Positions 1 through 64,000 of a stretch of DNA of 64,000 nucleotides are shown here, piece by piece. The DNA lies in the sequence record NC_004928.1. One strand, given 5' to 3'. Source of the stretch: Escherichia phage RB69. Made by a program: the position numbers and the translations under genes. Each line of letters opens with the position of its first letter. Positions within the stretch are counted from its first letter, which is position 1. The notes under the pieces were generated by a model. That model was not told where the DNA came from and made no database searches. It worked only from the letters and a program-made list of their open reading frames with translations.

Positions 1-1350
1 AGGACGTTCAGCAACAGCGTTAATATAATCATGCAATGGAGCTACTTTAAACGTTCCTGCTATTGTTTCTGGGCTAATATTCACTTGGCGAATAATACTT
101 GGATATAGAGATGTAAGGTCGAAACTCATTACATATTTGTATCGATTTGGAATAGGTTCCTTAACAAAAGCGCCGGGATAAGGTTGAACCGGGTGAGAAC
201 GACCTTGTGGAATCACCTTGTTCTGCTCTTTAAGGCTATTAAAAATAATAGCATCCCATGTTTTAATTGGGCTAAACACAGATTGAATCTGTATCTTAGC
301 ATAATAACCCATGTCCAAACTCAAGTTGATGAACTGACGCTTAGCATCAATTTGCAATACACGATACACGTCGATAATGTTATAAGAAATATATCGTTGG
401 TGATTGCTTTCACGAAGCTTAGAAATAGGGCCGTCATATTTCAGTTTACCAACGTTCAATTCAAATTCTGAAATGTAATCCAGAGAATACGACGGTTGAT
501 TGGTAAAAGAGAATTTTTTGTAAAGGTCAATGTAATCAAGAACAGAGATACCGAACAATGTAATGATTTCACGAGAACCATACATGTTTTCGATAACTTT
601 AACACGAGTTTTACGATGTGGTGATAAACGTTTCGCAGTTGATTCGCCAAAAATATTCTTGATTCGGTTATACACGTACGGAATATCAAATGACTCAACG
701 TTCCATCCAGTCAAAATGACAGGAGTTTTCTGTTGCCAGAAGTTGAGATATTCCATCAACAATTCTTTTTCGTTATCGAACGGCATATAAATGATTTTAT
801 CAATAATTTCAGATGGAACTTCATCACCACCTTGTTCTTGAAGCTTAGCAGCGATTTCAATAGACCATTCTTCTACATTACCATATGGAGAATTCAATAG
901 ATCAAATACGTAGAACCTGTCGTCAATTGAGTCATAATGGGTGATAGCATCAATCGGATGTTTTGCTTGTGACGGCTCAGGGAACCCATCCGGAGATGTT
1001 ACTTCGATGTCGAAGTTAGCCACACGAATTTTTGTATGGTCGTATTTGATTTCATAGTTATAAGTGTCAGACAAATACGCCAATTTGAAATCGTCCATGC
1101 CAAGTGCTTCAAGTCCGATATCTTCCATGCGTTTAATCCATTGGGAGGCATCACGCATATTAGCGAACAACTTACGAGTACACGGTTTACCGTAGATATC
1201 GAAATATTTCGTAGCCTGACTTTCTGGACAATGAGCAAACAGTGATGGTTTATATTCTACTTCACGAGTACGTTCACGGCCATTAGAATCGATGTAACGT
1301 TCAAAAATTGAATCACCAATCTGTTCAACCGTTAAGTAAAATTCTTTCAT
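1..1350 (-). CDS. 43: DNA polymerase gp43, N-terminal portion (ORF continues beyond window start)
   Basis: Minus-strand ORF from ATG at 1350 with no stop before position 1; translation MKEFYLTVEQIGDSIFERYI matches T4/RB69 family-B polymerase N-terminus; SD AAAGGAAA upstream. Confidence 0.9.
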   Translation of the reverse strand, partial: MKEFYLTVEQIGDSIFERYIDSNGRERTREVEYKPSLFAHCPESQATKYFDIYGKPCTRKLFANMRDASQWIKRMEDIGLEALGMDDFKLAYLSDTYNYEIKYDHTKIRVANFDIEVTSPDGFPEPSQAKHPIDAITHYDSIDDRFYVFDLLNSPYGNVEEWSIEIAAKLQEQGGDEVPSEIIDKIIYMPFDNEKELLMEYLNFWQQKTPVILTGWNVESFDIPYVYNRIKNIFGESTAKRLSPHRKTRVKVIENMYGSREIITLFGISVLDYIDLYKKFSFTNQPSYSLDYISEFELNVGKLKYDGPISKLRESNHQRYISYNIIDVYRVLQIDAKRQFINLSLDMGYYAKIQIQSVFSPIKTWDAIIFNSLKEQNKVIPQGRSHPVQPYPGAFVKEPIPNRYKYVMSFDLTSLYPSIIRQVNISPETIAGTFKVAPLHDYINAVAERP

Positions 1351-1409
1351 TTAATTTCCTTTAGACGAGTTATTGTCTTTTGTTTGTTGATGAACTTATT
1401 ATACTCCAA

Positions 1410-1427
1410 ATGGGACCGAAGTCCCAT
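1410..1427 (-). promoter_or_regulatory. stem-loop between regA stop and gene 43 (AUGGGAC-UUCG-GUCCCAU); terminator or mRNA-stabilising hairpin
   Basis: Perfect inverted repeat with UUCG loop directly after regA stop; TATAAT-like box just downstream on minus strand. Confidence 0.35.
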
Positions 1428-1431
1428 TGCT

Positions 1432-1800
1432 TTAATTACCAATTGTATATTTTGCTTTCAAAGTCCAGTCATCTTTCTGTTTAAAAGAGATAACACGGAA
1501 GTTATTAGTCAGGCCAAACAGATCTTCACGAGCAGAGTCTTCAATAACAATCAATCCCCAGTCTTCAAGCAACTGAGCAATCGAATCACGTCGCTGATAG
1601 TCTTCACCATCAATATCAACCTGACGTCCGTCCATACGCAGCATTTCTTTAAAGTGGACGATGTAATATTTACCTTGCTTTTGGAGGATATGACAGGACT
1701 GATAAAGAACTTTATCCTTGTTATTAGCGATGCCCATACGGGTCAGAGTCTCTTTGACTTTCAGAAAATCTTCAGGGTTCTTCAATTTAATTTCAATCAT
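1432..1800 (-). CDS. regA: RegA translational repressor
   Basis: Track ORF 1432..1809; sequence MIEIKLKNPEDFLKVKETLTRMGIANNKDKVLYQSCHILQK near-identical to T4 RegA; start trimmed to internal ATG. Confidence 0.85.
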   Translation of the reverse strand: MIEIKLKNPEDFLKVKETLTRMGIANNKDKVLYQSCHILQKQGKYYIVHFKEMLRMDGRQVDIDGEDYQRRDSIAQLLEDWGLIVIEDSAREDLFGLTNNFRVISFKQKDDWTLKAKYTIGN

Positions 1801-1802
1801 TT

Positions 1803-2366
1803 TTACCATTCCAATGCTAATTTTTTAAATTGTTTTTGTTCTTTCACATTTTTTGTAACTTCTTTGAGAAACTCATCAGTGACCATGGCCTTCAGTTCTT
1901 TAAGGACTATTGGCAACTTGTTATTTTTTTCAAGGAGCCGTTTATACTCGGTGGCATCATTCATGTTGATTGTGTAATGTTTCATCAACAATTTGATAAC
2001 TAGTAACTCTGAAGTGTCTTCGACTAGTTTAGCCCATTTAGAGAATCGACGACCACGCGGAATTGCCGCCATCATATAGTTGAAGTGCGCTTCATCACTT
2101 AATTCAGAACCGACTAAGTTCATCATGTAAACGGCTGGCATACATTCTGGGAACTGGGATAATGAGTTCTCAACCATAAATTTTGAGTAGTCGACCTGAG
2201 CAATTGACATAGATTTCTTTTCATTAATAGCATTAATGATTTTAAAGAATTCATTCTCAGGTTTTTCTTTAAACATATCAGCACATTTTTGAATCGCATC
2301 AGCGTCATTAGACTTCCATGCAATTTGATGCTCGTTAAGTTGGACGTCATCATCAAATAAGTTCAT
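1803..2366 (-). CDS. 62: clamp loader small subunit gp62
   Basis: 187 aa, same length as T4 gp62 and collinear similarity; synteny regA-62-44-45. Confidence 0.85.
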
Positions 2367-2367
2367 A

Positions 2368-3330
2368 TTATTTCCAAGTCAGTTCGCAGGTCAGTTGAAG
2401 AAGCATATACATAACATGTAATTCAATATTACTTGCTAGTCCATGAAACTTATTATTTTCGCCTGCAATTTCGTAAAGCGAAATAATACTTTTACCAGGT
2501 GCAACTTGGTCATAACATTCTGAAACTAATTTATCGATGAACCATGAATAATCTGCAGCATATTTTGGAGCTAATGCACGAAGTTGTTTGATATCTTTGT
2601 TCTTCATTGCTTCGATAACATCAGAGACTGTGCCACGGTCATTAGTTACGATAGACAGAATACCTGCATCAAGAACACCTTTAGACGAGTACTGGTCTAA
2701 TTGGCCAATTGTACGACGAAAGTCCGGGAAGTTCTTTTTAACCAGAGCTGCAACAACTTTCATATCAGCGATTTCGATATTTTCATTCTTACAGATTTCA
2801 ACCATACGATGAATCATTTTCTTCATCATCGAGATTTTATCTTCTTCGGTTGGACGTCCGAATTCGATAACTCGACAACGACTACGTAACGGTTCAATAA
2901 TTCCATCGATGTTGTTAGCAGTAATAATAATAGAACAGTTACTAGAGAATTCTTCCATAAACGTACGAAGGTGACGTTGTGATTCGGCGAGGCCACTACG
3001 GTCAAATTCATCAATAACAATAACTTTCGGCTTGCCTTCCATTGAGACTGAACGAGCAAATGCAGTTAACGGACCGCGTACAAAATCAATTTTACAATCA
3101 GAACCGTTGACGAACATCATTTCAGCGTTGATATCGTTACATAATGCTTTTGCCACGGTTGTTTTACCGGTACCAGGAGATGGAGAGTGTAAAATAATAT
3201 GAGGAAGTTTTCCTTTAGATACTAAAGACTTGAATGTTTCATGGTCATACGCAGGCAGAATACATTCGTCAATGGAAGAAGGACGATATTTCTGTTCTAG
3301 AATGTGTTCTTTGGAATTGATAGTAATCAT
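2368..3330 (-). CDS. 44: clamp loader large subunit gp44 (AAA+ ATPase)
   Basis: 320 aa; Walker A SPGTGKTT; strong similarity to T4 gp44. Confidence 0.9.
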
Positions 3331-3405
3331 GTAATTTTCCTCATTATCATTAAACTGGAGGATTTCTCCTCCATAATCGTACTACATTAAACGTAAAGCT
3401 TTGAC

Positions 3406-4092
3406 TTAGAAGTCGTGGGTAGAATCGGCTTCCATCGCAATAACATAACTTACTTGAGAGCTTTCAAACTTAGCTGCAACTTTATCACCAGCTCCCCACA
3501 ACATTACTTTATAGTTACCTGGCTGAATTTTCATATTAGCCATATTGATTACGAAGTTAAAGTTGTTAGAACCATCATAATCGGTAAGAGTCAAAGAATA
3601 CTTAGGACGAGTTAGTCCGGAATCTTCAACTTTATTATAGCCATTGATAACAATTTTACCATCTTTATTTGTAATAGCAATTGTATCAATCTGAAGACCA
3701 CGTGAAACTCGAAGCAATTGTTGAAGGTCTTCGGCTTTAATTTCAGTAATCACAGAAGCCACTGGGAATTGAATTGGCTTATTAGGAAAAACAATGGTGC
3801 TCTTGTCAGCGGCAGGCCAATAAACTGTGGAACGTGTATCTGCAATTTTAATATTACCATCAGTGTGCATTGAAATTTCAGCATCGTCAGACACTAGACT
3901 CAAAATGCTTAAGAAGCTATTCAAATCATAAAGTGCTACGTCAAAATCAATTTCATCAGAGATATTTGCTTCCGCATAAGTGGTGCCATTAACTGCACGA
4001 GTCATAATAAATTTACCTTGACTCAGCAGAATGCCTGAGTTAATAGAGGCAAAGTTTTTCAGAATAGCGATAGTATCTTTAGACAGTTTCAT
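3406..4092 (-). CDS. 45: sliding clamp gp45
   Basis: MKLSKDTIAILKNFASINSG matches T4 gp45; start trimmed from track ORF 3406..4107. Confidence 0.9.
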   Translation of the reverse strand: MKLSKDTIAILKNFASINSGILLSQGKFIMTRAVNGTTYAEANISDEIDFDVALYDLNSFLSILSLVSDDAEISMHTDGNIKIADTRSTVYWPAADKSTIVFPNKPIQFPVASVITEIKAEDLQQLLRVSRGLQIDTIAITNKDGKIVINGYNKVEDSGLTRPKYSLTLTDYDGSNNFNFVINMANMKIQPGNYKVMLWGAGDKVAAKFESSQVSYVIAMEADSTHDF

Positions 4093-4134
4093 TTTATTTC
4101 CTTTCAAGACAATTCAAAGTTTATAACAAATTTA

Positions 4135-4551
4135 TTATGCAGCAACCATCTGCTTTTTAATAGCTTCAGGCAGTGATTCAATATATTCTGGAATTTTAGA
4201 AGCAACAATTTCGCCAGCTGCAATTAGTTGTTCGTCGGCATCAACACAATAGAAATCTTCTAGACGCTCAGAACCGTCTTTATCAAGAACGATTTTTCCG
4301 CCAGCTTCAATAGAATCTTTATAGTGCTTACGCATCAGATGAATCCACATATCAGATACATCGTTATCAATAAAACCATAAATCATAAAACGAGTTTCTT
4401 GTGGCAAAGATTGAAGTTTTTTAGCACTTGCGTCATCACAATGCAGGACCCATGCTTTACGAACACGATTATGGTTATGTGGGTTAGCGTCAGTACGGAT
4501 AGAAGTAACTTTCAGATCAGCAGCAGTGAAACCTTTAGCAGTAGTAAACAT
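4135..4551 (-). CDS. hypothetical protein at the rpbA position (possible RNA polymerase-binding protein)
   Basis: 138-aa ORF immediately upstream of gene 45 as rpbA is in T4; assignment by synteny only. Confidence 0.45.
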   Translation of the reverse strand: MFTTAKGFTAADLKVTSIRTDANPHNHNRVRKAWVLHCDDASAKKLQSLPQETRFMIYGFIDNDVSDMWIHLMRKHYKDSIEAGGKIVLDKDGSERLEDFYCVDADEQLIAAGEIVASKIPEYIESLPEAIKKQMVAA

Positions 4552-4563
4552 ATTATTTCTCTC

Positions 4564-4764
4564 TTATTCGTAGAAGTCGGTAACTGTCCATGCGGAATTG
4601 CGATTAGACATTATTTTATTATACTCATCTTTAAAAGCAGATTTGAGCATTTGTTCAGTAACAATATGTTCTTCACCTGAAAACGTATTGGTCAGAACAT
4701 ATTTTTTAATTTCAGGGACAACAAGAAGATGTTGACCGGTTGAATACTCCATGTTGTTCTCCAT
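4564..4764 (-). CDS. hypothetical protein (45.2 position)
   Basis: 66-aa ORF with upstream promoter cassette; synteny. Confidence 0.4.
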   Translation of the reverse strand: MENNMEYSTGQHLLVVPEIKKYVLTNTFSGEEHIVTEQMLKSAFKDEYNKIMSNRNSAWTVTDFYE

Positions 4765-4765
4765 T

Positions 4766-4806
4766 TAATTTGATGTGGTCATTATAACCACATCGTGTTA
4801 AAGCGT
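4766..4806 (-). promoter_or_regulatory. early-type promoter with embedded palindrome (GATGTGGT..TATAAT..CCACATC)
   Basis: -10 TATAAT (minus strand) flanked by 8-bp inverted repeat, about 25 nt upstream of ORF start. Confidence 0.4.
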
Positions 4807-6495
4807 TTATGAAACAGTCATTACAGTAAATCGTCCAACTTTGCTCATTTGAAGATGTTGTCCATAAGCTTGTGGGTCATGGTCTCTGTGACTAATTATA
4901 AACACGTTTGCATCGGTTAGAGAGTTAAGAATTGTTGAAATAGCTTTAATACCTTCAGAATCAGTCGCTGAATCCATGACTTCGTCCATAATTAATGTAT
5001 TGATTCTAACACCAGAGACCTTTTCGGCAATATCTCGCCATGTAAACAACAATGCGATATCGATACGTGCCTTTTCACCTTGACTAAATGAAGCATAACT
5101 AAACTCTTCACGGCCACGTGATTTTATAGATTCATTGAATTCTTCATCAATAGAAAACACGTAATCAGCTTCCATGATTTTAAGGTAATGGTTAATCTGC
5201 TTGTTGAACAGAGGCACATATTTTTTAATGATAGCACCTTTAATACCAGAATCTTTTAACATATCTGTGATAATACCACGATGGTATTTTTCAAGAACGA
5301 TATCCGATTTTGTTTTAATGATTTTATCAAGTTCTTTTTGAAGCAAAGCTATCTCATCGGCATGGTCGATAAATTCCGCCGAGGCTTGTTCTATTGCAGC
5401 TTTAACTTTCTTAGCTTTATCAATAGTGGCAATCATTGCTTGTTTCTTGGTACGAATATCAGATGCAAGGTCCTGTTTAGTCTTAACATTAGCTCTATAT
5501 TCGTCCACTAGGACACTCAGATTATCTCTGTGACAGGTAAGTTGCTCGAATGAGTGATTACATTCATGAAGCTTATCGGTAATCTTAGAGACAATAGGAT
5601 CACCCTGGTGCAACTGTGATGCACAAGTAGGACATGTACCACCATCATGATACATCTTAATAACTTTGTTATATGAGTCAATTTTAGATTTAATCAAGAA
5701 TGCTTCTTGTCCGATCTTGTTGAATGCCTCAGTAGGGTCTTCATCAAGAACGATATTAAGTAGTCGCTCATTAGCTTCTTCGATTTCTGCTTTTAATGAA
5801 CGAGCTTCTTTGGCTAGGTCGTCATACATATTCTGTAGACGCGCTACATTATCACCAGATAATTTCTTTTGACGTTCGATATTCTCATTATAAATCTTAA
5901 TTTGTTGGATAACACCATCTTTCTTGGCATCGAGAACTTGTCCCTGGGAATTAAGTTCTCGAACTTGAGACTTATTGATTTTATCCATTTCAGCGAGTGT
6001 GCCAACTTCTAAAAGGTCTTCGACAAGTTTTCTACGAGCAGGGGTGCTAAGAGCCATGAAAGGGGTATACCCTGCCGTCCCAAGCACAACGATTTGTTTA
6101 AAAGACGCGTATGACATTCCGATGCTACGTTCAAATTCTTCTTGGAAGTCACGACTGCTGGCAGATTCATCAAGACGAACACCGTCAACGGAGATTTCGA
6201 AAATATTGGGCTTTTGGCCACGTTTAATGAAGTATTTTTTATCATCGAATTCCATCCAAAGCTCAACTAAGAGCTCTTTCTTGTTCGTGCTATTAATGAT
6301 TTGTCCTTTCTTAACATCACGAAATGGTTTACCGAAAAGTCCGAAAGTAATGGCTTCTAACATCGTAGATTTACCACCGCCATTTTTACCAGTGATTAAT
6401 GTCTTTTGGACTTTATCTAATTGGATATCAATAGGATTCCCACCTACCGACATGATGTTTTGATAACGAACACGATTTAATTTAAATGATTTCAT
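4807..6495 (-). CDS. 46: recombination endonuclease subunit gp46 (Rad50/SbcC-like ATPase)
   Basis: 562 aa; Walker A GKNGGGKST; similarity to T4 gp46. Confidence 0.9.
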   Translation of the reverse strand: MKSFKLNRVRYQNIMSVGGNPIDIQLDKVQKTLITGKNGGGKSTMLEAITFGLFGKPFRDVKKGQIINSTNKKELLVELWMEFDDKKYFIKRGQKPNIFEISVDGVRLDESASSRDFQEEFERSIGMSYASFKQIVVLGTAGYTPFMALSTPARRKLVEDLLEVGTLAEMDKINKSQVRELNSQGQVLDAKKDGVIQQIKIYNENIERQKKLSGDNVARLQNMYDDLAKEARSLKAEIEEANERLLNIVLDEDPTEAFNKIGQEAFLIKSKIDSYNKVIKMYHDGGTCPTCASQLHQGDPIVSKITDKLHECNHSFEQLTCHRDNLSVLVDEYRANVKTKQDLASDIRTKKQAMIATIDKAKKVKAAIEQASAEFIDHADEIALLQKELDKIIKTKSDIVLEKYHRGIITDMLKDSGIKGAIIKKYVPLFNKQINHYLKIMEADYVFSIDEEFNESIKSRGREEFSYASFSQGEKARIDIALLFTWRDIAEKVSGVRINTLIMDEVMDSATDSEGIKAISTILNSLTDANVFIISHRDHDPQAYGQHLQMSKVGRFTVMTVS

Positions 6496-6740
6496 ATGTA
6501 TTCTCTTCGAATGAAGTCCTCTACATATTTTAACATGTCATCTCTATCAGCAAAATACTCGTCTAGTTCTGCATACATAACAACACCCGGTGCGTACTCA
6601 CAGGTAACATACATTGTTCCAAAGAAACGAGGAGTTGTCTCCTCGTAATTCTCAGTCCATTCAACGATACCAATATAACCGTCACCAATACTAAATTCAT
6701 GACGATGGATTTCATAATCAGTCTTCGTCATTATACGCAT
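6492..6740 (-). CDS. hypothetical protein
   Basis: 82-aa ORF between genes 47 and 46, overlapping stop/start with gene 46. Confidence 0.45.
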   Translation of the reverse strand: MRIMTKTDYEIHRHEFSIGDGYIGIVEWTENYEETTPRFFGTMYVTCEYAPGVVMYAELDEYFADRDDMLKYVEDFIRREYI

Positions 6741-6975
6741 CCTTGATACATGCTTCAGCCATTTTAAGAATAGAGCCAGGAGTATCGTTGTCCATTATAT
6801 TAAAGCTAAATTCAATAGCCCAGTCGGTGCAGACATGAACTGCTTTAACTTCATCGCCTTCAACGCGTAATGGCTCAATCCAATACTTGATAGTGTTCTC
6901 GAATCCATCATCATCTTTAACGTCCATTTCAACTTCAAGCCTGAGTCCAGCATTGTTAAATTCATCTAAAGTCAT
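6718..6975 (-). CDS. hypothetical protein
   Basis: 85-aa ORF between genes 47 and 46. Confidence 0.45.
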   Translation of the reverse strand: MTLDEFNNAGLRLEVEMDVKDDDGFENTIKYWIEPLRVEGDEVKAVHVCTDWAIEFSFNIMDNDTPGSILKMAEACIKDAYNDED

Positions 6976-7991
6976 TGTGTTGCCTCAATATAAAGTTCGT
7001 TGGAATATTTGACCAGCGCTTCTCTGTCTTCGTCTGAGATATCTGGAATCGCGTCAATATATTCTTTAATGATATCTTGAAGTGATTTAATCTCGATTTC
7101 CTGGTCGTCATCAGATTCAACACTGTTATCAACTTTAGAAACCATACGAAGAGAGTGAACTACTTTTTCAAGTTCAGATTCAAACTTAGTCAACTCTGAA
7201 TCAATTTCTGATACTATAACACGTACGGCTAGATTGGTATAATCAGAATAATTGATTTTGCCTTTAAACGGATAAGTGATTCGTCGATGCCATGTTGTTT
7301 CATTAGGAATAAATTCCATACGTTCAACATCAGTGTCAAATACCCAGAATCCGCGCGGGTCGTTCTCATCACCTGCAGTAAGAGTCCATGGTGTCCCAAT
7401 ATATTTGACGTTAGCAGCTTCAGAGATTGTGTGGAAGTGGCCGGACCAGACTTGTTTATAAGTCTTTAAGAAATCAGGTTCAAGCCCATGAGACTTCATC
7501 CCTTTATAGAAATAAAAGCCATTCAGTTCCCAATGACCAACACAATACGCGGCAGAAGAAGTCTTGATGTGCTCTAAGATTTCACCTGTATTTTCTTCAC
7601 ACATCCATGGAACGATATCAATCAGACATCCGTCAAAATCTACAGTAGTTGGATGCTCGTAAATAGTAAAGTTTTCAAATTGAGTTAACAATTCAGAAAC
7701 AGTGTTAGGTGTTATTGTATTCTTAAACGCCATGTCATGGTTTCCTATCGTGACATGAACGTGAATACCTGCTTTAGAAATCATATCAACGATTTCACGA
7801 TTGAATTCCATTGTACGATGTGTTATTGCTTTACGGACATCAAACCAATCGCCGTACTGAATCCAAGTTTTAATCCCGTGTTTCTTAGAGTATTCAATTG
7901 CTTGACGAATACCATCACGTTGAATATCTTGAACCCATGGGTCGTCTTGTTTGACTCCGATATGGAAGTCGCCTAAGTGCAAAATTTTCAT
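6972..7991 (-). CDS. 47: recombination endonuclease subunit gp47 (Mre11/SbcD-like phosphoesterase)
   Basis: 339 aa like T4 gp47; MKILHLGDFHIG calcineurin-like motif. Confidence 0.9.
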   Translation of the reverse strand: MKILHLGDFHIGVKQDDPWVQDIQRDGIRQAIEYSKKHGIKTWIQYGDWFDVRKAITHRTMEFNREIVDMISKAGIHVHVTIGNHDMAFKNTITPNTVSELLTQFENFTIYEHPTTVDFDGCLIDIVPWMCEENTGEILEHIKTSSAAYCVGHWELNGFYFYKGMKSHGLEPDFLKTYKQVWSGHFHTISEAANVKYIGTPWTLTAGDENDPRGFWVFDTDVERMEFIPNETTWHRRITYPFKGKINYSDYTNLAVRVIVSEIDSELTKFESELEKVVHSLRMVSKVDNSVESDDDQEIEIKSLQDIIKEYIDAIPDISDEDREALVKYSNELYIEATQ

Positions 7992-8025
7992 ATTATTTCC
8001 TCATTAGTTAATTCATTTTATCATC

Positions 8026-8051
8026 CGTTTATAAAGCAAAAAAGGAACTCC
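8026..8051 (-). terminator. rho-independent terminator (GGAACUC-UUCG-GAGUUCC followed by U-run on minus strand)
   Basis: 7-bp stem, tetraloop, T-run on transcribed strand, just upstream of gene 47. Confidence 0.55.
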
Positions 8052-8273
8052 GAAGAGTTCCTATCCACATAGTACACCGTACAGAGGCTCATTTGAACTT
8101 TTAAATCGAATGGGCTTGTATGTAATAGTTCCTTCGGCTTTAGCTTTATCATAAGACTCTTTAAAACGTCTCGTTCTTTCTGCTTTGCCTTTACGGATTT
8201 TATCGAAATTTTCAGAGGTCAGGTCGTTCGTCATGCATAATTATCTCTCAGAAAATACCTAAACCGATTTCTC

Positions 8274-8480
8274 TCATCGTTTCCACCATTTCTTAACTTG
8301 AAATGAATCAACCCACACGAGTTGTTTTGGGTCTGCCTTTACAATAGGCGGACAAATTTCTGTAATAGAACCGTCGTGATATTCCTTTTCAGAAATTTTA
8401 ACACAAAGAGGACCTCCCAATTTAAGGGTGAACCCTGCGTTCAGCTTCAGACGTTTAAACTTTGTTTGAACTAGCGCCAT
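8274..8480 (-). CDS. hypothetical protein
   Basis: Track ORF 8274..8495, start trimmed to internal ATG. Confidence 0.35.
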   Translation of the reverse strand: MALVQTKFKRLKLNAGFTLKLGGPLCVKISEKEYHDGSITEICPPIVKADPKQLVWVDSFQVKKWWKR

Positions 8481-8778
8481 TAATGATGTCCTCAATAGCT
8501 TGACGAGTAGTAACCCACTGGATTTTAATTAACTTGTCATTGTATGGTTGTCGTAGAATATCCCGAGATTTCTTAATAGCATATTCGTAAGCTTCGAAGT
8601 TGTTTTGAATTGCTGCTTCTTGAGCATGAGCATAAAGACGGTTTAGTTCAAAACGATTCTTTTTAAGAATCTTTTCGGATTTTTTACGTGCTTCAGCTTC
8701 ATTTTTCTTTTGGATTTCTTGTAGCATTTTAGCTACTGCATCTTCTGCTTCTTTATTTTCAATAATCTCGGTAGTCAT
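8455..8778 (-). CDS. hypothetical protein
   Basis: 107-aa ORF in the 55-47 interval. Confidence 0.45.
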   Translation of the reverse strand: MTTEIIENKEAEDAVAKMLQEIQKKNEAEARKKSEKILKKNRFELNRLYAHAQEAAIQNNFEAYEYAIKKSRDILRQPYNDKLIKIQWVTTRQAIEDIINGASSNKV

Positions 8779-8779
8779 A

Positions 8780-8989
8780 TTATCTCATTAAATTAAAATA
8801 AAAACGTCCATCCTCTTCAATACAGAACTCGTACTCAACTGGAGTCCCATTTATTGAAAATGACACGTCATGCGGGTTCAAAGGGTCGATGTCAAAATTA
8901 ATTTTAAATTCACGACCCAACAGTTTTACCAAATAAGGGATTGCTTCGTCAAAAGGTTCTTCTAAGTAGTTAGAGATGTCAATTGTCAT
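8780..8989 (-). CDS. hypothetical protein
   Basis: Track ORF 8780..9073 trimmed to ATG that abuts gene 55 stop. Confidence 0.35.
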
Positions 8990-9536
8990 CCTCATATAAA
9001 AAATCCAAACTAGGCGAATCGCTAACAACTTCCTTCTTTTCAGCCCCAGGAGCTTTATAAGCGGATTCTTCATAATGCGTCATTTTATCGTAGATGTCTT
9101 GAATAAACGTTTCATCTACCAACGCTACCATATCATCGTCATGACTGTCGTAGACATTATGAACGAAGTAACTATATTTCTTTGCAACTTCCTTACGTTC
9201 TTTTTTGATACGTTGGACAAAAGCATTAAAACAAGCTCGAGTTATGTATGCATGTGGGTTATTGTACTTAGTTTCGTCGAAATTATGAAGTCCCTTAATA
9301 GAGGCTTCAATCCCATCTGCAATCATCTCCTGCTTCCAAGACTGGGTATATCCTGAAAAGTTGAAACGTTTGGACAGGCCTTCGGCGATAAGCATAATTG
9401 CTAAACCGATGGTATCATTCTGACGAATAATTTTGTTTGGGTCTTTATTATTTAAGAGCTCCTTTTTCCACTCGATTATCCCGGCGAGAAGCTCTTTATT
9501 ATTCACATAGTTATTTTTAGGTTTTTGTTCAGTCAT
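8979..9536 (-). CDS. 55: late sigma factor gp55
   Basis: [17 protein letters not shown]...[34 protein letters not shown] near-identical to T4 gp55; track M is a TTG extension. Confidence 0.9.
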
Positions 9537-9555
9537 AAGTACCTCTTGGCTCAAT

Positions 9556-9600
9556 TCATAGGTCTATTATATCATAATATTTAGAGACCTATCTTAAAGC
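9556..9600 (-). promoter_or_regulatory. early-type promoter with inverted repeat (ATAGGTCT...AGACCTAT) upstream of gene 55
   Basis: TATAAT on minus strand between inverted-repeat arms. Confidence 0.4.
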
Positions 9601-9608
9601 ACGAGATA

Positions 9609-9878
9609 CTATCGGAGCAAACAATAAGCCCGAAACACTTTTTCCATTGAACGTTTGAACTCATTGATATCGATATAAAGCTCAGTAAGACCGGCATTAT
9701 AAAGAAAATCTAAAAAGTTCTCATGTGTTTCGTTATAGTCGCCTTCGTTTAATTGAGATACATGAGTTTCCCAAAAACCAACACCTTTAACGAATGGAAA
9801 ATACGTGACTTTCATGTATTCGTCAACATAAAATTCGCCCAGCTTTTCTTCAGTTATACTGATTCGAGTTAATTTCAT
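9609..9878 (-). CDS. hypothetical protein
   Basis: 89-aa ORF, overlapping stop/start with neighbour. Confidence 0.45.
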   Translation of the reverse strand: MKLTRISITEEKLGEFYVDEYMKVTYFPFVKGVGFWETHVSQLNEGDYNETHENFLDFLYNAGLTELYIDINEFKRSMEKVFRAYCLLR

Positions 9879-10102
9879 TCTATTTCCTTTGCTGCTTCAA
9901 GAGCAGCATCCAGCGAATCAAATTGGTCGACGAAATCAATATTCAACGCATCGTCAACCGTAGCATATAACCACCATTGTTTGAATTCATATTCTAGGAT
10001 AAATCCAGGCCCTTCAATCTGAGGAAGACCTAGGCTATTTGTACCAACTTCGTAACCAGCTAGACGCAGGTCATTAATCAAAGTTTCTGTTAATACGCTC
10101 AT
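9875..10102 (-). CDS. hypothetical protein
   Basis: 75-aa acidic ORF. Confidence 0.45.
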   Translation of the reverse strand: MSVLTETLINDLRLAGYEVGTNSLGLPQIEGPGFILEYEFKQWWLYATVDDALNIDFVDQFDSLDAALEAAKEIE

Positions 10103-10434
10103 TTTACCGCCTTAACAATTTTCAAGTCAGCGAATTTTTTCTTACGTTGATTTTTCATACTACGGATAGTCTTTTCAGAGATTTCATGTTTCTGATAAGC
10201 TTTAGATTCAACACCAAATGCAGCACCGTCAAATTCAGAAAGAATATATTGTACTCGAATTTCACGAATAGAATTACGTCCAATTTTCTGGTCCGTGTTT
10301 TTGCATGATTTCCATAAAGACGGAAATTCCCACGCGTCAAGAACTTGAGGAGTAACAATATTGCCAGATTCCAGAAGAGCAACAACTTTATCGAAAGCGA
10401 AAGAATTAACTACGCTTTTGATTTTAGTAGACAT
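10099..10434 (-). CDS. hypothetical protein
   Basis: Track ORF 10099..10482 trimmed to internal ATG (MSTKIKSV). Confidence 0.4.
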   Translation of the reverse strand: MSTKIKSVVNSFAFDKVVALLESGNIVTPQVLDAWEFPSLWKSCKNTDQKIGRNSIREIRVQYILSEFDGAAFGVESKAYQKHEISEKTIRSMKNQRKKKFADLKIVKAVK

Positions 10435-10460
10435 ATTATTTTCCTCGGTTATTTTATTAT

Positions 10461-10501
10461 CCAACGAGAGAATTATACTCATCTCTCGAGAGTTTGTATA
10501 C
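10461..10501 (-). promoter_or_regulatory. early-type promoter cassette (CCAACGAGAG-aattatactc-CTCTCGAGAG-TTTGTATAC)
   Basis: -10 TATAAT within inverted repeat; about 85 percent identical to cassette at 40014..40054. Confidence 0.45.
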
Positions 10502-10740
10502 TATTTTTGAAGCATGGAAAGTAAGTAATTTGTATCACGTGGAGTAATATCAACACCCATATCAAAGATGCCTTTATAGATTGGGTATTTGTTTTCGGTT
10601 GTATGGAAGCTGAAACTATTTCCATCACAACTAACAGTAATAGCATCTGTTAAAATGTCATACTCAATCCTAACAATTGAATCCCCAATTTTAACGTCGA
10701 GGTGTTTTTTGAATTTGATAAAATCTAATTCTTGGGCCAT
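10501..10740 (-). CDS. hypothetical protein
   Basis: 79-aa ORF preceded by palindrome promoter at 10760..10803. Confidence 0.45.
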   Translation of the reverse strand: MAQELDFIKFKKHLDVKIGDSIVRIEYDILTDAITVSCDGNSFSFHTTENKYPIYKGIFDMGVDITPRDTNYLLSMLQK

Positions 10741-11018
10741 GATATTTTCCTCATTTTAAGACGATAGGAAGATAATAACATGTCTTCCCTATCGTTGTAC
10801 ATTATTAACCGAACTTTTTTGGCGCCTTTCCAGCCTTCGTACATAACTGCACAAGTCAGTAGTACAGCGTGCTGGCATTCTTTGTATTTGTAAATCCAGA
10901 ACCAGCGTAAGAAGTCTTCATCCTCAACGCCGGTGGATTTCATATTGGCAAAGAATTCGGCACGTTCTTCACGAAGCTTTTGCGATAACATAGATTCAGG
11001 ATTCATTTTGTGTTCCAC
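10725..11018 (-). CDS. hypothetical protein
   Basis: 97-aa ORF. Confidence 0.4.
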   Translation of the reverse strand: MEHKMNPESMLSQKLREERAEFFANMKSTGVEDEDFLRWFWIYKYKECQHAVLLTCAVMYEGWKGAKKVRLIMYNDREDMLLSSYRLKMRKISWPKN

Positions 11019-11144
11019 ACCCCATTTTCATCGATGAACTTAATCCAGTCATTTACAGACCATTTAGTTGTATCACCCTTTGGATTAACATTTAAAGTAT
11101 ATAATCCCTGCTTAAAAAGCATTCGTTTGATATTCATAATTTCC

Positions 11145-11438
11145 TCAACTGTAACGATAACATTCGTTAGCTTTACGTTTGGCTTCAGTATGAGAAGTAT
11201 TATAATCATAATCTTCTTTACTGTAAACATCTTTTTTCAACTTACGAACTTCTTTGCGGAGTTGTCGATTCATTTCATTCTTGACTTCAGAATCAACGCC
11301 TTTCATACGTTTCCATTTATCTGAGCGGAAAATGTTTTCAACCATGTCTTTGTGGCTAACACCGTCAGGAGCTTTACGTTTACCAATGTAATAAAAATCT
11401 TTAGAAGACAAATCTTTACGACGATACGTTTTACCCAT
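11145..11438 (-). CDS. hypothetical basic protein
   Basis: Track ORF 11145..11489 trimmed to MGKTYRRKD; lysine/arginine-rich. Confidence 0.4.
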   Translation of the reverse strand: MGKTYRRKDLSSKDFYYIGKRKAPDGVSHKDMVENIFRSDKWKRMKGVDSEVKNEMNRQLRKEVRKLKKDVYSKEDYDYNTSHTEAKRKANECYRYS

Positions 11439-11445
11439 AAGTACC

Positions 11446-11694
11446 TCAGAGATTGATTTCAATGATACGTTTGATATACTGCACATCACTTACTGAAAGG
11501 TCTTTAAGACCAATTGATTCTAAACGTTGTGCAAATGTTAACATATGGGTGAAGTCCAATTGCGTTTTAGTCATTTGATAAGTGTGAATGCCATTAGCAA
11601 ATTCAACCTTCAAATCGTTAATGGTGACGAAAATCATTCGTTCATCATTCATGTTAAGAACTAGAACAACTTTCTTTGAGTCTAAACTAATCAT
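11446..11694 (-). CDS. hypothetical protein
   Basis: 82-aa ORF. Confidence 0.4.
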   Translation of the reverse strand: MISLDSKKVVLVLNMNDERMIFVTINDLKVEFANGIHTYQMTKTQLDFTHMLTFAQRLESIGLKDLSVSDVQYIKRIIEINL

Positions 11695-11876
11695 AGTTTA
11701 ATTTCCTTCGCAATTGAACAGAAGATGCCACGGTCACAAATCATTTCACCGATTCCAGGATACTTGATTGAGCGATACCAAACATCTAGAGTTGAAACTT
11801 TGGTTATTATAATAACATTGCCGTTAACGGAATAATACTGATCAACCTTAATTTCTTTATCTTCAATTGTCATTTT
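11691..11876 (-). CDS. hypothetical protein
   Basis: Track ORF 11691..12035 trimmed to MTIEDKEIK; the upstream extension contains a promoter-like element. Confidence 0.35.
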   Translation of the reverse strand, partial: KMTIEDKEIKVDQYYSVNGNVIIITKVSTLDVWYRSIKYPGIGEMICDRGIFCSIAKEIKL

Positions 11877-12088
11877 GTTTTCCTCTGTGGTAGATGATGC
11901 TAATCTTAACATATCTATCGAGGATGTAAACTGTTTTATGAAAATATTTTTGATTTGAGAGGGGCACAAGGAGATAGTGAAGTGAAGATTCCAATGGATT
12001 ATATTAGAAATGAGATAAAGAAGACCAGGCGGCACCTGGTCAATCTTCTATGATATCAGAGTCGTATCCTAATGAAATCAAGGACTTT

Positions 12089-12361
12089 TTAAACTCTGCA
12101 ATATCTTTGTTTCTTATCATTTAAAAATATGACAGGATAACGAATATTAAGTGAAGTGAATCCTGCACGTTTAGCAAGAGATACGATTAAAGGACGGTCA
12201 TATTCAATCTTACCATTATTAGTGAGGACTTTATAAAATGTATAAGGAGCATTGAGCTCCTTTAAAAGTTTTGTAACAGTATAACATCCTGGACAACGTC
12301 CAACTTCTTCAGGGATGCCATATATTTCAATCTTGTTCTTTAAGTTCGAGTTTTGTTCCAC
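12089..12361 (-). CDS. nrdH: glutaredoxin-like protein (NrdH position); start codon uncertain
   Basis: CPGC redox motif (IEIYGIPEEVGRCPGCY); track N-terminal extension overlaps upstream ORF; possible GTG start. Confidence 0.5.
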   Translation of the reverse strand: MEQNSNLKNKIEIYGIPEEVGRCPGCYTVTKLLKELNAPYTFYKVLTNNGKIEYDRPLIVSLAKRAGFTSLNIRYPVIFLNDKKQRYCRV

Positions 12362-12644
12362 GAGAAATAATTCCTTGGTAAGCCCAATAAGGAGGATTAA
12401 CAGAATCCTCACCAGAGTTTTCTTCAGGAAAATAAACCTGGATAACAAATCCAGATGCATCAAAGGTAAAATAAACCGTAGGCAGTTCACCTAACAATTC
12501 GGCACGAGCATTAATTTCTTCGAGATCCCGTTCACGTCCAGCCCAAAAACTAGGATTTAGATTACATTCGTAAAAATAATAGTCATTACCGAACATATCA
12601 AACCCCTTCCAACTCTCTACCACATACCGCTCAAAACTAATCAT
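12327..12644 (-). CDS. hypothetical protein
   Basis: 105-aa ORF with ATG start. Confidence 0.5.
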   Translation of the reverse strand: MISFERYVVESWKGFDMFGNDYYFYECNLNPSFWAGRERDLEEINARAELLGELPTVYFTFDASGFVIQVYFPEENSGEDSVNPPYWAYQGIISRGTKLELKEQD

Positions 12645-12646
12645 AA

Positions 12647-12862
12647 TTAAGCCTTTTTATCAAGAACAGAATTCAGTTTATTAGTAATTTTGTCCAAACG
12701 TTCATTGAATTCGCTGGAGGATAAACCCTTTTCCGGAGAAATTAAACTAATCACGAAAAATACACCAGTAAAAGGAATAAGAAAAATAGCTCCAACTGCC
12801 ATAAACAGAAAGAATGTTACAGTTGTAAGAAAATCAGCTAAACCTTTACGAAATTTATACAT
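12647..12862 (-). CDS. small membrane protein
   Basis: 71 aa with a long hydrophobic segment. Confidence 0.5.
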   Translation of the reverse strand: MYKFRKGLADFLTTVTFFLFMAVGAIFLIPFTGVFFVISLISPEKGLSSSEFNERLDKITNKLNSVLDKKA

Positions 12863-12976
12863 ATTTACCCTTAATTAATTAACCAAACATTGATAAGCAC
12901 TAAACTATATTGCGAATAAAATTCTGGGCCAAAATGAAAAATCATATCATTTATAGTGTCCATAATGTAATTCAAT

Positions 12977-13447
12977 TTAATCATGTTTCCACACCCCATC
13001 GGTATTTGACCAAAGTCGCTGATTATCTGATCCTCGCCATAGCTTTTTGGTCGGAAGATTTTTCTCATACTTCCCATCAATAATAACATCAACATATTTA
13101 AGCATTTCTAGTTGTTTAATATCTTCAAACTTGTATCCTGTCCACAACCAAATGCTTTTATTGGGATAAAGATTTTTTACTGTTTGAGCAATGCAATGAA
13201 TAACATCTCGATTGTCAGGATAGAGAGGGTCACCTCCGGTTATAGTCAATCCTTCTATATAATCGTTATTCAAACATTCAATTAATTGTTCTAGTGTTTC
13301 ACCAGTGAATGGAACACCATTTCTAGCATTCCATGTTGATTTATTATAACACCCTTCACATTTATGCAAACAACCTGTAACGAAAAGAACGACCCTACAA
13401 CCAGGGCCATTCACAAAATCGCAAGGATAAAATCTATCATAATTCAT
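12977..13447 (-). CDS. nrdG: anaerobic ribonucleotide reductase activating protein NrdG (radical SAM)
   Basis: 156 aa; CLHKCEGCYN cysteine cluster; near-identical to T4 NrdG. Confidence 0.9.
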   Translation of the reverse strand: MNYDRFYPCDFVNGPGCRVVLFVTGCLHKCEGCYNKSTWNARNGVPFTGETLEQLIECLNNDYIEGLTITGGDPLYPDNRDVIHCIAQTVKNLYPNKSIWLWTGYKFEDIKQLEMLKYVDVIIDGKYEKNLPTKKLWRGSDNQRLWSNTDGVWKHD

Positions 13448-15261
13448 TGGTGTTTAACCCTATGCATGATTTCTTTATTTTTACCGAGATTAAATCCGCG
13501 TTCGTTCGGATTTCCCAAATAACCGCATGTTCTTCTTATGGTGTTCATCTTTTTAGGATCAGTTTCTCCACAAATAGAACAAACAAATCCGGTTTCAGTA
13601 GGAGTCATTTCATGGGTACTTCCGCATGTAAAACATTTATCTACTGGCATATTAACACCAAAATAATCTAAATGTTGTGCAGCATAATCCCACACGGCCT
13701 CAAGACCTTTTAAGTTATTTTTCATATCAGGAAGTTCAACATAAGAAATGTGACCACCTGTCGCAATGAAATGATATGGCGCTTCACGAGAAATCTTTTC
13801 AAACGGAGTAATATTTTCTTCTACTGAAACATGGAAACTATTAGTGTACCAGCCTTTATCAGTAACATCCTTTACACTTCCATATTTTTCTGTATCAAGT
13901 TTACAGAAGCGATAACAAAGGTTTTCAGCAGGTGTAGAATACAAGCTAAAAGCAAACCCAGTTCTTTCAGTCCATTGTTTAAGAAGAGCATTCATTTTAG
14001 TTAAAATTTCTTGTCCAATATCACGACCGACAAGAATATTCAATTCGTGAATACCAATGTATCCTAGGGACACTGAACTTCTACCATTTTTAAATAACTC
14101 AATTATGTCATCATCAGGTTTAAGACGAACCCCGAATGCACCTTCTTGGTAAAGAATAGGAGCAACAGTAGCTTTAACTCCTTTTAAGGAACTAATTCTA
14201 CACATCAAAGCTTCAAAACACAGGTCCATTCGCTCATCGAACAATTCAGTAAATTTCTGTTCATTGAACTGTGTTCCAATATAAGAATCTAACGCAATAC
14301 GAGGAAGATTCAGTGTTACAACGCCAAGATTATTGCGTCCATCAAGAATTTCATTGCCAGTTGAATCTTTCCATATGCTCAAGAAACTACGGCAACCCAT
14401 TGGAGAAACAGGAACTGAAGAACCGGTAATAGCTTTATTATTCTTAACCGAAATAATGTCAGGATACATTCTTTTGCTTGCGCACTCTAACGCAAGTTGT
14501 TTAATATCATAGTTCGGATCATCTTTATAAAGATTAACACCTTCTTCAACAAACATAACAAGTTTAGGAAAAATAGGAGTTATTCCATCACGACCAAGAC
14601 CTTTAATGCGGTTTTTAAGAATTGCTTTCTGAATCATTCGTTCAGTCCAGTCAGTTCCCGTACCAAATGTAATTGTTACAAAAGGCGTTTGTCCGTTTGA
14701 ACTAAAGAGAGTATTTACTTCATATTCATAAGCTTGGAATGCATCGTATACGTCTTTTTCTGTTTTAGACTGGGCATAATTCAACGCATCAGCGATTTGC
14801 CATTTTTCTGCATCCTCAATATGTTTTGCATAGGTGCGTTTAACATAAGGAGAAAGTACTTTATCTACATTAGCAAAAGTCGTTCCGCCGTATTGATGGG
14901 AAGCAACCTGTGCAGTAATTTGTGCCATAATTGCAGTAGCAACGCCAATAGATTTAGGCGTTTCAATTTGAGCATTGCCTAATTTAAATCCATTCTCAAG
15001 CATCCCCTTTAAATCGACTAAACAGCAATTGGTAAACGGAAGAGCAGGAGAATAATCAATATCATGCATGTGAATGATTCCGCTTTCATGCGCATGCATA
15101 ATAAAAGACGGGACCATATTTTTGGCAATGTGCTTAGACACAATACCAGCCATAAGGTCCCGTTGAGTTGGAAAAACACGAGAATCTTTATTAGCATTCT
15201 CGTTCAAAAGATCTTTATTAGTTTTATAAATTAATCCTTCAATTTCTTTTTCAATTTTCAT
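13444..15261 (-). CDS. nrdD: anaerobic ribonucleoside-triphosphate reductase NrdD (glycyl radical enzyme)
   Basis: 605 aa; C-terminal glycyl radical motif RTCGYLG; uninterrupted ORF. Confidence 0.9.
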   Translation of the reverse strand: MKIEKEIEGLIYKTNKDLLNENANKDSRVFPTQRDLMAGIVSKHIAKNMVPSFIMHAHESGIIHMHDIDYSPALPFTNCCLVDLKGMLENGFKLGNAQIETPKSIGVATAIMAQITAQVASHQYGGTTFANVDKVLSPYVKRTYAKHIEDAEKWQIADALNYAQSKTEKDVYDAFQAYEYEVNTLFSSNGQTPFVTITFGTGTDWTERMIQKAILKNRIKGLGRDGITPIFPKLVMFVEEGVNLYKDDPNYDIKQLALECASKRMYPDIISVKNNKAITGSSVPVSPMGCRSFLSIWKDSTGNEILDGRNNLGVVTLNLPRIALDSYIGTQFNEQKFTELFDERMDLCFEALMCRISSLKGVKATVAPILYQEGAFGVRLKPDDDIIELFKNGRSSVSLGYIGIHELNILVGRDIGQEILTKMNALLKQWTERTGFAFSLYSTPAENLCYRFCKLDTEKYGSVKDVTDKGWYTNSFHVSVEENITPFEKISREAPYHFIATGGHISYVELPDMKNNLKGLEAVWDYAAQHLDYFGVNMPVDKCFTCGSTHEMTPTETGFVCSICGETDPKKMNTIRRTCGYLGNPNERGFNLGKNKEIMHRVKHQ

Positions 15262-15731
15262 TTTAAACTCTTTCTAAGCTGCTTTTTGAATGAAGCTATT
15301 AATTGTGTTTTAGTATCAGATTCATTATATTCAAATCCTCTTTGAAGCATCTCAGCCATCATTTCCTCTTTACCTAGTCTTGAGAACTCTTTAGTTTTGT
15401 CTGGAACAAAATTAGGATGGATATTATTATCAGAATAATCTTGTTTCAAATAAGCAAGAAGAGCTTCAAGCCATTCTAAGTAGTCAACGTTTTGTCCTTT
15501 CAAACCGGAACGGTTGAACTTATGCTTCATTTGACCTTCTGCTGCGTTGCACAGATTACAGAGTAATCCACGAACTCTACCGGCTTTTGGCCCGTTTAAT
15601 TCATGGTCGTGGTCAAGATGGTTACCTTGAACATCAGGGTCTAATTCACGGTGGCAAATAGGACACTTACCGTTCTGTGCATCATAAAATTTTTGTTTTT
15701 CTTCTTTATATTTTGCGCCTGATAATAACAT
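15258..15731 (-). CDS. 49: endonuclease VII (Holliday junction resolvase) gp49
   Basis: 157 aa; MLLSGAKYKEEKQKFYDAQNGKCPIC... near-identical to T4 gp49. Confidence 0.9.
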   Translation of the reverse strand: MLLSGAKYKEEKQKFYDAQNGKCPICHRELDPDVQGNHLDHDHELNGPKAGRVRGLLCNLCNAAEGQMKHKFNRSGLKGQNVDYLEWLEALLAYLKQDYSDNNIHPNFVPDKTKEFSRLGKEEMMAEMLQRGFEYNESDTKTQLIASFKKQLRKSLK

Positions 15732-15744
15732 GATAAACCCTTAC

Positions 15745-15790
15745 CTTAAATAGATAAGGGTATTTATAATTTAGTAAACGTTATAAAAGT
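15745..15790 (-). promoter_or_regulatory. promoter region upstream of gene 49 (late TATAAATA box plus early-like GTTTAC/TATAAA)
   Basis: forward TATTTATA at 15761..15768 gives TATAAATA on minus strand; GTTTAC 17 nt upstream. Confidence 0.4.
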
Positions 15791-15950
15791 CTCGATGAAA
15801 ACGTTTATATTGACGAATCATTTTCTTAGTAGGACGTGTTACTGAAATAATTGAAGTAGTCATAGTCGGATTGTTTGGAGCGCCAGTCATAACAAATTTC
15901 CAGGATTTTTGGCCATTTTTTCTTTCACCATAAAATAATTCAGTTTTCAT
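15771..15950 (-). CDS. small basic protein (59 aa), paralog of the disrupted copy at 16375..16546
   Basis: ATG with SD AAAGG; MKTELFYGERKNGQKSWKF...RPTKKMIRQYKRFHRDFYNVY; below the track length cutoff. Confidence 0.4.
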   Translation of the reverse strand: MKTELFYGERKNGQKSWKFVMTGAPNNPTMTTSIISVTRPTKKMIRQYKRFHRDFYNVY

Positions 15951-15959
15951 AATAAACCT

Positions 15960-16373
15960 TTAACTTAAACGTCTTTCTAAATATTCAATGTATTCCGCTG
16001 CGGCTTGCATCAGATTACCTTCATAACCGTCATTATTTTCTTGGGCGGCTAATTTAGCTAAAGCATAAGAAATACGTTCACCTTCGAATTCGCCAAGTCC
16101 ACCATCACAAACTACTTGGTCAATTTCTTCGAGTTCATCTATTGAATGGGATTCCCAGAAGCACCAAAGAGAAGTATCACGGTCATAGATGCAAAGTTTC
16201 TCACCTGTGTTCAACATCACTTCGATAATGCCATGGTCGCCATAACCATCTTCGGTAGTAGTACCAATTACCTTGATGATTGTTCCTTTCTTTAATTCAG
16301 GAAACTTGACTTGTAGTTCTTCATCTTCTTTAACAATCTTGAACCATTTACCGCGAGTTTCAGAAATATTCAT
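15960..16373 (-). CDS. hypothetical protein (pin position)
   Basis: Track ORF 15960..16511 trimmed to MNISETRGKW; the N-terminal extension is another gene in a different frame. Confidence 0.5.
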   Translation of the reverse strand: MNISETRGKWFKIVKEDEELQVKFPELKKGTIIKVIGTTTEDGYGDHGIIEVMLNTGEKLCIYDRDTSLWCFWESHSIDELEEIDQVVCDGGLGEFEGERISYALAKLAAQENNDGYEGNLMQAAAEYIEYLERRLS

Positions 16374-16374
16374 A

Positions 16375-16546
16375 TCAATATTCTCTATAAAAGTTACGAT
16401 GAGAACGTTTAGCTTTGCGAAGCTGACGTTTAGTAGGACGAACTGTAAATGGTTGTCCAGAGAAAAAATTCGGATCGGTTTTAATAAGCAAATACCAATC
16501 ATGTTTGCCATTTTTTTAATAAACGGTACAATAATTTAACTTGCAT
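16375..16546 (-). pseudogene. frameshifted paralog of the 15771..15950 small basic protein (A7 homopolymer)
   Basis: ATG at 16546 reads MQVKLLYRLLKKWQT-stop; a +1 shift at the A7 run restores NGKHDWYLL...RPTKRQLRKAKRSHRNFYREY, homologous to the intact copy. Confidence 0.35.
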
Positions 16547-17028
16547 AATAATCTCTTCCCATTTCCATATCAATTAATTCATTTATTGAAGGTTCATCAT
16601 AACATGGTTCTTCGTCGTTGTAAACCGTTTCGACGTCTGGCTCGACAGTCTCCCATCGAGCAGAATACCACGGTTTAACCCCGGAGTTTATTGAGCTCTT
16701 CATAATCAATCCAGGATTCTAGCCCTGACGGCAGGTCACATTCAATGTTCCACAGAAGCTCTTCAATGGCTTGCAGGCGATTATATTCTTCAACGGTAAT
16801 GGTAACCATTGGTGCAACCGGTTCTGCCTTTTTAACCATCATATCGTTCATCAGGACGTAAAGGTCATCACGAACGACAGTGTCCGTTCCAACCCCATGA
16901 TTTGGCTTCGTAAGCTAATGATGAAGGGAGCACATTTAAAACTTCAAAAATAGTTGGAGCATCAGGACCAAGTTCATTGGCACAAACTTCGTATACATCT
17001 TGGAAATCTTTAAGATTTAATGAATATG

Positions 17029-17292
17029 TCATTTAAAATATTCTCGCAGTTGGTCAAATCCACCAATGTGACTTCCGTCAGGAGCAAACACTTGAGGCAT
17101 AGTCAATCCGACTTGTGATTCACGTCCAAGCTTAACCAGAAGCTCAGCAATTTTCTCATCATCAAAAACACCTTTTTCTGGCATAACATTAATGAATTCG
17201 AACGGCTGTTTCTTAACAGTCAGCAATCGTTTCGCATTATCACAATAAATGCATTTATGAATAGTAGAGTCATACCCGTACACTTTAAACAT
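17029..17292 (-). CDS. nrdC: thioredoxin/glutaredoxin NrdC
   Basis: MFKVYGYDSTIHKCIYCDNAKRLL near-identical to T4 NrdC; start trimmed. Confidence 0.9.
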   Translation of the reverse strand: MFKVYGYDSTIHKCIYCDNAKRLLTVKKQPFEFINVMPEKGVFDDEKIAELLVKLGRESQVGLTMPQVFAPDGSHIGGFDQLREYFK

Positions 17293-17698
17293 TATTTTTC
17301 CTTTCATCGATTAAATATGCAATGCCAAATACAATACATGTAATAAAACCTGTGATACAGATAGAAACCAACAACACTGTACCAAAGAACCAAATCAAGT
17401 TATCTTTAGTAGTTTGTTTGATATCCATCTCACGAATTTCTATAGCTATCGTATCACCTTTATTCAGAAGCGTATAAAACGATGGTGATACACGCCTGTC
17501 AAAAACTCGTCCTTGCTCATCTTTATAGACTGCAATAAATTCTAATTTAGAATATTTTCCTGTAGATTGGCCTGAGATTAATTCCACTACCTCCACAGGA
17601 ATTACTTTAGTTTCCATGTAAGTATTCTGGCTGTTCCAAATGAATGGAATAATAGCAAAAACTAAAGCTGCGATAAAACAACGAAGGCTATATCTCAT
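17285..17698 (-). CDS. membrane protein
   Basis: 137 aa with N- and C-terminal hydrophobic helices. Confidence 0.5.
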   Translation of the reverse strand: MRYSLRCFIAALVFAIIPFIWNSQNTYMETKVIPVEVVELISGQSTGKYSKLEFIAVYKDEQGRVFDRRVSPSFYTLLNKGDTIAIEIREMDIKQTTKDNLIWFFGTVLLVSICITGFITCIVFGIAYLIDERKNNV

Positions 17699-18003
17699 TA
17701 TAATGTTCTCTCAAATTTGTGGAAGCATTTACGGCATTTCAATTTCAAGTTATCAGTGGTCCAGTTAACCAGTTGGACTTGGATAGTTCCACATTCCGGA
17801 TATGGATGGTTTGATGCCGATTTGGCAGCATTTTCACGTCGTTCAACCATTTTCATTATTTCGTTCCATGCTGGAGGAACGAACTCTTCTTCACCATGAA
17901 TTTTATCTCGCTGAACAAATTCAATCTTTGAACTATCGTCAATAAACTTAACCAAGCCATGATTAGTGCTCATATCAATATCCTCTAAAAGACGTAGTTT
18001 CAT
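17698..18003 (-). CDS. hypothetical protein with C-terminal Cys-rich region
   Basis: 101 aa; C..C..H / CRKC motif suggests a zinc-binding fold. Confidence 0.45.
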   Translation of the reverse strand: MKLRLLEDIDMSTNHGLVKFIDDSSKIEFVQRDKIHGEEEFVPPAWNEIMKMVERRENAAKSASNHPYPECGTIQVQLVNWTTDNLKLKCRKCFHKFERTL

Positions 18004-18947
18004 TATAACACCTCAATGGCATTTCGTAAACCATCCGCTTTCGCATTCAGAGCTTTTAACGATTTAGTTTGTTCTGCAATCTGGGCTTCGACTTCTTTCA
18101 GACGAGATTTGAGATATTCGCGTTCTTCTCTTAAGTTATCAACCTTTTCTGCTTTAGGTTCTTTAATAGGCTTAAACACATTAGGGTTCTTCAGTTTAAT
18201 TTTAATTCGAGAACTGAATAACATTGAACCGTTATCTTCGGTTTCACTGTGCATTTCTACCACGTCCATGATTCTTAACATCATGCGAAGTTTATAAGAC
18301 AGCGAACGAACGGTTTTATTGTGCTTCTTAATTTCTTCAGCTTTCATGGTGCCGAGATTACGTGAGTAATAATAAGGAACCTGAATATCAATTGATAATG
18401 ATGCGGTACCATTACCGGTTGGTTTGAACACTGCAGTAACCCAATCTTTAACATGAACTTTATTTGTACGATCATCGCCGCCAGTGAATAATTTACAAGA
18501 ATGTTTAAAAAGCATATTCACTTGGTTATTGAATTCACAAGCAAATTTATCAGCAAATTTAGTTTCAGGAATGGTAGAGAACCAATCAGCTAAATGAGTC
18601 TTTTTAACATCATTAACAATAGTGAATTCAACCAAATCGGTTTTAGATGTCACAGATTTAATAAAGCTCGGCTTCATAAAGTTTTTGATGTTATCACGAG
18701 CTACAGTAGAAGATAATAAACGAGAACGTTTGAACCATTGAAGCAGTGTCCCTAATGAATGAGAATACGCATTCTGAGTATCTTTACAGATATGATTTTC
18801 TTGGCCCGTGTATGTACCAAAATCGCGAAGAATACCACTTACTACATCTCGGTGTGGAACATCAAATCCTAGTGCACCAACAGCGCGCTGGGCATGAACG
18901 TTAGCGATAAGACCGGCAAAGTATTCAATGTAATGTGAACGTGTCAT
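18003..18947 (-). CDS. hypothetical protein (314 aa) with C-terminal coiled coil
   Basis: Long ORF driven by promoter cassette at 18976..19006. Confidence 0.55.
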   Translation of the reverse strand: MTRSHYIEYFAGLIANVHAQRAVGALGFDVPHRDVVSGILRDFGTYTGQENHICKDTQNAYSHSLGTLLQWFKRSRLLSSTVARDNIKNFMKPSFIKSVTSKTDLVEFTIVNDVKKTHLADWFSTIPETKFADKFACEFNNQVNMLFKHSCKLFTGGDDRTNKVHVKDWVTAVFKPTGNGTASLSIDIQVPYYYSRNLGTMKAEEIKKHNKTVRSLSYKLRMMLRIMDVVEMHSETEDNGSMLFSSRIKIKLKNPNVFKPIKEPKAEKVDNLREEREYLKSRLKEVEAQIAEQTKSLKALNAKADGLRNAIEVL

Positions 18948-18975
18948 AATGTTTTCCTCTCGTTAAGATAGAAAG

Positions 18976-19006
18976 ATTATACTCCAACCATCCTTGGTTG
19001 TAAACT
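18976..19006 (-). promoter_or_regulatory. early promoter cassette (TATAAT; CCAACCA-tcc-TTGGTTG palindrome; GTTTACA -35)
   Basis: minus strand reads GTTTACAACCAAGGATGGTTGGAGTATAAT. Confidence 0.5.
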
Positions 19007-19069
19007 GTTTTTATGATTTTAATGCATTCATTGCGTTAAAAAGTTTAGAATACTGCAACTGGAGATTCG

Positions 19070-19972
19070 TTACAACACTTTGAGCATCACGGAGCTTAGC
19101 TTGTGCCTTGTCCAGTTCAACAGACAGTTGGTCCACGGGGGCTTTGATTTGGTTGTAATGGTAATCTTCGGCCGGAAGAAGGCATTAGAACATTTAGTTT
19201 TACTGCCGACAGTTTGCACACATTTGGCAACCTTTAACATACCAGGTTGTGCCGGAGCTGGAGAATATGCACCTAAGACTTCGGCATTACCAACTGGTGT
19301 TGCAGTAATTGACGCTTCGAACGTTGCATTTTCCTTTTTAAGATTTTGATAGTATTCAGAGTCTTTGTGCCACCATGGCGCAGGAACCTTTTTACCAATA
19401 GATACACGAGCCTGGATAGCAATATGACCCTTATTCTTGATGGGGTCGATAATATTAAGCTCACGAGAATAAATTGCTTTAATCTGGTGGATATTATCAC
19501 CTAACACTTCCAACGCTTGGTGGAATACACGAGCAACGTTATCATTCTTAGGTTTATACGTAAGAGTGAACTCATTCTCACTGATAACCATGATTTCCAA
19601 CTTATCGTAAGTATATTTCAAATGTTTCATGTTAATTGCTTGAGGACGAATACGAGAAGCAATGGCCAACAGATTGTTAAGGTTATTTCTGAACTGTTTA
19701 GCAAAATATTGTCCGTAGCCGCCGATACAAAAATTACGAAGTTTCTGTTTGGCTAATAAACGGCTGAACTCACCATTTTTAATGAACTCTTTAACGGGTG
19801 TGTTAGTAACGCATTCAAATTGAGTAAACTTACGAGAATTAATCCCATAATATGAACAGATTTCCTCAATCTCTTCAGGAGTCTTTACAGGCATACGGAT
19901 AGGATTAGGTCCTGGAGTATATGCGTTCGAGGTAAATTCTTTGATAAGTTCTCTACGTGTAATAGAAGCCAT
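19070..19972 (-). CDS. hypothetical protein (300 aa)
   Basis: Long ORF with its own promoter cassette. Confidence 0.55.
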   Translation of the reverse strand: MASITRRELIKEFTSNAYTPGPNPIRMPVKTPEEIEEICSYYGINSRKFTQFECVTNTPVKEFIKNGEFSRLLAKQKLRNFCIGGYGQYFAKQFRNNLNNLLAIASRIRPQAINMKHLKYTYDKLEIMVISENEFTLTYKPKNDNVARVFHQALEVLGDNIHQIKAIYSRELNIIDPIKNKGHIAIQARVSIGKKVPAPWWHKDSEYYQNLKKENATFEASITATPVGNAEVLGAYSPAPAQPGMLKVAKCVQTVGSKTKCSNAFFRPKITITTKSKPPWTNCLLNWTRHKLSSVMLKVL

Positions 19973-19998
19973 TTTATATTCCTCATGTTGAAAAATTT

Positions 19999-20029
19999 AT
20001 TATACTCCAACCATCCTTGGTTGTACATC
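19999..20029 (-). promoter_or_regulatory. early promoter cassette, near-identical to 18976..19006
   Basis: same CCAACCATCCTTGGTTG palindrome and TATAAT. Confidence 0.5.
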
Positions 20030-21023
20030 ATTCCTTAAGAAGTTTTACTACTTGAATAAGATTAGCTCGTTCTGTTTTATTTTTACCGTTTAAGCCTGCT
20101 AATCGTGAGATTTCATCGTCAGTCTGTTGAATAGTTACATTAAGTTCGTTAATCAAAGCTTCAAAGTATTTGATTTGCTCAGCATGTTTTGATTCAAATT
20201 TCTGAACCGGAATAACGTCTTGGTTTAGTTCGTCAATAAGGTCTTTAAGAGCATCTTCTTGGTTGATATCATATTCAACTTCTTTTATTTCTTCAACGAG
20301 CTCGTCTTTATATCTAACGTCTTTTAGTCCTGGTGCTGGTCCTGAAATCTCTTCTTTAAGAGTACAAACATACCCAATACGGTATCCAATGCCGTCTCGC
20401 TTGATATCAACTTCGTCGATAAATCCACAATGTTTAAGACCAGAGCCGATTAGGTTAAAATATCCTTGACGTCGTCCTTCAAACGTTACACGAACTACTA
20501 AGACGGTTTTGCCACCGACCTTTTGAAGCTCACATTTATAAAAGTCAGTTGAACCTGAATAACGTGGATGAGTTTTAAAGTTCATCTGACGATCTAGGCC
20601 CATTTGTAAACGTGCTGATACGGCCAGAAAACGTGTTTGGTTCTCGTTAAGATGAGCAACAATCTGTTTCAAAGGCATTTTACCCTGTTCACGTCCGAAC
20701 AAATCAGTACGTCCTAGATTACGCAGGATGTTGTTAGAGTTAATCATCGACAGAACGTTAAGTTTATTCAGCGCGCTGAAGATTCCATCAGCCATTGATT
20801 TTCCATAACCTTTACACGCTTTAATAAGTGCTCGCGGCAGATTAGTATAGATTTCAGACGGCATATGAAAATCAAATTTACTAGTCAGTAATTGATGAAC
20901 TTGGATAGCAATTTGCTCATAATTAAGTGCTCTGCGATCGTTATGGTCTTTAAACCACACTTTAATCTGTGAAGCACATAAACCGTTAATTTCATGTTTT
21001 ACCGCATCAGATGTAATGCTCAT
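20028..21023 (-). CDS. hypothetical protein (331 aa) with C-terminal coiled coil
   Basis: Long ORF; promoter-like element upstream at 21059..21085. Confidence 0.55.
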   Translation of the reverse strand: MSITSDAVKHEINGLCASQIKVWFKDHNDRRALNYEQIAIQVHQLLTSKFDFHMPSEIYTNLPRALIKACKGYGKSMADGIFSALNKLNVLSMINSNNILRNLGRTDLFGREQGKMPLKQIVAHLNENQTRFLAVSARLQMGLDRQMNFKTHPRYSGSTDFYKCELQKVGGKTVLVVRVTFEGRRQGYFNLIGSGLKHCGFIDEVDIKRDGIGYRIGYVCTLKEEISGPAPGLKDVRYKDELVEEIKEVEYDINQEDALKDLIDELNQDVIPVQKFESKHAEQIKYFEALINELNVTIQQTDDEISRLAGLNGKNKTERANLIQVVKLLKE

Positions 21024-21085
21024 AACTATTTCCTCAGATTGAATTGGAACTCAAAACCATTATAACCCGTCCTTGGGTAAAGCGT

Positions 21086-21613
21086 TTATGCGTGAACCGT
21101 CTTTAAACGTTCTTCAAATTTCCGAAGAGTACTAATACGTTCTGCTTTCTGTTTTGTATAGTTTGCAATACGTTCTGAAGTGAGAGCGTATCGTTCGTTT
21201 ACTGTTTCTTTCATGAAGTCAGGGATTTCACGAGAATCTCCAATTTCATCAAACTTATCGAGTACTGCCTGGTCTTCAGCAATTAAATTTTCGTACATCT
21301 CGATATCTTTCTTAATAAACTCGATATCTTCCTGGGTTACTTTGGATAAACGAGATGCTTTATCCTTTTTGTGCTGTTCGTTAGTTTCACGAGACCAGAA
21401 TAATGTACGTTTTTTGTTAGTGTTTTTGTAGACTTCCACAATTCCAACTGAATCGATGATAACAATCCAATTCCAGCGAGATTTGAAAATCTGACCTCCG
21501 TCCACGGTAATCTCGTTACCATAAGCAACGTCATTAAAGAACTTGCTTTGTGCTTCAGATTTAAATTTACCGTCGTTATAATTTACCAGGTTGAAAATAT
21601 CTTTAGCGTTCAT
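21086..21613 (-). CDS. hypothetical protein
   Basis: 175-aa ORF preceded by promoter cassette at 21632..21670. Confidence 0.5.
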   Translation of the reverse strand: MNAKDIFNLVNYNDGKFKSEAQSKFFNDVAYGNEITVDGGQIFKSRWNWIVIIDSVGIVEVYKNTNKKRTLFWSRETNEQHKKDKASRLSKVTQEDIEFIKKDIEMYENLIAEDQAVLDKFDEIGDSREIPDFMKETVNERYALTSERIANYTKQKAERISTLRKFEERLKTVHA

Positions 21614-21631
21614 GTTTTACCTCCAGTAGTT

Positions 21632-21670
21632 GATAGGTCTATAATAACATAACCATAGACCTTGTAAACA
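21632..21670 (-). promoter_or_regulatory. early promoter cassette (TAGGTCTA..TAGACCT palindrome, GTTTACA)
   Basis: minus strand GTTTACAAGGTCTATGGTTATGTTATTATAGACCTATCAA. Confidence 0.5.
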
Positions 21671-21671
21671 A

Positions 21672-21947
21672 CTAAAAGAAACTTTTTTCGGTATTTTTTC
21701 CACTGAACCAAACTGACTTCGGGATTTTTTGTAATTTTTCAGATTTAAGTTTCTCTTCCTGTTCTTTCTTATATACACCCTTGTCGTACTGGAGCATCTC
21801 TAGGGCATTCTTTTGCAAACGATCTAAGGTAATTAAGGCTTTAGTTTTTCCTTTCAAGGAAGAGTCTTGGCGAACCTCCTCGCTATATTGTTCTGTTGCA
21901 CTAATCATACGATGGGCATATAATTCACGACGGGCTTGGATATTCAT
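21672..21947 (-). CDS. hypothetical protein
   Basis: 91-aa ORF. Confidence 0.45.
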   Translation of the reverse strand: MNIQARRELYAHRMISATEQYSEEVRQDSSLKGKTKALITLDRLQKNALEMLQYDKGVYKKEQEEKLKSEKLQKIPKSVWFSGKNTEKSFF

Positions 21948-21997
21948 AATTTCCTCATTTCAGTAAAGTAACTTCCGAGATTTCCTCCCAACCATCT

Positions 21998-22948
21998 TTA
22001 TCCAGTTGAAATAAAATCTGCTACATAAAGAGCCGTACGTAATGATACATTGCGAAGACGAGATACGTTAGCCTTCATCCAGGACAATGCTTTGTACGTT
22101 TCTGCATCCGTCAGGCCACGTTTCTGCATCATGTCAGTAGATAATATTACATCTTCAACTCTGACCATAATCTCTTCATTAGAGTGTACTCCAAGGTCCA
22201 AATACACTGAACGAGATACTAAAGCTTGAAGGTGTGGAGCAAGTTTCGAACCGCGTTCTAACTCTTTATCGATATCAACGTTTGTAATGAAAACGATAGT
22301 ACCTTCAAACTCAAATTCTTTATCGATACCCTTATCATCAAGATAAGATGATGCAGTGCTCCAGCAAACTTTGCGTTTATCACCAGTATCTAATGCGGCT
22401 TTAAGAAGGTTCAAGATATCCATATCTGAGAATACGTCAACGTCGTCGATTAAGAGAACACTGTCTGCATCACGGTTGAGCCAAAGTTGTTCGTAAAGGC
22501 CAATACCAGAGATTTTGCCATTAATGCTTTTGTATTTGATGAAACCATTATCATTAGCATTATTAAGCGCTTTATCCAGAGAATACGTCTTACCAATACC
22601 TGCTGCACCTGAAATAATGAGTGAACGAATTTTGCCATCAATAATGCCATTCGTCATCATGTTCATTACTTTAAAGCGTTTGTTGATACGAGTTTTCATA
22701 TCTTCAGCGCTTTCAACAACTGCAACTGGTGATGTCTCAACTCCTTCCATTACGATGTCTGATTTGAAGACCCATACTCCACGTTCAGAACCATCAATCA
22801 TACCGAAAATTTTACCGTCACCTAAGTGGGAACATTCAGGATTAAGCTTTGCCGGGAACCATGTCTTTGTGGCAACATAAGAACCAGAGATTTCGTTATT
22901 ACGATAGATACCTTTTTTGATTTGAACGTTGAACATTTTATTCTCCAA
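21998..22948 (-). CDS. AAA-type P-loop ATPase
   Basis: Walker A GAAGIGKT, Walker B LLIDDVDVF, sensor-like FITN; 316 aa. Confidence 0.6.
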   Translation of the reverse strand: MENKMFNVQIKKGIYRNNEISGSYVATKTWFPAKLNPECSHLGDGKIFGMIDGSERGVWVFKSDIVMEGVETSPVAVVESAEDMKTRINKRFKVMNMMTNGIIDGKIRSLIISGAAGIGKTYSLDKALNNANDNGFIKYKSINGKISGIGLYEQLWLNRDADSVLLIDDVDVFSDMDILNLLKAALDTGDKRKVCWSTASSYLDDKGIDKEFEFEGTIVFITNVDIDKELERGSKLAPHLQALVSRSVYLDLGVHSNEEIMVRVEDVILSTDMMQKRGLTDAETYKALSWMKANVSRLRNVSLRTALYVADFISTG

Positions 22949-23006
22949 ATTTACTCATTTCGTTTCGATAGGTCTATAATAACATGTTTAAAGCAAAAGT
23001 AAACAA

Positions 23007-23225
23007 TTATTTGCGACGAGATTTTTTGGTAAGAGGTTGAAAGAACACTGCTTTACCAGCAGGAGTCAAAGTGACTCGTAATGCATTACCGATTCCCAAG
23101 GATGCTTTAACCAGACCTTTAGATTTCAGTTCACCGAATGCTTGACGTTGGTCTGCATCACGAGTGTTAACCATAAGACCTTTATCACCAGCTTCACGAA
23201 TCATTTCTAACATTTTGGTTTTCAT
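23007..23225 (-). CDS. hypothetical protein
   Basis: Track ORF 23007..23282 trimmed to MKTKMLEMI with SD AAGAGGAG. Confidence 0.45.
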   Translation of the reverse strand: MKTKMLEMIREAGDKGLMVNTRDADQRQAFGELKSKGLVKASLGIGNALRVTLTPAGKAVFFQPLTKKSRRK

Positions 23226-23244
23226 TTTGTTCTCCTCTTGTTTT

Positions 23245-23282
23245 GATAGGTCTATAATAACATATCCTAAAAGCATGTACAC
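23245..23282 (-). promoter_or_regulatory. early promoter cassette (GATAGGTCTATAATAACAT)
   Basis: shares the GATAGGTCTATAAT core with 22967..23005 and 21632..21670. Confidence 0.45.
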
Positions 23283-23290
23283 TACTTTTT

Positions 23291-23327
23291 AAAAATATTT
23301 TGACCCCCTAAAGGGCCCGAAGGCCCT
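23291..23327 (-). terminator. putative terminator hairpin (GGGCC-UUCG-GGCCC)
   Basis: GC stem with tetraloop directly downstream of ORF 23330..24319; weak U-tract. Confidence 0.4.
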
Positions 23328-23329
23328 TA

Positions 23330-24319
23330 TCATTTATAGTACGAATTGTGGTTTTCTAAGTAGACTTGTTCAAGGAAGTCGTCCCAGAAACTCATATCTA
23401 CTTTTTGCTGCATACCGTTCTTAGCAGCTTGTTCTGCCGCATGTTCAACTTGGTCAACGATATCTTCTAAGAATTCCTGTACGGTTTTAAACGTATGTTT
23501 ACCAAGCTTAACATCGAGAATAAATGGAGCATCCTGAAGCGGGTAAACCAGGTCGCCGGTTTTGTAAATTTCTAAGAGCTGAAGTCCACCACGGCATGCA
23601 TGACTCAATGCTTTCCAGTCAATACCTTCGTTAGCTTCTGCCTTACGAGCACGTTCACCATAGTTCTCTTCCAGTTTAACCAGGATGGCATTGAACTCTT
23701 TATTGGTTAACGTATCTTGGAATTTACGGTCTAACAGATTATAGAATGTTTGCTTACCTGTTTTCTCGTTTTCAGTTTCAACCCACGAAGCAAATTCACC
23801 TACAGGCAGAACATTCTTCATATGTGATAAACGAATTACTGCACCATTATCAAAGTATTGTCCCCATTCATTAGAACGTTTAAGGGCTTGACGAAGAACA
23901 GCCAGTCGAGAACCCTTGACACCGTATTTAGAAGCTTGCTTACGGACATACCCTAAATAAGATTTCATGTTAGTGGTATAGAAACGAGACCTGTTATCTT
24001 GAATATACTTCCATACATCAGGCAAATCAGATTTAACTACTAGACTTTGTGGAGTGTGAAGCATATCTAATGCGACGGTTTCACCATCTGCAGCTAGTTT
24101 AAAGAAATATTTGAGACTATACAGCTCATGGTCCACGTCGTCTTTTGTGTTCTTAGAAGCAGTGTTATTCGTGTTCTTGCTCATGTGTTCTTTAACGTTA
24201 CCGGTCAAGATATCACGAGCATGAGGGACATAAATTTCTTTAAAATCAACGTCAGATTCAGGAGTAGACGTTCCATAAAGGTGGCTACCAAAGTAGCCTT
24301 TCATAATTGTTTTCATCAT
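23330..24319 (-). CDS. Pol-beta-superfamily nucleotidyltransferase-like protein
   Basis: N-terminal hG[GS]x(8-10)[DE]h[DE]h signature (YFGSHLYGTSTPESDVDF) followed by about 290 aa largely helical; function unassigned. Confidence 0.5.
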   Translation of the reverse strand: MMKTIMKGYFGSHLYGTSTPESDVDFKEIYVPHARDILTGNVKEHMSKNTNNTASKNTKDDVDHELYSLKYFFKLAADGETVALDMLHTPQSLVVKSDLPDVWKYIQDNRSRFYTTNMKSYLGYVRKQASKYGVKGSRLAVLRQALKRSNEWGQYFDNGAVIRLSHMKNVLPVGEFASWVETENEKTGKQTFYNLLDRKFQDTLTNKEFNAILVKLEENYGERARKAEANEGIDWKALSHACRGGLQLLEIYKTGDLVYPLQDAPFILDVKLGKHTFKTVQEFLEDIVDQVEHAAEQAAKNGMQQKVDMSFWDDFLEQVYLENHNSYYK

Positions 24320-24789
24320 TTAGCCTTATATTCAAGAGTAGGACAGACTTTTTCTTTACGAGCTTTAAGGTATTCACCTATTAATGATTTCTTACGTTCA
24401 ATAGGCTCAAGTCCATTTTTAATTCGTTCTTGGTTTTGTGCAATGAGCTCAATTTCTTTATAATATTTTCTGTCGTTATATTTGTCTAACAACCAAGACG
24501 GACCAATTACCAACCCGGTAGAAATAAAAGCCATGACTGCTACAATTAAAACGCCTACACCAATTGAGGCTGGAACTAATGTCCATAGACTGCTAAAAAC
24601 AAAGAATTTAGTTAAAATTTCATGGCCAATGATTGTGACTGCTGCTAAAATCGCAAATCCAATAATCGAAACAGCCAATACCGGGAGAAATGTTTTCCAA
24701 AAATAAGAACACAACGTTTTCGGGCGATTCCATGTACTATTGAATGCGGCATAAATTTTATAGTGCCAAGAGTTTTCATTGATAATCAT
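24316..24789 (-). CDS. membrane protein with two hydrophobic helices
   Basis: 157 aa; two about 22-residue hydrophobic segments then charged tail; ATGA overlap with downstream nucleotidyltransferase gene. Confidence 0.55.
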   Translation of the reverse strand: MIINENSWHYKIYAAFNSTWNRPKTLCSYFWKTFLPVLAVSIIGFAILAAVTIIGHEILTKFFVFSSLWTLVPASIGVGVLIVAVMAFISTGLVIGPSWLLDKYNDRKYYKEIELIAQNQERIKNGLEPIERKKSLIGEYLKARKEKVCPTLEYKAK

Positions 24790-24798
24790 AATAATTCC

Positions 24799-25341
24799 TT
24801 ATTTCAAAGTCGGGATAATAGAATCAAGATAAGCTTTAAGAGCAACTGCTTCATCTTTGTCTAATGTAATGATATGTTGACGAAGGTCATCAATTTGGCG
24901 AATAACTACGACATCACCGTCTTCATAAGAAGGATTAACGCCTAAGACTGTTGTATAGTCAGGGCGGTCCTGATTTGTAATAAAAGCATTACGGCATTTA
25001 GCCCATTGAAGTTTGGCTTTTTTGACTGTTTCAGATTCCATGAATTCTTTCACCTTAGTGACGAATGTTTTCCAATTATTAATAGAAAAACATTCGTCTT
25101 CAGTTTCGATATTAACCCCACTATAAAGTCCGTGATAAAAACGAACTTGAAGGTCTTCGTCAATGTTAATTACAGATGCATGGCCTGGTGGATTGAGTTT
25201 CAAAATCTTGTCCAGTTCCATAGGAAGAATAGTAACAGCATCATCTTCTTGTGTCAGAACGTAAGCATAACCACGTTTTTCGATACATAAATCGCCAAAC
25301 AACTCGGTTGTTTCAATTACAGTTTTCATATTATTCACCAA
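24799..25341 (-). CDS. hypothetical protein
   Basis: 180-aa ORF, first gene of the three-gene module. Confidence 0.5.
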   Translation of the reverse strand: MVNNMKTVIETTELFGDLCIEKRGYAYVLTQEDDAVTILPMELDKILKLNPPGHASVINIDEDLQVRFYHGLYSGVNIETEDECFSINNWKTFVTKVKEFMESETVKKAKLQWAKCRNAFITNQDRPDYTTVLGVNPSYEDGDVVVIRQIDDLRQHIITLDKDEAVALKAYLDSIIPTLK

Positions 25342-25636
25342 TTAAAGTTTCAACAAAATTCACCAAATCATTCAGACAAGCATCAACCTGATTTTCATAA
25401 AAGTCTTCGTTATCATTTACTGCATGATAAGCTACATCATTCAAATCTGATTCGGCCTCACGTAAGTGAGGGATAAGTTCCATCAATTTATTAGCTTGTT
25501 CACGGGTCATTTTACCATACTCGCTTCAATAAGATTAATTACACCATTTACCATGTTATACGTAAACATCGGATAATTGTATTGTACTATAACATAAGCG
25601 ATAAGCAAAAGTTTCATTTTGTTCTCCATTTGTTTT

Positions 25637-25676
25637 GATAGGACTACTATAACATAGTCCTACCAAGATGTAAACT
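25637..25676 (-). promoter_or_regulatory. early promoter cassette, canonical copy (GTTTACA-n6-TAGGACTA-tgttatag-TAGTCCTA)
   Basis: 8-bp perfect inverted repeat flanking the -10 region; GTTTACA -35. Confidence 0.5.
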
Positions 25677-25908
25677 ACCGATTGTGTTTTAAATGTTGAT
25701 AAAGTTCTTCAACTTGTTTAGGGTCCAAAACAATTAAGTCATTTTCTTGGCGAAGATAATTCCATCCCTTATCCCCAGGGCCATTTTTACAAAACATCAC
25801 CGTCGTCATATCATCATCAGCGCTTTCAGGTAAAAGTTTAAGTACACCGTCTTCAGATTTTCCAGTATAATCGTAAAGCATAATGTCCTCACATAATCTC
25901 GTTAACAT
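25675..25908 (-). CDS. hypothetical protein
   Basis: 77-aa ORF. Confidence 0.45.
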   Translation of the reverse strand: MLTRLCEDIMLYDYTGKSEDGVLKLLPESADDDMTTVMFCKNGPGDKGWNYLRQENDLIVLDPKQVEELYQHLKHNR

Positions 25909-26068
25909 ACATTTGCAATTCGGTGTGGGCGTCGGCCATCTTTTTCATAGCTCTGTTAATGTCGATGTCTCCATCTTCGCAACCATGAGCATTTTCCCAA
26001 TCGGATACAGAATTAGCATACTCTTCAATCAAAAACATCAACTTAGAAATCTTTTCTTTACGTGTCAT
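25889..26068 (-). CDS. hypothetical protein
   Basis: Track ORF 25889..26137 trimmed to MTRKEKISKL with SD GAGGAG. Confidence 0.4.
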   Translation of the reverse strand: MTRKEKISKLMFLIEEYANSVSDWENAHGCEDGDIDINRAMKKMADAHTELQMYVNEIM

Positions 26069-26134
26069 AACGTTCTCCTCTAGTAAGTAAGGACTACTAT
26101 AACACAACCTGAGGAGAAGTAAACTGATAGATGC

Positions 26135-26163
26135 CAAAAAGCCCCAACCTTTCGGAAGGGGCT
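26135..26163 (-). terminator. rho-independent terminator (GCCCC..GAAA..GGGGC then U5)
   Basis: hairpin plus T-run on minus strand downstream of rI; identical 28-nt element at 42081..42108. Confidence 0.55.
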
Positions 26164-26169
26164 AGTAAA

Positions 26170-26472
26170 TTAGATAGATGTAGGCTCTAATTTTATTTTC
26201 ATGAACTCAGCAAATTTTCTGGCAGTTTTTATGCCTTGTTCATGACATTCAAATGCATCATCACAGGGGCTATTTTTGTAATGCTTTGCCATATACTTAT
26301 AAAATTTTTCAGAATTCTCAACATTTTGAATTTCGAACAAAGTATATACGTTTTTAATCCCTGATTCCATAAAGTTATCAAAGTACGGGTCAACATATGC
26401 AGTGCCAACAATAGGAGTCGTTGCTGCAAAAAACCCCAGCATCGCCACAATGGCTATCGCTCTTAAGGCCAT
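26170..26472 (-). CDS. rI: lysis inhibition regulator rI
   Basis: MALRAIAIVAMLGFFAATTPIVGTAYVDPYFDNFMESGI resembles T4 rI (signal-anchor then periplasmic domain); located next to tk. Confidence 0.8.
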   Translation of the reverse strand: MALRAIAIVAMLGFFAATTPIVGTAYVDPYFDNFMESGIKNVYTLFEIQNVENSEKFYKYMAKHYKNSPCDDAFECHEQGIKTARKFAEFMKIKLEPTSI

Positions 26473-26484
26473 ATAGGCCTCCTG

Positions 26485-26697
26485 TTAATTTTGGCCAGTA
26501 TTTATTTTTCGCCTTTGGACGGCCTTAACATCTGCGAGGTATTTTTCCAGCTTACGCTTACGAGTATAATCTGCTTTAGAACCAGTTTGACGGATATCCT
26601 CATTTAAATGAGAAATAGAATGTCCTAATTCTCTTCGGATTTCATCCAATTGGGTTACAGTAAGATTACGAAGTTGTCTTTCGTTTAATTGCTGCAT
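26485..26697 (-). CDS. hypothetical protein
   Basis: 70-aa ORF between tk and rI. Confidence 0.45.
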
Positions 26698-26724
26698 ATA
26701 TACCTCTTGGTTAGATATTAGTAT

Positions 26725-27306
26725 TTATAACAACCCTGTCAAATCGTTCCAATGCTTCCGGCATAATGACACGTATCTATCGGTATCACCAATTTCAATT
26801 TGACTGCCATCTGTAATTGGAAGTCCGTCTTCCGTGACTCTAGCTACCATTGTGGCCTTTTTACCGCAATGACAGACACCTTTAAGTTCAACAAGCTTAT
26901 CGGCAATAGCCATTAATGCTTGAGAACCTTCAAATAGATTACCTTTAAAATCTGTTCGTAGTCCGTATGCCATTACCGGCACATTGTATACGTCAACAAT
27001 ACGACTAAGTTGATACACCTTTTCAGTAGTTAAGAACTGAGCTTCGTCAACAAATACACAGTGAATATCCTTTTGTGCTGCAGCCCATTTATAGAATTCA
27101 AAGATATCCATGTCTTTTGTAATTATATTGGCGTCCTGACGAATACCAATACGAGAGACTATTTCACCTTTTGAATCGCGAGTATCAATAGCCGGTTTAA
27201 GAACTAATACACCCATGCCACGTTCTTTATAGTTATGTGCGGCAGTAAGTAATGAAGCAGACTTACCAGCGTTCATAGCGGCATATGTAAAAATTAAACT
27301 AGCCAT
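26725..27306 (-). CDS. tk: thymidine kinase
   Basis: MASLIFTYAAMNAGKSASLL...VFVDEAQF near-identical to T4 Tk. Confidence 0.9.
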   Translation of the reverse strand: MASLIFTYAAMNAGKSASLLTAAHNYKERGMGVLVLKPAIDTRDSKGEIVSRIGIRQDANIITKDMDIFEFYKWAAAQKDIHCVFVDEAQFLTTEKVYQLSRIVDVYNVPVMAYGLRTDFKGNLFEGSQALMAIADKLVELKGVCHCGKKATMVARVTEDGLPITDGSQIEIGDTDRYVSLCRKHWNDLTGLL

Positions 27307-27315
27307 AAGAGTCCC

Positions 27316-27498
27316 TTATAGTGAATTCACGTAGTCAATGAGTTCTTGTTCTTTCCTGTCAAATGATTCCATCAATGCGTGATATTCTTCATCTGTTAAA
27401 GGAGCATATTCATCGTACGCATTGGTGGCTGCTTGTTCATCCAATAGGTCATGGATAAGTTCGAACAGTTTAGCTTTCTCTTCTTTAGTTAATTTCAT
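27316..27498 (-). CDS. hypothetical protein
   Basis: 60-aa acidic ORF. Confidence 0.4.
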   Translation of the reverse strand: MKLTKEEKAKLFELIHDLLDEQAATNAYDEYAPLTDEEYHALMESFDRKEQELIDYVNSL

Positions 27499-27989
27499 TT
27501 AGGTTCCCAATCAACAATCACAATTTCTAGTTTAGTGGAATACGTATCTAAAATCTCTTCGATGACATCCCAGTTTCCGCCACCGATACCTGCACCAATT
27601 CTTGGCATATAAATTACAGGCTTTGTTATCTTATTCTTTCCGAATTCATTTAATTCTATTATACAATTCATTAAAGCAGAGTACTCAAAATTAGGTCCCG
27701 GCTCAAACTGCGTATAAAGATTAAAGCAATAAGCTTTATGGGTCTTAAAATATTTTTCATAAACCGAATAAGTCCCGAGTTTAGACTCGTCTCCAAATTC
27801 GGTTTGAAGTTTATCGGCTTCCAGAATTTTTGGATAAGCCTTTGCTAATTGTCCTGCCACACCACCGCCCATTGTATGAAAACAATTACATCCATGAGCA
27901 ATATTATTACCTTTAGAAAACAGGGCGACAATATCGCCCTTGATATAGTTTTTAATCACTTGCTGCAAGTCCTCTAGTATAAGAGTCAA
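27495..27989 (-). CDS. macro-domain-like protein (putative ADP-ribose binding/hydrolase)
   Basis: GDIV...HGCNC...GGGVAG and IGAGIGGG motifs typical of macro domains; 164 aa. Confidence 0.5.
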   Translation of the reverse strand: MTLILEDLQQVIKNYIKGDIVALFSKGNNIAHGCNCFHTMGGGVAGQLAKAYPKILEADKLQTEFGDESKLGTYSVYEKYFKTHKAYCFNLYTQFEPGPNFEYSALMNCIIELNEFGKNKITKPVIYMPRIGAGIGGGNWDVIEEILDTYSTKLEIVIVDWEPK

Positions 27990-28299
27990 CTAGACGGTCC
28001 ACCATAGAATTGCATGCTGCCTTATCTTTAGGTTCCGCCACCGAGCATTCTAATATTTGCCATTTTTTATAGTATCTTTTAATTAAGGTAGACGCCTTGA
28101 ACCTACTAGACGCCCCATCTTTTTCTCCGTCTTTATACGCATATAACAATTTTTGTGAAAAATCTACTTTACACTCTTGACTTTTACCGCAATAATCAGA
28201 CGCCGTTCTGTTTGTATACTCCGTTACATCAGTATATGTAGTATTAGCAAGAGCGTTAAATGAAACCAAGCCAACTATTAAAGCCAACATTTTGGTCAT
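27952..28299 (-). CDS. secreted protein (vs position)
   Basis: 115 aa with N-terminal signal peptide; same length as T4 Vs but identity not verified. Confidence 0.4.
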   Translation of the reverse strand: MTKMLALIVGLVSFNALANTTYTDVTEYTNRTASDYCGKSQECKVDFSQKLLYAYKDGEKDGASSRFKASTLIKRYYKKWQILECSVAEPKDKAACNSMVDRLVDSYTRGLAASD

Positions 28300-28838
28300 T
28301 CTTTTATTTCCAGTAGTTTATTTGATTTAAGGTAATTAGCCTTTTCTAGGACTTCAGAAGCATATTTACTTCCAGCACTTGTCTTCCATCCCGCATTATA
28401 TGAGGATATAGCTTTTCTTATATCCCCGTTATGTATATTTAACCAATAAGAAAATTCGATATAAGCCCATCTGGCTGAATTAGACCGCTTAGATAGCATT
28501 TTCTTAATTTGGGCGTCAGTCATATTATAACCAAGCTGGTTAATTCTTGCCCTCATTGTCGGTAGATAATTTTGGAACATTCCATACGCATGGTGACCTT
28601 TCTTATCTTTAAGATTAATACCGGCAGATGATTCCTGCCATAGTATTGCGGCCATTATGTATCCAAGTCCTTTCTTATGCATATTTTCATGCGTTTTAAA
28701 TTTTCCGTCCTTAGAAAACTGTTCCCCAAACTGATAAGCATAATTCAAGTTATCGAGTTGGACATTACTAAAAGTATGCTCGGAGCTATGTGCTGATAAC
28801 GAAAGAGCAAATAGACCAGCGAGTAGTGCTTTTCTCAT
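28296..28838 (-). CDS. secreted lytic-transglycosylase-like protein
   Basis: Signal peptide MRKALLAGLFALSLSA then AILWQESS motif resembling the SLT catalytic Glu-Ser region. Confidence 0.4.
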   Translation of the reverse strand: MRKALLAGLFALSLSAHSSEHTFSNVQLDNLNYAYQFGEQFSKDGKFKTHENMHKKGLGYIMAAILWQESSAGINLKDKKGHHAYGMFQNYLPTMRARINQLGYNMTDAQIKKMLSKRSNSARWAYIEFSYWLNIHNGDIRKAISSYNAGWKTSAGSKYASEVLEKANYLKSNKLLEIKE

Positions 28839-28846
28839 GTTTACCT

Positions 28847-29305
28847 CTAGATTTTAATCACTGCTTTAGAAGCTTTTCCTGGTAGTCGTTTACTGTTAAT
28901 AATAGCCATTCTGCATTGAAGAGTCTTCATTTTGAATGCTGGATTTTCGCGACAAACTGTAAGTCCTAACCAAAGATTTCCATCAGTTATTTCTAAACGG
29001 CCCGGGCGATATTCGACACCTTCGACAAAATCTTCATCAACATCTGGACGTGCCGGCATTGATAAAAATTCTGCAACTTCTTTAACATGATTTTTTACTT
29101 TATGAAATAATTCAAAAACGTAATTCTCATCTATTTCTCTCTGGATGGCACGATCTAAGAGATGTTGAGAATACTTGATATGAAAGCCTGGTAGTCCAAG
29201 AGACTTTGCAGCATCTTTTATACTGGCATTTATTTTGCGGAACTCCGTTTCAAAGATTCGACGGAGTTTATTACGGCGGATAAAAACGTCTGAATTGATA
29301 GTCAT
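28847..29305 (-). CDS. regB: endoribonuclease RegB
   Basis: MTINSDVFIRRNKLRR... resembles T4 RegB; start trimmed to ATG with SD AGAGGAGA. Confidence 0.75.
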   Translation of the reverse strand: MTINSDVFIRRNKLRRIFETEFRKINASIKDAAKSLGLPGFHIKYSQHLLDRAIQREIDENYVFELFHKVKNHVKEVAEFLSMPARPDVDEDFVEGVEYRPGRLEITDGNLWLGLTVCRENPAFKMKTLQCRMAIINSKRLPGKASKAVIKI

Positions 29306-29323
29306 TTTGATTTCTCCTCTAGT

Positions 29324-29363
29324 TGACAGGTCTATAGTAACACAACTAGAGGAGAAGTAAACT
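29324..29363 (-). promoter_or_regulatory. early promoter cassette upstream of regB
   Basis: GTTTAC ... TATAGA/GACAGGTCTATAG element. Confidence 0.45.
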
Positions 29364-29583
29364 ACTTTATTGATAAAATGAGAGTTAAGGCCCAAGATTC
29401 TTTAGATACTATATTGGCGAAGTGCCTCATCTCTTCGATTTGGCGACGACGCTGGTCAGCATAGTCTTCTTCGCCTTCTTCCTTACAATCTTCAAGGTCT
29501 TCTTCAAGATACTTTAAGTATTCACTACAAATTTTGTTGACCTTTTCCTGGAAGTCCAACAACCCAGTAATAGTAGAAGCCAT
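29362..29583 (-). CDS. hypothetical protein
   Basis: 73-aa ORF. Confidence 0.4.
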   Translation of the reverse strand: MASTITGLLDFQEKVNKICSEYLKYLEEDLEDCKEEGEEDYADQRRRQIEEMRHFANIVSKESWALTLILSIK

Positions 29584-29849
29584 TAGTATTTTTCCTCAGG
29601 TCGAAATACTGCACGACATGCCCACATGCTGGCTTCTTTTAGATGTTGCTTAGCATACTTAAGAGCCTGCACTGCATCCATATCTTCTTTGGTTTGTTGC
29701 TCTGTTTCATTTTCTTTCAAGATATATGCTTCTTCAATCAGAGCATCAAACATCAATCCAAGACGGACTTCTGCATCTTTAATAGCGTTCACTTTACCGA
29801 TTTTATCATCGGTATGCGGCTTGTAGCCTTTGATGTCTTCAATCGACAT
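29583..29849 (-). CDS. hypothetical protein
   Basis: Track ORF 29583..30017 trimmed to MSIEDIKGY. Confidence 0.4.
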   Translation of the reverse strand: MSIEDIKGYKPHTDDKIGKVNAIKDAEVRLGLMFDALIEEAYILKENETEQQTKEDMDAVQALKYAKQHLKEASMWACRAVFRPEEKY

Positions 29850-30063
29850 AAGGAATTTCCTCATCGGTGGCAAGGTCATATTCGACCAATTGGATAGGCT
29901 CGTTAATACCATATCCACGTACAGTGATATCGGTTGTCGGATATTTTCCAGTAATATCACCCATTCTAAATGCTTCAGTGAATGATTGCTCGCCTGAGCA
30001 ACTAAACCAGGCGGCAAAACATTTTAAAACATCTTCAGACCCTTCTATAATCAATTTAGCCAT
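29839..30063 (-). CDS. hypothetical protein
   Basis: 74-aa acidic ORF. Confidence 0.4.
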   Translation of the reverse strand: MAKLIIEGSEDVLKCFAAWFSCSGEQSFTEAFRMGDITGKYPTTDITVRGYGINEPIQLVEYDLATDEEIPYVD

Positions 30064-30425
30064 TATAGACTCTCAGTAAAGGTACGAGCGATAACGTCGC
30101 GCTGCTGTTCCGGAGTCAGAGAGTTAAAGCGAACTGCATAACCGGATACACGGATGGTCAGCTGCGGATATTTTTCCGGATGCTTAACTGCATCTTCCAG
30201 AGTTTCGCGACGCAGAATGTTAACGTTCAGGTGTTGACCACCTTCAATTTTAACTTTAGGTTGATGTTCAATTTCAATTTCACGGGCATTCAAACCGTAG
30301 AAAATTTCCGGGTCTACAATAGAGTCTTCTTTAAAAGTCTTAGAGACAATAATCCGGGCTTGAGTACCGTCTTCAAAATAAATAGTGCCTTTATGTGCAC
30401 CTTCAAGAATTTGATATGCTTTCAT
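30063..30425 (-). CDS. grcA: GrcA/YfiD-like autonomous glycyl radical cofactor
   Basis: C-terminal about 60 aa ([60 protein letters not shown]) match enterobacterial GrcA as recalled; glycyl radical motif RVSGY. Confidence 0.8.
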
Positions 30426-30431
30426 ATAACC

Positions 30432-30740
30432 TCAATTAGAAAATAAATTTATCCAAGTTTTTTCTTTAATCAAAAATGGGTCGGAATTAAACGCCATTAA
30501 ACTTTGAGTGATTAATCCCTTAAATGGCCCATCAATAAATTCCATTTTGAAATGCGGAATACTAGTCATCAACCGTGCATTAGGAGCAGTACAAAGAACC
30601 TGCTGCCCTGCGAACGGACCTTTAGTCAAACGGTATCGTTTAGGTTTAAAATGGTAAATCTCGTAATTTTCTACAAGAGCCCTTTTATTGCATACTGGGC
30701 TGTTATAACAATATTCAAAAACTTCAATAGTGGTCATCAT
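30432..30740 (-). CDS. hypothetical protein
   Basis: Track ORF 30432..30803 trimmed to internal ATG. Confidence 0.4.
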   Translation of the reverse strand: MMTTIEVFEYCYNSPVCNKRALVENYEIYHFKPKRYRLTKGPFAGQQVLCTAPNARLMTSIPHFKMEFIDGPFKGLITQSLMAFNSDPFLIKEKTWINLFSN

Positions 30741-31312
30741 TGCATTCCAATCACAAAAAATTGAGGACGAGCAATACCGCCGATGCAATATTTGCTTTTG
30801 CAACAGTGTTGGACTGTTTTAATATGTATGTCGTAAATCTTATCCATATCAGGAGCTTTAATAGGCTCGTCAATTATATACAGAATACGAGAAAGCGTTA
30901 ATCCACGGAATTTAGAACCTTCATTGCCAATAAAACTACGAACAGAATCAGTAAATAAACGGAATCGAATATCGTCGCTAGAATAACGAGAAAATTCTTT
31001 TTCAATGTTGCCAGCAGAAATTTTAGCATAAGCTGAAGTATTAGAAAGAACAATAACTGTTCCACCATCATACAGCCAATTAGCAGCAAAGTTAGTCACA
31101 GCAATTGATTTACCTGATTGTCGGCCGCCGTCTAAACGAAGTGTACAGTACTGCTTGAGTACGTCTTCAAATGGTGGGACATAACCGTTCTTACAAATTT
31201 CTTCTACTCTAGCATCAGAATGGTGTGTAAAAGCATTCATCAGGGATAGATAAGGTCCAGTTAAAAATGTTCTCATATTATTTCTCTTAAGGTTTTGGCC
31301 ATTCCGTGGCAC
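30737..31312 (-). CDS. small P-loop NTPase-like protein
   Basis: Walker A-like GGRQSGKS and Walker B-like ILYIIDEP. Confidence 0.4.
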   Translation of the reverse strand: MPRNGQNLKRNNMRTFLTGPYLSLMNAFTHHSDARVEEICKNGYVPPFEDVLKQYCTLRLDGGRQSGKSIAVTNFAANWLYDGGTVIVLSNTSAYAKISAGNIEKEFSRYSSDDIRFRLFTDSVRSFIGNEGSKFRGLTLSRILYIIDEPIKAPDMDKIYDIHIKTVQHCCKSKYCIGGIARPQFFVIGMQ

Positions 31313-31448
31313 ATGTTAGGTCCTTAGACTCGCTATGTAAACCCATTACCGCATTGCGCTCGACCTTATTACAGGTTGGAAAAGGTACATCACTCAGAGG
31401 ACTCGACGTTCATAAGGAGAGGTTGCGTTTCCCTTTATTAGGCAAGAA

Positions 31449-31778
31449 TTATACTCTAGGCTTTTGAGCTTGTTTGGTATTGGATTCCCATGCGGCTTTG
31501 GTAATTTTGTTAGCGGCATAACCAAAGGCATTAGATAGAACACCTTTAGAGTTGAATACATCCAATCCAATAAGTACACCGGCTGTGTTAAATTTAGGAG
31601 CAAAGTACGCATTAGTTTTAGAAAGAGCTTTTTTCAATTCAGGGTCTTGAACCAAGCCATCAAAAACGCCTTTACTATTTACTTTGTATGTTACTTTGGG
31701 ATTTTTACCTTCTTCGATAGCAGCTTTCTGTTCCGCAGATAATGTAACTGCAGCGATAAACTCCTGATATGTTTTCAT
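31449..31778 (-). CDS. internal-protein-like protein with capsid targeting sequence
   Basis: N-terminus MKTYQEFIAA matches the T4 internal protein leader (MKTYQEFIAE). Confidence 0.6.
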   Translation of the reverse strand: MKTYQEFIAAVTLSAEQKAAIEEGKNPKVTYKVNSKGVFDGLVQDPELKKALSKTNAYFAPKFNTAGVLIGLDVFNSKGVLSNAFGYAANKITKAAWESNTKQAQKPRV

Positions 31779-31846
31779 TTTGTTCCTATTGTTTTAATTT
31801 ATGTTATTCTTTAGGGAAGTTTTTAGAGTATGCATCATAAAGTTTA

Positions 31847-32119
31847 TTACCAATACGACGGAAGACTTTCAGCTGCAAAACGGTTTTCAGGGTTTTTAAT
31901 CATGATTTGCATCATGTAAGTTCCTGCATCCGAAAGAGCTTCTTCATAGTACCCATTAATTTCTTTAAGAGTCCTACGTTTACCGCCAGGACCGTCAACA
32001 GTAATTCTCCATTTACCTGTAGAAGTGCGGCTCGGTGGCTCAACTTGTTCAATCCAAATATAACCACCTTCAACGCGTTGGTTGGCGGATTCTGCAATAA
32101 ATTCTTTATACGTTTTCAT
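31847..32119 (-). CDS. internal-protein-like protein with capsid targeting sequence
   Basis: N-terminus MKTYKEFIAE. Confidence 0.6.
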   Translation of the reverse strand: MKTYKEFIAESANQRVEGGYIWIEQVEPPSRTSTGKWRITVDGPGGKRRTLKEINGYYEEALSDAGTYMMQIMIKNPENRFAAESLPSYW

Positions 32120-32138
32120 TTTTGTTTCCTTGTTTGTT

Positions 32139-32179
32139 TTGATAGAGTAATTATACCATATTAATACTTAAGCGTAAAC
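32139..32179 (-). promoter_or_regulatory. early promoter cassette (degenerate copy)
   Basis: GTTTAC ... TATAAT with GATAGAG core. Confidence 0.4.
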
Positions 32180-32182
32180 CGT

Positions 32183-32443
32183 TTAAGCTTGACCGCCAGA
32201 AATAATTCCGAAGTTGTTAAAATCGTATCCAATATCGTCAACATCTACTTTAGGACTTACTACAACATAAGCAATTTCACTACGTTTTGCATAGGTGTTG
32301 ATTTCTTTACCATCGCCACCTAAGAAAGAATACCCATTACGTTTTAATGAGCCAAAATCTTCCGCATCACCAATGAAAGCTTTAACTTTAAATTTAGGGT
32401 CTTTGGCATCTGCTTCAATGATAAATTCTTGATACATTTTCAT
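32183..32443 (-). CDS. internal-protein-like protein with capsid targeting sequence
   Basis: N-terminus MKMYQEFIIE. Confidence 0.55.
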   Translation of the reverse strand: MKMYQEFIIEADAKDPKFKVKAFIGDAEDFGSLKRNGYSFLGGDGKEINTYAKRSEIAYVVVSPKVDVDDIGYDFNNFGIISGGQA

Positions 32444-32449
32444 TTTTCC

Positions 32450-32863
32450 TTAGTAAATTGATTTACCATAGTATTTGTACCAAGTCGGACGTTGAGCAAT
32501 TTTTTCATCTAAGCGTGCTTGACTTATCGCAATGGACGCTTCGGACGGGACATAATTATTACGAAATTCGGCAGGGATGTCGGAAATATCCTGGACAGTC
32601 GTGTCCTTGATTTTGAAACCACGTTTCAAGCATTCAGCGATTAGTTCGATTTGACGTAAACGTAAAAATTCGAGTTTGTCGTAAAAGAATGTTACGTGAC
32701 CTGTGCCTAAGATAAATGTTGGAGAGATTTTAAAATCCTTTACACGTTTACCGTTTTGAACATGTTTACGGACTGCACCAAATACGCGTGGTAATTCACG
32801 ATACTCAGCCATAAGATGTTGGTCGGTCAGTTCAGAAACAAGTGTTAAATTGATACGAGTCAT
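32450..32863 (-). CDS. denV: endonuclease V (pyrimidine dimer DNA glycosylase) DenV
   Basis: [35 protein letters not shown] near-identical to T4 DenV; start trimmed. Confidence 0.9.
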
Positions 32864-32921
32864 AATTTCCTCCAAGTAGTTGATGAATGTATAGTATCAA
32901 AGTCCTTGGAGGAAGTAAACA

Positions 32922-33218
32922 CTATTTTTCTGAAGCGCCTGAAATATATTTTTCAAGACGTTGTTTCATTAGCGAGCCGTTCTTAGCGATTTCTTCCGGT
33001 TTATCGCACATACGCAACAAGGCTTCAAGCTTAACGATATCACTGGTGCGCTCAAATTTGCGAGTATCTATCTTGCTAGCAAGTTCAGAAATACGTGCTA
33101 ATAGACTTTCAGCTTCAACCAAAGCTGCACCTAGCTTCGTGGCAAATGTGTCAGTAGCTTCGTTAAGAGATAGATTCTGATAAAAATTCATGTATGTTTT
33201 CATATATACGCTTTCCAA
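32922..33218 (-). CDS. hypothetical protein
   Basis: 98-aa ORF between e and denV. Confidence 0.4.
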
Positions 33219-33688
33219 GTTCCTGTTTTAAATGTTGAGATTACGCGTTTCGCGCGATTAGGTGTCTGACGATACCATTTAGATTGGGCTAGATTTACTG
33301 CCGCTTCGTCCCAACGTTTCTGTTGAAGCATACGAAGAGAATTAGTAAAACCGGCGACGCCTGATACACCCATTTGGAAGACCATATTGACCAATGCACA
33401 CCGACGAACTGCATCTAAAGAATCATATACCGGTTTAAGTTTAGCATTACCCAAGATTCCGCGAACGGCTTTATCAACGTCTTCATTAAATAGCTTTTCA
33501 GCCTCATCAAGGGTAATTGTACCGTTGCATTTACGGCCGATCATTCTGTCAAGTTCAGCTTTAGCTACGGCTAAAGACGGGTTCTTTGTTACTAAATGGC
33601 CTATGCCAATCGTCCAAAAGCCTTCAGTGTCTTTGTATAAAGTCAGTCTAAGACCTTCGTCATTACGAAGCATTTCAAATATATTCAT
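33200..33688 (-). CDS. e: lysozyme (endolysin) gp e
   Basis: [32 protein letters not shown] near-identical to T4 lysozyme; start trimmed. Confidence 0.9.
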
Positions 33689-33722
33689 AATACCTCCCAC
33701 GTTTATAGGAGGTATTTATTAC

Positions 33723-34181
33723 TTATAGGAGGGTAGTGAGCACCTTATATAATGATTTGCCCATTACATATTCCCATTGAGAAGGTTTAATTAAAGCGAA
33801 TGCATCAAATTCAGGAATCTGTCGTCCGTCTGGGAATGTATGATAGGAATTACAAACACTGTTTCTGAATTGCTCGTGCTCTACAGGGATGGTATATAGG
33901 AACAGATGAATATTCTTATTGTCTGAGTAATGATGTTCACCTAGGTCTTTCAGGAAGGCAGGGTCATATTGTGTAAACCCAGTTTCTTCTTCGCATTCAC
34001 GAATAGCGGCTTCAATAGGAGATTCGCCAGGTTCGACACGGCCTTTAGGAATATCCCACCGATGAGCTAATGCACCTTTAGGACGAGAACCAGTTACACG
34101 CCCCATGAATAATTCTTTATCTTCGGTAAGGAAAATAATACCGGCTGATAGTTCTTTCACTTTATTTTTCTTACTCATCAT
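33723..34181 (-). CDS. nudE: Nudix hydrolase NudE
   Basis: Nudix box GRVEPGESPIEAAIRECEEETG; position after e as in T4. Confidence 0.8.
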   Translation of the reverse strand: MMSKKNKVKELSAGIIFLTEDKELFMGRVTGSRPKGALAHRWDIPKGRVEPGESPIEAAIRECEEETGFTQYDPAFLKDLGEHHYSDNKNIHLFLYTIPVEHEQFRNSVCNSYHTFPDGRQIPEFDAFALIKPSQWEYVMGKSLYKVLTTLL

Positions 34182-34422
34182 CTCGGTCCCATGATTTGGC
34201 CATTAATTCGGACATAAATTCTTCAATGCGCGTTTCTTTAGATGGACTTTCACTATTAGAGACCGCAAGTTTGTAATCTGCAATAGGACGGAACAAATCA
34301 AGGTCCATATCAAGGTCGTCTTTGATTTGTTCTTCAGGTACATCTGTATCATACGTATACAGATAACTATCAAGTGATTCTGATTTAACGTAAATTGCTA
34401 TACTCATCTCAAATTCCTGCAT
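34171..34422 (-). CDS. hypothetical protein
   Basis: 83-aa acidic ORF. Confidence 0.4.
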   Translation of the reverse strand: MQEFEMSIAIYVKSESLDSYLYTYDTDVPEEQIKDDLDMDLDLFRPIADYKLAVSNSESPSKETRIEEFMSELMAKSWDRDDE

Positions 34423-34901
34423 TCGGTAATAAAACGTTCAACTTCATTATTCTTGGCCTTTATCTTGTCTTTACGTTCCTGTAAACTACTTTTAACAAGA
34501 TTAATAATGATGCCTACAGTACCTCCACCAATAATACCACCAATAATACTTACAATAGTAGATGCTAATAAGATAGCGATAATATCTGGTACAGCAAAGG
34601 CACTTACTTTAGTACTAAAAAACCATACCGACGGTACAAATATAATCCATCCTGTTATCCATTGGCACTTATTGAAAAACTTTTCAAGCTCAGCTTGGGT
34701 TGTTCGTATTACTTCATCGATAGGTTGATATCCATTAATGTATCTGTTCACGATAATACCTGCTGGTTTGTCGATTTTAAATGCTTGACAATGGTGTTTC
34801 ACTAAGTAGGATGGACATCCTGTCCAATCTACTGAATAGTATGAAATACCTTCGTCGCCACCGTCCATGTTTGACCAGTGAATTTTCTGTATCATTACCA
34901 A
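34404..34901 (-). CDS. membrane protein with conserved C-terminal ERFITECR tail
   Basis: 165 aa; C-terminal hydrophobic helices; shares the C-terminal tail family (see findings). Confidence 0.5.
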   Translation of the reverse strand: MVMIQKIHWSNMDGGDEGISYYSVDWTGCPSYLVKHHCQAFKIDKPAGIIVNRYINGYQPIDEVIRTTQAELEKFFNKCQWITGWIIFVPSVWFFSTKVSAFAVPDIIAILLASTIVSIIGGIIGGGTVGIIINLVKSSLQERKDKIKAKNNEVERFITECRNLR

Positions 34902-35581
34902 CCTTCCATAGGGAATTCCAGATAAACTTGAGCGTTGACACGAATTTCATTGGTAATCTTTTTAACTCGGTCCGTATTACGAGATACACGTCCGAACCAA
35001 CGCCATCCATTACTAATTGCACGAGAACCAGTGTGCCATGTTTGCCAATCAAACTGAAGAAGAGTACGGTCTGGAGCTTCCCATTTCTCTAGTTCGCCTT
35101 TTTCGATTTTTTCGAGGACTTCTTTGTGCCACTGGCGATAGATAAGTTCGCCATCAGGAATCTGACTGAACTCTGCAGTTCCTGTTGCAAAATGAGTAGG
35201 ACACACATCAGCGTTAACAAGACCAAGAATATGTTCAGACAAATAGCGAGGATTGTCATAGTCAGGTGGTCCTGCAGTAATAAAGTGTTGACCAACCGGA
35301 ATATCTGGGCGTGGTACATCGTCATGGTGATAACCTGGGATAGCAGGATACCAACCAGGCATCAGCATGTGGACTCGTGAATCAAATACTACATCCGAGT
35401 CTTTCCAATCGTCAGGGAGATTTTGGATAAAGCTACGAGTAATTGGACCGCCGTTATCAAAAGCAAAATTCAAATCGCAATTAAAGAACATAGGCTCGTT
35501 TTTAATCTGGTCGTTTTTAATCGCATGAGCAAAACCACCTACTGCACGAGCTTGACTATTAAACACTTTAGAACTATTCAT
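34895..35581 (-). CDS. hypothetical protein, possible 2OG-Fe(II) oxygenase-like fold
   Basis: candidate HxD (YHHDD), distal His (WHTG) and RxS (RVS) arrangement; weak. Confidence 0.35.
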   Translation of the reverse strand: MNSSKVFNSQARAVGGFAHAIKNDQIKNEPMFFNCDLNFAFDNGGPITRSFIQNLPDDWKDSDVVFDSRVHMLMPGWYPAIPGYHHDDVPRPDIPVGQHFITAGPPDYDNPRYLSEHILGLVNADVCPTHFATGTAEFSQIPDGELIYRQWHKEVLEKIEKGELEKWEAPDRTLLQFDWQTWHTGSRAISNGWRWFGRVSRNTDRVKKITNEIRVNAQVYLEFPMEGW

Positions 35582-35582
35582 A

Positions 35583-35888
35583 TTATTTTCCTCGACATTC
35601 TTTAATGAAATTTTCTAGATTGGTAGATTCAATAGCTTTTTTACGAGCTTCTGCGTGTTCTTCTTCAGACAATTTACGTTTATAATTGACCCAGACATTA
35701 TGGTCGAAACTAGTCGTGGCATATAATAACAATGCTCCAACGAATAGCAAAAACGGCGATAAGAATACAAAACCAGGAACACCATCCATATCGTAAGCCT
35801 TTTGTAATACTGCAACAGAAAGGGCTGCGTAAAAAAGTGATGCAAATATTGTTAAAAGACCAATTCGGTTGGTTTCGCCTAATTTCAT
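35583..35888 (-). CDS. small membrane protein with C-terminal ENFIKECR tail
   Basis: 101 aa, two hydrophobic helices. Confidence 0.5.
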   Translation of the reverse strand: MKLGETNRIGLLTIFASLFYAALSVAVLQKAYDMDGVPGFVFLSPFLLFVGALLLYATTSFDHNVWVNYKRKLSEEEHAEARKKAIESTNLENFIKECRGK

Positions 35889-35907
35889 AATATTCTCCTC
35901 ATGTTTA

Positions 35908-35946
35908 ATAGGACTACTATAATATAGTCCTATAATTGTGTAAACA
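35908..35946 (-). promoter_or_regulatory. early promoter cassette, canonical copy (TAGGACTA/TAGTCCTA)
   Basis: GTTTACA -35, -10 within 8-bp inverted repeat. Confidence 0.5.
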
Positions 35947-35957
35947 GTTTTGCGAAA

Positions 35958-36914
35958 TTATTTGAAAGGTTTTACCATATGGAAATTTTGTTTGAAACGT
36001 TTGACGTAATCGTCATGTCCTAAACTTTGGTACATACTTACTACTTTGCTGTAGTTTTCCCAGGCATACTCACGGAACCAACCAGAGGTGATGCTTGTAC
36101 AGACTTTTTCCAATGCCATCATAAAACTGGCTTCAGGGTTAATTTTAAAGTCATTAGGAATTTGAGAACGTTCTAATGCTAGTACACATGATTCTTCGTA
36201 TACACCAGCCAATTTGACCATTTCTGGTAATGATTCGAACTTCTCGCGTGAGGTCATGACTTCAGAGCCGTCTTTCATATAAAATGTATACGCTGGACGG
36301 TCTGTTAGTGCAATGGCTTCATGAATAGTATCATGGTCATATGTATAGATGTCATCTTTAAAGAACGCACTTTTAGAAGTGTCAAGAACCGGGTGAGCAT
36401 AGTTCAAGGTTTCTTTCTGGCGTTTCAGCATAATTTCAGTAAGTTCATCGTTCAGTGTAACACCTTTACCACGAAGATACTGAATATGGTTCATAGTCTT
36501 TAAAAAGAATGGATTATTTTTCTTGAAACGATGAGACATCTTAATTGCAAGACATATCTCAGGAGTTGCCCAGTAAAACCCGTTCAAACGGTCTTTAGTC
36601 AAATTTTTCTTGGCGTATTTTAAAAGGTCATAAGAAGACGTGAAATCTTCAGGAGTGAGTTCACCGATTAATTCACGGACATTAGTGATTGCCGGAACAA
36701 TATATGCTTCAAAATGAGTTTCGCGTCCATTATGGAAGCATTTGAAAACTTGGACATCAGGGTTATCTTGGTGAACATATACACCCATCATTTGATTTTT
36801 GAATGCATTCCAAGAACATTGGTCCGCAATAAAGTCCCAATCGCTATTTTTGATAGCGCTAGAATCAATAAGACCGTGATAGTGAAGTGCACGAGAACCA
36901 ATAACCAACATCAT
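35958..36914 (-). CDS. hypothetical protein (318 aa); weak nucleotidyltransferase-like or HD-like motifs
   Basis: N-terminal GSRALHYHG...SDWDF and later DHD; assignment tentative. Confidence 0.45.
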   Translation of the reverse strand: MMLVIGSRALHYHGLIDSSAIKNSDWDFIADQCSWNAFKNQMMGVYVHQDNPDVQVFKCFHNGRETHFEAYIVPAITNVRELIGELTPEDFTSSYDLLKYAKKNLTKDRLNGFYWATPEICLAIKMSHRFKKNNPFFLKTMNHIQYLRGKGVTLNDELTEIMLKRQKETLNYAHPVLDTSKSAFFKDDIYTYDHDTIHEAIALTDRPAYTFYMKDGSEVMTSREKFESLPEMVKLAGVYEESCVLALERSQIPNDFKINPEASFMMALEKVCTSITSGWFREYAWENYSKVVSMYQSLGHDDYVKRFKQNFHMVKPFK

Positions 36915-36942
36915 AATATTTTCCTCTGATTAATTCATTAAC

Positions 36943-37194
36943 TTAAATTTCACGACATGCGATATCATATTCATCCCAGAGGTCATCGTGTGAAGCCTCT
37001 ACCAATGGAACGATTGTGCCGTTTATGTCTTCATTATAAGGGCAAATTGTACAGTGCGCATCTTCGAATCGGATGCCTTTGTGTTCAGATTTTTTATAAC
37101 GCATATCGAATATCTTTGCAAACTTTTCACGAGTAATGGTTTTAGCAACCACTTTGGTTCCGATACTTTCGTAATAAATCATTGTGGACTCCAT
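36943..37194 (-). CDS. hypothetical protein
   Basis: 83-aa ORF with CxxC..H motif. Confidence 0.45.
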   Translation of the reverse strand: MESTMIYYESIGTKVVAKTITREKFAKIFDMRYKKSEHKGIRFEDAHCTICPYNEDINGTIVPLVEASHDDLWDEYDIACREI

Positions 37195-37200
37195 TTAATT

Positions 37201-37240
37201 TGATAGGACTACTATAACATAGCCCTATCTTGTTGTAAAC
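37201..37240 (-). promoter_or_regulatory. early promoter cassette (canonical family)
   Basis: GTTTACA..TAGGGCTATGTTATAGTAGTCCTATCA. Confidence 0.5.
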
Positions 37241-37244
37241 TGTT

Positions 37245-37442
37245 TTAGCAAGAATAACTAGATGATACCCAGCCTTGAACAGTAATACTATTATTTGATA
37301 ACGAGATTGCGTCCTGGAGATTCAGACCTGCGTTATCTTCAATCCATAATGTAACTTCTTCGCGTTCTTCTGTTGCAATTTGGAACAGGTTTTCCAGAGC
37401 AGCTACTGCCGTACGTACAGCACAATCTAATTCGCGAGACAT
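37245..37442 (-). CDS. small protein, member of a tandem mosaic trio
   Basis: 65 aa; C-terminus GWVSSSYSC shared with 37452..37724. Confidence 0.45.
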   Translation of the reverse strand: MSRELDCAVRTAVAALENLFQIATEEREEVTLWIEDNAGLNLQDAISLSNNSITVQGWVSSSYSC

Positions 37443-37451
37443 ATTGTTTCC

Positions 37452-37724
37452 TTAGCAAGTGTGAGAAGATGCGACCCAACCACCAGTTTCGAGGCTCAGG
37501 TTGTAGTCGTATTGGTAAACGTCAGCCCATTCAGCATAGCCGTTTTTTGTACAACGTTCAAGATCGGCTTTAAGATGTCCGGGTGAATGATAGGTTCCAC
37601 CCATACCATAAGCTGGGTACAAGTCGAATGTTGTGTTTTGTTTATCAGCAATTTCTTTGGCAGCCTCAATAGCTGCATAGATTTTTGCTACAGCTTCAGT
37701 CAGTTCGGTTTGTTCTTTAGACAT
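37452..37724 (-). CDS. small protein, member of a tandem mosaic trio
   Basis: 90 aa; YGMGGTYHSPG motif shared with 37825..38040 and GWVASSHTC tail shared with 37245..37442. Confidence 0.45.
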   Translation of the reverse strand: MSKEQTELTEAVAKIYAAIEAAKEIADKQNTTFDLYPAYGMGGTYHSPGHLKADLERCTKNGYAEWADVYQYDYNLSLETGGWVASSHTC

Positions 37725-37824
37725 AATGATTCCTTAGCACAACGCAGGAGACGAAACCCAAGCACCTTCAGTAATAACGTAACCATTACCTTCACGCTTA
37801 ACATCGCCACCATTATTTTCAATT

Positions 37825-38040
37825 TCATTTTTCATACCACTGGGATACGATTTCACCCTTAGGATAATAAGTACGACCGCTACCATAATCACCTACAGAA
37901 AATGATACGGCATATTGGTCTGCGATCTTTGTTGCTTCTTCTTCGATACGTTCAGCTTGATTCAGAAGTTTATAAATTGCATCTGAAGCGGATTTGGCAT
38001 CATTAAATTCTGGTACTTTAATTTCGATAATCTTACTCAT
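37825..38040 (-). CDS. small protein, member of a tandem mosaic trio
   Basis: 71 aa; YGSGRTYYPKG motif. Confidence 0.45.
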   Translation of the reverse strand: MSKIIEIKVPEFNDAKSASDAIYKLLNQAERIEEEATKIADQYAVSFSVGDYGSGRTYYPKGEIVSQWYEK

Positions 38041-38396
38041 TTTCTACATTCCTTAATAAAGTTTTCTATTGTTTCATTTTCACGTTTAGCTAGGAGTTCA
38101 TTATAACTAATCATTTGAGAAGCGTAAACCTTTTTATTTTTCTTGTTATGGTTTATAAAATCGTAGTAAAAATAGACTACAGTACAAAATGATGCGATGG
38201 ATGCAAAGGCTTGGGTATACCGTAAGTCCTGCCATTGGTCTGTGAATCCGCCAGTGTTTCCTATAAATCCTAACACAACGCCGTCAATAAGAAATCCAAC
38301 TAATCCAAAGGCAAATCCCATGCCAATACTCATAATAAAAATTAGAATGTTCTCACCAAGAGAAGGCCATACGGTTAAGAGTTGAGGCTTTTGCAT
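38037..38396 (-). CDS. membrane protein with C-terminal ENFIKECRK tail
   Basis: 119 aa, glycine-rich TM helices. Confidence 0.5.
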   Translation of the reverse strand: MQKPQLLTVWPSLGENILIFIMSIGMGFAFGLVGFLIDGVVLGFIGNTGGFTDQWQDLRYTQAFASIASFCTVVYFYYDFINHNKKNKKVYASQMISYNELLAKRENETIENFIKECRK

Positions 38397-38770
38397 CTTA
38401 TTTCCTTAACGAATTCCATAGCTTCTTCATATTCATACTTTTTAACAGCTTCATCATACTGAGCTTGGGCTTTTGCGCACTGAACTTTCCACTCACGAAC
38501 TCGAGCTCTGTGATGACGGCCTTGGTGCCAATATCCTACCCAATTAATAGGCATTAATAAAAACGGTACAATAAGTGGTGCGACGAACATTAATGAAAAT
38601 GCTGCATCAGACGATATAACTTCACTAGAATCTAAAACAGCTCCTATAATCATAAAGATTAAAAATGCTAAAGCTAAAATAGGGCCAAATAGTACTTCAT
38701 TAGGAATTAATTTACGTTTGTATTCGTATGCCCAGGGCTTACTTGGCATGTATAGGGTTGGCTTTGACAT
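38375..38770 (-). CDS. membrane protein with C-terminal EFVKEIRCK tail
   Basis: Track ORF 38375..38800 trimmed to MSKPTLY. Confidence 0.45.
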   Translation of the reverse strand: MSKPTLYMPSKPWAYEYKRKLIPNEVLFGPILALAFLIFMIIGAVLDSSEVISSDAAFSLMFVAPLIVPFLLMPINWVGYWHQGRHHRARVREWKVQCAKAQAQYDEAVKKYEYEEAMEFVKEIRCKSLNS

Positions 38771-39362
38771 ATTCTCTACATTCCATAATAAATTGCTCAA
38801 GGATTAAATTGTTAGTGAAATTAGGACTAACAACCATAGTTTCATAAAGCGCATCAATAGCACTTAAAGCATCAACTCTTTTAAGCAAAGGCTTGCCTTC
38901 ATACATAGTTTCAGAATCGATGATTAACGTAAAGTAATATTTTTTATTATCGACTAGAACTTCTGTATCGATATAAAACATATTAGACCTCAGAAGCTTA
39001 TCTCTAAAACCATAATAATCTTCAGAGCGTTCGCTGATATATTCCCATTCAGTGTTTAAACAACAAACAGACCATGTAGGAGCAACGAAATCAGTGAATC
39101 TAATATCATGGTCTGCAACTAGTTTAGCAATAGCTCCGATATCATGAATCATAATACCTGGGGCTAATAAAGATTTTCTGCTATGGCTAGCCGTTTTCTC
39201 GGTGGTCTCATAAGAAGACGACCAGTACCATTTACGTCCGGTTGCAACATATCGTAATGAATCAACTAAAGACGTAGGTGGATTTACCTTATCTCGGAAC
39301 TCTTCAAACATTGAGTCAATATCATTATTTTGGTTTCGCATGTTAACTCCTTTATTATCCAA
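38739..39362 (-). CDS. hypothetical protein with C-terminal EQFIMECREY tail
   Basis: 207-aa ORF. Confidence 0.5.
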   Translation of the reverse strand: MDNKGVNMRNQNNDIDSMFEEFRDKVNPPTSLVDSLRYVATGRKWYWSSSYETTEKTASHSRKSLLAPGIMIHDIGAIAKLVADHDIRFTDFVAPTWSVCCLNTEWEYISERSEDYYGFRDKLLRSNMFYIDTEVLVDNKKYYFTLIIDSETMYEGKPLLKRVDALSAIDALYETMVVSPNFTNNLILEQFIMECREYVKANPIHAK

Positions 39363-39390
39363 AAGGAGGACCGGAGTCCTCCGTATTATT

Positions 39391-39999
39391 TTATTTCAAA
39401 GAGTTAATATATTCTTGTACATCAGCAGAAGTGGTTTCGACACCAGCTGGAGTGCCATTGAACGTTTCAACACGAGTCAGAGTGTCTTCGATATCAACCT
39501 TAGTCAGTGCAGCGATTTCAATTACATCATCGGCCGTAGAGATACCAAGGGCATTGGCTGCTCGAGTTTCACGAATGTATTCGAGTTTGATTGCCAGATT
39601 CTGACGAGCATCATCAAGTTCAACCACCTTACGAGCAATTTCAATTCGCATAGCGGCATACCCGTCAGCTTTTGTATTAAGTTGTTCGGCAGTTCGACGA
39701 TACAGAAGACCAAGCTTAGCATGCATGGTAACATCTTGTCCTTCAGCCAAGAGCTTACGAATTTCACGTTCCTTAGAAGCGGCTTGCTTGTTCTTTTCAT
39801 TAACAAGTTCGCGAATACGTTTTTCTTCATTAATAGATTTAACAGAAGCCGTTTTTAGTTCTTTGATTTGGGTAATCAACTTATCTGCAGCTGCGTTATA
39901 CTGTTCTTCGACAGTCAGATTTTTAGCCATAGCAGTACCCAGTTTAGTGCGGATGAATTCAACAAGTTTCTTCAGTGTGTTCATATTATTACCTTTCAA
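39391..39999 (-). CDS. coiled-coil protein, possibly PspA/IM30-like
   Basis: about 200 aa, predominantly helical heptad-rich sequence; similarity to PspA is impressionistic. Confidence 0.45.
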
Positions 40000-40013
40000 T
40001 TGGTGGTTTATTA

Positions 40014-40054
40014 TCCAACGAGAGCATTATACTCTGCTCTCAAGAGTTTGTAAA
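40014..40054 (-). promoter_or_regulatory. early promoter cassette, near-duplicate of 10461..10501
   Basis: CCAACGAGAGCATTATACTCTGCTCTCAAGAGTTTGTAAAT. Confidence 0.45.
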
Positions 40055-40282
40055 TTATTTTTTAATCAAATTGACATAAAACTTGGCGTCTTCGGGGTGC
40101 ATGCCTTCGCAGTATTCTTCAACCATGAACTTCTTAACAGCTTCATAAGGACCACTCAGATTAAGCTCAGTTGTCCAGAACTTGGAATCTTGGACTGAAT
40201 CGATACGAACTTCAGGGTGTCGGTTGCGAATAACTTCTTCGGTGTATTCATAATCAACGACATCAATACTAACTTTAGCCAT
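40055..40282 (-). CDS. hypothetical protein
   Basis: 75-aa ORF. Confidence 0.45.
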   Translation of the reverse strand: MAKVSIDVVDYEYTEEVIRNRHPEVRIDSVQDSKFWTTELNLSGPYEAVKKFMVEEYCEGMHPEDAKFYVNLIKK

Positions 40283-40300
40283 TTTGTATTCCTCGTGTTT

Positions 40301-40340
40301 TGATAGGACTACTATAACATAAACTTACTTAGATGTAAAT
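40301..40340 (-). promoter_or_regulatory. early promoter cassette (canonical family)
   Basis: TGATAGGACTACTATAACAT core. Confidence 0.45.
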
Positions 40341-40511
40341 TATTTCAACGTCACCTTTAGCTGCTTTATAACCTTCAGCCCAAGATACAACAGAGTTTTT
40401 ATCTGAGGATTCAAATTCAGGCATTGGACTTTCACCAATATTCACACAGTATGTTTCTTCATTTTCATCGAACCAAATAATTAAAGTAGTCATTTTGTTT
40501 ACTCCTCTGTA

Positions 40512-40553
40512 GTTGATAAGTCTATAGTATCACCATCCTTGGTGCTTGTACAT
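40512..40553 (-). promoter_or_regulatory. early promoter cassette (hybrid of the GATAAGTCTATAG and CCATCCTTGGT variants)
   Basis: ATGTACA -35, TATAGT -10-like. Confidence 0.4.
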
Positions 40554-40561
40554 CATTATTT

Positions 40562-40894
40562 TTAATTTTTCCAACTTAACAACTTGTAGTGTCCTTCATT
40601 CATACGTGGTTTATCCCAAGAAATACTAATATATGATTCACTGTCAATAGAAGTCGCCGGGTTTTTCTCTACCGTAAGACCTTCACTTTCCAGCCATTCA
40701 ATAGTATTTGCGCATAAATCAGAAGAACACCTAATCGGAAACCGGCAAGATTTTTCACCTTTAGCTGCAGCGTTATACATCTTTTCTAAAATACGCTTTT
40801 GCACGTTTTTAAAAATAGTTTCAGCAGATTCTTCAGATTTTTTATTCAGTTCAGTATAAAGACTCATAACATTCTTCTCATTAATAGGGCTCAT
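40562..40894 (-). CDS. hypothetical protein
   Basis: 110-aa ORF. Confidence 0.45.
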   Translation of the reverse strand: MSPINEKNVMSLYTELNKKSEESAETIFKNVQKRILEKMYNAAAKGEKSCRFPIRCSSDLCANTIEWLESEGLTVEKNPATSIDSESYISISWDKPRMNEGHYKLLSWKN

Positions 40895-40924
40895 AATATC
40901 TCAATCATAAGCCCATGTACGCGT

Positions 40925-41200
40925 TTATTTCATATTATCGAAATATTCTTCAGCGATTTCGACATTATTATGGTAAACTTTAGAAGACAGTTTAACATAA
41001 CCTTCAGCAGTGAACATGTTAATCACAACCTTTACAGTATACCACTGACCATCTTCATTACCCATTACTGCGTAAGTTTCAAACATCGGATGGTCAGGTC
41101 CAATAACTTTAATATCATTCACCGTACGACCGAAATCTTCTGGAACGCATTTCATAAAGAAGTTGAACAGTTCACCATAATTATCCATTTCATTCTCCAA
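40925..41200 (-). CDS. hypothetical protein
   Basis: 91-aa ORF. Confidence 0.45.
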   Translation of the reverse strand: MENEMDNYGELFNFFMKCVPEDFGRTVNDIKVIGPDHPMFETYAVMGNEDGQWYTVKVVINMFTAEGYVKLSSKVYHNNVEIAEEYFDNMK

Positions 41201-41390
41201 GTTTTTTCTGTATCGGTAGTTGATAGTTGTATAGTACCACGGAAGAACAGGGATGTAAACAGTTTTGTGAAAAAAATTTTTAAAAAGTTTTGTGGAATTC
41301 TAGGGCAGGGAGAGGAAATTAAAAGGTAGGATAATATATTATAAAGGGTATAAACTAAATGATGCCTAGAGAGGCCCGGAAAGGCCTAGA

Positions 41391-41420
41391 TACAAAAAAG
41401 CCCTATCATTTAGATAGGGA
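41391..41420 (-). terminator. rho-independent terminator (CCCUAUC..GAUAGGG then U6)
   Basis: hairpin followed by CTTTTTTGT on minus strand immediately after ORF ending at 41428. Confidence 0.55.
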
Positions 41421-41549
41421 TTTAAAATTATTTACCTAGTTTAGTTATTATAGCTTCGGCAGCAGCTTTTAGCTTAGATGCAGTGTTAATACGATTTTTA
41501 ATTTCGGTATACGCATCGCCAAGAACATCAAGGCTATCAGAATAAACAC

Positions 41550-41990
41550 TTACACTATTGCGTTCGCTATTTTGAATAGAACCTTTAGTTTTACGATCAA
41601 AATCAGTGTACACGTCTTGAAGACACGGGCTGCCTTCTTTGCATCATCCAATGCATCAAGAGCTTTATTCAAAGCATTGACATATTTTTTAGTGTCAAAC
41701 ATATTCTTAGAAATTTTAACAGGTGCACGTTCAGGAGTAGCTAAGGCGGATTTAGGAACCTGCGTGCCAGATGCCAGTTTCTTAGAAATTTTGAAAAACG
41801 CTTTATTGAAACTATTTTCTTGACTCATCGTAAAAGAACTAGTATCGATGTTATACATTTCAATAGCTTTAGCTTTCCACTTAAGAAAATCGCCACGGTC
41901 TTTTGGATCCAAGTGGAAGAATACTTTAGTAAGATCTGCTTCAGATGGTAATTTTGCTGCTTCGGTTAAAAATTCGGCATAGGTTTTCAT
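41550..41990 (-). CDS. internal-protein-like protein with capsid targeting sequence; 3' end uncertain
   Basis: N-terminus MKTYAEFLTEA; a second frame (41428..41613) stays open to the terminator. Confidence 0.5.
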   Translation of the reverse strand: MKTYAEFLTEAAKLPSEADLTKVFFHLDPKDRGDFLKWKAKAIEMYNIDTSSFTMSQENSFNKAFFKISKKLASGTQVPKSALATPERAPVKISKNMFDTKKYVNALNKALDALDDAKKAARVFKTCTLILIVKLKVLFKIANAIV

Positions 41991-42080
41991 TTAAAATCCT
42001 TGAAATAATTTATCGGTTGGTTATTAATTATTTATTACTTTGTTATTATCAGTAACAGCATTCTCTGAGTGATTCAAACT

Positions 42081-42108
42081 AAAAAGCCCCAACCTTTCGG
42101 AAGGGGCT
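42081..42108 (-). terminator. rho-independent terminator, identical copy of 26135..26163
   Basis: GCCCCTTCCGAAAGGTTGGGGC then T5 on minus strand. Confidence 0.55.
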
Positions 42109-42159
42109 AAGCCTCGCGGCAACCTTGTCGGGGTTCCACCTGCTAAGGCAAGTGTTTGT

Positions 42160-42262
42160 ACGAAACGCCGGGATTCGAACCCGGTTATTAAGCAGTTGAC
42201 GCTACTCAATATTTTTAAAAGGCCATATCTCGACCATATCCGAACGTTCCGTCAAAAACGCT
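42160..42262 (-). ncRNA. tRNA-like structured RNA (canonical T-arm CCGGG-UUCGAAU-CCCGG with paired acceptor-like stem)
   Basis: GGTTCGAATCC T-arm motif on minus strand; about 90 nt between acceptor-like strands; does not fold into a standard cloverleaf by eye. Confidence 0.3.
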
Positions 42263-42419
42263 ACTCGACTTACGGCAAAGATATTTCCTCGAATCGATAA
42301 TTCGGTGCGCCGTTTCTGCTGTGATGTAAGGGGATATTAACGAATCATAAAGATTTATTAAGACCAGTCCTTACTCAGGGAACATCAGTCCGACGACTTA
42401 CCGGTAGCGACCCGGCTTC

Positions 42420-42764
42420 TTATTTTGACATATTATCAATTTGCTCTCGACGCCGTCGCCATAGATTAATCGCTTCATTAACACATTCGGCGTTTGGTAT
42501 ATGACGGCAATAATATAATGATTCGCGTTTCTGGAACCGATGTTGCAATGGGATTTCGTTTAAAAGGTCTTTACGGTCAAAGTATTCAAAACTAGTTAAC
42601 CCGGAACGGTTTTTAAGAAACTTCCAATGTCCGAATTCATTTTGAAAATAAACATAATCAGCATGTTGATATAATGAATTAATTAACCTATCGGAAATAA
42701 CTGTTTCACGTTCGTTAAAATAAAATGTTAAATCATGAACTACTAAGTAAACATTGCCTTTCAT
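42420..42764 (-). CDS. hypothetical protein embedded between tRNA-like genes
   Basis: Track ORF 42420..42812 trimmed to MKGNVYLVV with SD GAGGAAAA; positionally analogous to segB in the T4 tRNA cluster but no endonuclease motif recognised. Confidence 0.45.
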   Translation of the reverse strand: MKGNVYLVVHDLTFYFNERETVISDRLINSLYQHADYVYFQNEFGHWKFLKNRSGLTSFEYFDRKDLLNEIPLQHRFQKRESLYYCRHIPNAECVNEAINLWRRRREQIDNMSK

Positions 42765-42782
42765 ATTTTCCTCACTTAAAGT

Positions 42783-42861
42783 TGGTCGAGACAGAAGGAT
42801 TCTAACCTTCAACCTACGGATTAGAAGTCCCCGTTGCTCTATACAATTGAGCTATGCCTCG
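42783..42861 (-). tRNA. tRNA-like gene, Arg(UCU)-like anticodon context with non-canonical loop
   Basis: 7-bp acceptor stem, D-stem GCUC/GAGC, T-arm GAAGG-UUAGAAU-CCUUC, encoded CCA; anticodon arm only folds with a 9-nt loop. Confidence 0.4.
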
Positions 42862-42867
42862 AATATA

Positions 42868-42941
42868 TGACCCAGACCAGATTCGAACTGGTAACCTTTC
42901 CCTTATGAGGGGACTGCTGCTAACCGTTGAGCTACAGGGCC
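42868..42941 (-). tRNA. tRNA-like gene, CAU anticodon context (Met/Ile), imperfect D-arm
   Basis: T-arm ACCAG-UUCGAAU-CUGGU, acceptor stem with one U-U mismatch, loop CUCAUAA. Confidence 0.35.
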
Positions 42942-43020
42942 TAAATAACTTTCTATTATGAAAGGCACTTTAGAGTACCTTTGGTAATAGAGGGTATGAA
43001 TTAATAATAACACATAATTC

Positions 43021-43536
43021 TTAAAGCAAATCAATCATTTTAACAGTTGGCAAAACGATTTCTTCTTCAATATAAGCAAATTCAACACATTCAACTACAC
43101 GCAAGAAATCATAATCATAATATTCAGAAGCATGACCAAGAATACCAATGAGACCTTCTGATACCAAATATCCATTCTCACGAAACAGGTCGAATACACA
43201 CGATTCGTCTTCTTCAGATTTATTACCAAGGTCGACTTCAATATCAAAGACCTTTTTAATGAATTCTGGATAAAGCTGGTCTGAGAACAGTCCTTCAACC
43301 AAGTATTCATAGATTAAAAGCGAGCAATCACTGAATGGTGTATTACCGCAATAACGTTCGGCTTTGGTGCTAGAATGACGGCTCTTAAATTTCTTCAAGA
43401 GATATTTAAACTGTTGGAGCTCATGCTCTTCCACTTCAAACAATGTTTTGGTTTTATAGTTGTCACCATCATTTTCATAGGTAGTGACATCAATTACGTA
43501 ACCCTTAGGAATTGTACTGCCTAAACAAATATTCAT
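43021..43536 (-). CDS. hypothetical protein
   Basis: 171-aa acidic ORF. Confidence 0.5.
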   Translation of the reverse strand: MNICLGSTIPKGYVIDVTTYENDGDNYKTKTLFEVEEHELQQFKYLLKKFKSRHSSTKAERYCGNTPFSDCSLLIYEYLVEGLFSDQLYPEFIKKVFDIEVDLGNKSEEDESCVFDLFRENGYLVSEGLIGILGHASEYYDYDFLRVVECVEFAYIEEEIVLPTVKMIDLL

Positions 43537-43540
43537 TTAC

Positions 43541-43831
43541 TCACCGTACCATATTAATGTAATTATATTCAATGCAACGTAATTTCAAAGGATTCTTGAA
43601 AATATCATATTCAAGAGGGCCTTTTTCTGTTTCAATAAAGAAATCAAAGTTAACTGTGTTAAATTTATCGTCTTCACAGAGTAATTTAACTTGCGAAGAC
43701 GAACGGTCGATATAAACCTTTTCAACCTCAAAGTTAGTCAGAATACCATAGTCATTAACTAGTGCTTTAGCTGCACGTTGGTCGCTTTCATATCCGTTCT
43801 CAATGGACGATACTTTAGCATAAAGAATCAT
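43541..43831 (-). CDS. hypothetical protein
   Basis: 96-aa ORF. Confidence 0.45.
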   Translation of the reverse strand: MILYAKVSSIENGYESDQRAAKALVNDYGILTNFEVEKVYIDRSSSQVKLLCEDDKFNTVNFDFFIETEKGPLEYDIFKNPLKLRCIEYNYINMVR

Positions 43832-44190
43832 GAATGTTCCACCACTTCAAAGGTATGAGCATCAACAATATGATACCAGTCAAAATTTTCTTCTGCGTTT
43901 TTATAAATTTCGCGAAGAGCTTCAACAGTTTTTCCTGTAGCAACAAGATCGTCAATACCGCCAAGAGGATAACAGTCGTAACCAGCAAACAGAAGGAAAT
44001 TAATAGTTTCTGTAGGTTCTGGATGCAGTGTACCATTGTCATCGACTACTTCAAAGAACATATAACCAGGCGATTTAGATTTAATCCAAGCCCATGCTTG
44101 AGCTGCTGAATCAAATGGTTTGCGTATCAAACGACAATCAGGGTCTTTAGAAGGATTTGCTTCAAAATCCGCATATACGTGATATTTCAT
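43828..44190 (-). CDS. hypothetical protein
   Basis: Track ORF 43828..44223 trimmed to MKYHVYADF. Confidence 0.45.
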   Translation of the reverse strand: MKYHVYADFEANPSKDPDCRLIRKPFDSAAQAWAWIKSKSPGYMFFEVVDDNGTLHPEPTETINFLLFAGYDCYPLGGIDDLVATGKTVEALREIYKNAEENFDWYHIVDAHTFEVVEHS

Positions 44191-44191
44191 T

Positions 44192-44398
44192 TTACTCACC
44201 TTTTGCAATTTTATCCATAACAATAGCGATTAAACCGATTAGAAATGCTACTACCAATGAGATAGAGTTTTCAGTTGTTGTCAGTAGTCCACAAATGAAT
44301 CCTACAAACATCGAAAAACTAAAAGCCATTGAAGCAATTACTACAGCAACATTACGAATCAGTTCAGCGCGTTTCATTTTATTTCTCCATTTACTCAT
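44192..44398 (-). CDS. small membrane protein
   Basis: 68 aa, two hydrophobic helices. Confidence 0.45.
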   Translation of the reverse strand: MSKWRNKMKRAELIRNVAVVIASMAFSFSMFVGFICGLLTTTENSISLVVAFLIGLIAIVMDKIAKGE

Positions 44399-44405
44399 TT
44401 TGTTT

Positions 44406-44445
44406 TGATAGGACTACTATAACATAGTCTTATCAGCATGTAAAC
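44406..44445 (-). promoter_or_regulatory. early promoter cassette (canonical family)
   Basis: GTTTACATGCTGATAAGACTATGTTATAGTAGTCCTATCA. Confidence 0.5.
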
Positions 44446-44448
44446 TAC

Positions 44449-44736
44449 TTACAGAAGAGTTTTTGCAATAATTTTAAGCTGAGCTACAGAAATATGCTTA
44501 GCTTTAAACAGTGCAGTCTCTTCAGCCGGAGAGATAACAATAGTAGCGCCATCTTTCTTAGCAGACCATCCATCCCCTAAGTAAACAGTACCTTTTACTT
44601 CTTCGCCGTCAACCAGACTAATCATTGGTTTACCCTCACGTCCTTTATTTGCTTTAATAACTTCGGAAGTAAGGGTTGCTTCGGTCAGAGTAGAAACGTT
44701 AGCAACAGGTGATATAAATTCTTTATAGGTTTTCAT
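44449..44736 (-). CDS. internal-protein-like protein with capsid targeting sequence
   Basis: MKTYKEFISP leader; start trimmed. Confidence 0.55.
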   Translation of the reverse strand: MKTYKEFISPVANVSTLTEATLTSEVIKANKGREGKPMISLVDGEEVKGTVYLGDGWSAKKDGATIVISPAEETALFKAKHISVAQLKIIAKTLL

Positions 44737-44758
44737 TTTAGGTTCCATTTTGTTGTTT

Positions 44759-44798
44759 TGATAGGACTACTATAACATAGTCCTATCGTGTTGTAAAA
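44759..44798 (-). promoter_or_regulatory. early promoter cassette (canonical family)
   Basis: TAGGACTA-tgttatag-TAGTCCTA with -35 TTTTACA. Confidence 0.5.
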
Positions 44799-45109
44799 TA
44801 TTTTATGCCTTTAGATGAAATAGTATTCTGGCGTTTGACCCCTGTTTGTGAAAAATCATGGTTATCAATTTGGTCAACTCGCATAACACCAAATGCAGAT
44901 TTAATTTTAGCCTTTGAACCTTTTTTGATACTAATTACCATATAAGTATCATTTTTCTTATATTCGAAATTTGTTACTTCAACGCCTTGATTAGAAATTG
45001 ACTTAATAATAGCATTAGCGTATTCATCATCTAACGGACCGTTAGTGTTAATAACAAAATTTTTATCTGCTTTAGTAGCTTCCGCGATGAATTCTTGATA
45101 GGTTTTCAT
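44783..45109 (-). CDS. internal-protein-like protein with capsid targeting sequence (ipI position)
   Basis: MKTYQEFIAEA leader; located directly before 57B as ipI is in T4. Confidence 0.55.
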   Translation of the reverse strand: MKTYQEFIAEATKADKNFVINTNGPLDDEYANAIIKSISNQGVEVTNFEYKKNDTYMVISIKKGSKAKIKSAFGVMRVDQIDNHDFSQTGVKRQNTISSKGIKYFTTR

Positions 45110-45133
45110 TTTATTTCCTTGAGGTTGTTTATT

Positions 45134-45173
45134 TGATAGGATGATAGTAACACACCATCATCCTTATGTAAAC
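45134..45173 (-). promoter_or_regulatory. early promoter cassette (AGGATGAT..ATCATCCT palindrome variant)
   Basis: GTTTACA ... TATCATCCTATCAAA. Confidence 0.45.
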
Positions 45174-45186
45174 TGTTTTGTGAAAA

Positions 45187-45872
<686 letters not shown>

Positions 45873-45876
45873 TTTA

Positions 45877-46611
45877 TTACCTTAAGATTTTTTCAATTTT
45901 AGAATAAAGCTCTTCTAACGAGCCGTCGTTTGTAATAACTAAGTCGCCTTCTTCAATAGGCAACCCAGCTTCTGTAATATGTTTATCAGTGGATTCCGTA
46001 CCAGAGCGAACCACATGAATAACTGTAGCACCCATCGCTCTAGCGGTTTCCATTTCATGGACTTGGCGTGTATCGGTCACAACGTAGTAATCGAAATCAC
46101 TTCCAATATAATCCATATAGTTTAATGCAAAAAGCTTAACCCAATACATACGGTCAAATAAATTAACGACAACATCCGTACCGAGGGCTTGCATAAGACG
46201 GCGGATTGACCATGTGTCGTTGATATTATTTATAGCTTCACGCAGGGCTTCATATGGTTTAATATCTAGATATGAATACCCACCTTCTAATGATGATAAT
46301 ATGTTAACACCATTAATTGGCAGGTATTGTCGTTGTAAATAAATTAGCGTTTCTTCCATTAATTCAATAACATCCAATTTATTGAGATTTAATGGTGTTT
46401 CACGGTCGTATCCAATGCCTTCAAAGTATTCATATTTCAACTCGGTGAATACATCAGGGTTTTCGGCATGTTTACGCTCCCAAGCTATTGCTAGAGCGTC
46501 TTTAATTGGATATGCTAATTGATATTTTATGGATTTAAAGTTTGAATTGATGTAATCAGCAGTAGTGTCTTTACCACTACGTTTGATGCCGCTTAAAAAG
46601 ATTAGCTCCAT
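45877..46611 (-). CDS. 1: deoxynucleoside monophosphate kinase gp1
   Basis: 244 aa; P-loop GIKRSGKDT at N-terminus; synteny 57A-1-3-2-4. Confidence 0.85.
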   Translation of the reverse strand: MELIFLSGIKRSGKDTTADYINSNFKSIKYQLAYPIKDALAIAWERKHAENPDVFTELKYEYFEGIGYDRETPLNLNKLDVIELMEETLIYLQRQYLPINGVNILSSLEGGYSYLDIKPYEALREAINNINDTWSIRRLMQALGTDVVVNLFDRMYWVKLFALNYMDYIGSDFDYYVVTDTRQVHEMETARAMGATVIHVVRSGTESTDKHITEAGLPIEEGDLVITNDGSLEELYSKIEKILR

Positions 46612-46665
46612 AGGTTTTTCCTCATATAATTTATGAACGATTATAACATATGGAGCTAGAAGCGA

Positions 46666-47250
46666 TTAGCGCAAGGAAGGGTGTCTAGAAATGGATTTAG
46701 ATTCGACCGCTTGACGCGGTTGTTGAGATACAATGACTTCACCATCCTTTTCTATCGTCATATACGCATAGTGAATAGTTGCTACGCACGTAACGGCAGG
46801 GTCGGAGTCTTCAGTGTAACTAAATTCAATTTCGCTCAAATCGGAAATCCATGGTTTATAGAAATTTGCCGTCAAAACCACTTCAGTCTTATTGTTGTTT
46901 AAAATGTGCAAAGTAACAAACTCAGGACCATCGGCATGGGCTGTATTATGACCAGTTATATAGTTATTAGTGCTGAGCATCCATTTATACATGTTCATCC
47001 AGGACGTCATGTCTTCATCAACTATAAATCGTACAATAAAAGGGTCATATTCAAATGTAGTGCCTGCACGCATTGCACGTCCTAACCCCATTGTGCCTGT
47101 CACAGTTTCAACAACAGGAATTCTCACACCTGGCAATGGTGCCGTTTGGGCATTGAGCACAAAACCTGAAGTTCGTGTACTATCTGGGATATCCACAACA
47201 AAGTTTGTTATATTTGTTTGGTTAAAAATCTGTCTCGTTGGACGAGTCAT
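46666..47250 (-). CDS. 3: tail completion / sheath stabiliser protein gp3
   Basis: Position between genes 1 and 2; start trimmed to MTRPTRQ; identity by synteny. Confidence 0.55.
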   Translation of the reverse strand: MTRPTRQIFNQTNITNFVVDIPDSTRTSGFVLNAQTAPLPGVRIPVVETVTGTMGLGRAMRAGTTFEYDPFIVRFIVDEDMTSWMNMYKWMLSTNNYITGHNTAHADGPEFVTLHILNNNKTEVVLTANFYKPWISDLSEIEFSYTEDSDPAVTCVATIHYAYMTIEKDGEVIVSQQPRQAVESKSISRHPSLR

Positions 47251-47352
47251 AAGCACCTCAAAAACGCTTTAATAAAAATGCAGTATAATGGTTTTAGGTC
47301 TCTTCCATTAATCTGGTTCAACAGAATATCAGAAGAACGGAAGAGAATAGAA

Positions 47353-48174
47353 TTAAGATTTCCAAACAGTATTCGCAGAGAAACGTTTTCCTTTTGACAT
47401 AAACTGCTGAGTAGGTAACATGATTATGTTAGCCCAGTCTTTAGGAGCTATTTCTGTTATTGTTCCTCTAATGTGGCCTGGCAAGTATGCTTTAATCATT
47501 TTGTCCGCACCTTGAAATCCTTTCACCTTGCTCCAGTCTATCTTCAACTTTGTGTTATTAGTAATAGTAGTTGTGCTAGCATATTGCTTCAGCAATTCTT
47601 CAAGAAACTGTTGTCGTGCTTTAGGTGGGATATAGTGCAAGTTTAACCCGTACATCAAATTATGTTTACCTAATCCTAAATAAATAATCAAAGGATATCG
47701 GTCCCAGTATGGCAGAGTATCTTTATGTTTAGCATCATACACGTAAGTATAAATTTTGCCTGGCGCAGGCTTGACTACTTTATGACCTTTTACACTTTTC
47801 TTAATTGTTTCAACAAACCACTTAGATGATTTGTTGTTTACTGCTGCGCCTTCATTTCTAATCTTTTCTCGTATTGAACTGCGAAACGAGTTTATCATCA
47901 GAAGTTGACGTTCTTGCTTATTGAGTTTATTTTTAGGTTTAGATTCAAGCGTTTCAATTTTCTGTGCAGTCTTAATAGATGATGCATATCTAGACATTGC
48001 AGATGTAAACGACGAGTATTTTATTCCTTTTGATTCTGCAAATGCTTTTGCAGTGATTCCTTTCTCTTTAGCTTTCTTGTATTCTAATCCTATCTCAATC
48101 CATTTTCTTTCATTCATAGACTGAGCAATCTTAGGGGCTTGTACGCCTTCAGATATAATTTGGAATATGCTCAT
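47353..48174 (-). CDS. 2: DNA end protector protein gp2
   Basis: 273 aa (T4 gp2 about 274 aa); position between genes 3 and 4. Confidence 0.6.
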
Positions 48175-48176
48175 AA

Positions 48177-48626
48177 TTACCCCTTGTATCCGAGTTTCCT
48201 AAGTCCGTCTTCGGTTAGAACTCGAAATTTTATATTTCTCTTTTCAGCAACAGCTGAGGCAGCTTTCCATTTGTCACAGTTCACAGACCACACGTAGATC
48301 TCATTCATATAACGTTTCTTTGCTGCGGTAGTAAGATTTGCAGGCTTAATAGGTGGTTGAGTTTCTTTCTTTGGTTTTATTTCTACAAAGAACTCTTGAC
48401 CTGATGCATCTTTCATCCATATATCCATAAAGTATCGACGTTTTTTACCTTCTGCGTTACAGAAATATGGAATTACTGCTGTTTCGCTGCCCCATGCAAT
48501 AATTTCTGGATTTTTATCTAACCATTCGAAAAAGAATTTTTCCCAGTTTGAACGATACGTTATTTTGGTATGGTCTCCACGGTATTTTTTTAAATTTTTT
48601 GGGACCCATTTACCAGAGTAGGCCAT
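48177..48626 (-). CDS. 4: head completion protein gp4
   Basis: Track ORF trimmed to MAYSGKW with SD GGAGGA; 149 aa (T4 gp4 about 150 aa). Confidence 0.65.
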
Positions 48627-48637
48627 GTTGTCCTCCT

Positions 48638-48645
48638 TATAAATA
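48638..48645 (+). promoter_or_regulatory. late promoter TATAAATA (plus strand) for gene 53
   Basis: exact T4 late-promoter octamer about 40 nt upstream of gene 53 start. Confidence 0.5.
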
Positions 48646-48652
48646 GTATTAT

Positions 48653-48660
48653 TATTTATA
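48653..48660 (-). promoter_or_regulatory. late promoter TATAAATA (minus strand) for gene 4
   Basis: forward TATTTATA; about 20 nt upstream of gene 4 SD. Confidence 0.5.
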
Positions 48661-48687
48661 CCAATTTCATATTGGAAGGAGACTATT

Positions 48688-49263
48688 TTGTTATTTACAT
48701 TCTTCGACCCAATAGGATATAGTGCTAAAACCATTAATAAGAATGCACCTACTATTCCTATGACAGACATATTTCGTAACTATAAAGAGTACTTTAAACG
48801 TGTTGCGACCAACTATAGATTACAAACTTATTATATTAAAGGTTCTCCGCGTCCTGAAGAACTAGCAAACATAATTTATGGCAACCCTCAATTATACTGG
48901 GTCCTTTTGATGTGTAATGATAACTATGATCCGTATTATGGTTGGATCACATCTCAGGAAGCAGCGTATCAAGCTTCTATTCAGAAATATGCAAATGCCG
49001 GCGGAGACCAAATTCTTTATCATATTAACGAAAAACGCGAGAAATTTTATAACTTAGTTTCATATCCAGATGAGCCATTAGTATGGTATGATAAAGGCGA
49101 CAAAGCTCGTAAGTATCCGCAATATAAAGGACCTTTAGCTGCAGTAGATACTTATGAAGCGGCTGTACTAGATAACGAAAAACTTCGTAAAATAAAAATT
49201 GTTGCAAAGGAAGATATAAACTCGTTTATCACTGATTTGATTCGTGAGATGGAGATTGCATAA
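48688..49263 (+). CDS. 53: baseplate wedge protein gp53 (TTG start)
   Basis: MLFTFFDPIGYSAKTINKNAPTIPMTDIFRNY matches T4 gp53; first codon is TTG preceded by SD GGAGA. Confidence 0.85.
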   Translation: MLFTFFDPIGYSAKTINKNAPTIPMTDIFRNYKEYFKRVATNYRLQTYYIKGSPRPEELANIIYGNPQLYWVLLMCNDNYDPYYGWITSQEAAYQASIQKYANAGGDQILYHINEKREKFYNLVSYPDEPLVWYDKGDKARKYPQYKGPLAAVDTYEAAVLDNEKLRKIKIVAKEDINSFITDLIREMEIA

Positions 49264-50996
49264 TGGAAATGATTAGTAGTAGCCTTAATTGGTTCGTTGG
49301 TGTTGTTGAAGACAGAATGGACCCATTGAAACAAGGGCGTGTTCGAGTACGAGTCGTAGGCCTGCATCCAGCACAGAGAGCACAAGGTGATGTACAAGGT
49401 ATTCCTACAGAAAAACTTCCATGGATGACTGTTATTCAACCTATTACATCTGCATCAATGTCGGGTATTGGTGGTTCTGTTACAGGCCCTGTTGAAGGAA
49501 CTCGAGTATATGGTCATTTCTTAGACAAATGGAAAACAAACGGTATTGTACTCGGTACATATGGTGGAATTGTACGCGAAAAGCCTAATAGACTCGAAGG
49601 TTTTTCCGACCCGACAGGTCAGTATCCGCGACGTTTAGGTAATGATACGAACGTATTAAACCAAGGTGGTGAAGCTGGCTATTATTCGAACTCTAACGTA
49701 ATTCAAGATAACAACTTAGATTATGGTATAAACCCAGATGATACAGATTTAGCAAATATTCCTGAAGATGATGACCCTAATTTTACAATAACAGAAATGT
49801 TACGTCGTGACGAAGGTCTTCGCGATAAAGTATATTGGGACCATCTAGGGTATCCTACAGTAGGTATTGGACACCTTATCGTAATGGAAAAGACCCGAGA
49901 CATGTCTCGAATTAATAAATTGTTATCCGATCAAGTAGGGCGTGAAGTAACAGGAAATCCCGGGACTATTACATTAGAAGAAGCAACAGCTCTATTTGAG
50001 AAGGACCTTGCTAAGATGCAGAAAGACATTCGTTCTAATTCTAAAGTAGGTCCTGTTTATGCTAAAATGAACAGGTCTCGCCAAATGGCATTAGAAAACA
50101 TGTGCTTCCAAATGGGCGTTGGCGGTGTAGCAAAATTCAATACTATGCTTAAAGCAATGGCCACAGGCGATTGGAAAACTGCATACAAATCTGGACGCGA
50201 TTCGTTATGGTTCCAACAGACTAAAGGGCGTGCTTCACGTGTAACAACAATTATTTTAACTGGTAACATGGAATCATATGGCGTTCCTGTTAAAACACCA
50301 CCTTCACCAGGAGTCGGTGCCGATTTAGTTACTAGAAATACCGATCCAGAAGACCCGGCTGGTCCTCCTGTTCCATTAGATTCACGTATCCTTTTTAAAG
50401 AACCGGAATCAAGTTATCGTGGTGAATACCCATATGTTCATGCTATGGAAACAGAAAGCGGTCATATCCAAGAGTTTGACGACACTCCAGGTAACGAACG
50501 TTATCGCTTAGTTCATCCAACAGGGTCATATGAGGAAGTTTCTCCGTCTGGTCGTCGCACTCGTAAAACTGTAGAAGACCTTTTTGACATCACTAATGGC
50601 GATGGGAATTTCCTGGTTTCTGGTGATAAACTTGTTAACGTTGGTGCTAACGAAATATATTATAACATGGCGGACCGCCTCCATCAAATAGATGGCAGCG
50701 ACACAATCTTTATTCGTGGCAACCAAGTTAAAACTGTTGAAGGTGATGGAACTCTTTACGTTAAGGGCAATATCAAAATAGTCGTTGACGGGAATGCAGA
50801 TATTCTTGTTAAAGGTGATGCTAAGTCTCAAGTTGAAGGGAATCATGACTATACTGTCAATGGTAATGTTAAATGGACTGTCAATGGTAATGTTGATATG
50901 ACTGTTGCTGGCAATTGGTCGGAGACAATGACTACAATGAGCTCAATAGCTTCAGGACAATATACTGTTGACGGATCTCGTATTGATATTGGGTAA
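49263..50996 (+). CDS. 5: baseplate hub and tail lysozyme gp5
   Basis: 577 aa; lysozyme domain (EGLRDKVYWDHLGYPTVGIGHL) and C-terminal VxGN beta-helix repeats. Confidence 0.9.
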   Translation: MEMISSSLNWFVGVVEDRMDPLKQGRVRVRVVGLHPAQRAQGDVQGIPTEKLPWMTVIQPITSASMSGIGGSVTGPVEGTRVYGHFLDKWKTNGIVLGTYGGIVREKPNRLEGFSDPTGQYPRRLGNDTNVLNQGGEAGYYSNSNVIQDNNLDYGINPDDTDLANIPEDDDPNFTITEMLRRDEGLRDKVYWDHLGYPTVGIGHLIVMEKTRDMSRINKLLSDQVGREVTGNPGTITLEEATALFEKDLAKMQKDIRSNSKVGPVYAKMNRSRQMALENMCFQMGVGGVAKFNTMLKAMATGDWKTAYKSGRDSLWFQQTKGRASRVTTIILTGNMESYGVPVKTPPSPGVGADLVTRNTDPEDPAGPPVPLDSRILFKEPESSYRGEYPYVHAMETESGHIQEFDDTPGNERYRLVHPTGSYEEVSPSGRRTRKTVEDLFDITNGDGNFLVSGDKLVNVGANEIYYNMADRLHQIDGSDTIFIRGNQVKTVEGDGTLYVKGNIKIVVDGNADILVKGDAKSQVEGNHDYTVNGNVKWTVNGNVDMTVAGNWSETMTTMSSIASGQYTVDGSRIDIG

Positions 50997-50999
50997 TAT

Positions 51000-51515
51000 A
51001 TGGCACAAATACTTCCTTTAAATACCGACTTAGGAGAAGACATGGAAGGGGCGTCTATTGACGTCCTTTTTACTCCACAGTTAGAAACTACCGAAACTTT
51101 GGTGTCAATAAATATAATAGATTATGAACCAACACAAGGCATTACAGTTGACGGTAATCACTTATATGGAACATATGAAAGCGTATTTAGCTTTTCTTCA
51201 GATGCATTGAAATATCGATTAAACGATGATTTTAAAACTGCATCTTCATGGGAAGATTTACCGCAAGACCAAAGCACTCAACTATATTTGTGGAGAGCTC
51301 CTCAGAACCTCCGTAAAGTATTTAGTTATACGGTTGAAATGATTTATAACTACCAAGAAGAAGGTTCATCAGGCGGCTCAAGAAGTGACTCTAGTACAGA
51401 ACCTCCGCCGGCTCCGGTACAAAAAACTCTTACTAAGGTTTATACAAAAACTATAGTAGGAAATTGGAGCAAATGGGCTCAACAATTACGAAACTATGTT
51501 TATGCGAGGCCATAA
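51000..51515 (+). CDS. hypothetical baseplate-region protein (5.1 position)
   Basis: 171-aa ORF between genes 5 and 5.4. Confidence 0.5.
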
Positions 51516-51517
51516 AA

Positions 51518-51811
51518 ATGTCTGGCTTAAGTTACGACCAGTGCGTTACAACAGGTCATGAAGCATGGCCTCCTACAATAATTAATGCTTCTCAATCTAA
51601 AGTATTCACCGGCGGTATTCCTGTTCTTGTAGCAGGAGACCAAATAACACCTCATACAGAAATTAAAAAACCGTACGAGACTCATGGAGGTGTTACTGAA
51701 CCTCGTACATCTAAAGTATATGTCACAGGTAAAAAGGCCGTTCAAATGGCTGACCCAATTTCATGCGGGGATACTGTTTCTCAGGCCTCGTCAAAAGTCT
51801 TTATAAAATAG
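51518..51811 (+). CDS. 5.4: PAAR-repeat spike tip protein gp5.4
   Basis: [41 protein letters not shown] matches T4 gp5.4; start trimmed. Confidence 0.75.
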
Positions 51812-51819
51812 GAATTAAA

Positions 51820-53790
51820 ATGGCAAACACTCCTGTAAATTATCAGTTAGTCAGAACGGCGAATGCTATTCCCGAAATTTTTATCGGGGGCACATTTGCC
51901 GAAATTAAAACAAATATAATAGAATGGCTCAATGGACAGAACGAATTTCTTGATTATGATTTTGAAGGTTCGCGTTTAAACGTATTGTGTGACCTTTTAG
52001 CATATAATACTCTTTATATCCAACAGTTCAGTAATAGTGCAGTGTATGAAAGCTTTATGCGTACTGCTAACTTGCGCAGTTCCGTTGTACAAGCGGCTCA
52101 GGATAATGGATATCTGCCTGCATCTAAATCAGCAGCACAAACAGAAATTATGCTCACATGTACGGATGCATTAAATAGAAACTATATCACTATTCCACGT
52201 GGTACTCGTTTCCTGGCGTATGCTAAAGGTACTTCTGTAAATCCATATAACTTTGTTTCCACCGAAGACGTCATTGTAGTTAAAGACAAAAATAATCAAT
52301 ATTTCCCACGTCTTAGGTTAGCTCAGGGACGTATTGTTCGTACTGAATTAACATTTGATAAATTAAAACCTATCATTATTCGTGATAAGAACATCGACCG
52401 TAATTTGGTTAAATTGTATGTTGACGGAGCAGAATGGATTAACTGGACTCGCAAATCGATGGTTCATGCTGGTTCTACTTCGACCATTTATTATATGCGA
52501 GAAACTGTTGACGGGAACACTGAATTTTATTTTGGTGAAGGTGAAATCTCTATTAGCACATCAGAAGGTGCTTTAACATCCAACTACATTGGTGGCCTTA
52601 AACCTGTCCAGGGTTCTAAAATCGTAATTGAATATATTTCTACTAATGGTGCTGAAGCAAATGGTGCAGTAGGATTCTCTTATGCTGATACATTAGCTAA
52701 TATCACAGTTATTGGAATTAATGAAAACCCAAGTAATAACCCTGACTTCGTTGGTGCGGATGGCGGTGGCGACCCTGAAGATATTGAACGTATCCGTGAA
52801 TTAGGTACAATTAAACGTGAAACTCAACAACGATGTGTGACTGCGACAGATTACGACACATTCGTCTCTGAACGATTTGGTTCTATTATTCAAGCGGTTC
52901 AGACATTTACGGATTCATCTAAGCCTGGGTACGCATTTATTGCTGCTAAACCTAAGTCTGGGTTATATTTGACTTCCGTCCAACGAGATGATATTAAAAA
53001 TTATCTTAATGAGTATAACTTAGGGACGATAACTCCTGTTGTTATTTCTCCTGATTATTTGTTTATTAAAATGAATATTCGCGTTACGTATGCATTGAAC
53101 AAATTACAAGAATCTGAACAATGGTTAGAAGGCCAAATTATTAATAAAATCGACCGGTATTATATTGAAGACGTGGAAATTTTTAACTCGTCATTCGCAA
53201 AATCTAAAATGCTAACGTATGTCGATGACGCAGATATTTCTATCATTGGTTCGTCTGCGACTATTCAAATGGTTCGCGAGGTACAGAACTTCTACAAAAC
53301 ACCTGAAACAGGTATTAAATACAATAACCAGATTAAAGATAGAACATTAGAATCTAACGTGTTTTCATTTGATAGTTTACGCGTTGACCCTGAAACGGAA
53401 GCTACTATTAAATATGACGTTCGCATTGTAGGTTCAGATAGAAATGACCGTGGCATTGGACAAGTTATCATTGGTCCGTTTGCAGATGGCGACGTTATAG
53501 AAAATGCTTATATTCAACCATATACTGGTGACGATTTTAATAAACTTCATGTTACGGACGGAAGAAACAAATATTACTCTATAGGTGAAGTAAATTATCC
53601 GGCTGATTCAATTTATTGGAATATAGCTAAAATTGATTTAACTTCTGATAGGTTTGAAGTTCAAACTATTGAACTCTATTCAGACCCAGCTGATGATGTT
53701 ATCTTTACTAAAGACGGGTCATTAATTGTATTTGAAAATGACTTACGTCCGCAATATTTAACCATAGATTTGGAGCCTATTTCACAATGA
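51820..53790 (+). CDS. 6: baseplate wedge protein gp6
   Basis: MANTPVNYQLVRTANAIPEIFIGGTFAEIK matches T4 gp6; track start is an upstream non-ATG extension. Confidence 0.9.
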   Translation: MANTPVNYQLVRTANAIPEIFIGGTFAEIKTNIIEWLNGQNEFLDYDFEGSRLNVLCDLLAYNTLYIQQFSNSAVYESFMRTANLRSSVVQAAQDNGYLPASKSAAQTEIMLTCTDALNRNYITIPRGTRFLAYAKGTSVNPYNFVSTEDVIVVKDKNNQYFPRLRLAQGRIVRTELTFDKLKPIIIRDKNIDRNLVKLYVDGAEWINWTRKSMVHAGSTSTIYYMRETVDGNTEFYFGEGEISISTSEGALTSNYIGGLKPVQGSKIVIEYISTNGAEANGAVGFSYADTLANITVIGINENPSNNPDFVGADGGGDPEDIERIRELGTIKRETQQRCVTATDYDTFVSERFGSIIQAVQTFTDSSKPGYAFIAAKPKSGLYLTSVQRDDIKNYLNEYNLGTITPVVISPDYLFIKMNIRVTYALNKLQESEQWLEGQIINKIDRYYIEDVEIFNSSFAKSKMLTYVDDADISIIGSSATIQMVREVQNFYKTPETGIKYNNQIKDRTLESNVFSFDSLRVDPETEATIKYDVRIVGSDRNDRGIGQVIIGPFADGDVIENAYIQPYTGDDFNKLHVTDGRNKYYSIGEVNYPADSIYWNIAKIDLTSDRFEVQTIELYSDPADDVIFTKDGSLIVFENDLRPQYLTIDLEPISQ

Positions 53791-56700
53791 CAGTAAAAGC
53801 GCCAGCAGTCACGAGTCTCAGATTATCTAAATTGTCCGCAAACCAAGTTCAAATTCGCTGGGATGAGGTTGGCGCTAATTTCTACTATTTTGTGGAAATA
53901 GCTGAGACCAAAACAGCTAATGGGGAAGCAATTCCCCGTAATAGCTATAGATGGACTAATTTAGGATATACCGCTGATAACAATTTCTTTGAGTCTGGTT
54001 TAAATTCATTAACAACATATATGATGCGTGTGGCTACAGCAGCGGAGGGATTTGAGCAGTCTGATTGGAGATACACCGAAGAGTTTGAAACATTTGAAAT
54101 AAACGCTTACACATTCCAACATATGATTGAAATGCAATTAGCTAACGAGTTTATTTCTGAAAAATTTACAAAAAATAATACAAACTACGTTGATTTTAAT
54201 AATGACACGATCATGGCAGCACTGATGAGCGAGTCGTTCCAATTTAGTCCTGCATACACCGATGTGTCATCGATTAGAAATTTTATAATTGGTGAAAATC
54301 AGTATCATGAAATCCAGGGGCATATCCAGGACGTATGTAAAGATATAAATCGAGTATATCTAATGGAATCTGAAGGAATTCTTTACCTTTTTGAAAGATT
54401 CCAACCTATTGTAAAAGTGTCTAATGATAAAGGCCAAACATGGAAAGCGGTTAAATTGCTTAATGACCGTGTAGGATATCCACTTTCACGAACTGTATAT
54501 TACCAATCAGAATATACGACGTATTTGCTCGGCTATGATAAGATTTTTTACGGGCGTAAATCATCCGATATTCGTTGGTCTGCTGATGATGTTCGTTTCA
54601 GTTCACAAGATGTAACATTTGCTAAAATCGGGGACCGATTAAATTTAGGTTTTGATGTAGAGATTTTCGGTACATACGCGTCATTACCAGGAAACGTATC
54701 ACGTATTGCAGAAGCTATTACTTGTAATGATGACTATGTTTATATTGCGGCCAGAGATAAAGTTCGCTTCGTTAAAACCAGTAACGCTCCTATTGATTCA
54801 GATCCATTATCTCCGACCTATTCCGAACGGTTGTTTGAACCTGAGACGTTTACAATAACAGGCAACCCTAAAGCAGTTTGTTATAAAATGGATTCTGTTG
54901 GTGGAAGAATATTCGCTCTTATTATTGGTGAAGTCGAAAACGTTAATGACGACCCAAGAACAAAGCCTATTTTAGATTCCGTTGATAAAGGTGTATACGT
55001 TTTAGACCATGACGCTGGAACATTTAAAAGGATATTTGGTAATACCGAAGAAGAACGCCGTCGTATAGAACCGGCTTTCACCAATATGTCTACTGATGGT
55101 GTTGAGCTTTATATCTCTTCTAGTAATTTTAAATTTTTAGAATCTGATATTGTTGACGACCCAGAAACGCAATCTAAGTATGGACTTTTAGGAGCAGTTA
55201 AGTATGAATATCCTAGAGAATGGCTCGCAGATAAACATTACCATATGATGATTTTCGCATCAAACGAAGAAAGTAATTGGGAAACTTTTTCACCAACTCC
55301 TATGCAGTATTATGCAGAACCTTTCTTTAGTTATTCTAGAAAATCAGGCACACGTTCTTGGATTAATAACTCTGATAGAGCGGTAGTGATTTATTCTGAT
55401 TTGCTTTACACAAAGGTAGTGGAAAGCCACCCTAGCACTTCACCTGATCGTAAAGTTCATGAATACTGGAATGATGGTGATTGTAAGATTGTTATGCCGA
55501 ATATAGAATTCACTGGATTTAAAAAATACGCATCTGGTATGTTGTTTTATAAATCATCAGGTGAAATAATTTCATATTACGATTTTAGTTATCGTGTTAG
55601 AGATAACGTTTCTATAATTTGGAAGCCCACTAACGTATTTTTGACCTCCTCATTACAAAACCAAGAAAAAGAAACTTCTTGGGTTCCTGTTGAAGAGACA
55701 GGTCTAGCTGACCCGGATTTACGCCCATTACTCACTACAATGATGCCAGAGTCTTATCTGTTGGATAATACAAACTTTGAAGCATTTTGTGAAGCGTACA
55801 TTCAATATCTTTCTGATGGATACGGGACTCATTATAATAACTTATTGAATTTGATTAAAAATAAATACCCACGAGAAGAACACGCATGGGAATATCTTTG
55901 GTCTGAAATTTATAAACGGAACATTTATTTGAATGCTGAGAAACGTGATTTAGTTTCTAGGTTCTTTGAGTCCAGAAGTTACGATTTTTATTCTACTAAA
56001 GGAACTGAAGCGTCGTATAAGTTTTTGTTTAAAGTTCTTTATAACGAAGACGTTGAAGTGGAAATTGAGTCATCTGCTGGAACAGAGTACGATATCATAA
56101 TTCAATCCGATTCTATAAGTGAAGATTTGGTTGGACAAACTATATACACTGCTACAGGTAGATGTAATGTTACATATTTAGAAAGAAGCTATTCTAAAGG
56201 TAAATTACAATGGACTGTGACTATTCATAACCTTTTAGGTAGGCTTTTAGTCGGTCAAGAAGTAAAAGCCGAAAGACTAGCAGATTTTGAAGGTGAAATA
56301 GTTCGCGGTATTAAAGGTAAAGAACTTGCCCAAAACACTATCGATTATTTTAATCGTGGTAGAGCTTATTACGTCATGAAAATAAAGTCAAATCTTCCGT
56401 CCTCTCGTTGGAAATCTGACGTACTACGTTTTGTACATCCGGTAGGATTTGGATTTATTGCAATAACCTTATTAACAATGTTTATTAATACAGGATTAAC
56501 GCTTAAACATGTTGAAACTATTATTAATAAATATAAAAATTATAAGTGGGATTCCGGACTGCCTACGGAATATGCAGACCGCGTCGCTCGTTTAGACCCT
56601 CAAGGTAATGTAGAATTCAATCCTGCTACAGGTGAAGTAATTTATGATGCCGGTCCTTATGCTGGTATCGAATACCCTTTACCTGCAAATTATAACGAAG

Positions 56701-56885
56701 AAAATGATAACTCTATTTTCCAAGGACAATTACCGTCCGAACGACGCAAGCCAATGAGCCCATTATTTGATGCATCAGGTACAACGTTCTCTAGATTTAG
56801 AGAGCTTGTTAATGAAAGATTGTTAGATAACGTGGGAAATCCTAGAGACCCGATTAATCCACCACAGGTTAAATTAGATGAATGA
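53787..56885 (+). CDS. 7: baseplate wedge protein gp7
   Basis: 1032 aa, same length as T4 gp7; synteny. Confidence 0.9.
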   Translation: MTVKAPAVTSLRLSKLSANQVQIRWDEVGANFYYFVEIAETKTANGEAIPRNSYRWTNLGYTADNNFFESGLNSLTTYMMRVATAAEGFEQSDWRYTEEFETFEINAYTFQHMIEMQLANEFISEKFTKNNTNYVDFNNDTIMAALMSESFQFSPAYTDVSSIRNFIIGENQYHEIQGHIQDVCKDINRVYLMESEGILYLFERFQPIVKVSNDKGQTWKAVKLLNDRVGYPLSRTVYYQSEYTTYLLGYDKIFYGRKSSDIRWSADDVRFSSQDVTFAKIGDRLNLGFDVEIFGTYASLPGNVSRIAEAITCNDDYVYIAARDKVRFVKTSNAPIDSDPLSPTYSERLFEPETFTITGNPKAVCYKMDSVGGRIFALIIGEVENVNDDPRTKPILDSVDKGVYVLDHDAGTFKRIFGNTEEERRRIEPAFTNMSTDGVELYISSSNFKFLESDIVDDPETQSKYGLLGAVKYEYPREWLADKHYHMMIFASNEESNWETFSPTPMQYYAEPFFSYSRKSGTRSWINNSDRAVVIYSDLLYTKVVESHPSTSPDRKVHEYWNDGDCKIVMPNIEFTGFKKYASGMLFYKSSGEIISYYDFSYRVRDNVSIIWKPTNVFLTSSLQNQEKETSWVPVEETGLADPDLRPLLTTMMPESYLLDNTNFEAFCEAYIQYLSDGYGTHYNNLLNLIKNKYPREEHAWEYLWSEIYKRNIYLNAEKRDLVSRFFESRSYDFYSTKGTEASYKFLFKVLYNEDVEVEIESSAGTEYDIIIQSDSISEDLVGQTIYTATGRCNVTYLERSYSKGKLQWTVTIHNLLGRLLVGQEVKAERLADFEGEIVRGIKGKELAQNTIDYFNRGRAYYVMKIKSNLPSSRWKSDVLRFVHPVGFGFIAITLLTMFINTGLTLKHVETIINKYKNYKWDSGLPTEYADRVARLDPQGNVEFNPATGEVIYDAGPYAGIEYPLPANYNEENDNSIFQGQLPSERRKPMSPLFDASGTTFSRFRELVNERLLDNVGNPRDPINPPQVKLDE

Positions 56886-57882
56886 TTCAAGTGTTGTCTA
56901 TCGTTCGATAGTTACTTCAAAATTTAGAACTGAAAAAATGTTGAATTTCTACAATTCAATAGGTGATGGTGATAATAAAAACACCATCTTTATAACGTTT
57001 GGTCGGTCTGAACCATGGGCTGCTAATGAAAATGAGGTGGGCTTCGCCCCACCGTATCCAACAGACTCGGTTTTAGGTGTAACAGATATGTGGACTAACA
57101 TGATGGGTTTAGTTAAAGTTATCCCATCTATGTTAGACTCGGTTATTCCTAGACGTGACTGGGGAGATATTCGTTATCCGGACCCTTATACATTCAAAAT
57201 AAATGATATAGTCGTATGTAATACAGCCCCATATAATGCCACTGAAGTCGGAGCTGGATGGTTAGTATACCGTTGCGTAGATGTTCCTGATGTTGGGATG
57301 TGTTCTATTGAGTCTCTCGACAACAAAGAAGAATGTCTTAAATTAGGCGGTAAATGGACTCCATCTGTTAGGTCTTTAACCCCTCCTGAAGGCCGTGGAG
57401 ATGCTGAAGGGATTATCGAAGTTGGTGATGGATATATATGGGAGTATCTTTATGAGATTCCACCTGATGTGTCTATAAACCGATGTACTAATGAATATAT
57501 AGTCGTTCCATGGCCGGAAGAAGTTAAAGAAGACCCTGCTCGTTGGGGATATGAAAACAATCTAACCTGGCAACAAGATGATTTTGGCCTTGTGTATAGA
57601 GTTAAAGCAAACATAATTCGTTTTAAAGCCTATTTAGACTCAGTTTATTTCCCTAATGCAGCACTGCCTGGTAATAAAGGATTTAGACAAATTTCTATTA
57701 TCACAAACCCCTTGGAAGCTAAACTCCGTCCTAATGACCCTAATATAAAGGCTGAAAAGGATTATTATGACCCCAGAGATTTACAGCGTCATTCTGGTGA
57801 AATGATTTATATGGAAAACCGTCCACCTATTATTATGGCAATGGACCAAACCGAAGAGATCAATATTTTGTTTATGTTCTAA
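56878..57882 (+). CDS. 8: baseplate wedge protein gp8
   Basis: 334 aa; MNDSSVVYRSIVTSKFRTEKMLNFYNSIG near-identical to T4 gp8. Confidence 0.9.
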   Translation: MNDSSVVYRSIVTSKFRTEKMLNFYNSIGDGDNKNTIFITFGRSEPWAANENEVGFAPPYPTDSVLGVTDMWTNMMGLVKVIPSMLDSVIPRRDWGDIRYPDPYTFKINDIVVCNTAPYNATEVGAGWLVYRCVDVPDVGMCSIESLDNKEECLKLGGKWTPSVRSLTPPEGRGDAEGIIEVGDGYIWEYLYEIPPDVSINRCTNEYIVVPWPEEVKEDPARWGYENNLTWQQDDFGLVYRVKANIIRFKAYLDSVYFPNAALPGNKGFRQISIITNPLEAKLRPNDPNIKAEKDYYDPRDLQRHSGEMIYMENRPPIIMAMDQTEEINILFMF

Positions 57883-57911
57883 TTTAGGGAGACTTCGGTC
57901 TCCCTTTCGTG

Positions 57912-57919
57912 TATAAATA
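57912..57919 (+). promoter_or_regulatory. late promoter TATAAATA upstream of gene 9
   Basis: exact octamer 26 nt upstream of ATG. Confidence 0.5.
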
Positions 57920-57944
57920 GTATAAACTATTAAGGATTAGCCAC

Positions 57945-58808
57945 ATGTATATTCAAACTCCAAAACAATTGATTGACGTTGGCGAAATTGGTAACGCTTC
58001 TACAGGCGATATCCTTTTTGACGGCGGTGTTAAAATAAACAATGATATAAATGCTATTTACAATGCGTTTGGTGACCAACGAAAAATGGCAACTGCTAAT
58101 GGGACAGGACCAAATGGACAAATAATCCATGCCACTGGATACTACCAAAAAGGAGGCCCTACTGATTATTTCACCCCTGTTCCAGTAGGAAGTAGACACG
58201 ACATAGATGCTTCTACCGGTGGTGTTATTGTTACTGTTGCTAGAGGTGAACTCGGCGATTCCGTGGAATTTATAAATTCAAACGGGTCAATTTCGGTAAA
58301 CAACCCATTAAGTATCCAAGCATTAGATTCTATTAAAGGTGTTGCAGGTAATTTAGTTATAACCACACCTTATACTAAAGTTACTCTTCGTTGTATTTCT
58401 TCTGGTGCAGGTGGTTCAATATGGGATTATTCTACAGAAAGTATGTTTAGTCATACCGAAATTCCTGTAGACGGGACATGGAATATTATTTCAGACTATG
58501 TCAATATTCCTCTATTTTATAAAACTGAATATAATGCTGCTAAACTTTTGGTTACATGCCAATCTGCCAACGGCAGAAAAATTAAATCATGCGAAATAAA
58601 TATTCTAATAGATACAATTAATTCAAGAGTTATTTCAACCGAATACGCAGTGATGCGCGTTGGTAATGATAACGAAGAAGATGAAATTGCGAATATTAGT
58701 TTTTCGATAATTAACAATTTTGCCACTATGACAGTTTCTTCACATATAAATGGTCTTCGAGTGGCAGCTAAAGTTATTTCAACTCAGAAAATTAGGGTCG
58801 CTCAATAA
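57945..58808 (+). CDS. 9: baseplate wedge / long tail fiber socket protein gp9
   Basis: 287 aa; synteny and similarity to T4 gp9. Confidence 0.9.
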   Translation: MYIQTPKQLIDVGEIGNASTGDILFDGGVKINNDINAIYNAFGDQRKMATANGTGPNGQIIHATGYYQKGGPTDYFTPVPVGSRHDIDASTGGVIVTVARGELGDSVEFINSNGSISVNNPLSIQALDSIKGVAGNLVITTPYTKVTLRCISSGAGGSIWDYSTESMFSHTEIPVDGTWNIISDYVNIPLFYKTEYNAAKLLVTCQSANGRKIKSCEINILIDTINSRVISTEYAVMRVGNDNEEDEIANISFSIINNFATMTVSSHINGLRVAAKVISTQKIRVAQ

Positions 58809-60622
58809 TGAAACAAAATATTAAAATTGGGAACGTCGTTGATGACGGACAAGGCGATTACCTTCGTCGTGGTGGTGCAAAAATTAATGAAAACTTTGAT
58901 GAGTTGTATTATGAATTAGGCGATGGCGAAGTTCCATATTCCGCTGGTGCCTGGAAAACATACCATTCTTCAGATGGACTTAATTTAGCTGCTGAATGGG
59001 GTAAATCATACGCAATTGATACTTCAACAGGGCGTGTTTCTATAAATTTACCTAAAGGAACAGTGGAAGATTATAATAAAGTAATTAGAGCCCGTGATGT
59101 ATTCGCCACATGGAATATTAACCCTGTAACATTAATTGCTGCCAGTGGTGATACTATTAAAGGTTCTTCTAGCCCAGTAGAAATCAATGTGCAGTTTTCA
59201 GACTTAGAATTAGTTTACTGTTCTCCTGGGCGCTGGGAATACGTTAAAAATAAACAAATAGACAAAATTACTAGTTCTGATATTAGTAGTGTAGCTCGTA
59301 AAGAATTTTTAGTCGAAGTTCAAGGTCAAACTGATTTTCTTGATGTATTTGGGTCTGTTTCTTATAATGTGAATAATATCCGTGTAAAACATCGTGGTAA
59401 CGAATTATACTACGGTGATGCGTTCAGTGACAATAGTGACTTTGGTTCTCCAGGAGCTAATCCTGGAGAAATCGTTGCATTAGATGGTAAAAACATCCGT
59501 TTAAGACAACCATGTAATATTGGCGACACCGTACAAATTGAAACCTTTTTGGATGGGATTACACAATTACGCAGTTCTTATTCTCGCCGCCAAATACGTA
59601 TTTTAGATTCGAAATTAACAACCCGTCCTTCCTTAGAAGGAAGTGTATATGTCGCTGATTTGTCAACTTTGAAATCTATTCCTTTTTCGGCATTTGGAGT
59701 TAATCCTTCAGAACCGGTCAATACTAATTCTTTAGAAGTTCGTTTTAATGGTATTCTTCAAGAATTAGCCGGTACTGTTGGTTTACCTATGTTCAGATGT
59801 GAAGGTGCTGATGCAGAAACTTCTACCGAGTGTTCAGCTTTAGGTGGGACTTGGGTTACATCTAACACCGATTATTCTATTGAATATGATGATAACGATG
59901 CAACTATTGCACGTGCTTTAGTCTTTGACCGTAAGTTTGAAGACCAAGACATTATTGATATTACATGGTTTAATAACGATTTAGGCGCTTTATTAAGTAT
60001 CGATGACATTTTAGATACAACTGATGAAAGGTATGTCGCACAAGGTGCAACCGTAAATGTGACCGGCGATGTGGCTTTGACCGATTTCAATAATATCGGA
60101 TGGCCTAATGTAGAATCTGTTCCGGCATATAGCAGGGAATTCTCATCTATTGCAAATATTTTTAACACTATTTACCCTGTCGGTACTATTTACGAAAATG
60201 CAGTGAACCCTAATAACCCAGCCACGTATTTAGGATTTGGTTCTTGGAAATTATGGGGACAAGGAAAAGTATTAGTTGGATGGAACGACGATATTAGCGA
60301 TCCTAATTTTGCATTAAATAATAACGACCTTGATTCTAGCGGGAATCCTACACATACCGCCGGTGGAACAGTCGGAACAACGTCTAACACACTAACTAAT
60401 TCTGATTTACCTCCTACTCAAACTGACGAGAAAGTTCTTATTTCCGATGAGAACGGTACAATTATTATTGGTGGTTGTCAATACGACCCTGATGCAGAAG
60501 GTCCTATATACACCAAATACCGTGAAGGCCACGCCACAACGAATAGTACACACGTACCGCCTCAAGCCGTAAATAATATTCAACCGTCAATTACCGTATA
60601 CCGTTGGGTAAGGATTGCATAA
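58808..60622 (+). CDS. 10: baseplate wedge protein gp10
   Basis: 604 aa; synteny. Confidence 0.9.
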
Positions 60623-61281
60623 TGACCATACTTAATACTAAAGCGGGAGTAATATCCCGCGAAGCAGATTTTTTAGGATTTAGAAAAAATCCTACTCAAA
60701 TTGATATTTTAAACAACCAAGGCGTAGGTTCTGTAACCATTTCTCAATTGGCAAAAGGATTCTACGATGATAACGTAGAATCTGCAATAAACGATGTTCA
60801 TAATATTGCTAGAGCAGATGTAGGAACAGTTACAATTAACACCTCAGGTGTATCTCCTGAAGGAACTTCACAGGTAGATTATTGGTCCTTTAGTGGAAGT
60901 GTAACTGACCCTAGTTTGCCCGATGGAAGCCCTGTTATTGTAAAAGTTTACGGGCTTCCTGTTAATGCTACTGTAGGTATGACAGCCGACGAATTTGTTG
61001 TACAATTACGTACTACTCTCCGGAATGCGATTTCCGACCAATTGGCTATTGCAGAGTATAAAGATGACCCTACTGTTGGGACTAAATTACAAATAACATA
61101 TTTAGATAACCAAAGACACGTACTCCCAACGTATTCCTCTTATGGTATCACGGTTTCTCAAGAAATAGTGTCTCAGGCTAAGTCCGGGTACGGCACTTGG
61201 AATTTACTAGGTGCGCAAACCATTACTCTTGACAGCCATACTTCACCTACAACCTTTTATTATTTTGTGAGAACCGCATGA
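60622..61281 (+). CDS. 11: baseplate wedge protein gp11 (short tail fiber attachment)
   Basis: [21 protein letters not shown] matches T4 gp11; ATG overlaps gene 10 stop. Confidence 0.9.
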
Positions 61282-62828
61282 GTAACAATACATATCAACA
61301 CGTTTCGAACGAATCAGTATATGTTGAATTTGACCCTACCGGGTCAAATTTTGATAGTTCAATAACCAATGTCCAGGCAGCCTTAGCCTCAATTAGCGCA
61401 TATGGTGTTAAAGGTGTTCCGGACGCAAGCGAAGCAGAAAAAGGTGTAATTCAATTAGCGACAGAACAAGAAGTTCTTGATGGATTTAATAGTACTAAAG
61501 CCGTTACACCCGCCACATTAAATGCAAGACTTCAGTATCCGAACGCGTCAGAAACACAGTACGGCGTAACTAAATATGCAACACAAGAGGAGGCCATTGC
61601 TGGCACTTTAGACACTGTTTCTATTACTCCGCTTAAATTAAACCAAACTATTGATAACACGTTCTCTACTCGTTATTCAACAGAAACAACTAACGGTGTT
61701 ATTAAAATTGCAACTCAAACCGCTGCACTTGCCGGGTCTGATGACACCACAGCAATGACTCCGCTTAAAACGCAGCAATTAGCAATAAAATTAATTTCTC
61801 AAATAGCTCCTAATAACGACCCGGCTTCAGAATCTATTACCGGTGTTGTGCGTTTAGCTACTGTGGCTCAAACACGTCAAGGAACTCTTCGCGAAGGATA
61901 TGCAATTTCCCCGTATACCTTTATGAATTCTGTTGCAACACAAGAATATAAAGGTGTTATACGTCTAGGAACACAAGCGGAAATTAATAGTAATTTGGGA
62001 GATGTTGCTGTAACAGGTGAAACGCTAAATGGTAGAGGAGCTACAGGTTCTATGCGTGGAGTCGTAAAATTAACGACGCAGGCCGGTGTTGCACCCGAAG
62101 GCGATAGCTCTGGAGCATTAGCATGGAACGCAGATGTAATTAATACACGCGGTGGGCAAACTATTAATGGTTCTTTAAATTTAGATCACCTCACAGCAAA
62201 TGGAATTTGGTCGCGTGGTGGAATGTGGAAAAACGGTGACCAGCCAGTTGCAACAGAGAGATATGCATCTGAACGTGTTCCTGTTGGAACAATTCAAATG
62301 TTCGCAGGTGATAGCGCTCCTCCAGGTTGGGTTTTATGTCATGGTGGGACCATTTCTGGAGACCAATTTCCGGACTATCGAAATGTGGTTGGAACAAGAT
62401 TTGGCGGTGATTGGAATAATCCTGGAATTCCGGATATGCGCGGCCTTTTTGTTAGAGGAGCTGGTACTGGCAGTCATATTTTAAATAATCGTGGCCAAGA
62501 CGGATATGGAAAGGATAGATTAGGTGTAGGATGTGACGGCATGCATGTTGGTGGTGTCCAAGCACAACAAATGTCATATCATAAACATGCCGGTGGATGG
62601 GGCGAATTTCAACGTCATGAGGCACCGTTCGGAGCATCCGTATATCAAGGTTATTTGGGTACTAGAAAATACTCTGATTGGGATAACGCATCATATTTCA
62701 CAAATGACGGCTTCGAATTAGGTGGTCACCGCGACGCAACAGGCACTCTTAACCGTGAAGGACTTATCGGATATGAGACTCGTCCATGGAATATATCTTT
62801 AAATTATATTATTAAAGTCCATTACTAA
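61278..62828 (+). CDS. 12: short tail fiber protein gp12
   Basis: 516 aa; synteny and similarity to T4 gp12. Confidence 0.9.
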
Positions 62829-62837
62829 GGGTAAAAA

Positions 62838-64000
62838 ATGATCGAATTAAAAAGTCTACCATATGTTGATGGCCCTCCTGACGAGGGTCAAAAACGTTTA
62901 AACTGGATTAAAAATTCAGAAGAAATAACTGGCGCTGATACGTTATACGGTTCTGAAGGAGTAATGAACCGTCCAATAACAGAAGTTCAACGAAATGTAG
63001 AAACAATTAACGATAACGTTAAGACTATCGCAGAATCTTTAGATACCGCTAATGCTGATATTGTCACAATTAAAAGTATCTTGGATGTTTCTGGTGACGT
63101 GGATGCTTTAGCACAAATTGGACATAACACTGATGATATTGAAGTATTAAAACACACTGTAAATTCACACGGTGTTGATATTTTAAACACTGAAGAAAAA
63201 CTAGATGATACTATTGCTAATATCGGAGTAGTTAATCCAGAAACAGATTCGGTGTATCGTACGGTGCGTAACGACCTTCTTTGGATTAAAACCGAATTAG
63301 GGCAATATACTGGACAAGATATTAACGGTGTCCCAACCGAAGGTAATGAAAGCACCGGGATGAAACGACGTATTATTACTAACAGTTCAGTGTTGGTTGA
63401 CCAAGGCGTTCGTTTAACCGAGTTAGAAAATAAATTTGCCGATTCTGATGTTGGGGCTCTGACAACCGAAGTTGAAAACCTCCGTCAAGAAATAGGTCCT
63501 AGACCATCGTTAACAGTACCGGTTTACACTCGTTTATCCGGTATTGATTCATCCATTTCTATCCAAACTAGAGATATTGCGGCATTAAAAGATTTTGTTG
63601 GATATCCTAATTCAACCGCTATTAAAACTCAAGTCGAGGCCAATCGTCTTTCTATATCAACAATAAATTCAGACATTAACTCGCCTGGCGGTATTAAACC
63701 ACGTTTGACAACGTTAGAAACTACTATAGGCTCTCCAGATTTACCAACTACTCTTCAGGGTAAGATCAAATTAAATACCGATTCCATTTCAGGTATTAAC
63801 ACAGTTTTAGGTGTTGATTCTTCTAGTGGTTTACGTTTTAACGTAGCATGGCTTAATCAGGTGGTTGGCGTTGATTCAAATGGTGGACAACCTGAACCGG
63901 CTGGTTCACTTTTATATAGGACTCGTATTCTTGAAACTGGTGTTACTGACCTAGGCAATAACATTCAAAACGTTCAAACCGAATTGGGAACTAATTCGTC
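62838..64000 (+). CDS. wac: fibritin (whisker) Wac, N-terminal portion (ORF runs off window end)
   Basis: ATG at 62838; MIELKSLPYVDGPPDEGQKRLNWIKN resembles T4 Wac N-terminus; open to position 64000. Confidence 0.85.
   Translation, partial: MIELKSLPYVDGPPDEGQKRLNWIKNSEEITGADTLYGSEGVMNRPITEVQRNVETINDNVKTIAESLDTANADIVTIKSILDVSGDVDALAQIGHNTDDIEVLKHTVNSHGVDILNTEEKLDDTIANIGVVNPETDSVYRTVRNDLLWIKTELGQYTGQDINGVPTEGNESTGMKRRIITNSSVLVDQGVRLTELENKFADSDVGALTTEVENLRQEIGPRPSLTVPVYTRLSGIDSSISIQTRDIAALKDFVGYPNSTAIKTQVEANRLSISTINSDINSPGGIKPRLTTLETTIGSPDLPTTLQGKIKLNTDSISGINTVLGVDSSSGLRFNVAWLNQVVGVDSNGGQPEPAGSLLYRTRILETGVTDLGNNIQNVQTELGTNS

Follow-up and report, generated by a model that had tools for sequence, protein, structure and literature searches.

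Two overlapping reading frames of Escherichia phage RB69 read as the parts of one internal-protein-type gene with a missing base

Introduction

In the genome of Escherichia phage RB69 (NC_004928.1), a Mosigvirus, two reading frames on the minus strand overlap immediately ahead of a terminator hairpin. The question raised by this locus is whether these frames encode two proteins, one protein made by recoding, or the parts of a single gene interrupted by a base that is missing either from the phage or from its sequence record. The locus was analysed within a stretch of 64,000 nucleotides of this genome (the window), and all positions given here are counted from its first letter.

Two frames ahead of one terminator

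The upstream frame, ORF A, begins with MKTYAEFLTEA and closes with the residues VFKTCTLILIVKLKVLFKIANAIV immediately before its stop codon. The second one, ORF B, covers the last 64 nt of ORF A, and its own stop codon (41430-41428) lies 8 nt before a terminator stem, CCCTATC-TAAAT-GATAGGG at 41419..41401, which is followed by CTTTTTTG. The initial annotation had described a frame A ending at 41550 with an odd hydrophobic tail, and a GTG-start frame that remains open for 61 codons as far as a terminator hairpin; both are present on the minus strand just as they were described (Table 1). The hairpin is the single terminator-like site in the 950 nt scanned, and a terminator is also marked at the homologous position in the annotation of phage PhAPEC2. 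The products of ORF A and ORF B are exact matches to RB69ORF149c (NP_861839.1) and RB69ORF148c (NP_861838.1), respectively, and each of them was seen on one contig only.

Frame B contains no stop codon for 71 codons (41643..41431). When the -1 frame of the long ORFs of the window was used as a chance test, the mean stop-to-stop distance was 7 codons, and stretches of at least 61 codons appeared in 4 out of 2,502 cases, with a single one (1/2,502) reaching at least 72 codons. Frame B is far too long for a chance ORF, and is real coding sequence shifted by one base. Since ORF B lies in the +2/-1 frame relative to ORF A (offset 377 nt), either one extra base or a -1 slip would join the two.

Table 1. 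Features of the locus and related positions in the window
Feature	Coordinates	Strand	Remarks
Shine-Dalgarno sequence of ORF A (AAGGA)	41997..42001	-	6-nt spacer to the ATG; read from the sequence
ORF A	41550..41990	-	146 aa, ATG start; codons 1-122 read as genuine coding for the N-terminal two-thirds of the gene, codons 123-146 as out of frame
Capsid targeting sequence (CTS) MKTYAEFLTE, codons 1-10	41961..41990	-	Y4 and F7 as targeting residues
Predicted mature N-terminus, from A11			AAKLPSEADLTK
A6 tract (ACT AAA AAA TAT)	41685..41690	-	in frame in RB69
Break point	41623..41624	-	one A missing between the two bases; alignment column 398
Sequence at the break site			intact allele, CGTGATCTT; deleted allele of the RB69 record, CGTGTCTT
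Out-of-frame codons, n=24 (VFKTCTLILIVKLKVLFKIANAIV, the "hydrophobic tail")	41553..41624	-	stop at 41552-41550
Tail peptides of the truncated product			VFK; TCTLILIVK
ORF B	41428..41613	-	61 aa, GTG start; read as the orphaned C-terminal third of the gene; homologous coding in frame B starts at 41622
Peptide of the intact gene joining the C-terminal third in frame to the N-terminal part			AARDLQDVYTDFDR
Peptides of the C-terminal third of the intact gene			DLQDVYTDFDR; NSVSVYSDSLDVLGDAYTEIK
Intrinsic terminator of the gene	41393..41419	-	7-bp stem, 5-nt loop, T run
Other CTS ORFs	31449-31778, 31847-32119, 44449-44736, 44783-45109		
Frame differences versus PhAPEC2	19070-19972, ~16885, ~12106	-	

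One gene in the relatives, one base fewer in RB69

The locus is matched by 163 T-even phage records at 90-99% identity, and the best match among phage records other than RB69's own is 99.1% identical. In each of the annotated relatives that were opened (ST2, PhAPEC2, CCU7, RB14 and ESh27) a single CDS of 564 nt is found, encoding 187 aa, and nearly all members of a protein cluster of 151 relatives have this same length. In the alignment, the CGT GAT CTT of the relatives appears as CGT G-T CTT in RB69, that is, a single A has been lost from CGTG[A]TCTT, and the codon affected is codon 123 (GAT). There is no homopolymer at this site, and the loss of the A destroys a GATC. When PhAPEC2_133 was used as a tblastn query, its residues 1-122 were recovered in one frame and residues 117-187 in the next one, the longer N-terminal segment with 100% identity, and amino-acid identity is 100% on both sides of the 41624/41623 junction. 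The earlier suggestion that a missed base would fuse the two frames was borne out, as the sequence with one A put back encodes the 187-aa protein that about 160 related T-even phages have.

The same division is observed at the level of protein families. The profile phrog_2280, annotated as 'unknown function', is covered from position 1 to 178 by the intact homolog (E=1.6e-53), whereas ORF A covers positions 1-121 (E=6e-37) and ORF B positions 121-178 (E=3.4e-10). An exhaustive HMMER search for relatives gave 6 matches, among them one distant full-length relative, P0038, a set too narrow for a useful alignment; this protein, with 204 aa, 31% identity and the leader MITFNEFLNE, runs collinear through the break in the alignment. 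On a short T4-like contig (L031 1419-2526), the gene for P0038 has a neighbour that carries ART-PolyVal (ADP-ribosyltransferase) and DUF3990 domains.

It had been proposed in the initial annotation that an alignment of homologs would reveal which of the two C-termini is conserved, and that homologs keeping the frame-A tail and lacking the second frame would speak against a fused product. The opposite was found: the C-terminus of frame B is the one that is kept, and the frame-A tail is present in no homolog examined. Judged from these sequence comparisons, ORF A and ORF B are almost certainly the halves of one gene broken by one missing base, with no recoding or overlap involved.

A 65-nt probe centred on the break revealed the deleted allele in 0 of 156 phage records (RB69's own record lying outside the set), and the missing A is private to RB69 against ten out of ten syntenic contigs. 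The allele gave no matches in IMG/VR, and in the metagenome and bacterial-genome collections, where it is likewise missing, three metagenome matches and one genome match were chance 20-mers with unrelated flanks, in GC-rich DNA.

The closest counterparts of the RB69 gene are RB14ncORF136c and PhAPEC2_133, which share with it 96-99% nucleotide identity, the same terminator and the same flanks (e.8 downstream and the tRNA cluster upstream), but are uninterrupted 187-aa orthologues. In RB14, the single ORF is annotated as 'similar to RB69ORF148c and RB69ORF149c', so the split in RB69 had been noticed; it is already known, in the sense that it is visible in public annotation, and no mention of RB69ORF148c, RB69ORF149c or ncORF136c was found in the literature searched. 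The arrangement resembles that of frameshift-split accessory genes and pseudogenes of reference phages, in which small neighbouring or overlapping ORFs match consecutive parts of a homolog as a result of a single-base indel, and the RB69 gene differs from these only in being of the CTS class.

Recoding and overlapping genes

Programmed -1 ribosomal frameshifting, which the initial annotation had placed beside a missed base, would join frame A to frame B and would allow the sequence, as it stands, to yield products of 146 aa and about 187 aa. The relation between the frames is the correct one for such a mechanism, its full-length product would resemble the homologs, and a weak slip-prone GCA AAG AAG lies within the overlap. 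However, a scan revealed an X_XXY_YYZ heptamer nowhere in ORF A, and the break falls exactly where the alignment, collinear elsewhere, has a gap of one base. Moreover, the two-frame layout is found in none of the 156 relatives, and therefore no frameshift signal could have been selected. Known programmed -1 sites (dnaX, or the tail-assembly chaperone G/GT of tailed phages) resemble this locus in geometry only, where an ORF in the -1 frame covers the 3' end of the one upstream, and differ from it in that RB69 has no slippery heptamer and no conserved arrangement, its relatives being single-frame. Recoding is therefore very improbable and, of the two mechanisms originally offered, fusion by one added base holds and the -1 frameshift does not.

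Two independent overlapping genes had also been considered, one for a 146-aa internal protein with a hydrophobic tail and another for a separate 61-aa protein starting at the GTG, and the RB69 record does annotate two separate CDS. Against this, the sequence that precedes the GTG of ORF B (...GCCCGTGTCTTCAAGAC) contains no Shine-Dalgarno motif, and in the homologs this GTG encodes a valine in the interior of the intact gene (the V of ...DLQDVYTDF...). Taking into account, in addition, that the frame-A tail occurs in no homolog and that both pieces map to adjoining parts of one profile, phrog_2280, the proposal is effectively refuted by the homolog alignment and can hardly be credited. A single gene with a missing base is the reading retained in what follows.

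A capsid targeting leader

The label of internal-protein-like gene has proved apt, given that the protein begins with a capsid targeting sequence of the T4 type, common to four other ORFs of the window including an IPI homolog. Within the leader, L8-T9-E10 followed by Ala conforms to an L/I-x-E motif, from which cleavage by the gp21 prohead protease is predicted between E10 and A11. When MKTYAEFLTE is compared with the MKTYQEFIAE of the window ORF 44783-45109, 7 of the 10 residues are identical, with Y4 and F7 kept. In IPIII the first 10 residues are enough for packaging; CTS positions 4 and 7 matter in targeting, and positions 8 and 10 in processing, gp21 cutting after L/I-x-E (PMC9026906). 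By its leader and its cleavage motif, the RB69 gene is to be classed as a member of the CTS-bearing internal proteins, and by its sequence as a member of phrog_2280.

The likeness to IPI, IPII and IPIII of T4 includes a 10-residue leader of the same form, with conserved Y4, F7, L/I8 and E10, the character of a small non-essential gene whose family varies between phages, and a position within the e-tRNA-ipI accessory segment, at a distance of 2.5 kb from the IPI homolog. The differences are that the mature part has no detectable similarity to these proteins, no match to Pfam IPI_T4, IpII or IpIII having been obtained for it, and that the RB69 gene is frame-broken. It is known that Ip1, Ip2 and Ip3 have nothing in common except the leader, and that each one inhibits a specific GmrSD-type restriction enzyme (PMC12373910; PMC9391042). 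Since these proteins themselves share only the leader (PMC12373910), the lack of mature-domain homology to IPI-III is not disqualifying. Pfam helical-bundle families gave sub-threshold matches only (Cytochrome b562, 17.7 bits versus a cut-off of 30), which were dismissed.

A low-confidence single-sequence AlphaFold model (pLDDT 63, pTM 0.31) consists of helices throughout, two of which (100-137 and 141-186) form a long hairpin at the C-terminus; according to this model, a break at codon 123 would remove most of the predicted hairpin.

By analogy with T4 IPI-III, an explanation for the locus can be proposed. The normal gene would be of the T-even 'internal protein' type, belonging to phrog_2280 (RB14ncORF136c / PhAPEC2_133) and encoding 187 aa, and its leader MKTYAEFLTE would take the protein into the prohead core. 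The gp21 protease would remove the leader after L-T-E, and the mature protein would be injected with the DNA. We infer from the same analogy that the intact protein is thus packaged, trimmed and injected, and that it is probably an anti-defence factor, this being its most likely role. In RB69, the A missing in codon 123 would lead to 24 out-of-frame codons and to the stop at 41550, and the last 64 codons would persist as an untranslated remnant, in which a gene caller reports a 61-aa ORF with a GTG start. The resulting product would be a CTS-bearing protein of 146 aa, devoid of most of the C-terminal helical hairpin predicted by the model. The mutation would be a loss-of-function or truncating one in a dispensable accessory gene, arisen in the RB69 lineage or in a laboratory stock.

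The same gene in other lineages

Further interruptions of this gene are found at a different site. The tract equivalent to the A6 of RB69 has become A7 in seven contigs from different samples, A10 in one contig and A5 in OE5505 (MK373785.1); the A5, A7 and A10 tracts are all out of frame, giving ORFs of 104-106 aa plus 81 aa, and the A7 version was found in no cultured-phage record. In addition, CT01 carries a 25-aa in-frame deletion in the same gene. The gene is evidently dispensable, and the poly-A tract may be a hypermutable on/off switch or a slippage site. The length polymorphism of this tract in other phages is the sole mildly unexpected observation of the analysis, and it lies outside the RB69 allele.

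In a broader proposal, phrog_2280 would be an injected, CTS-targeted anti-defence family that is recurrently switched off, with RB69, the A5/A7/A10 alleles and CT01 as independent off or altered states, and with the poly-A tract acting as a possible switch or being partly rescued by transcriptional or ribosomal slippage. As a whole this is unlikely; if the recurrent switch-off were true, it would point to a cost-benefit trade-off of an injected inhibitor on hosts that lack its target.

A mutation of the phage or an error of the record

The RB69 record dates from 2003 and belongs to the Sanger era. The deletion may be genuinely present in phage RB69, which is somewhat favoured here, or the missing A may have arisen in the deposited sequence through a mistake of base calling or assembly in a small unannotated ORF, with the phage itself encoding an intact 187-aa product; this second reading is quite possible, although it is held only tentatively. 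An error would be in line with a singleton allele in a record of that age, with no second occurrence in 156 records or in any collection searched. It would also agree with a second private single-base indel (37836), placed in an otherwise 100%-conserved small ORF, with a private adjacent double change 50 nt away that can be read as two miscalls (T3 to T2 and A3 to A4), and with the confinement of the frame breaks to small hypothetical ORFs, where annotators would not re-check traces.

On the other side, the deletion does not lie in a cluster of private variants: the gene contains 4 of them, where about 4.4 would be expected at the rate of 144 per 18.5 kb. A stretch of poor sequence quality is thus not indicated, and the sequence context is not classically error-prone. 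The large essential genes of the window are all intact, with 97-100% identity. Nor does RB69 stand apart from relatives assembled with modern platforms: over the 19 kb compared, private uncompensated indels of a length other than a multiple of three number 2 in RB69 and 0-2 in such relatives (10 syntenic contigs). The idea that the RB69 record is unusually rich in indels of this kind was consequently discarded, these figures being not discriminating. An error is also countered by the dispensability of the gene and its breakage in other lineages. The independent breakage elsewhere is the reason for the slight lean towards a real loss-of-function mutation, against which it has to be considered that no homopolymer exists at the site, so replication slippage offers no explanation. 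The second indel, at 37836, could stem from mutations accumulated in a laboratory stock or from uncorrected errors in unannotated ORFs. To any reading other than a real mutation or an error of the record, very little probability is assigned.

Searches for another copy of RB69 gave no match. The repaired protein carrying the private Gln of RB69 has no exact match in a collection of 15 billion proteins; the contigs encoding the Ser version of it include no RB69 copy, all of them being 94.5-96.5% identical to the window; and an RB69-specific 27-mer is absent from IMG/VR.

Significance for annotation and function

With regard to annotation, RB69ORF148c and RB69ORF149c are best treated as a single entry marked as frameshifted, unless resequencing allows the gene to be corrected, and the 61-aa ORF B should not be counted as a gene. 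The locus brings to five the CTS-leader genes that can be listed as encoding candidate injected proteins in RB69-like and T4-like phages, and RB69 may be a natural knockout of such a gene. Now that specific inhibition of GmrSD has been established for all of Ip1-3, orthologues with an intact gene, PhAPEC2_133 among them, are candidates to enter anti-defence screens.

Neighbourhood and other CTS genes

In synteny with PhAPEC2, the gene is flanked by e.8 and the tRNA cluster, and ipI lies about 2.5 kb away. The window contains five ORFs with a CTS leader, including the broken gene, and the other four start with MKTY(Q/K)EFI. One of these is the IPI homolog at 44449-44736 (PF11634, E=1e-50). Directly upstream of it lies the minus-strand ORF 44783-45109 (108 aa, MKTYQEFIAE...), assigned to phrog_2667, 'internal head protein'; at the ipI locus PhAPEC2 has IPI only, without a counterpart of this ORF. 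The remaining two, 31449-31778 and 31847-32119, are in tandem on the minus strand, encode 109 and 90 aa, both belong to phrog_3966, and occupy the place of the IpIII homolog of PhAPEC2, for which no tblastn match was obtained in the window. The presence of this tandem at the IpIII place, together with the lack of an IpIII match, indicates that the ip cargo has been swapped at this locus.

Between the gene and the tRNAs, PhAPEC2, ST2 and CCU7 have PhAPEC2_134 (154 aa), which is absent from the window (42081-42107), and this presence/absence polymorphism is flanked by terminator hairpins. In the tRNA region (42783-42941) two tRNAs were detected by ARAGORN (Arg-TCT and Met-CAT), versus three annotated in PhAPEC2 and ST2 (Arg, Asn/Asx and Met).

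Other sequence differences of the window

Frame differences of the window were audited at the protein level against PhAPEC2; a window-wide list of DNA gaps against the same phage consisted mostly of alignment wobble. At 37836, in a minus-strand gene at about 37737-38040, RB69 has a private extra A in TCTTTCAT[A]CCACTGG, found in 0 of 122 phage records. As a result, the homolog of PhAPEC2_125 (101 aa, 'similar to RB69ORF139c') falls into two frames, the longer segment with 100% identity. At 41573-41574, a private adjacent double change converts the ATTTCAAAT of all relatives into ATTCAAAAT; it replaces Ser by Gln in the orphaned C-terminal part, and can be described as a dinucleotide substitution or as a T3 to T2 plus an A3 to A4 change. 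A private compensated pair of indels (+G at 33169 and -C 21 nt later, at 33190) is found in the homolog of PhAPEC2_114 (RB69ORF127c-like), where about 7 codons are changed before the frame is recovered.

In the RB69p097-type ORF at 19070-19972, the C-terminal 55-75 aa lie in other frames than in PhAPEC2, in a divergent stretch of 88% identity. The PhAPEC2_78 homolog is split, which the annotators of that gene had recorded ('RB69ORF091c plus 092c'), and the C-terminus of NrdH differs from that of PhAPEC2 by a 2-nt gap.

Follow-up and report, generated by a model that had tools for sequence, protein, structure and literature searches.

The closest described systems to the genes considered here are the internal proteins (IPs) of the T-even phages. 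T4 Ip1–3 each inhibit a different GmrSD, and in phage Bas37 a protein with a capsid-targeting (CTS) leader, encoded at the ipI locus, inhibits McrBC. The determinants of the CTS have been mapped: residues 4 and 7 serve targeting, and residues 8 and 10 serve processing (PMC9026906). The cassette exchange of IP genes was described by Arbiol and Comeau in 2010–2014, and breakpoints of exchange in the leader and the cassette go back to Repoila 1994, as relayed by Arbiol 2010 and Comeau 2014. The promoter/stem-loop (PeSL) element has a T4/PST consensus of TTTACW-N17-TAYWAT with the stem AGNA-loop-TCNT (Comeau 2014). According to Arbiol 2010, IP genes are absent outside two known loci.

We examined a window of 64,000 nt, which exact protein matches to RB69ORF149c, RB69 IpI, and RB69ORF156c identify as part of the Escherichia phage RB69 reference genome and in which a first-pass annotation had singled out three leader-bearing ORFs, at 41550..41990, 44449..44736, and 44783..45109. 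These coordinates are correct, and all three ORFs lie on the minus strand; however, 41550..41990 is not an intact gene, as it is interrupted by a 1-bp deletion. The leaders, read as MKTYAEFLTEA, MKTYKEFISP, and MKTYQEFIAEA, are indeed of the T4 capsid-targeting type and far above chance. Very probably, two of the RB69 genes are ordinary members of the T-even IP set, the third is a candidate, and cassettes of the PeSL type enable their exchange. Two of the three genes occupy a well-known hypervariable gene-swapping site and are mostly already described; ORF149c and its locus alone may be under-described.

How would such genes work and move? In the T-even IP system, a product bears a CTS of ~10 residues at its N terminus, by which it enters the prohead's scaffolding core; there the prohead protease gp21 cleaves behind the (L/I)xE that closes the leader. 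What remains, a basic mature protein, stays with the DNA inside the head, is injected at the next infection, and blocks a host defence nuclease. Between 57B and trna.4, short homologies are provided by the PeSL cassettes and by the conserved DNA of the RBS and leader, and through them whole IP genes would be inserted, deleted, or replaced. For the CTS function and the IPI activity we draw on the literature, and the homologies, leaders, cassettes, and exchange breakpoints are our own observations.

The leaders were scored with a position matrix for which the annotated IP leaders of T4, T2, and PST, nine in all, were the only input. Exactly six ORFs in the window, the total claimed earlier, scored 19.4–33.6 bits, whereas of the 562 Met-initiated candidates the one ranking next reached 3.7 bits and the background was −22.6 ± 7.9. 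The leaders of the three genes scored 33.6, 22.6, and 19.4 bits and, given this separation from the other candidates, are not due to chance. A seventh gene, at 32922..33203, has an Ip5-like body and a degenerate leader. The mapped functional residues are present in all three leaders (Y4, F7, I/L8, and E10, or a second LTE site), and the (L/I)xE↓A motif occurs exactly once per protein. The predicted gp21 sites are IAE↓A in the Ip7-like protein, LTE↓A at residue 19 in IpI, and LTE↓A in ORF149c. The three mature parts are small (8.0, 11.0, and 19.6 kDa, the last being the intact form of ORF149c) and basic, with pI values of 9.02, 9.62, and 9.48; their pI range, 9.0–9.9, resembles that of T4 IPI*, IPII*, and IPIII* (9.0–9.7). 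Homology to structural proteins, which the first-pass annotation had named as a counter-sign, was not seen in the bodies, whose matches are to IPI, to Ip7, and to a near-orphan family. Structure models of moderate confidence (pLDDT 64 and 68) gave no functional match. The products of the Ip7-like gene and ORF149c are presumably packaged. Our literature search found no RB69 virion proteome or N-terminal mapping. In the proteome of phage fD1, which is a permissive data set, the IpI homolog g146 and g140, a homolog of the MKSY leader family discussed below, are particle-associated.

The middle ORF (44449..44736, minus strand) encodes 95 aa with the leader MKTYKEFISPVANVSTLTE↓A and a mature IPI* of 76 aa. 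Pfam IPI_T4 (PF11634) covers residues 20–95 at model positions 1–76 of 76 (E = 1.3e-50), and PDB 2JUB_A matches at 5.8e-42. The product is 88% identical to T4 IPI, and its mature part differs at four residues; RB69 IPI, with four differences from T4 IPI, has been reported to prevent GmrSD restriction (PMC6024577). Judged by these matches, the ORF is a true ipI ortholog, and its product is published as inhibiting GmrSD, a type IV restriction enzyme. The counterpart of T4 ipI is this middle gene and not, as had been proposed, the last one. The RefSeq start for RB69 ipI is an upstream in-frame ATG inside the promoter cassette, giving 99 aa.

The last ORF (RB69ORF156c, 44783..45109, minus strand; exact match NP_861846.1) encodes 108 aa with the leader MKTYQEFIAE↓A. 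It is matched by phrog_2667, 'internal head protein', at 8e-39, and shares 66–68% identity with Ip7 of T2, RB32, and CC31 over 95–98% of the mature region (E ~1e-24); identity to T2 Ip7 is 68%, with a BLASTP value of 1.7e-41. Its homologs are named 'Ip7 protein' or 'internal head protein' in the databases. A stop-codon change adds a C-terminal extension of five residues, YFTTR. By homology, RB69ORF156c encodes an internal head protein of the Ip7 family, the gene being an insertion between 57B/Acb1 and ipI; by analogy with T4 Ip1–3, its product most likely inhibits a modification-dependent nuclease. Acb1/57B itself lies beyond this gene, as noted earlier (45187..45642, minus strand; Pfam Acb1, 7.4e-59); it is an anti-CBASS nuclease at the T4 57B position, conserved as the left-hand neighbor of the IP locus. 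For RB15, the small GenBank entry Z35082 covers the same IP locus, with ip5, ip9, and ip7.

Three minus-strand cassettes of the PeSL type accompany these genes. Cassette A (45110..45180) has a −35 TTTACA at 45172..45167 and a −10 TACTAT at 45149..45144, followed by an RBS; its hairpin arms, AGGATGAT at 45164..45157 and ATCATCCT at 45145..45138, fold at −15.4 kcal/mol (z −4.2). Cassette B (44737..44803) has a −35 TTTACA that falls within the 3′ end of the Ip7-like ORF (44797..44792) and a −10 TATAGT at 44774..44769; its arms, GATAGGACTA at 44787..44778 and TAGTCCTATC at 44769..44760, also fold at −15.4 kcal/mol (z −5.4), and its 20-nt core is present as five exact repeats in the window. Cassette C (44378..44450; −35 at 44444..44439, −10 TATAGT at 44421..44416) has an imperfect hairpin and precedes the trna.4 homolog (start 44377), which is not a leader gene. 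Before 45109, 44736, and 44377, the promoter takes the form TTTACA-17-TA(C/T)(T/A)(A/G)T and overlaps the hairpin; cassettes A, B, and C match the published PeSL consensus, and the gene starting at 41990 has no such cassette. The statement that every leader gene stands behind a palindrome promoter therefore holds for 45109 and 44736 but fails for 41990. Nor does the element mark leader genes: of its nine copies in the window, seven stand before genes without a leader. From its sequence and distribution, the palindromic promoter is the generic early promoter/stem-loop of T-even phages, which recurs all through the early regions.

Could the palindromes be primarily regulatory or termination elements, with their link to indels a by-product of their intergenic location? 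Because the hairpin overlaps the −10, its formation is limited to DNA or to transcripts that read through from upstream; moreover, the same 20-mer stands before seven unrelated early genes, and Comeau 2014 names the elements composite promoter-terminator motifs. On the other hand, no T run follows the cassette hairpins, the exchange breakpoints coincide with a cassette or a leader in every comparison made, and Comeau 2014 credits Arbiol 2010 with demonstrating that PeSLs form mini-circles, whereby the DNA lying between two PeSLs in tandem is deleted. Regulatory and recombination roles are also mutually compatible. We regard a primarily regulatory or terminating role of the palindromes as doubtful and favor a role of the cassettes in exchange.

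The cassette-wise exchange postulated earlier is directly visible in alignments with relatives: in the comparison with phiC120, phiE142, T4, and T2, cassette gain, loss, and replacement are clean. Relative to RB69, exactly one period of 373 nt, consisting of the Ip7 body and one cassette, is missing from phiC120 and ChristianSchoenbein, which have cassette A directly before ipI. Phage phiE142 retains Ip7, and where RB69 has ipI it carries an unrelated body. Identity to phiE142 falls from 93–100% to 26–57% and returns to 83–100%, with the switches at the leader (~44725) and at cassette C (~44445), the latter being the right-hand boundary of the exchange. For two of the four boundaries seen, the crossover falls not within the stem-loop but within RBS/leader DNA.

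The third gene, of the RB69ORF149c family, occupies 41428..41990 on the minus strand and is 187 aa long in relatives, with the leader MKTYAEFLTE↓A. Alignment with relatives places a 1-bp deletion at 41624/41623. As this deletion shifts the frame, the 146-aa 5′ ORF (41550..41990; exact match NP_861839.1) consists of 127 native codons followed by 19 out of frame; the natural 3′ end of the gene persists as a remnant ORF at 41428..41613, and the phrog_2280 match is split across the two. The extra base is present in all 163 related records, and the deletion is private to RB69. The gene is followed by an intrinsic terminator at 41401..41419 (RNA fold z −4.1).

This deletion and the stop change of the Ip7-like gene may be errors in the reference record, the genes of the real phage being like those of its relatives. 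Both variants occur on one contig only, the 167,560-bp reference, among ~15 billion proteins; the other cluster members are 187 aa (ORF149c) and 103 aa (Ip7-like) throughout, and none of the 163 related records shares the deletion. However, the deleted base does not lie in a homopolymer run (GTGATC to GTGTC), and such uniqueness is expected either way, as no independent resequencing of RB69 appears in the collection. We consider error a possibility to be taken seriously but the less probable origin, and treat both variants as belonging to the phage.

Upstream of ORF149c, the 'tRNA-like region' of the first-pass annotation was borne out. It contains tRNA-Arg(TCT) and a tRNA with the anticodon CAT (42783..42941, minus strand; ARAGORN; Rfam tRNA, 57 and 52 bits), and homologs of the T4 stable RNAs rnaD (~42423..42304) and rnaC (~42297..42159), which together span 42159..42423 on the minus strand and share long identical blocks with T4. 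An Rfam search over the rnaD/rnaC homologs gave no family match. The CAT-anticodon tRNA is annotated as tRNA-Ile in a close relative. ORF149c lies between rnaC and e.8, downstream of rnaD/rnaC. The search upstream of 41990 gave no promoter match; the sole element there is a terminator hairpin, rich in G+C and bearing a T run (42108..42081, minus strand; −17.2 kcal/mol), that ends the tRNA/rnaC unit. No early or canonical late promoter was detected for ORF149c; the only match was AATAAATA (7/8), the first base of which varies among relatives. The boundaries of this gene's cassette, taken earlier for promoters, are terminator hairpins instead.

Is ORF149c a packaged protein at all? It agrees with the other two in leader, in cleavage site, and in being basic, and is a third, unannotated candidate IP, truncated here by the frameshift. 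Alternatively, the product is not packaged, its IP-like 5′ end having arrived with an RBS-leader recombination module, and the gene is a pseudogene decaying in RB69. The recognised IP loci (57B–trna.4, and next to e/denV) hold 44449..44736 and 44783..45109 but not 41428..41990, so the claim of membership is weaker for ORF149c only. It is outside both classical loci, lacks a PeSL cassette, is annotated 'hypothetical' in 163 of 163 records, and is frameshifted in RB69; furthermore, its leader DNA resembles that of the Ip7-like gene (71% over 62 nt), as expected if the 5′ end had been transferred. Against this, conservation across 163 phages is at least 95% for the leader, for its LTE↓A site, and for the body, and the sole distant homolog found, although only 31% identical, has kept the leader as MITFNEFLNE↓S, which argues for selection on the leader. 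The mature part is basic, as in known IPs, and the neighboring MKSY family, which occupies the same site, has a leader of this type too and a homolog, fD1 g140, that was detected in virion preparations (a permissive data set). We judge the transferred-leader explanation unlikely and retain ORF149c as a candidate IP.

Relatives carry two copies of the terminator that ends the tRNA/rnaC unit, one on either side of an additional leader gene (MKSYAEFLTE..., 154 aa), which is absent from RB69. This family comprises 512 records; in the 25 rows sampled for annotation, all 25 read 'hypothetical' or the like. Both families are terminator-bounded cassettes encoding basic, helical proteins with CTS-type leaders. 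We tentatively raise the idea, which is still rather improbable, that the rnaC–e.8 gap is a third, unannotated IP locus of T-even phages with the ORF149c and MKSYAEFLTE families. If so, it would encode new injected effectors, presumably anti-defence, and would revise the picture of two loci only in Arbiol 2010.

Compared with the known systems, RB69 ipI is nearest to its T4 counterpart, with the same 95 aa, a 19-residue leader ending in (L/I)TE↓A, and the same locus between 57B and trna.4; it differs in its leader (MKTYKEFISP... versus MKTFKEFTST... in T4) and, unlike in T4, has an additional IP gene between itself and 57B. RB69ORF156c shares its leader type and 57B–trna.4 locus with Ip7 of T2, RB32, RB15, and CC31. 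In T2, however, the order is 57B-ip5-ip7-trna.4, such that the Ip7 gene adjoins trna.4 and is paired with ip5, whereas RB69ORF156c adjoins 57B and is paired with ipI; it also differs from annotated Ip7 in its 5-residue C-terminal extension. T4 IPII and IPIII have a CTS, MKTYQEFIAE, that is identical to the Ip7-like leader and closely similar to that of ORF149c, and they are basic cleaved proteins, as predicted for the three in RB69; they inhibit distinct GmrSD variants, and their bodies have no homology to the RB69 proteins. Like the two RB69 genes at the 57B–trna.4 locus, T4 ipII and ipIII stand behind a GTTTAC early promoter whose −10 is overlapped by a palindrome, whereas ORF149c has no such promoter and occupies another locus. 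The published PeSLs and the 'PeSL-like' elements of the IP loci, as far as the accounts traced to Repoila 1994, Arbiol 2010, and Comeau 2014 describe them, have the same promoter and stem, followed by the SD and start codon, and cluster in variable regions at the boundaries of indels and replacements, as here. At the rnaC–e.8 site, the repeated element differs from that of PeSL-type exchange, being the terminator hairpin rather than a promoter stem-loop.

Three minus-strand open reading frames (ORFs), 41550..41990, 44449..44736 and 44783..45109, begin with MKTYAEFLTEA, MKTYKEFISP and MKTYQEFIAEA, respectively, as the first-pass annotation had read them, and their products match exactly RB69ORF149c (NP_861839.1), RB69 IpI and RB69ORF156c (NP_861846.1). 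The surrounding 5-kb stretch is 96–97% identical to the Mosigvirus phages phiC120, phiE142, ChristianSchoenbein and PhAPEC2. In the reference phage, two of the three are already annotated as internal-protein genes.

Could such N-terminal leaders belong to chance ORFs? We built a position-specific scoring matrix (PSSM) from the ten N-terminal residues of nine internal proteins (IPs) annotated in other phages (T4 IPI, IPII and IPIII; T2 Ip5 and Ip7; PST IpIII to IpVI) and scored all 562 Met-initiated ORF candidates of at least 50 aa in the window. Six ORFs (45109, 32119, 31778, 44736, 32443 and 41990) scored 19.4–33.6 bits, whereas the seventh-ranked candidate reached 3.7 bits, against a background of −22.6 ± 7.9. 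This gap upholds the proposed count of six leader-type genes and, together with homology, rules out chance ORFs. A further minus-strand ORF, 32922..33203, located between lysozyme e and denV, has a body 49% identical to T2 Ip5 and a degenerate leader with a cut site before A (PSSM −1.7); from this similarity, it is probably a seventh internal-protein gene, overlooked by the leader criterion.

In T4, the leader brings its protein to the prohead core and is cleaved off by gp21; the mature form is then injected together with the phage DNA. Mutagenesis of the capsid-targeting sequence assigned residues 4 and 7 to capsid targeting and residues 8 and 10 to processing (PMC9026906). Y4 and F7 are present in all three leaders, and (I/L)8 and E10 in two of them. 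Every one of the three precursors contains a single (L/I)xE motif, which closes the leader and has Ala directly after it; the predicted mature N-termini are ATLTSEVIK (IpI), ATKADK (the Ip7-like RB69ORF156c) and AAKLPSEADLTK (ORF149c). In RB69 IpI, as in T4 IPI, the predicted cut comes only after residue 19. The predicted mature pI of the three proteins, 9.0–9.9, resembles that of T4 IPI*, IPII* and IPIII*. The late promoter TATAAATA was absent near all three genes, and Pfam and NCBIfam gave no match for the Ip7-like protein, ORF149c, the first-cluster proteins or the MKSY protein, a leader-type product of close relatives.

The last ORF had been placed where T4 has ipI, directly before 57B (Acb1, Pfam 7.4e-59). 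The position agrees, but the ipI ortholog is the middle ORF, 44449..44736: the Pfam family IPI_T4 covers its whole 76-residue domain (1.3e-50), 2JUB, the solved structure of IPI*, is matched in sequence (5.8e-42), and the identity to T4 IPI is 88%, the mature parts differing at four positions. Thomas et al. (2018) likewise described RB69 IPI as four residues off T4 IPI and as preventing GmrSD restriction, so that its packaging/anti-restriction mechanism is documented (PMC6024577).

The ORF adjoining 57B, 44783..45109, is by homology an Ip7-type internal protein: it matches phrog_2667 ("internal head protein"), and its mature part is 66–68% identical to the annotated ip7 of T2, RB32 and CC31. 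It begins with the leader MKTYQEFIAE, the very targeting sequence of T4 IPII and IPIII. T2 carries 57B-ip5-ip7-trna.4 at the same site, and a small deposited record, GenBank Z35082 (RB15: ip5, ip9, ip7), covers the same IP locus. Compared with phiE142, the RB69 reference has lost a stop codon (TAG to TAT), which adds five residues (YFTTR, at 44783..44799) and carries the end of the ORF into the −35 element of the promoter cassette that follows. Other relatives also stop where phiE142 does, and the 108-aa form was found only in the RB69 reference. The AlphaFold model (pLDDT 64) has a ferredoxin/ACT-like core, for which no PDB match with E < 0.01 was found. The leader, cleavage site, charge and locus point to packaging and a putative anti-restriction role.

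The remaining ORF, 41550..41990, is a frameshifted copy of an unannotated gene (41428..41990). It matches positions 1–121 of phrog_2280, while positions 121–178 are matched in the overlapping ORF 41428..41613 in a different frame. One A is missing at 41624/41623 (GTGATC to GTGTC) compared with the relatives, which encode 187 aa. The extra base is present in 163 of 163 phage records with the ORF149c gene and the 146-aa product is found on one contig only, indicating that the frameshift is private to the RB69 reference. It may be a strain mutation or a sequencing error in the reference, and it needs checking before RB69 serves for studying this gene. The AlphaFold model (pLDDT 68) is all-alpha: a disordered linker joins a small helical domain at the N-terminus to a long helical hairpin at the C-terminus, and this hairpin would be lost through the frameshift. 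A search of BFVD with this model returned its own family alone; structure prediction for the Ip7-like protein and ORF149c added nothing functional.

The ORF149c family is at least 95% identical across Mosigvirus and Tequatrovirus, annotated as "hypothetical protein" throughout. It is nearly an orphan among 1.8 billion cluster representatives, with a single distant relative of 31% identity, which retains the leader MITFNEFLNE/S (the slash marks the cleavage point); the contig of this relative is short and uninformative. When the bodies of all leader proteins were compared by BLASTP with T4 IPII and IPIII, ORF149c gave no significant similarity. Its leader, cleavage site and charge suggest packaging and, possibly, an anti-restriction role.

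The "tRNA-like region" flanked by the three genes is borne out, as it holds tRNA-Arg(TCT), a tRNA with anticodon CAT, and clear rnaD and rnaC homologs, with long blocks identical to the annotated T4 stable RNAs. An Rfam scan of 41300..45300, judged by E-value, returned the two tRNAs only and no family for rnaC/rnaD; weak plastid and snoRNA matches were dismissed as noise. The CAT tRNA (42868..42941, minus) was called tRNA-Met by ARAGORN and is annotated as tRNA-Ile (AUA, lysidine type) in ChristianSchoenbein; in T4, the equivalent cluster includes a tRNA-Ile. A 114-aa minus-strand ORF, 42420..42764 (phrog_3355), separates the tRNAs from rnaD, and its stop abuts the start of the rnaD homolog; at this place, T4 has tRNA-Arg and segB. 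A G+C-rich terminator hairpin with a T run (42108..42081, minus) ends the tRNA/rnaC unit and is followed by ORF149c, which has its own minus-strand terminator hairpin at 41419..41401.

In close relatives, another leader-type gene stands between rnaC and ORF149c (region 2431..3400 in one relative, L001; 2491..3466 in another, L002). This MKSY gene encodes a basic protein of 154 aa beginning with MKSYAEFLTE/Q and has a copy of the terminator GGTTGGGGCTTTTT on either side. The gene is missing from RB69, where a single hybrid terminator is present (42081..42108), which fits a deletion or insertion through the terminator repeat. The family spans 512 phage records, and a sample of 25 rows drawn from across the ranking consisted entirely of entries that were "hypothetical", "Phage protein" or unannotated. 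For Yersinia phage fD1, an LC-MS/MS data set counts the homolog g140 among the particle-associated proteins, but this set is permissive and includes clearly non-structural proteins; with 137 of 277 gene products, dNMP kinase among them, this virion proteome was set aside as proof of packaging. ORF149c and the related MKSY family have the look of packaged proteins of a third site that have gone unrecognised, and the rnaC-e.8 site may be the sole element here that is under-described. That the two are internal proteins outside the two recognised loci is a tentative proposal, which we hold to be rather doubtful. Comeau (2007) reportedly counted over 30 variants of IPs. In the published PST record, IP genes are named only at the two classical loci and ORF149c is missing; according to Arbiol (2010), no IP genes lie outside the two known loci.

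On the minus strand, the TG-extended motif TTTACA-17-TA(C/T)(T/A)(A/G)T occurs upstream of the Ip7-like gene (cassette A, at 45172), of ipI (B, at 44797) and of the trna.4 homolog (C, at 44444), and an inverted repeat spans the spacer and −10 element. As RNA, hairpins A and B have −15.4 kcal/mol with z of −4.2 and −5.4, and hairpin C is imperfect. The claim that a palindrome promoter precedes every one of the three genes therefore holds for 45109 and 44736 but fails for 41990, upstream of which no comparable promoter/palindrome was found. The element AATAAATA occurs upstream of both 41990 and the MKSY gene, but since its first base varies, we claim no promoter there.

The 20-mer TGTTATAGTAGTCCTATCAA has five perfect copies in the window and eight when up to three mismatches are allowed; all are on the minus strand, where chance predicts none. 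Nine cassettes of the PeSL (promoter/stem-loop) type lie between 21630 and 45172 (minus), and five of these share one 20-nt core without any difference. Seven of the nine stand before unrelated small ORFs, and the cassette is thus not specific to leader genes. Such near-identical short repeats across the RB69 early region could also allow recombination far outside the IP loci. Several cassettes carry an in-frame ATG (ATGGAG/ATGGAA) a few codons before the true start (44737..44748, 25615..25629, 37183..37194 and 44378..44398), which really belongs to the Shine-Dalgarno region; because of it, RB69 IpI is annotated as 99 aa (MEPKMKTY...) rather than 95 aa.

Cassette-wise exchange of IP genes, as proposed in the first-pass annotation, is seen in comparison with relatives. 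The window has the order 57B / A / Ip7-like / B / ipI / C / trna.4, whereas phiC120 and ChristianSchoenbein have 57B / A / ipI / C / trna.4, with one 373-nt period missing and the indel junction within shared RBS/leader sequence. phiE142 keeps A-Ip7-B and has ipI replaced by an unrelated leader-bearing body; its identity to the window is 93–100% to the leader (~44725), 26–57% in the body and 83–100% from cassette C (~44445).

Of a phage's weapons, internal proteins reach the cell first. T4 Ip1, Ip2 and Ip3 each block one different GmrSD type IV restriction enzyme (Silas 2025), and McrBC is blocked by Bas37_0260, a protein with such a leader whose gene sits at the ipI locus of phage Bas37. Consequently, the IP repertoire helps set phage host range, and it is relevant to phage therapy and to the search for new restriction inhibitors. 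The RB69 IP locus, its leaders, the shuffling cassettes and their role are already described, and little is added here; the first-pass finding is real but known, and its description needs correcting in part. Cassette shuffling of IP loci was reported by Repoila et al. (1994), according to later papers of the same group, and was generalised as PeSL-mediated shuffling in Arbiol (2010) and Comeau (2014). At the ipI locus, T4 carries only ipI, T2 the pair ip5 and ip7, and PST the pair ipV and ipVI. The PeSL of the T4/PST pair, given in Comeau (2014) as TTTACW-N17-TAYWAT with a stem AGNA-loop-TCNT, then SD and ATG, equals the window cassettes in architecture, and T4 ipII and ipIII have the same promoter/palindrome arrangement.

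Follow-up and report, generated by a model that had tools for sequence, protein, structure and literature searches.

What is the nature of the tRNA-like elements that lie on the minus strand of Escherichia phage RB69 (NC_004928.1) between positions 42110 and 42945 of the 64,000-nt stretch of DNA analysed here (hereafter, the window), and what should be made of the unusual anticodon arm that one of them carries? An earlier note, made by manual folding, described a degenerate cluster with an embedded open reading frame (ORF) and an arginine tRNA candidate with two extra G residues, and considered decaying tRNA genes, a frameshift-suppressor-like tRNA or cleavable tRNA-like processing signals as explanations. 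Our analysis indicates that the minus strand from 42941 to 42081 is very probably the tRNA/stable-RNA operon of T-even phages in its Mosigvirus (RB69-like) form, including a GG-to-GGGG lesion in the tRNA-Arg gene. The cluster as such has already been described for T4 and T2, and the only novelty is this small, strain-specific lesion in tRNA-Arg. Read along the minus strand, the features are the following:

42868..42941, minus strand: tRNA-Ile2, anticodon CAU, CCA not encoded; predicted by ARAGORN, Rfam (52.4 bits) and homology to T4 tRNA-Ile
42783..42861, minus strand: tRNA-Arg, anticodon UCU at 42825..42823, encoded CCA at 42785..42783; predicted by ARAGORN, Rfam (57.1 bits) and family covariation
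42829..42832, minus strand: run of four G on the 5' side of the anticodon stem of tRNA-Arg, where relatives have two; from alignment to relatives and from Logan contigs L133-L135
42420..42764, minus strand: 114-aa ORF (phrog_3355; RB69ORF150c / T2_136), matching T2L trna.2 by primer
42303..42423, minus strand: orthologue of rnaD (T4 species 2 RNA), 121 nt; from homology to the annotated RB10 rnaD and a consensus fold
42159..42297, minus strand: orthologue of rnaC (T4 species 1 RNA), 139 nt; 136/139 identical to the annotated T4 rnaC
42114..42158, minus strand: 3' trailer with small hairpins, including GCC-GCGA-GGC; near-invariant from T4 to Mosigvirus
42081..42107, minus strand: putative intrinsic terminator, GCCCCUUCC-GAAA-GGUUGGGGC followed by UUUUU; read from the sequence, the homologous PhAPEC2 site being annotated as a terminator

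Two tRNA genes exactly, both on the minus strand, are called by ARAGORN in the 64-kb window, and Infernal agrees with it in placing them at 42941..42868 (CAU; E 2e-8) and 42861..42783 (UCU; E 1e-9, both values for the whole window), where the earlier note had drawn them. Both are full-length in the Rfam tRNA family RF00005 (model positions 1-71 of 71) and lie above its gathering threshold of 29 bits. A 6-nt spacer separates tRNA-Ile2(CAU) from tRNA-Arg(UCU) and its encoded CCA; the ORF and rnaD follow, and after a 5-nt spacer come rnaC, the trailer and the intrinsic terminator.

More than 1000 genomes of T4-family phages match the 1.2-kb region, and the best of them, at 95-97%, belong to Mosigvirus, the RB69 genus; none is identical, NC_004928 and AY303349 not being among the records searched. 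Positions 42425..42070 are 93-98% identical to the annotated rnaD/rnaC stretch of T4, RB10 and other T-even genomes. T2 has the gene order of the window, and PhAPEC2 and ChristianSchoenbein share the overall order, although in both of them rnaC is followed by a further ORF and another terminator; PhAPEC2 additionally has a third tRNA. In the records of these relatives the two tRNA genes are labelled tRNA-Met or tRNA-Ile, and tRNA-Arg.

The CAU tRNA differs from T4 tRNA-Ile at only two of 74 bases, and the two score alike against Rfam (52.4 vs 53.9 bits). Its D-stem consists of three Watson-Crick pairs and a C.C mismatch, so that the imperfect D-arm described by the earlier note does exist; it is, however, the native T4 design rather than a mark of decay, because so little separates the two genes. 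T4 likewise has the U.U mismatch of the acceptor stem and the G.A with which the anticodon stem begins at its base, and the anticodon arm comprises an uninterrupted 5-bp stem and a 7-nt loop. The acceptor pairs C4:G69 and C5:G68, which are determinants for TilS, are present. BASEL phage records annotate this gene as tRNA-Ile/ATA, and the CAU tRNAs of T4-like phages were assigned by Nolan et al. to the lysidine-modified, AUA-reading tRNA-Ile (PMC1524935). Taken together, the gene is predicted to encode a lysidine-type tRNA-Ile2 that would read AUA, as it resembles an isoleucine-accepting CAU tRNA and not tRNA-Met.

The third element that had been noticed, at 42160..42262, was compared there to the stable RNAs of T4. 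It does fall within the rnaC orthologue, of which it covers the 3' two-thirds only, the full RNA being 139 nt long with boundaries that, like those of rnaD, were transferred by alignment from the T4 and RB10 annotations. In the consensus fold, which includes distant homologues from Moonvirus and Karamvirus, an acceptor-like stem is formed by the true 5' and 3' ends and is accompanied by a T arm (42184..42168), a 10-bp hairpin and a long 5' hairpin. The T arm reads CCGGG-UUCGAAU-CCCGG, and one of its stem pairs occurs as three types; in the acceptor-like stem, one pair alternates between A-U and G-C. Over the whole structure of 47 pairs, 95.7% of the cells are paired and 14 pairs show compensatory change, a result that none of 500 shuffles reaches. 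In Moonvirus and Karamvirus, rnaC occupies a tRNA slot within larger tRNA arrays. By these comparisons, rnaC is a conserved, structured, tRNA-like RNA. The description of all three elements as having canonical T-arms and paired acceptor stems is accurate for the UUCGAAU loop of rnaC, but not for the T loop of tRNA-Arg, which is UUAGAAU, nor for the way in which the acceptor-like stem of rnaC had been built, since it uses the true 5' end.

Other foldings were considered and rejected. An internal ACGGAACG strand could serve as the 5' strand of the rnaC acceptor in T4 and in the window; nevertheless, it fails in Moonvirus and Karamvirus, with an A.C opposition in Moon and RZH and four of eight pairs lost in VPA32. 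With relaxed settings, ARAGORN reports a tRNA-Leu with an intron or a 4-base anticodon over rnaC and a tRNA-Ile(GAU) at 42468..42392, the latter made of the 5' hairpin of rnaD taken as a T arm together with coding sequence; both calls are regarded as artefacts, since neither agrees with the boundaries obtained from covariation and from the annotated T4 and RB10 genomes. A search of Rfam over 41900..43100 at E<=10 returned no rnaC or rnaD family, the only hit over rnaC being a chance-level tRNA-Sec (16.6 bits, E 3.9).

Directly upstream of rnaC lies rnaD, which the earlier note had missed. Its predicted fold contains one hairpin on the 5' side and a second, long one, whose tip varies while its ends are invariant; the RNA as a whole is likewise constant at the ends and diverged at the centre. 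The 3' end reads ...CACCG in the window, PhAPEC2 and T2, and ...CACCA in T4 and RB10; the rnaD of the window thus lacks an encoded 3' CCA. In T4, rnaC accumulates during infection as a stable RNA of about 140 nt, as shown for that phage (PMC9697503), and both T4 RNAs accumulate late and have no known function (PMC3014915, PMC9697503, PMC12685909).

Upstream of rnaD, and overlapping its 5' end with the stop codon, lies the 114-aa ORF, which occurs in 424 phage records. T2 carries its counterpart T2_136, about 68% identical as a protein, at the corresponding place, downstream of tRNA-Arg and ahead of the stable RNAs. Primer #24 of Brok-Volchanskaya et al. 2008, designed for the "trna.2 ORF" of T2L (PMC2330249), matches the start of the ORF, which on this basis appears to correspond to T2L trna.2. 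The only PHROG assigned to it is phrog_3355, of unknown function; no match was obtained in Pfam or NCBIfam at E<=0.1 or in the PDB sequences, no GIY-YIG domain was found, and a fold search with a single-sequence AlphaFold model (pLDDT 63.6; Foldseek against the PDB) gave no structural match. The earlier note was right in placing an ORF here (42764..42420), but not in equating its slot with that of the T4 homing endonuclease gene segB: the latter sits between tRNA-Ile and tRNA-Arg, whereas the ORF follows tRNA-Arg and precedes rnaD, an arrangement shared with T2. Since T4 segB is located elsewhere, the ORF is judged not to be a segB counterpart, and its sequence holds no sign of a homing endonuclease.

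At the other end of the operon, the 45-nt trailer is also present in Gaprivervirus DK-13. A simple scan for promoters and terminators found nothing on the minus strand; the putative terminator that follows the trailer was missed by this scanner because of its internal UU/UU mismatch.

Could the whole cluster nonetheless consist of decaying pseudo-tRNAs or mere processing signals, the remnant of a larger array of the T4 type? Mosigvirus keeps two tRNAs as compared to eight in T4 and ten in RB10, and the CAU tRNA is mismatched in three stems, as such a remnant might be. T4 tRNA-Ile, however, has those same mismatches; across more than 140 genomes of Mosigvirus, both tRNAs are preserved at every base; and compensatory changes preserve the structure of rnaC as far as Moonvirus and Karamvirus. 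Decay of the cluster as a whole is therefore barely tenable. Comparison with the T4 cluster, which the earlier note had itself proposed, with 136 of 139 positions of rnaC and 72 of 74 of the CAU tRNA identical, together with the 14 covarying pairs of rnaC and the covariation of the tRNA-Arg family, contradicts the term degenerate, and conservation and covariation likewise speak against cleavable processing signals. What survives of the idea of decaying tRNA genes is confined to tRNA-Arg, the one of the three elements with a lesion compatible with incipient decay.

The tRNA-Arg family to which the lesion belongs is itself regular. In an alignment of alleles from Mosigvirus, Tequatrovirus (RB10, T2), Jiaodavirus and Winklervirus, 100% of the cells of the cloverleaf are paired and six pairs covary, including four of the five anticodon-stem pairs; all the aligned relatives have an uninterrupted 5-bp anticodon stem closing a 7-nt loop. 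The Mosigvirus allele replaces the tertiary pair G19:C56 by U19:A56, with a D loop UUGUAUA and a T loop UUAGAAU in place of the canonical UUCGAAU. On these alignments, the family is best described as a canonical, well-covarying tRNA. In the window allele, ARAGORN places the anticodon at the unusual position 37. Nolan et al. 2006 list the second RB69 tRNA in their Table 4 as "Gly UCC" (PMC1524935); no fold of the tRNA-Arg sequence that puts UCC at the centre of a loop was found.

The two extra G residues that had been noticed are real: the window has GGGG at 42832..42829 where every relative has GG, and independent contigs agree with it. The possibility that they are a sequencing or assembly error of the record, the actual phage being canonical, draws some support from the nature of the change, a homopolymer length difference within a strongly structured region, from the identity of the remainder of the tRNA block (174 nt) to many relatives, and from a probable error of the record 1.2 kb away, where a 1-nt deletion at 41624 splits a gene that is intact elsewhere. 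Against it, Logan assemblies of SRR29299745, SRR29299747 and SRR29299748, which are 99.9% identical to window positions 44264..40921 (3.3 kb), yielded three contigs that all carry GGGG, reading GCAACGGGGACTTCTAATCC. These contigs were found through an exact match to the neighbouring 114-aa protein, and the 171-aa protein encoded upstream pointed to these runs as well; the first of the contigs is recorded in four samples. Three other positions separate the contigs from the window, namely the 1-nt deletion in the window at 41624 and the two bases at 41573-4, with CA instead of TC, and because of these disagreements they represent independent data and not copies of the record. A scan of small indels relative to ChristianSchoenbein showed that those in homopolymers are not generally over-represented in the window. 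The Logan runs exclude miscalled bases as the source of the extra G residues in the window record, and a sequencing or assembly error in general is very improbable. The consecutive run accessions suggest that the runs probably derive from one laboratory stock, and they do not give the age of the mutation.

The distribution of the insertion is correspondingly narrow. Many Mosigvirus genomes are identical to the 176-nt tRNA block (42950..42775) except for GG in place of GGGG, with 174 nt matching, and more than 140 Mosigvirus records carry GG. The GGGG allele was found in none of 50,697 phage records (NC_004928 and AY303349 not included), nor in IMG/VR viral contigs, JGI metagenomes or GTDB, the last with one genome per bacterial or archaeal species. 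A gapped-pattern search recovered at least 120 viral contigs with GG, and all the matches in the loci examined (121/121) were free of the insertion. Across more than 500 full-length tRNA-Arg relatives from several genera, not one shows a change in the length of the anticodon stem. Among the collections searched, the GG insertion thus appears private to one strain or lineage.

How the altered arm folds depends on the method. In the anticodon stem, ACGGGGA on the 5' side faces UCCGU. According to RNAfold, the best cloverleaf (-23.2 kcal/mol) pairs ACGGG with UCCGU through a G.U pair and opens a 9-nt loop, GACUUCUAA, while folds with a 7-nt loop reach -17.5 to -20.2 kcal/mol and are 3-6 kcal/mol worse. 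Infernal instead sets the GG aside as a bulge, apart from which the 5-bp stem is perfect and closes the loop CUUCUAA, and ARAGORN keeps a 7-nt loop by means of a slipped stem with a G.G mismatch. Hence, the statement that the molecule folds only with a 9-nt loop holds as far as the minimum-energy fold is concerned, but not for the solutions of Infernal and ARAGORN. An uninterrupted 5-bp stem together with a 7-nt loop does not occur in the window tRNA-Arg in any of these solutions; slippage from GG to GGGG in the 5' strand of the stem would account for its loss.

The predicted consequences extend beyond the anticodon arm. Compared with the canonical ChristianSchoenbein allele, the Rfam score falls by 14 bits, from 71.1 to 57.1. 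In the RNAfold ensembles, which leave aside base modifications, tertiary contacts and protein binding, the probability of the T-stem and cloverleaf is 0.24 for the window vs 0.88 for the canonical allele, and that of the pair closing the 7-nt anticodon loop is 0.009 vs 0.80. A misfold, in which the anticodon-loop segment UUCUAA pairs with UUAGAA of the T loop and the extra G residues lengthen the helix, rises in probability to 0.75 from 0.11. These models suggest that the GG insertion probably makes tRNA-Arg weak or inactive.

It is less likely, though by no means far-fetched, that the insertion is neutral, being accommodated as a 2-nt bulge beside a normal 7-nt loop, so that the tRNA functions about as well as the canonical allele. 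The cloverleaves of Infernal and ARAGORN, with their intact CUUCUAA loop, are consistent with this, and so is a score of 57.1 bits, which is still well over the Rfam threshold of 29 and exceeds those of the working T4 tRNA-Ile (53.9) and T4 tRNA-Arg (48.8). A20, C35 and U36, the identity elements recognized by ArgRS, are unchanged in the sequence as well. On the other hand, the 7-nt-loop folds that neutrality calls for, besides being less stable by 3-6 kcal/mol, make up less than 1% of the predicted ensemble, and the constant stem length among the more than 500 full-length relatives argues against a change of no consequence.

An adaptive role for the expanded anticodon arm deserves consideration too: a working tRNA might evade a host nuclease that cleaves tRNA-Arg, or promote frameshifting or altered decoding at AGA sites. 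The 9-nt loop of the minimum-energy fold would suit it. Moreover, phage tRNAs have been proposed to escape tRNA-cleaving defences through changes in the anticodon loop (PMC10264068), and T-even tRNA genes are able to serve in anti-defence (PMC13096335). The allele is, however, known from one strain only and the flanks of its tRNA block are identical to those of relatives, and therefore no sign of spread or selection is seen; its ensemble, furthermore, is predicted to misfold. In classical frameshift suppressors the extra base lies within or beside the anticodon. Here, the loop of the minimum-energy fold is enlarged, but the added G residues lie 5' of U33 and derive from the stem, and the anticodon context CUUCUAA is unchanged. 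An adaptive arm is for these reasons highly unlikely, and the suggestion of a frameshift-suppressor-like tRNA finds no support, because the extra bases belong to the 5' strand of the stem and not to the surroundings of the anticodon, and because a single strain carries them.

Most likely, then, the GG insertion arose by a recent slippage event in one phage lineage and weakens or inactivates a tRNA that is dispensable. In this regard, T-even phages do not need their tRNA region to grow on laboratory hosts (PMC2330249), and a weakened tRNA-Arg would be tolerated for that reason.

By analogy with T4, whose cluster gives a single precursor transcript ending after the gene of the species I RNA (PMC2330249), we propose that one long transcript crosses the operon and stops at the hairpin 42107..42081; the start of transcription is placed from T4 only. 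As in T4, host RNase P and 3'-trimming enzymes would release the two tRNAs and the two stable RNAs, and the CCA-adding enzyme would supply CCA where it is not encoded. The two tRNAs would read AUA and AGA, in agreement with the demand of the phage. AGA and AUA are the rarest sense codons of E. coli. In the ORFs of the window, AGA makes up 18.4% of the arginine codons and AUA 16.1% of the isoleucine codons, as compared to 3.6% and 3.9%, respectively, in a sample of 47 genes of E. coli K-12, so that phage use is 4-5 times higher. T-even tRNA genes can counter host defences that cleave tRNAs (PMC13096335, PMC10264068), and the phage tRNAs may also back up those of the host against such attack.

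These findings bear on annotation as well. In most Mosigvirus records neither stable RNA is annotated and the CAU tRNA is named "Met" in many of them, and the literature on the genus routinely reports "two tRNAs, Met and Arg". The proper labels for the window would be tRNA-Ile2(CAU), tRNA-Arg(UCU, aberrant anticodon arm), trna.2-like ORF, rnaD and rnaC. If the sequenced strain is the widely used RB69 laboratory strain, the tRNA-Arg of the latter is probably not fully functional, and comparisons of host ranges or of tRNA-targeting defences could be affected. The insertion offers a ready-made natural experiment on the importance of the AGA tRNA to the phage; should the adaptive reading prove true, it would be a natural case of a phage re-shaping the anticodon arm of a tRNA through a change in length.

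Among the known systems, the T4 cluster shares with the window the flanking genes (Trna.2-4 and ipI upstream, e.8 downstream), the strand, the 3' end and the order tRNA-Arg, rnaD, rnaC, trailer and terminator. Unlike the window, T4 has eight tRNAs and segB, whereas the window has two tRNAs, no segB and, between tRNA-Arg and rnaD, the trna.2-like ORF; the tRNA-Arg alleles also differ, and rnaD ends in CCG in the window and CCA in T4. T2 and T2L (PMC2330249) have in common with the window the slot of the trna.2-like ORF and the lack of segB, but T2 holds nine tRNAs and a further ORF between tRNA-Ser and tRNA-Met, in the slot of T2L trna.1, and for both tRNA-Arg and the CAU tRNA it has alleles of the RB10 type. 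Frameshift-suppressor and engineered tRNAs with expanded loops, of the sufD type and with loops of 8-10 nt, resemble the window allele in that its most stable predicted fold has a loop of more than 7 nt; those tRNAs have an extended anticodon, however, whereas the window shows stem-derived G residues 5' of U33, no sign of selection and no candidate frameshift site. A further counterpart is the canonical tRNA-Arg of Mosigvirus, represented by phiC120, APCEc01 and ChristianSchoenbein, to which the window is identical at 77 of 77 positions, U19/A56 and the encoded CCA included, and from which it differs on the 5' side of the anticodon stem, where GGGG replaces GG, with the 14-bit loss in Rfam score and the 9-nt-loop optimum that accompany this change.

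Comparison of the tRNA/stable-RNA region of RB69 with that of its relatives points to an organization that varies in blocks. Beyond the terminator that follows rnaC (the T4 species 1 stable RNA), PhAPEC2, ChristianSchoenbein, phiC120 and CCU7 carry an additional ~540 bp that the window (~42080) does not have:

L001 2646..3148 and L002 2561..3025 (loci of relatives): extra segment after the rnaC terminator, compared with window ~42080

This segment contains a 154-aa ORF in PhAPEC2 and ChristianSchoenbein and, by annotation, a second copy of the terminator in PhAPEC2. In addition, a third tRNA (Asn) is present in PhAPEC2, whose CAU and Arg tRNA alleles are of the T2/RB10 type. Taken together, the extra segment, the third tRNA and the allele types indicate that the region is modular within the RB69 genus.

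Downstream of the operon, the window differs from the independent Logan contigs:

41427..41990, minus strand: gene similar to RB69ORF149c, with an indel at 41624 and substitutions at 41573-41574

In both PhAPEC2 and the Logan contigs the product of this gene is 187 aa long, whereas a 1-nt deletion at 41624 breaks it in the window into ORFs of 146 and 61 aa. An adjoining CA/TC swap at 41573-41574 is another difference between the window and the contigs. Both changes are probably an error or a variant of the window record.

Within the operon, the tRNA-Arg gene departs from the canonical pattern in its loops:

42783..42861, minus strand: tRNA-Arg, D loop and T loop, tertiary-pair swap

In Mosigvirus tRNA-Arg the G19:C56 tertiary pair is replaced by U19:A56. 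As a side effect of this swap, the T loop (UUAGAA) and the anticodon loop (UUCUAA) become fully complementary to each other, and a competing helix is therefore predicted, which the GG insertion in the anticodon stem would strengthen. The two tRNAscan-SE predictions published for RB69 are Ile(CAU) and, instead of Arg(UCU), Gly(UCC) (Nolan et al., 2006, Table 4; PMC1524935). No fold of the window tRNA-Arg sequence was found that yields a UCC anticodon; the Gly(UCC) listing may be a table error, or the old program may have been affected by the aberrant anticodon arm.

The stable RNAs and their trailer were compared with T4 and other phages:

42303..42305, minus strand: 3' end of rnaD (T4 species 2)
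42114..42158, minus strand: 45-nt trailer separating rnaC from the terminator

The rnaD 3' end is encoded as CCA in T4 and RB10; the window, PhAPEC2 and T2 have CCG, and ChristianSchoenbein has CAG. If rnaD needs a CCA end, post-transcriptional repair would be required in phages ending in CCG or CAG. From T4 to Mosigvirus the trailer sequence is almost invariant; its small hairpin reads GCC-GCGA-GGC in the window and GCC-GCAA-GGC elsewhere, so that the GNRA loop is kept. The trailer is present as well in Gaprivervirus DK-13, 3' of an ORF, and no rnaC homologue was detected in the stretch aligned.

rnaC has no family in Rfam. Unannotated homologues of it, flanked by tRNA genes, occur in Moonvirus and Karamvirus phages as part of their large tRNA arrays:

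L125 604..755: rnaC homologue between tRNA genes, Citrobacter phage Moon
L127 523..671: rnaC homologue between tRNA genes, Klebsiella phage VPA32

These homologues indicate that rnaC is far more widespread than annotation suggests.
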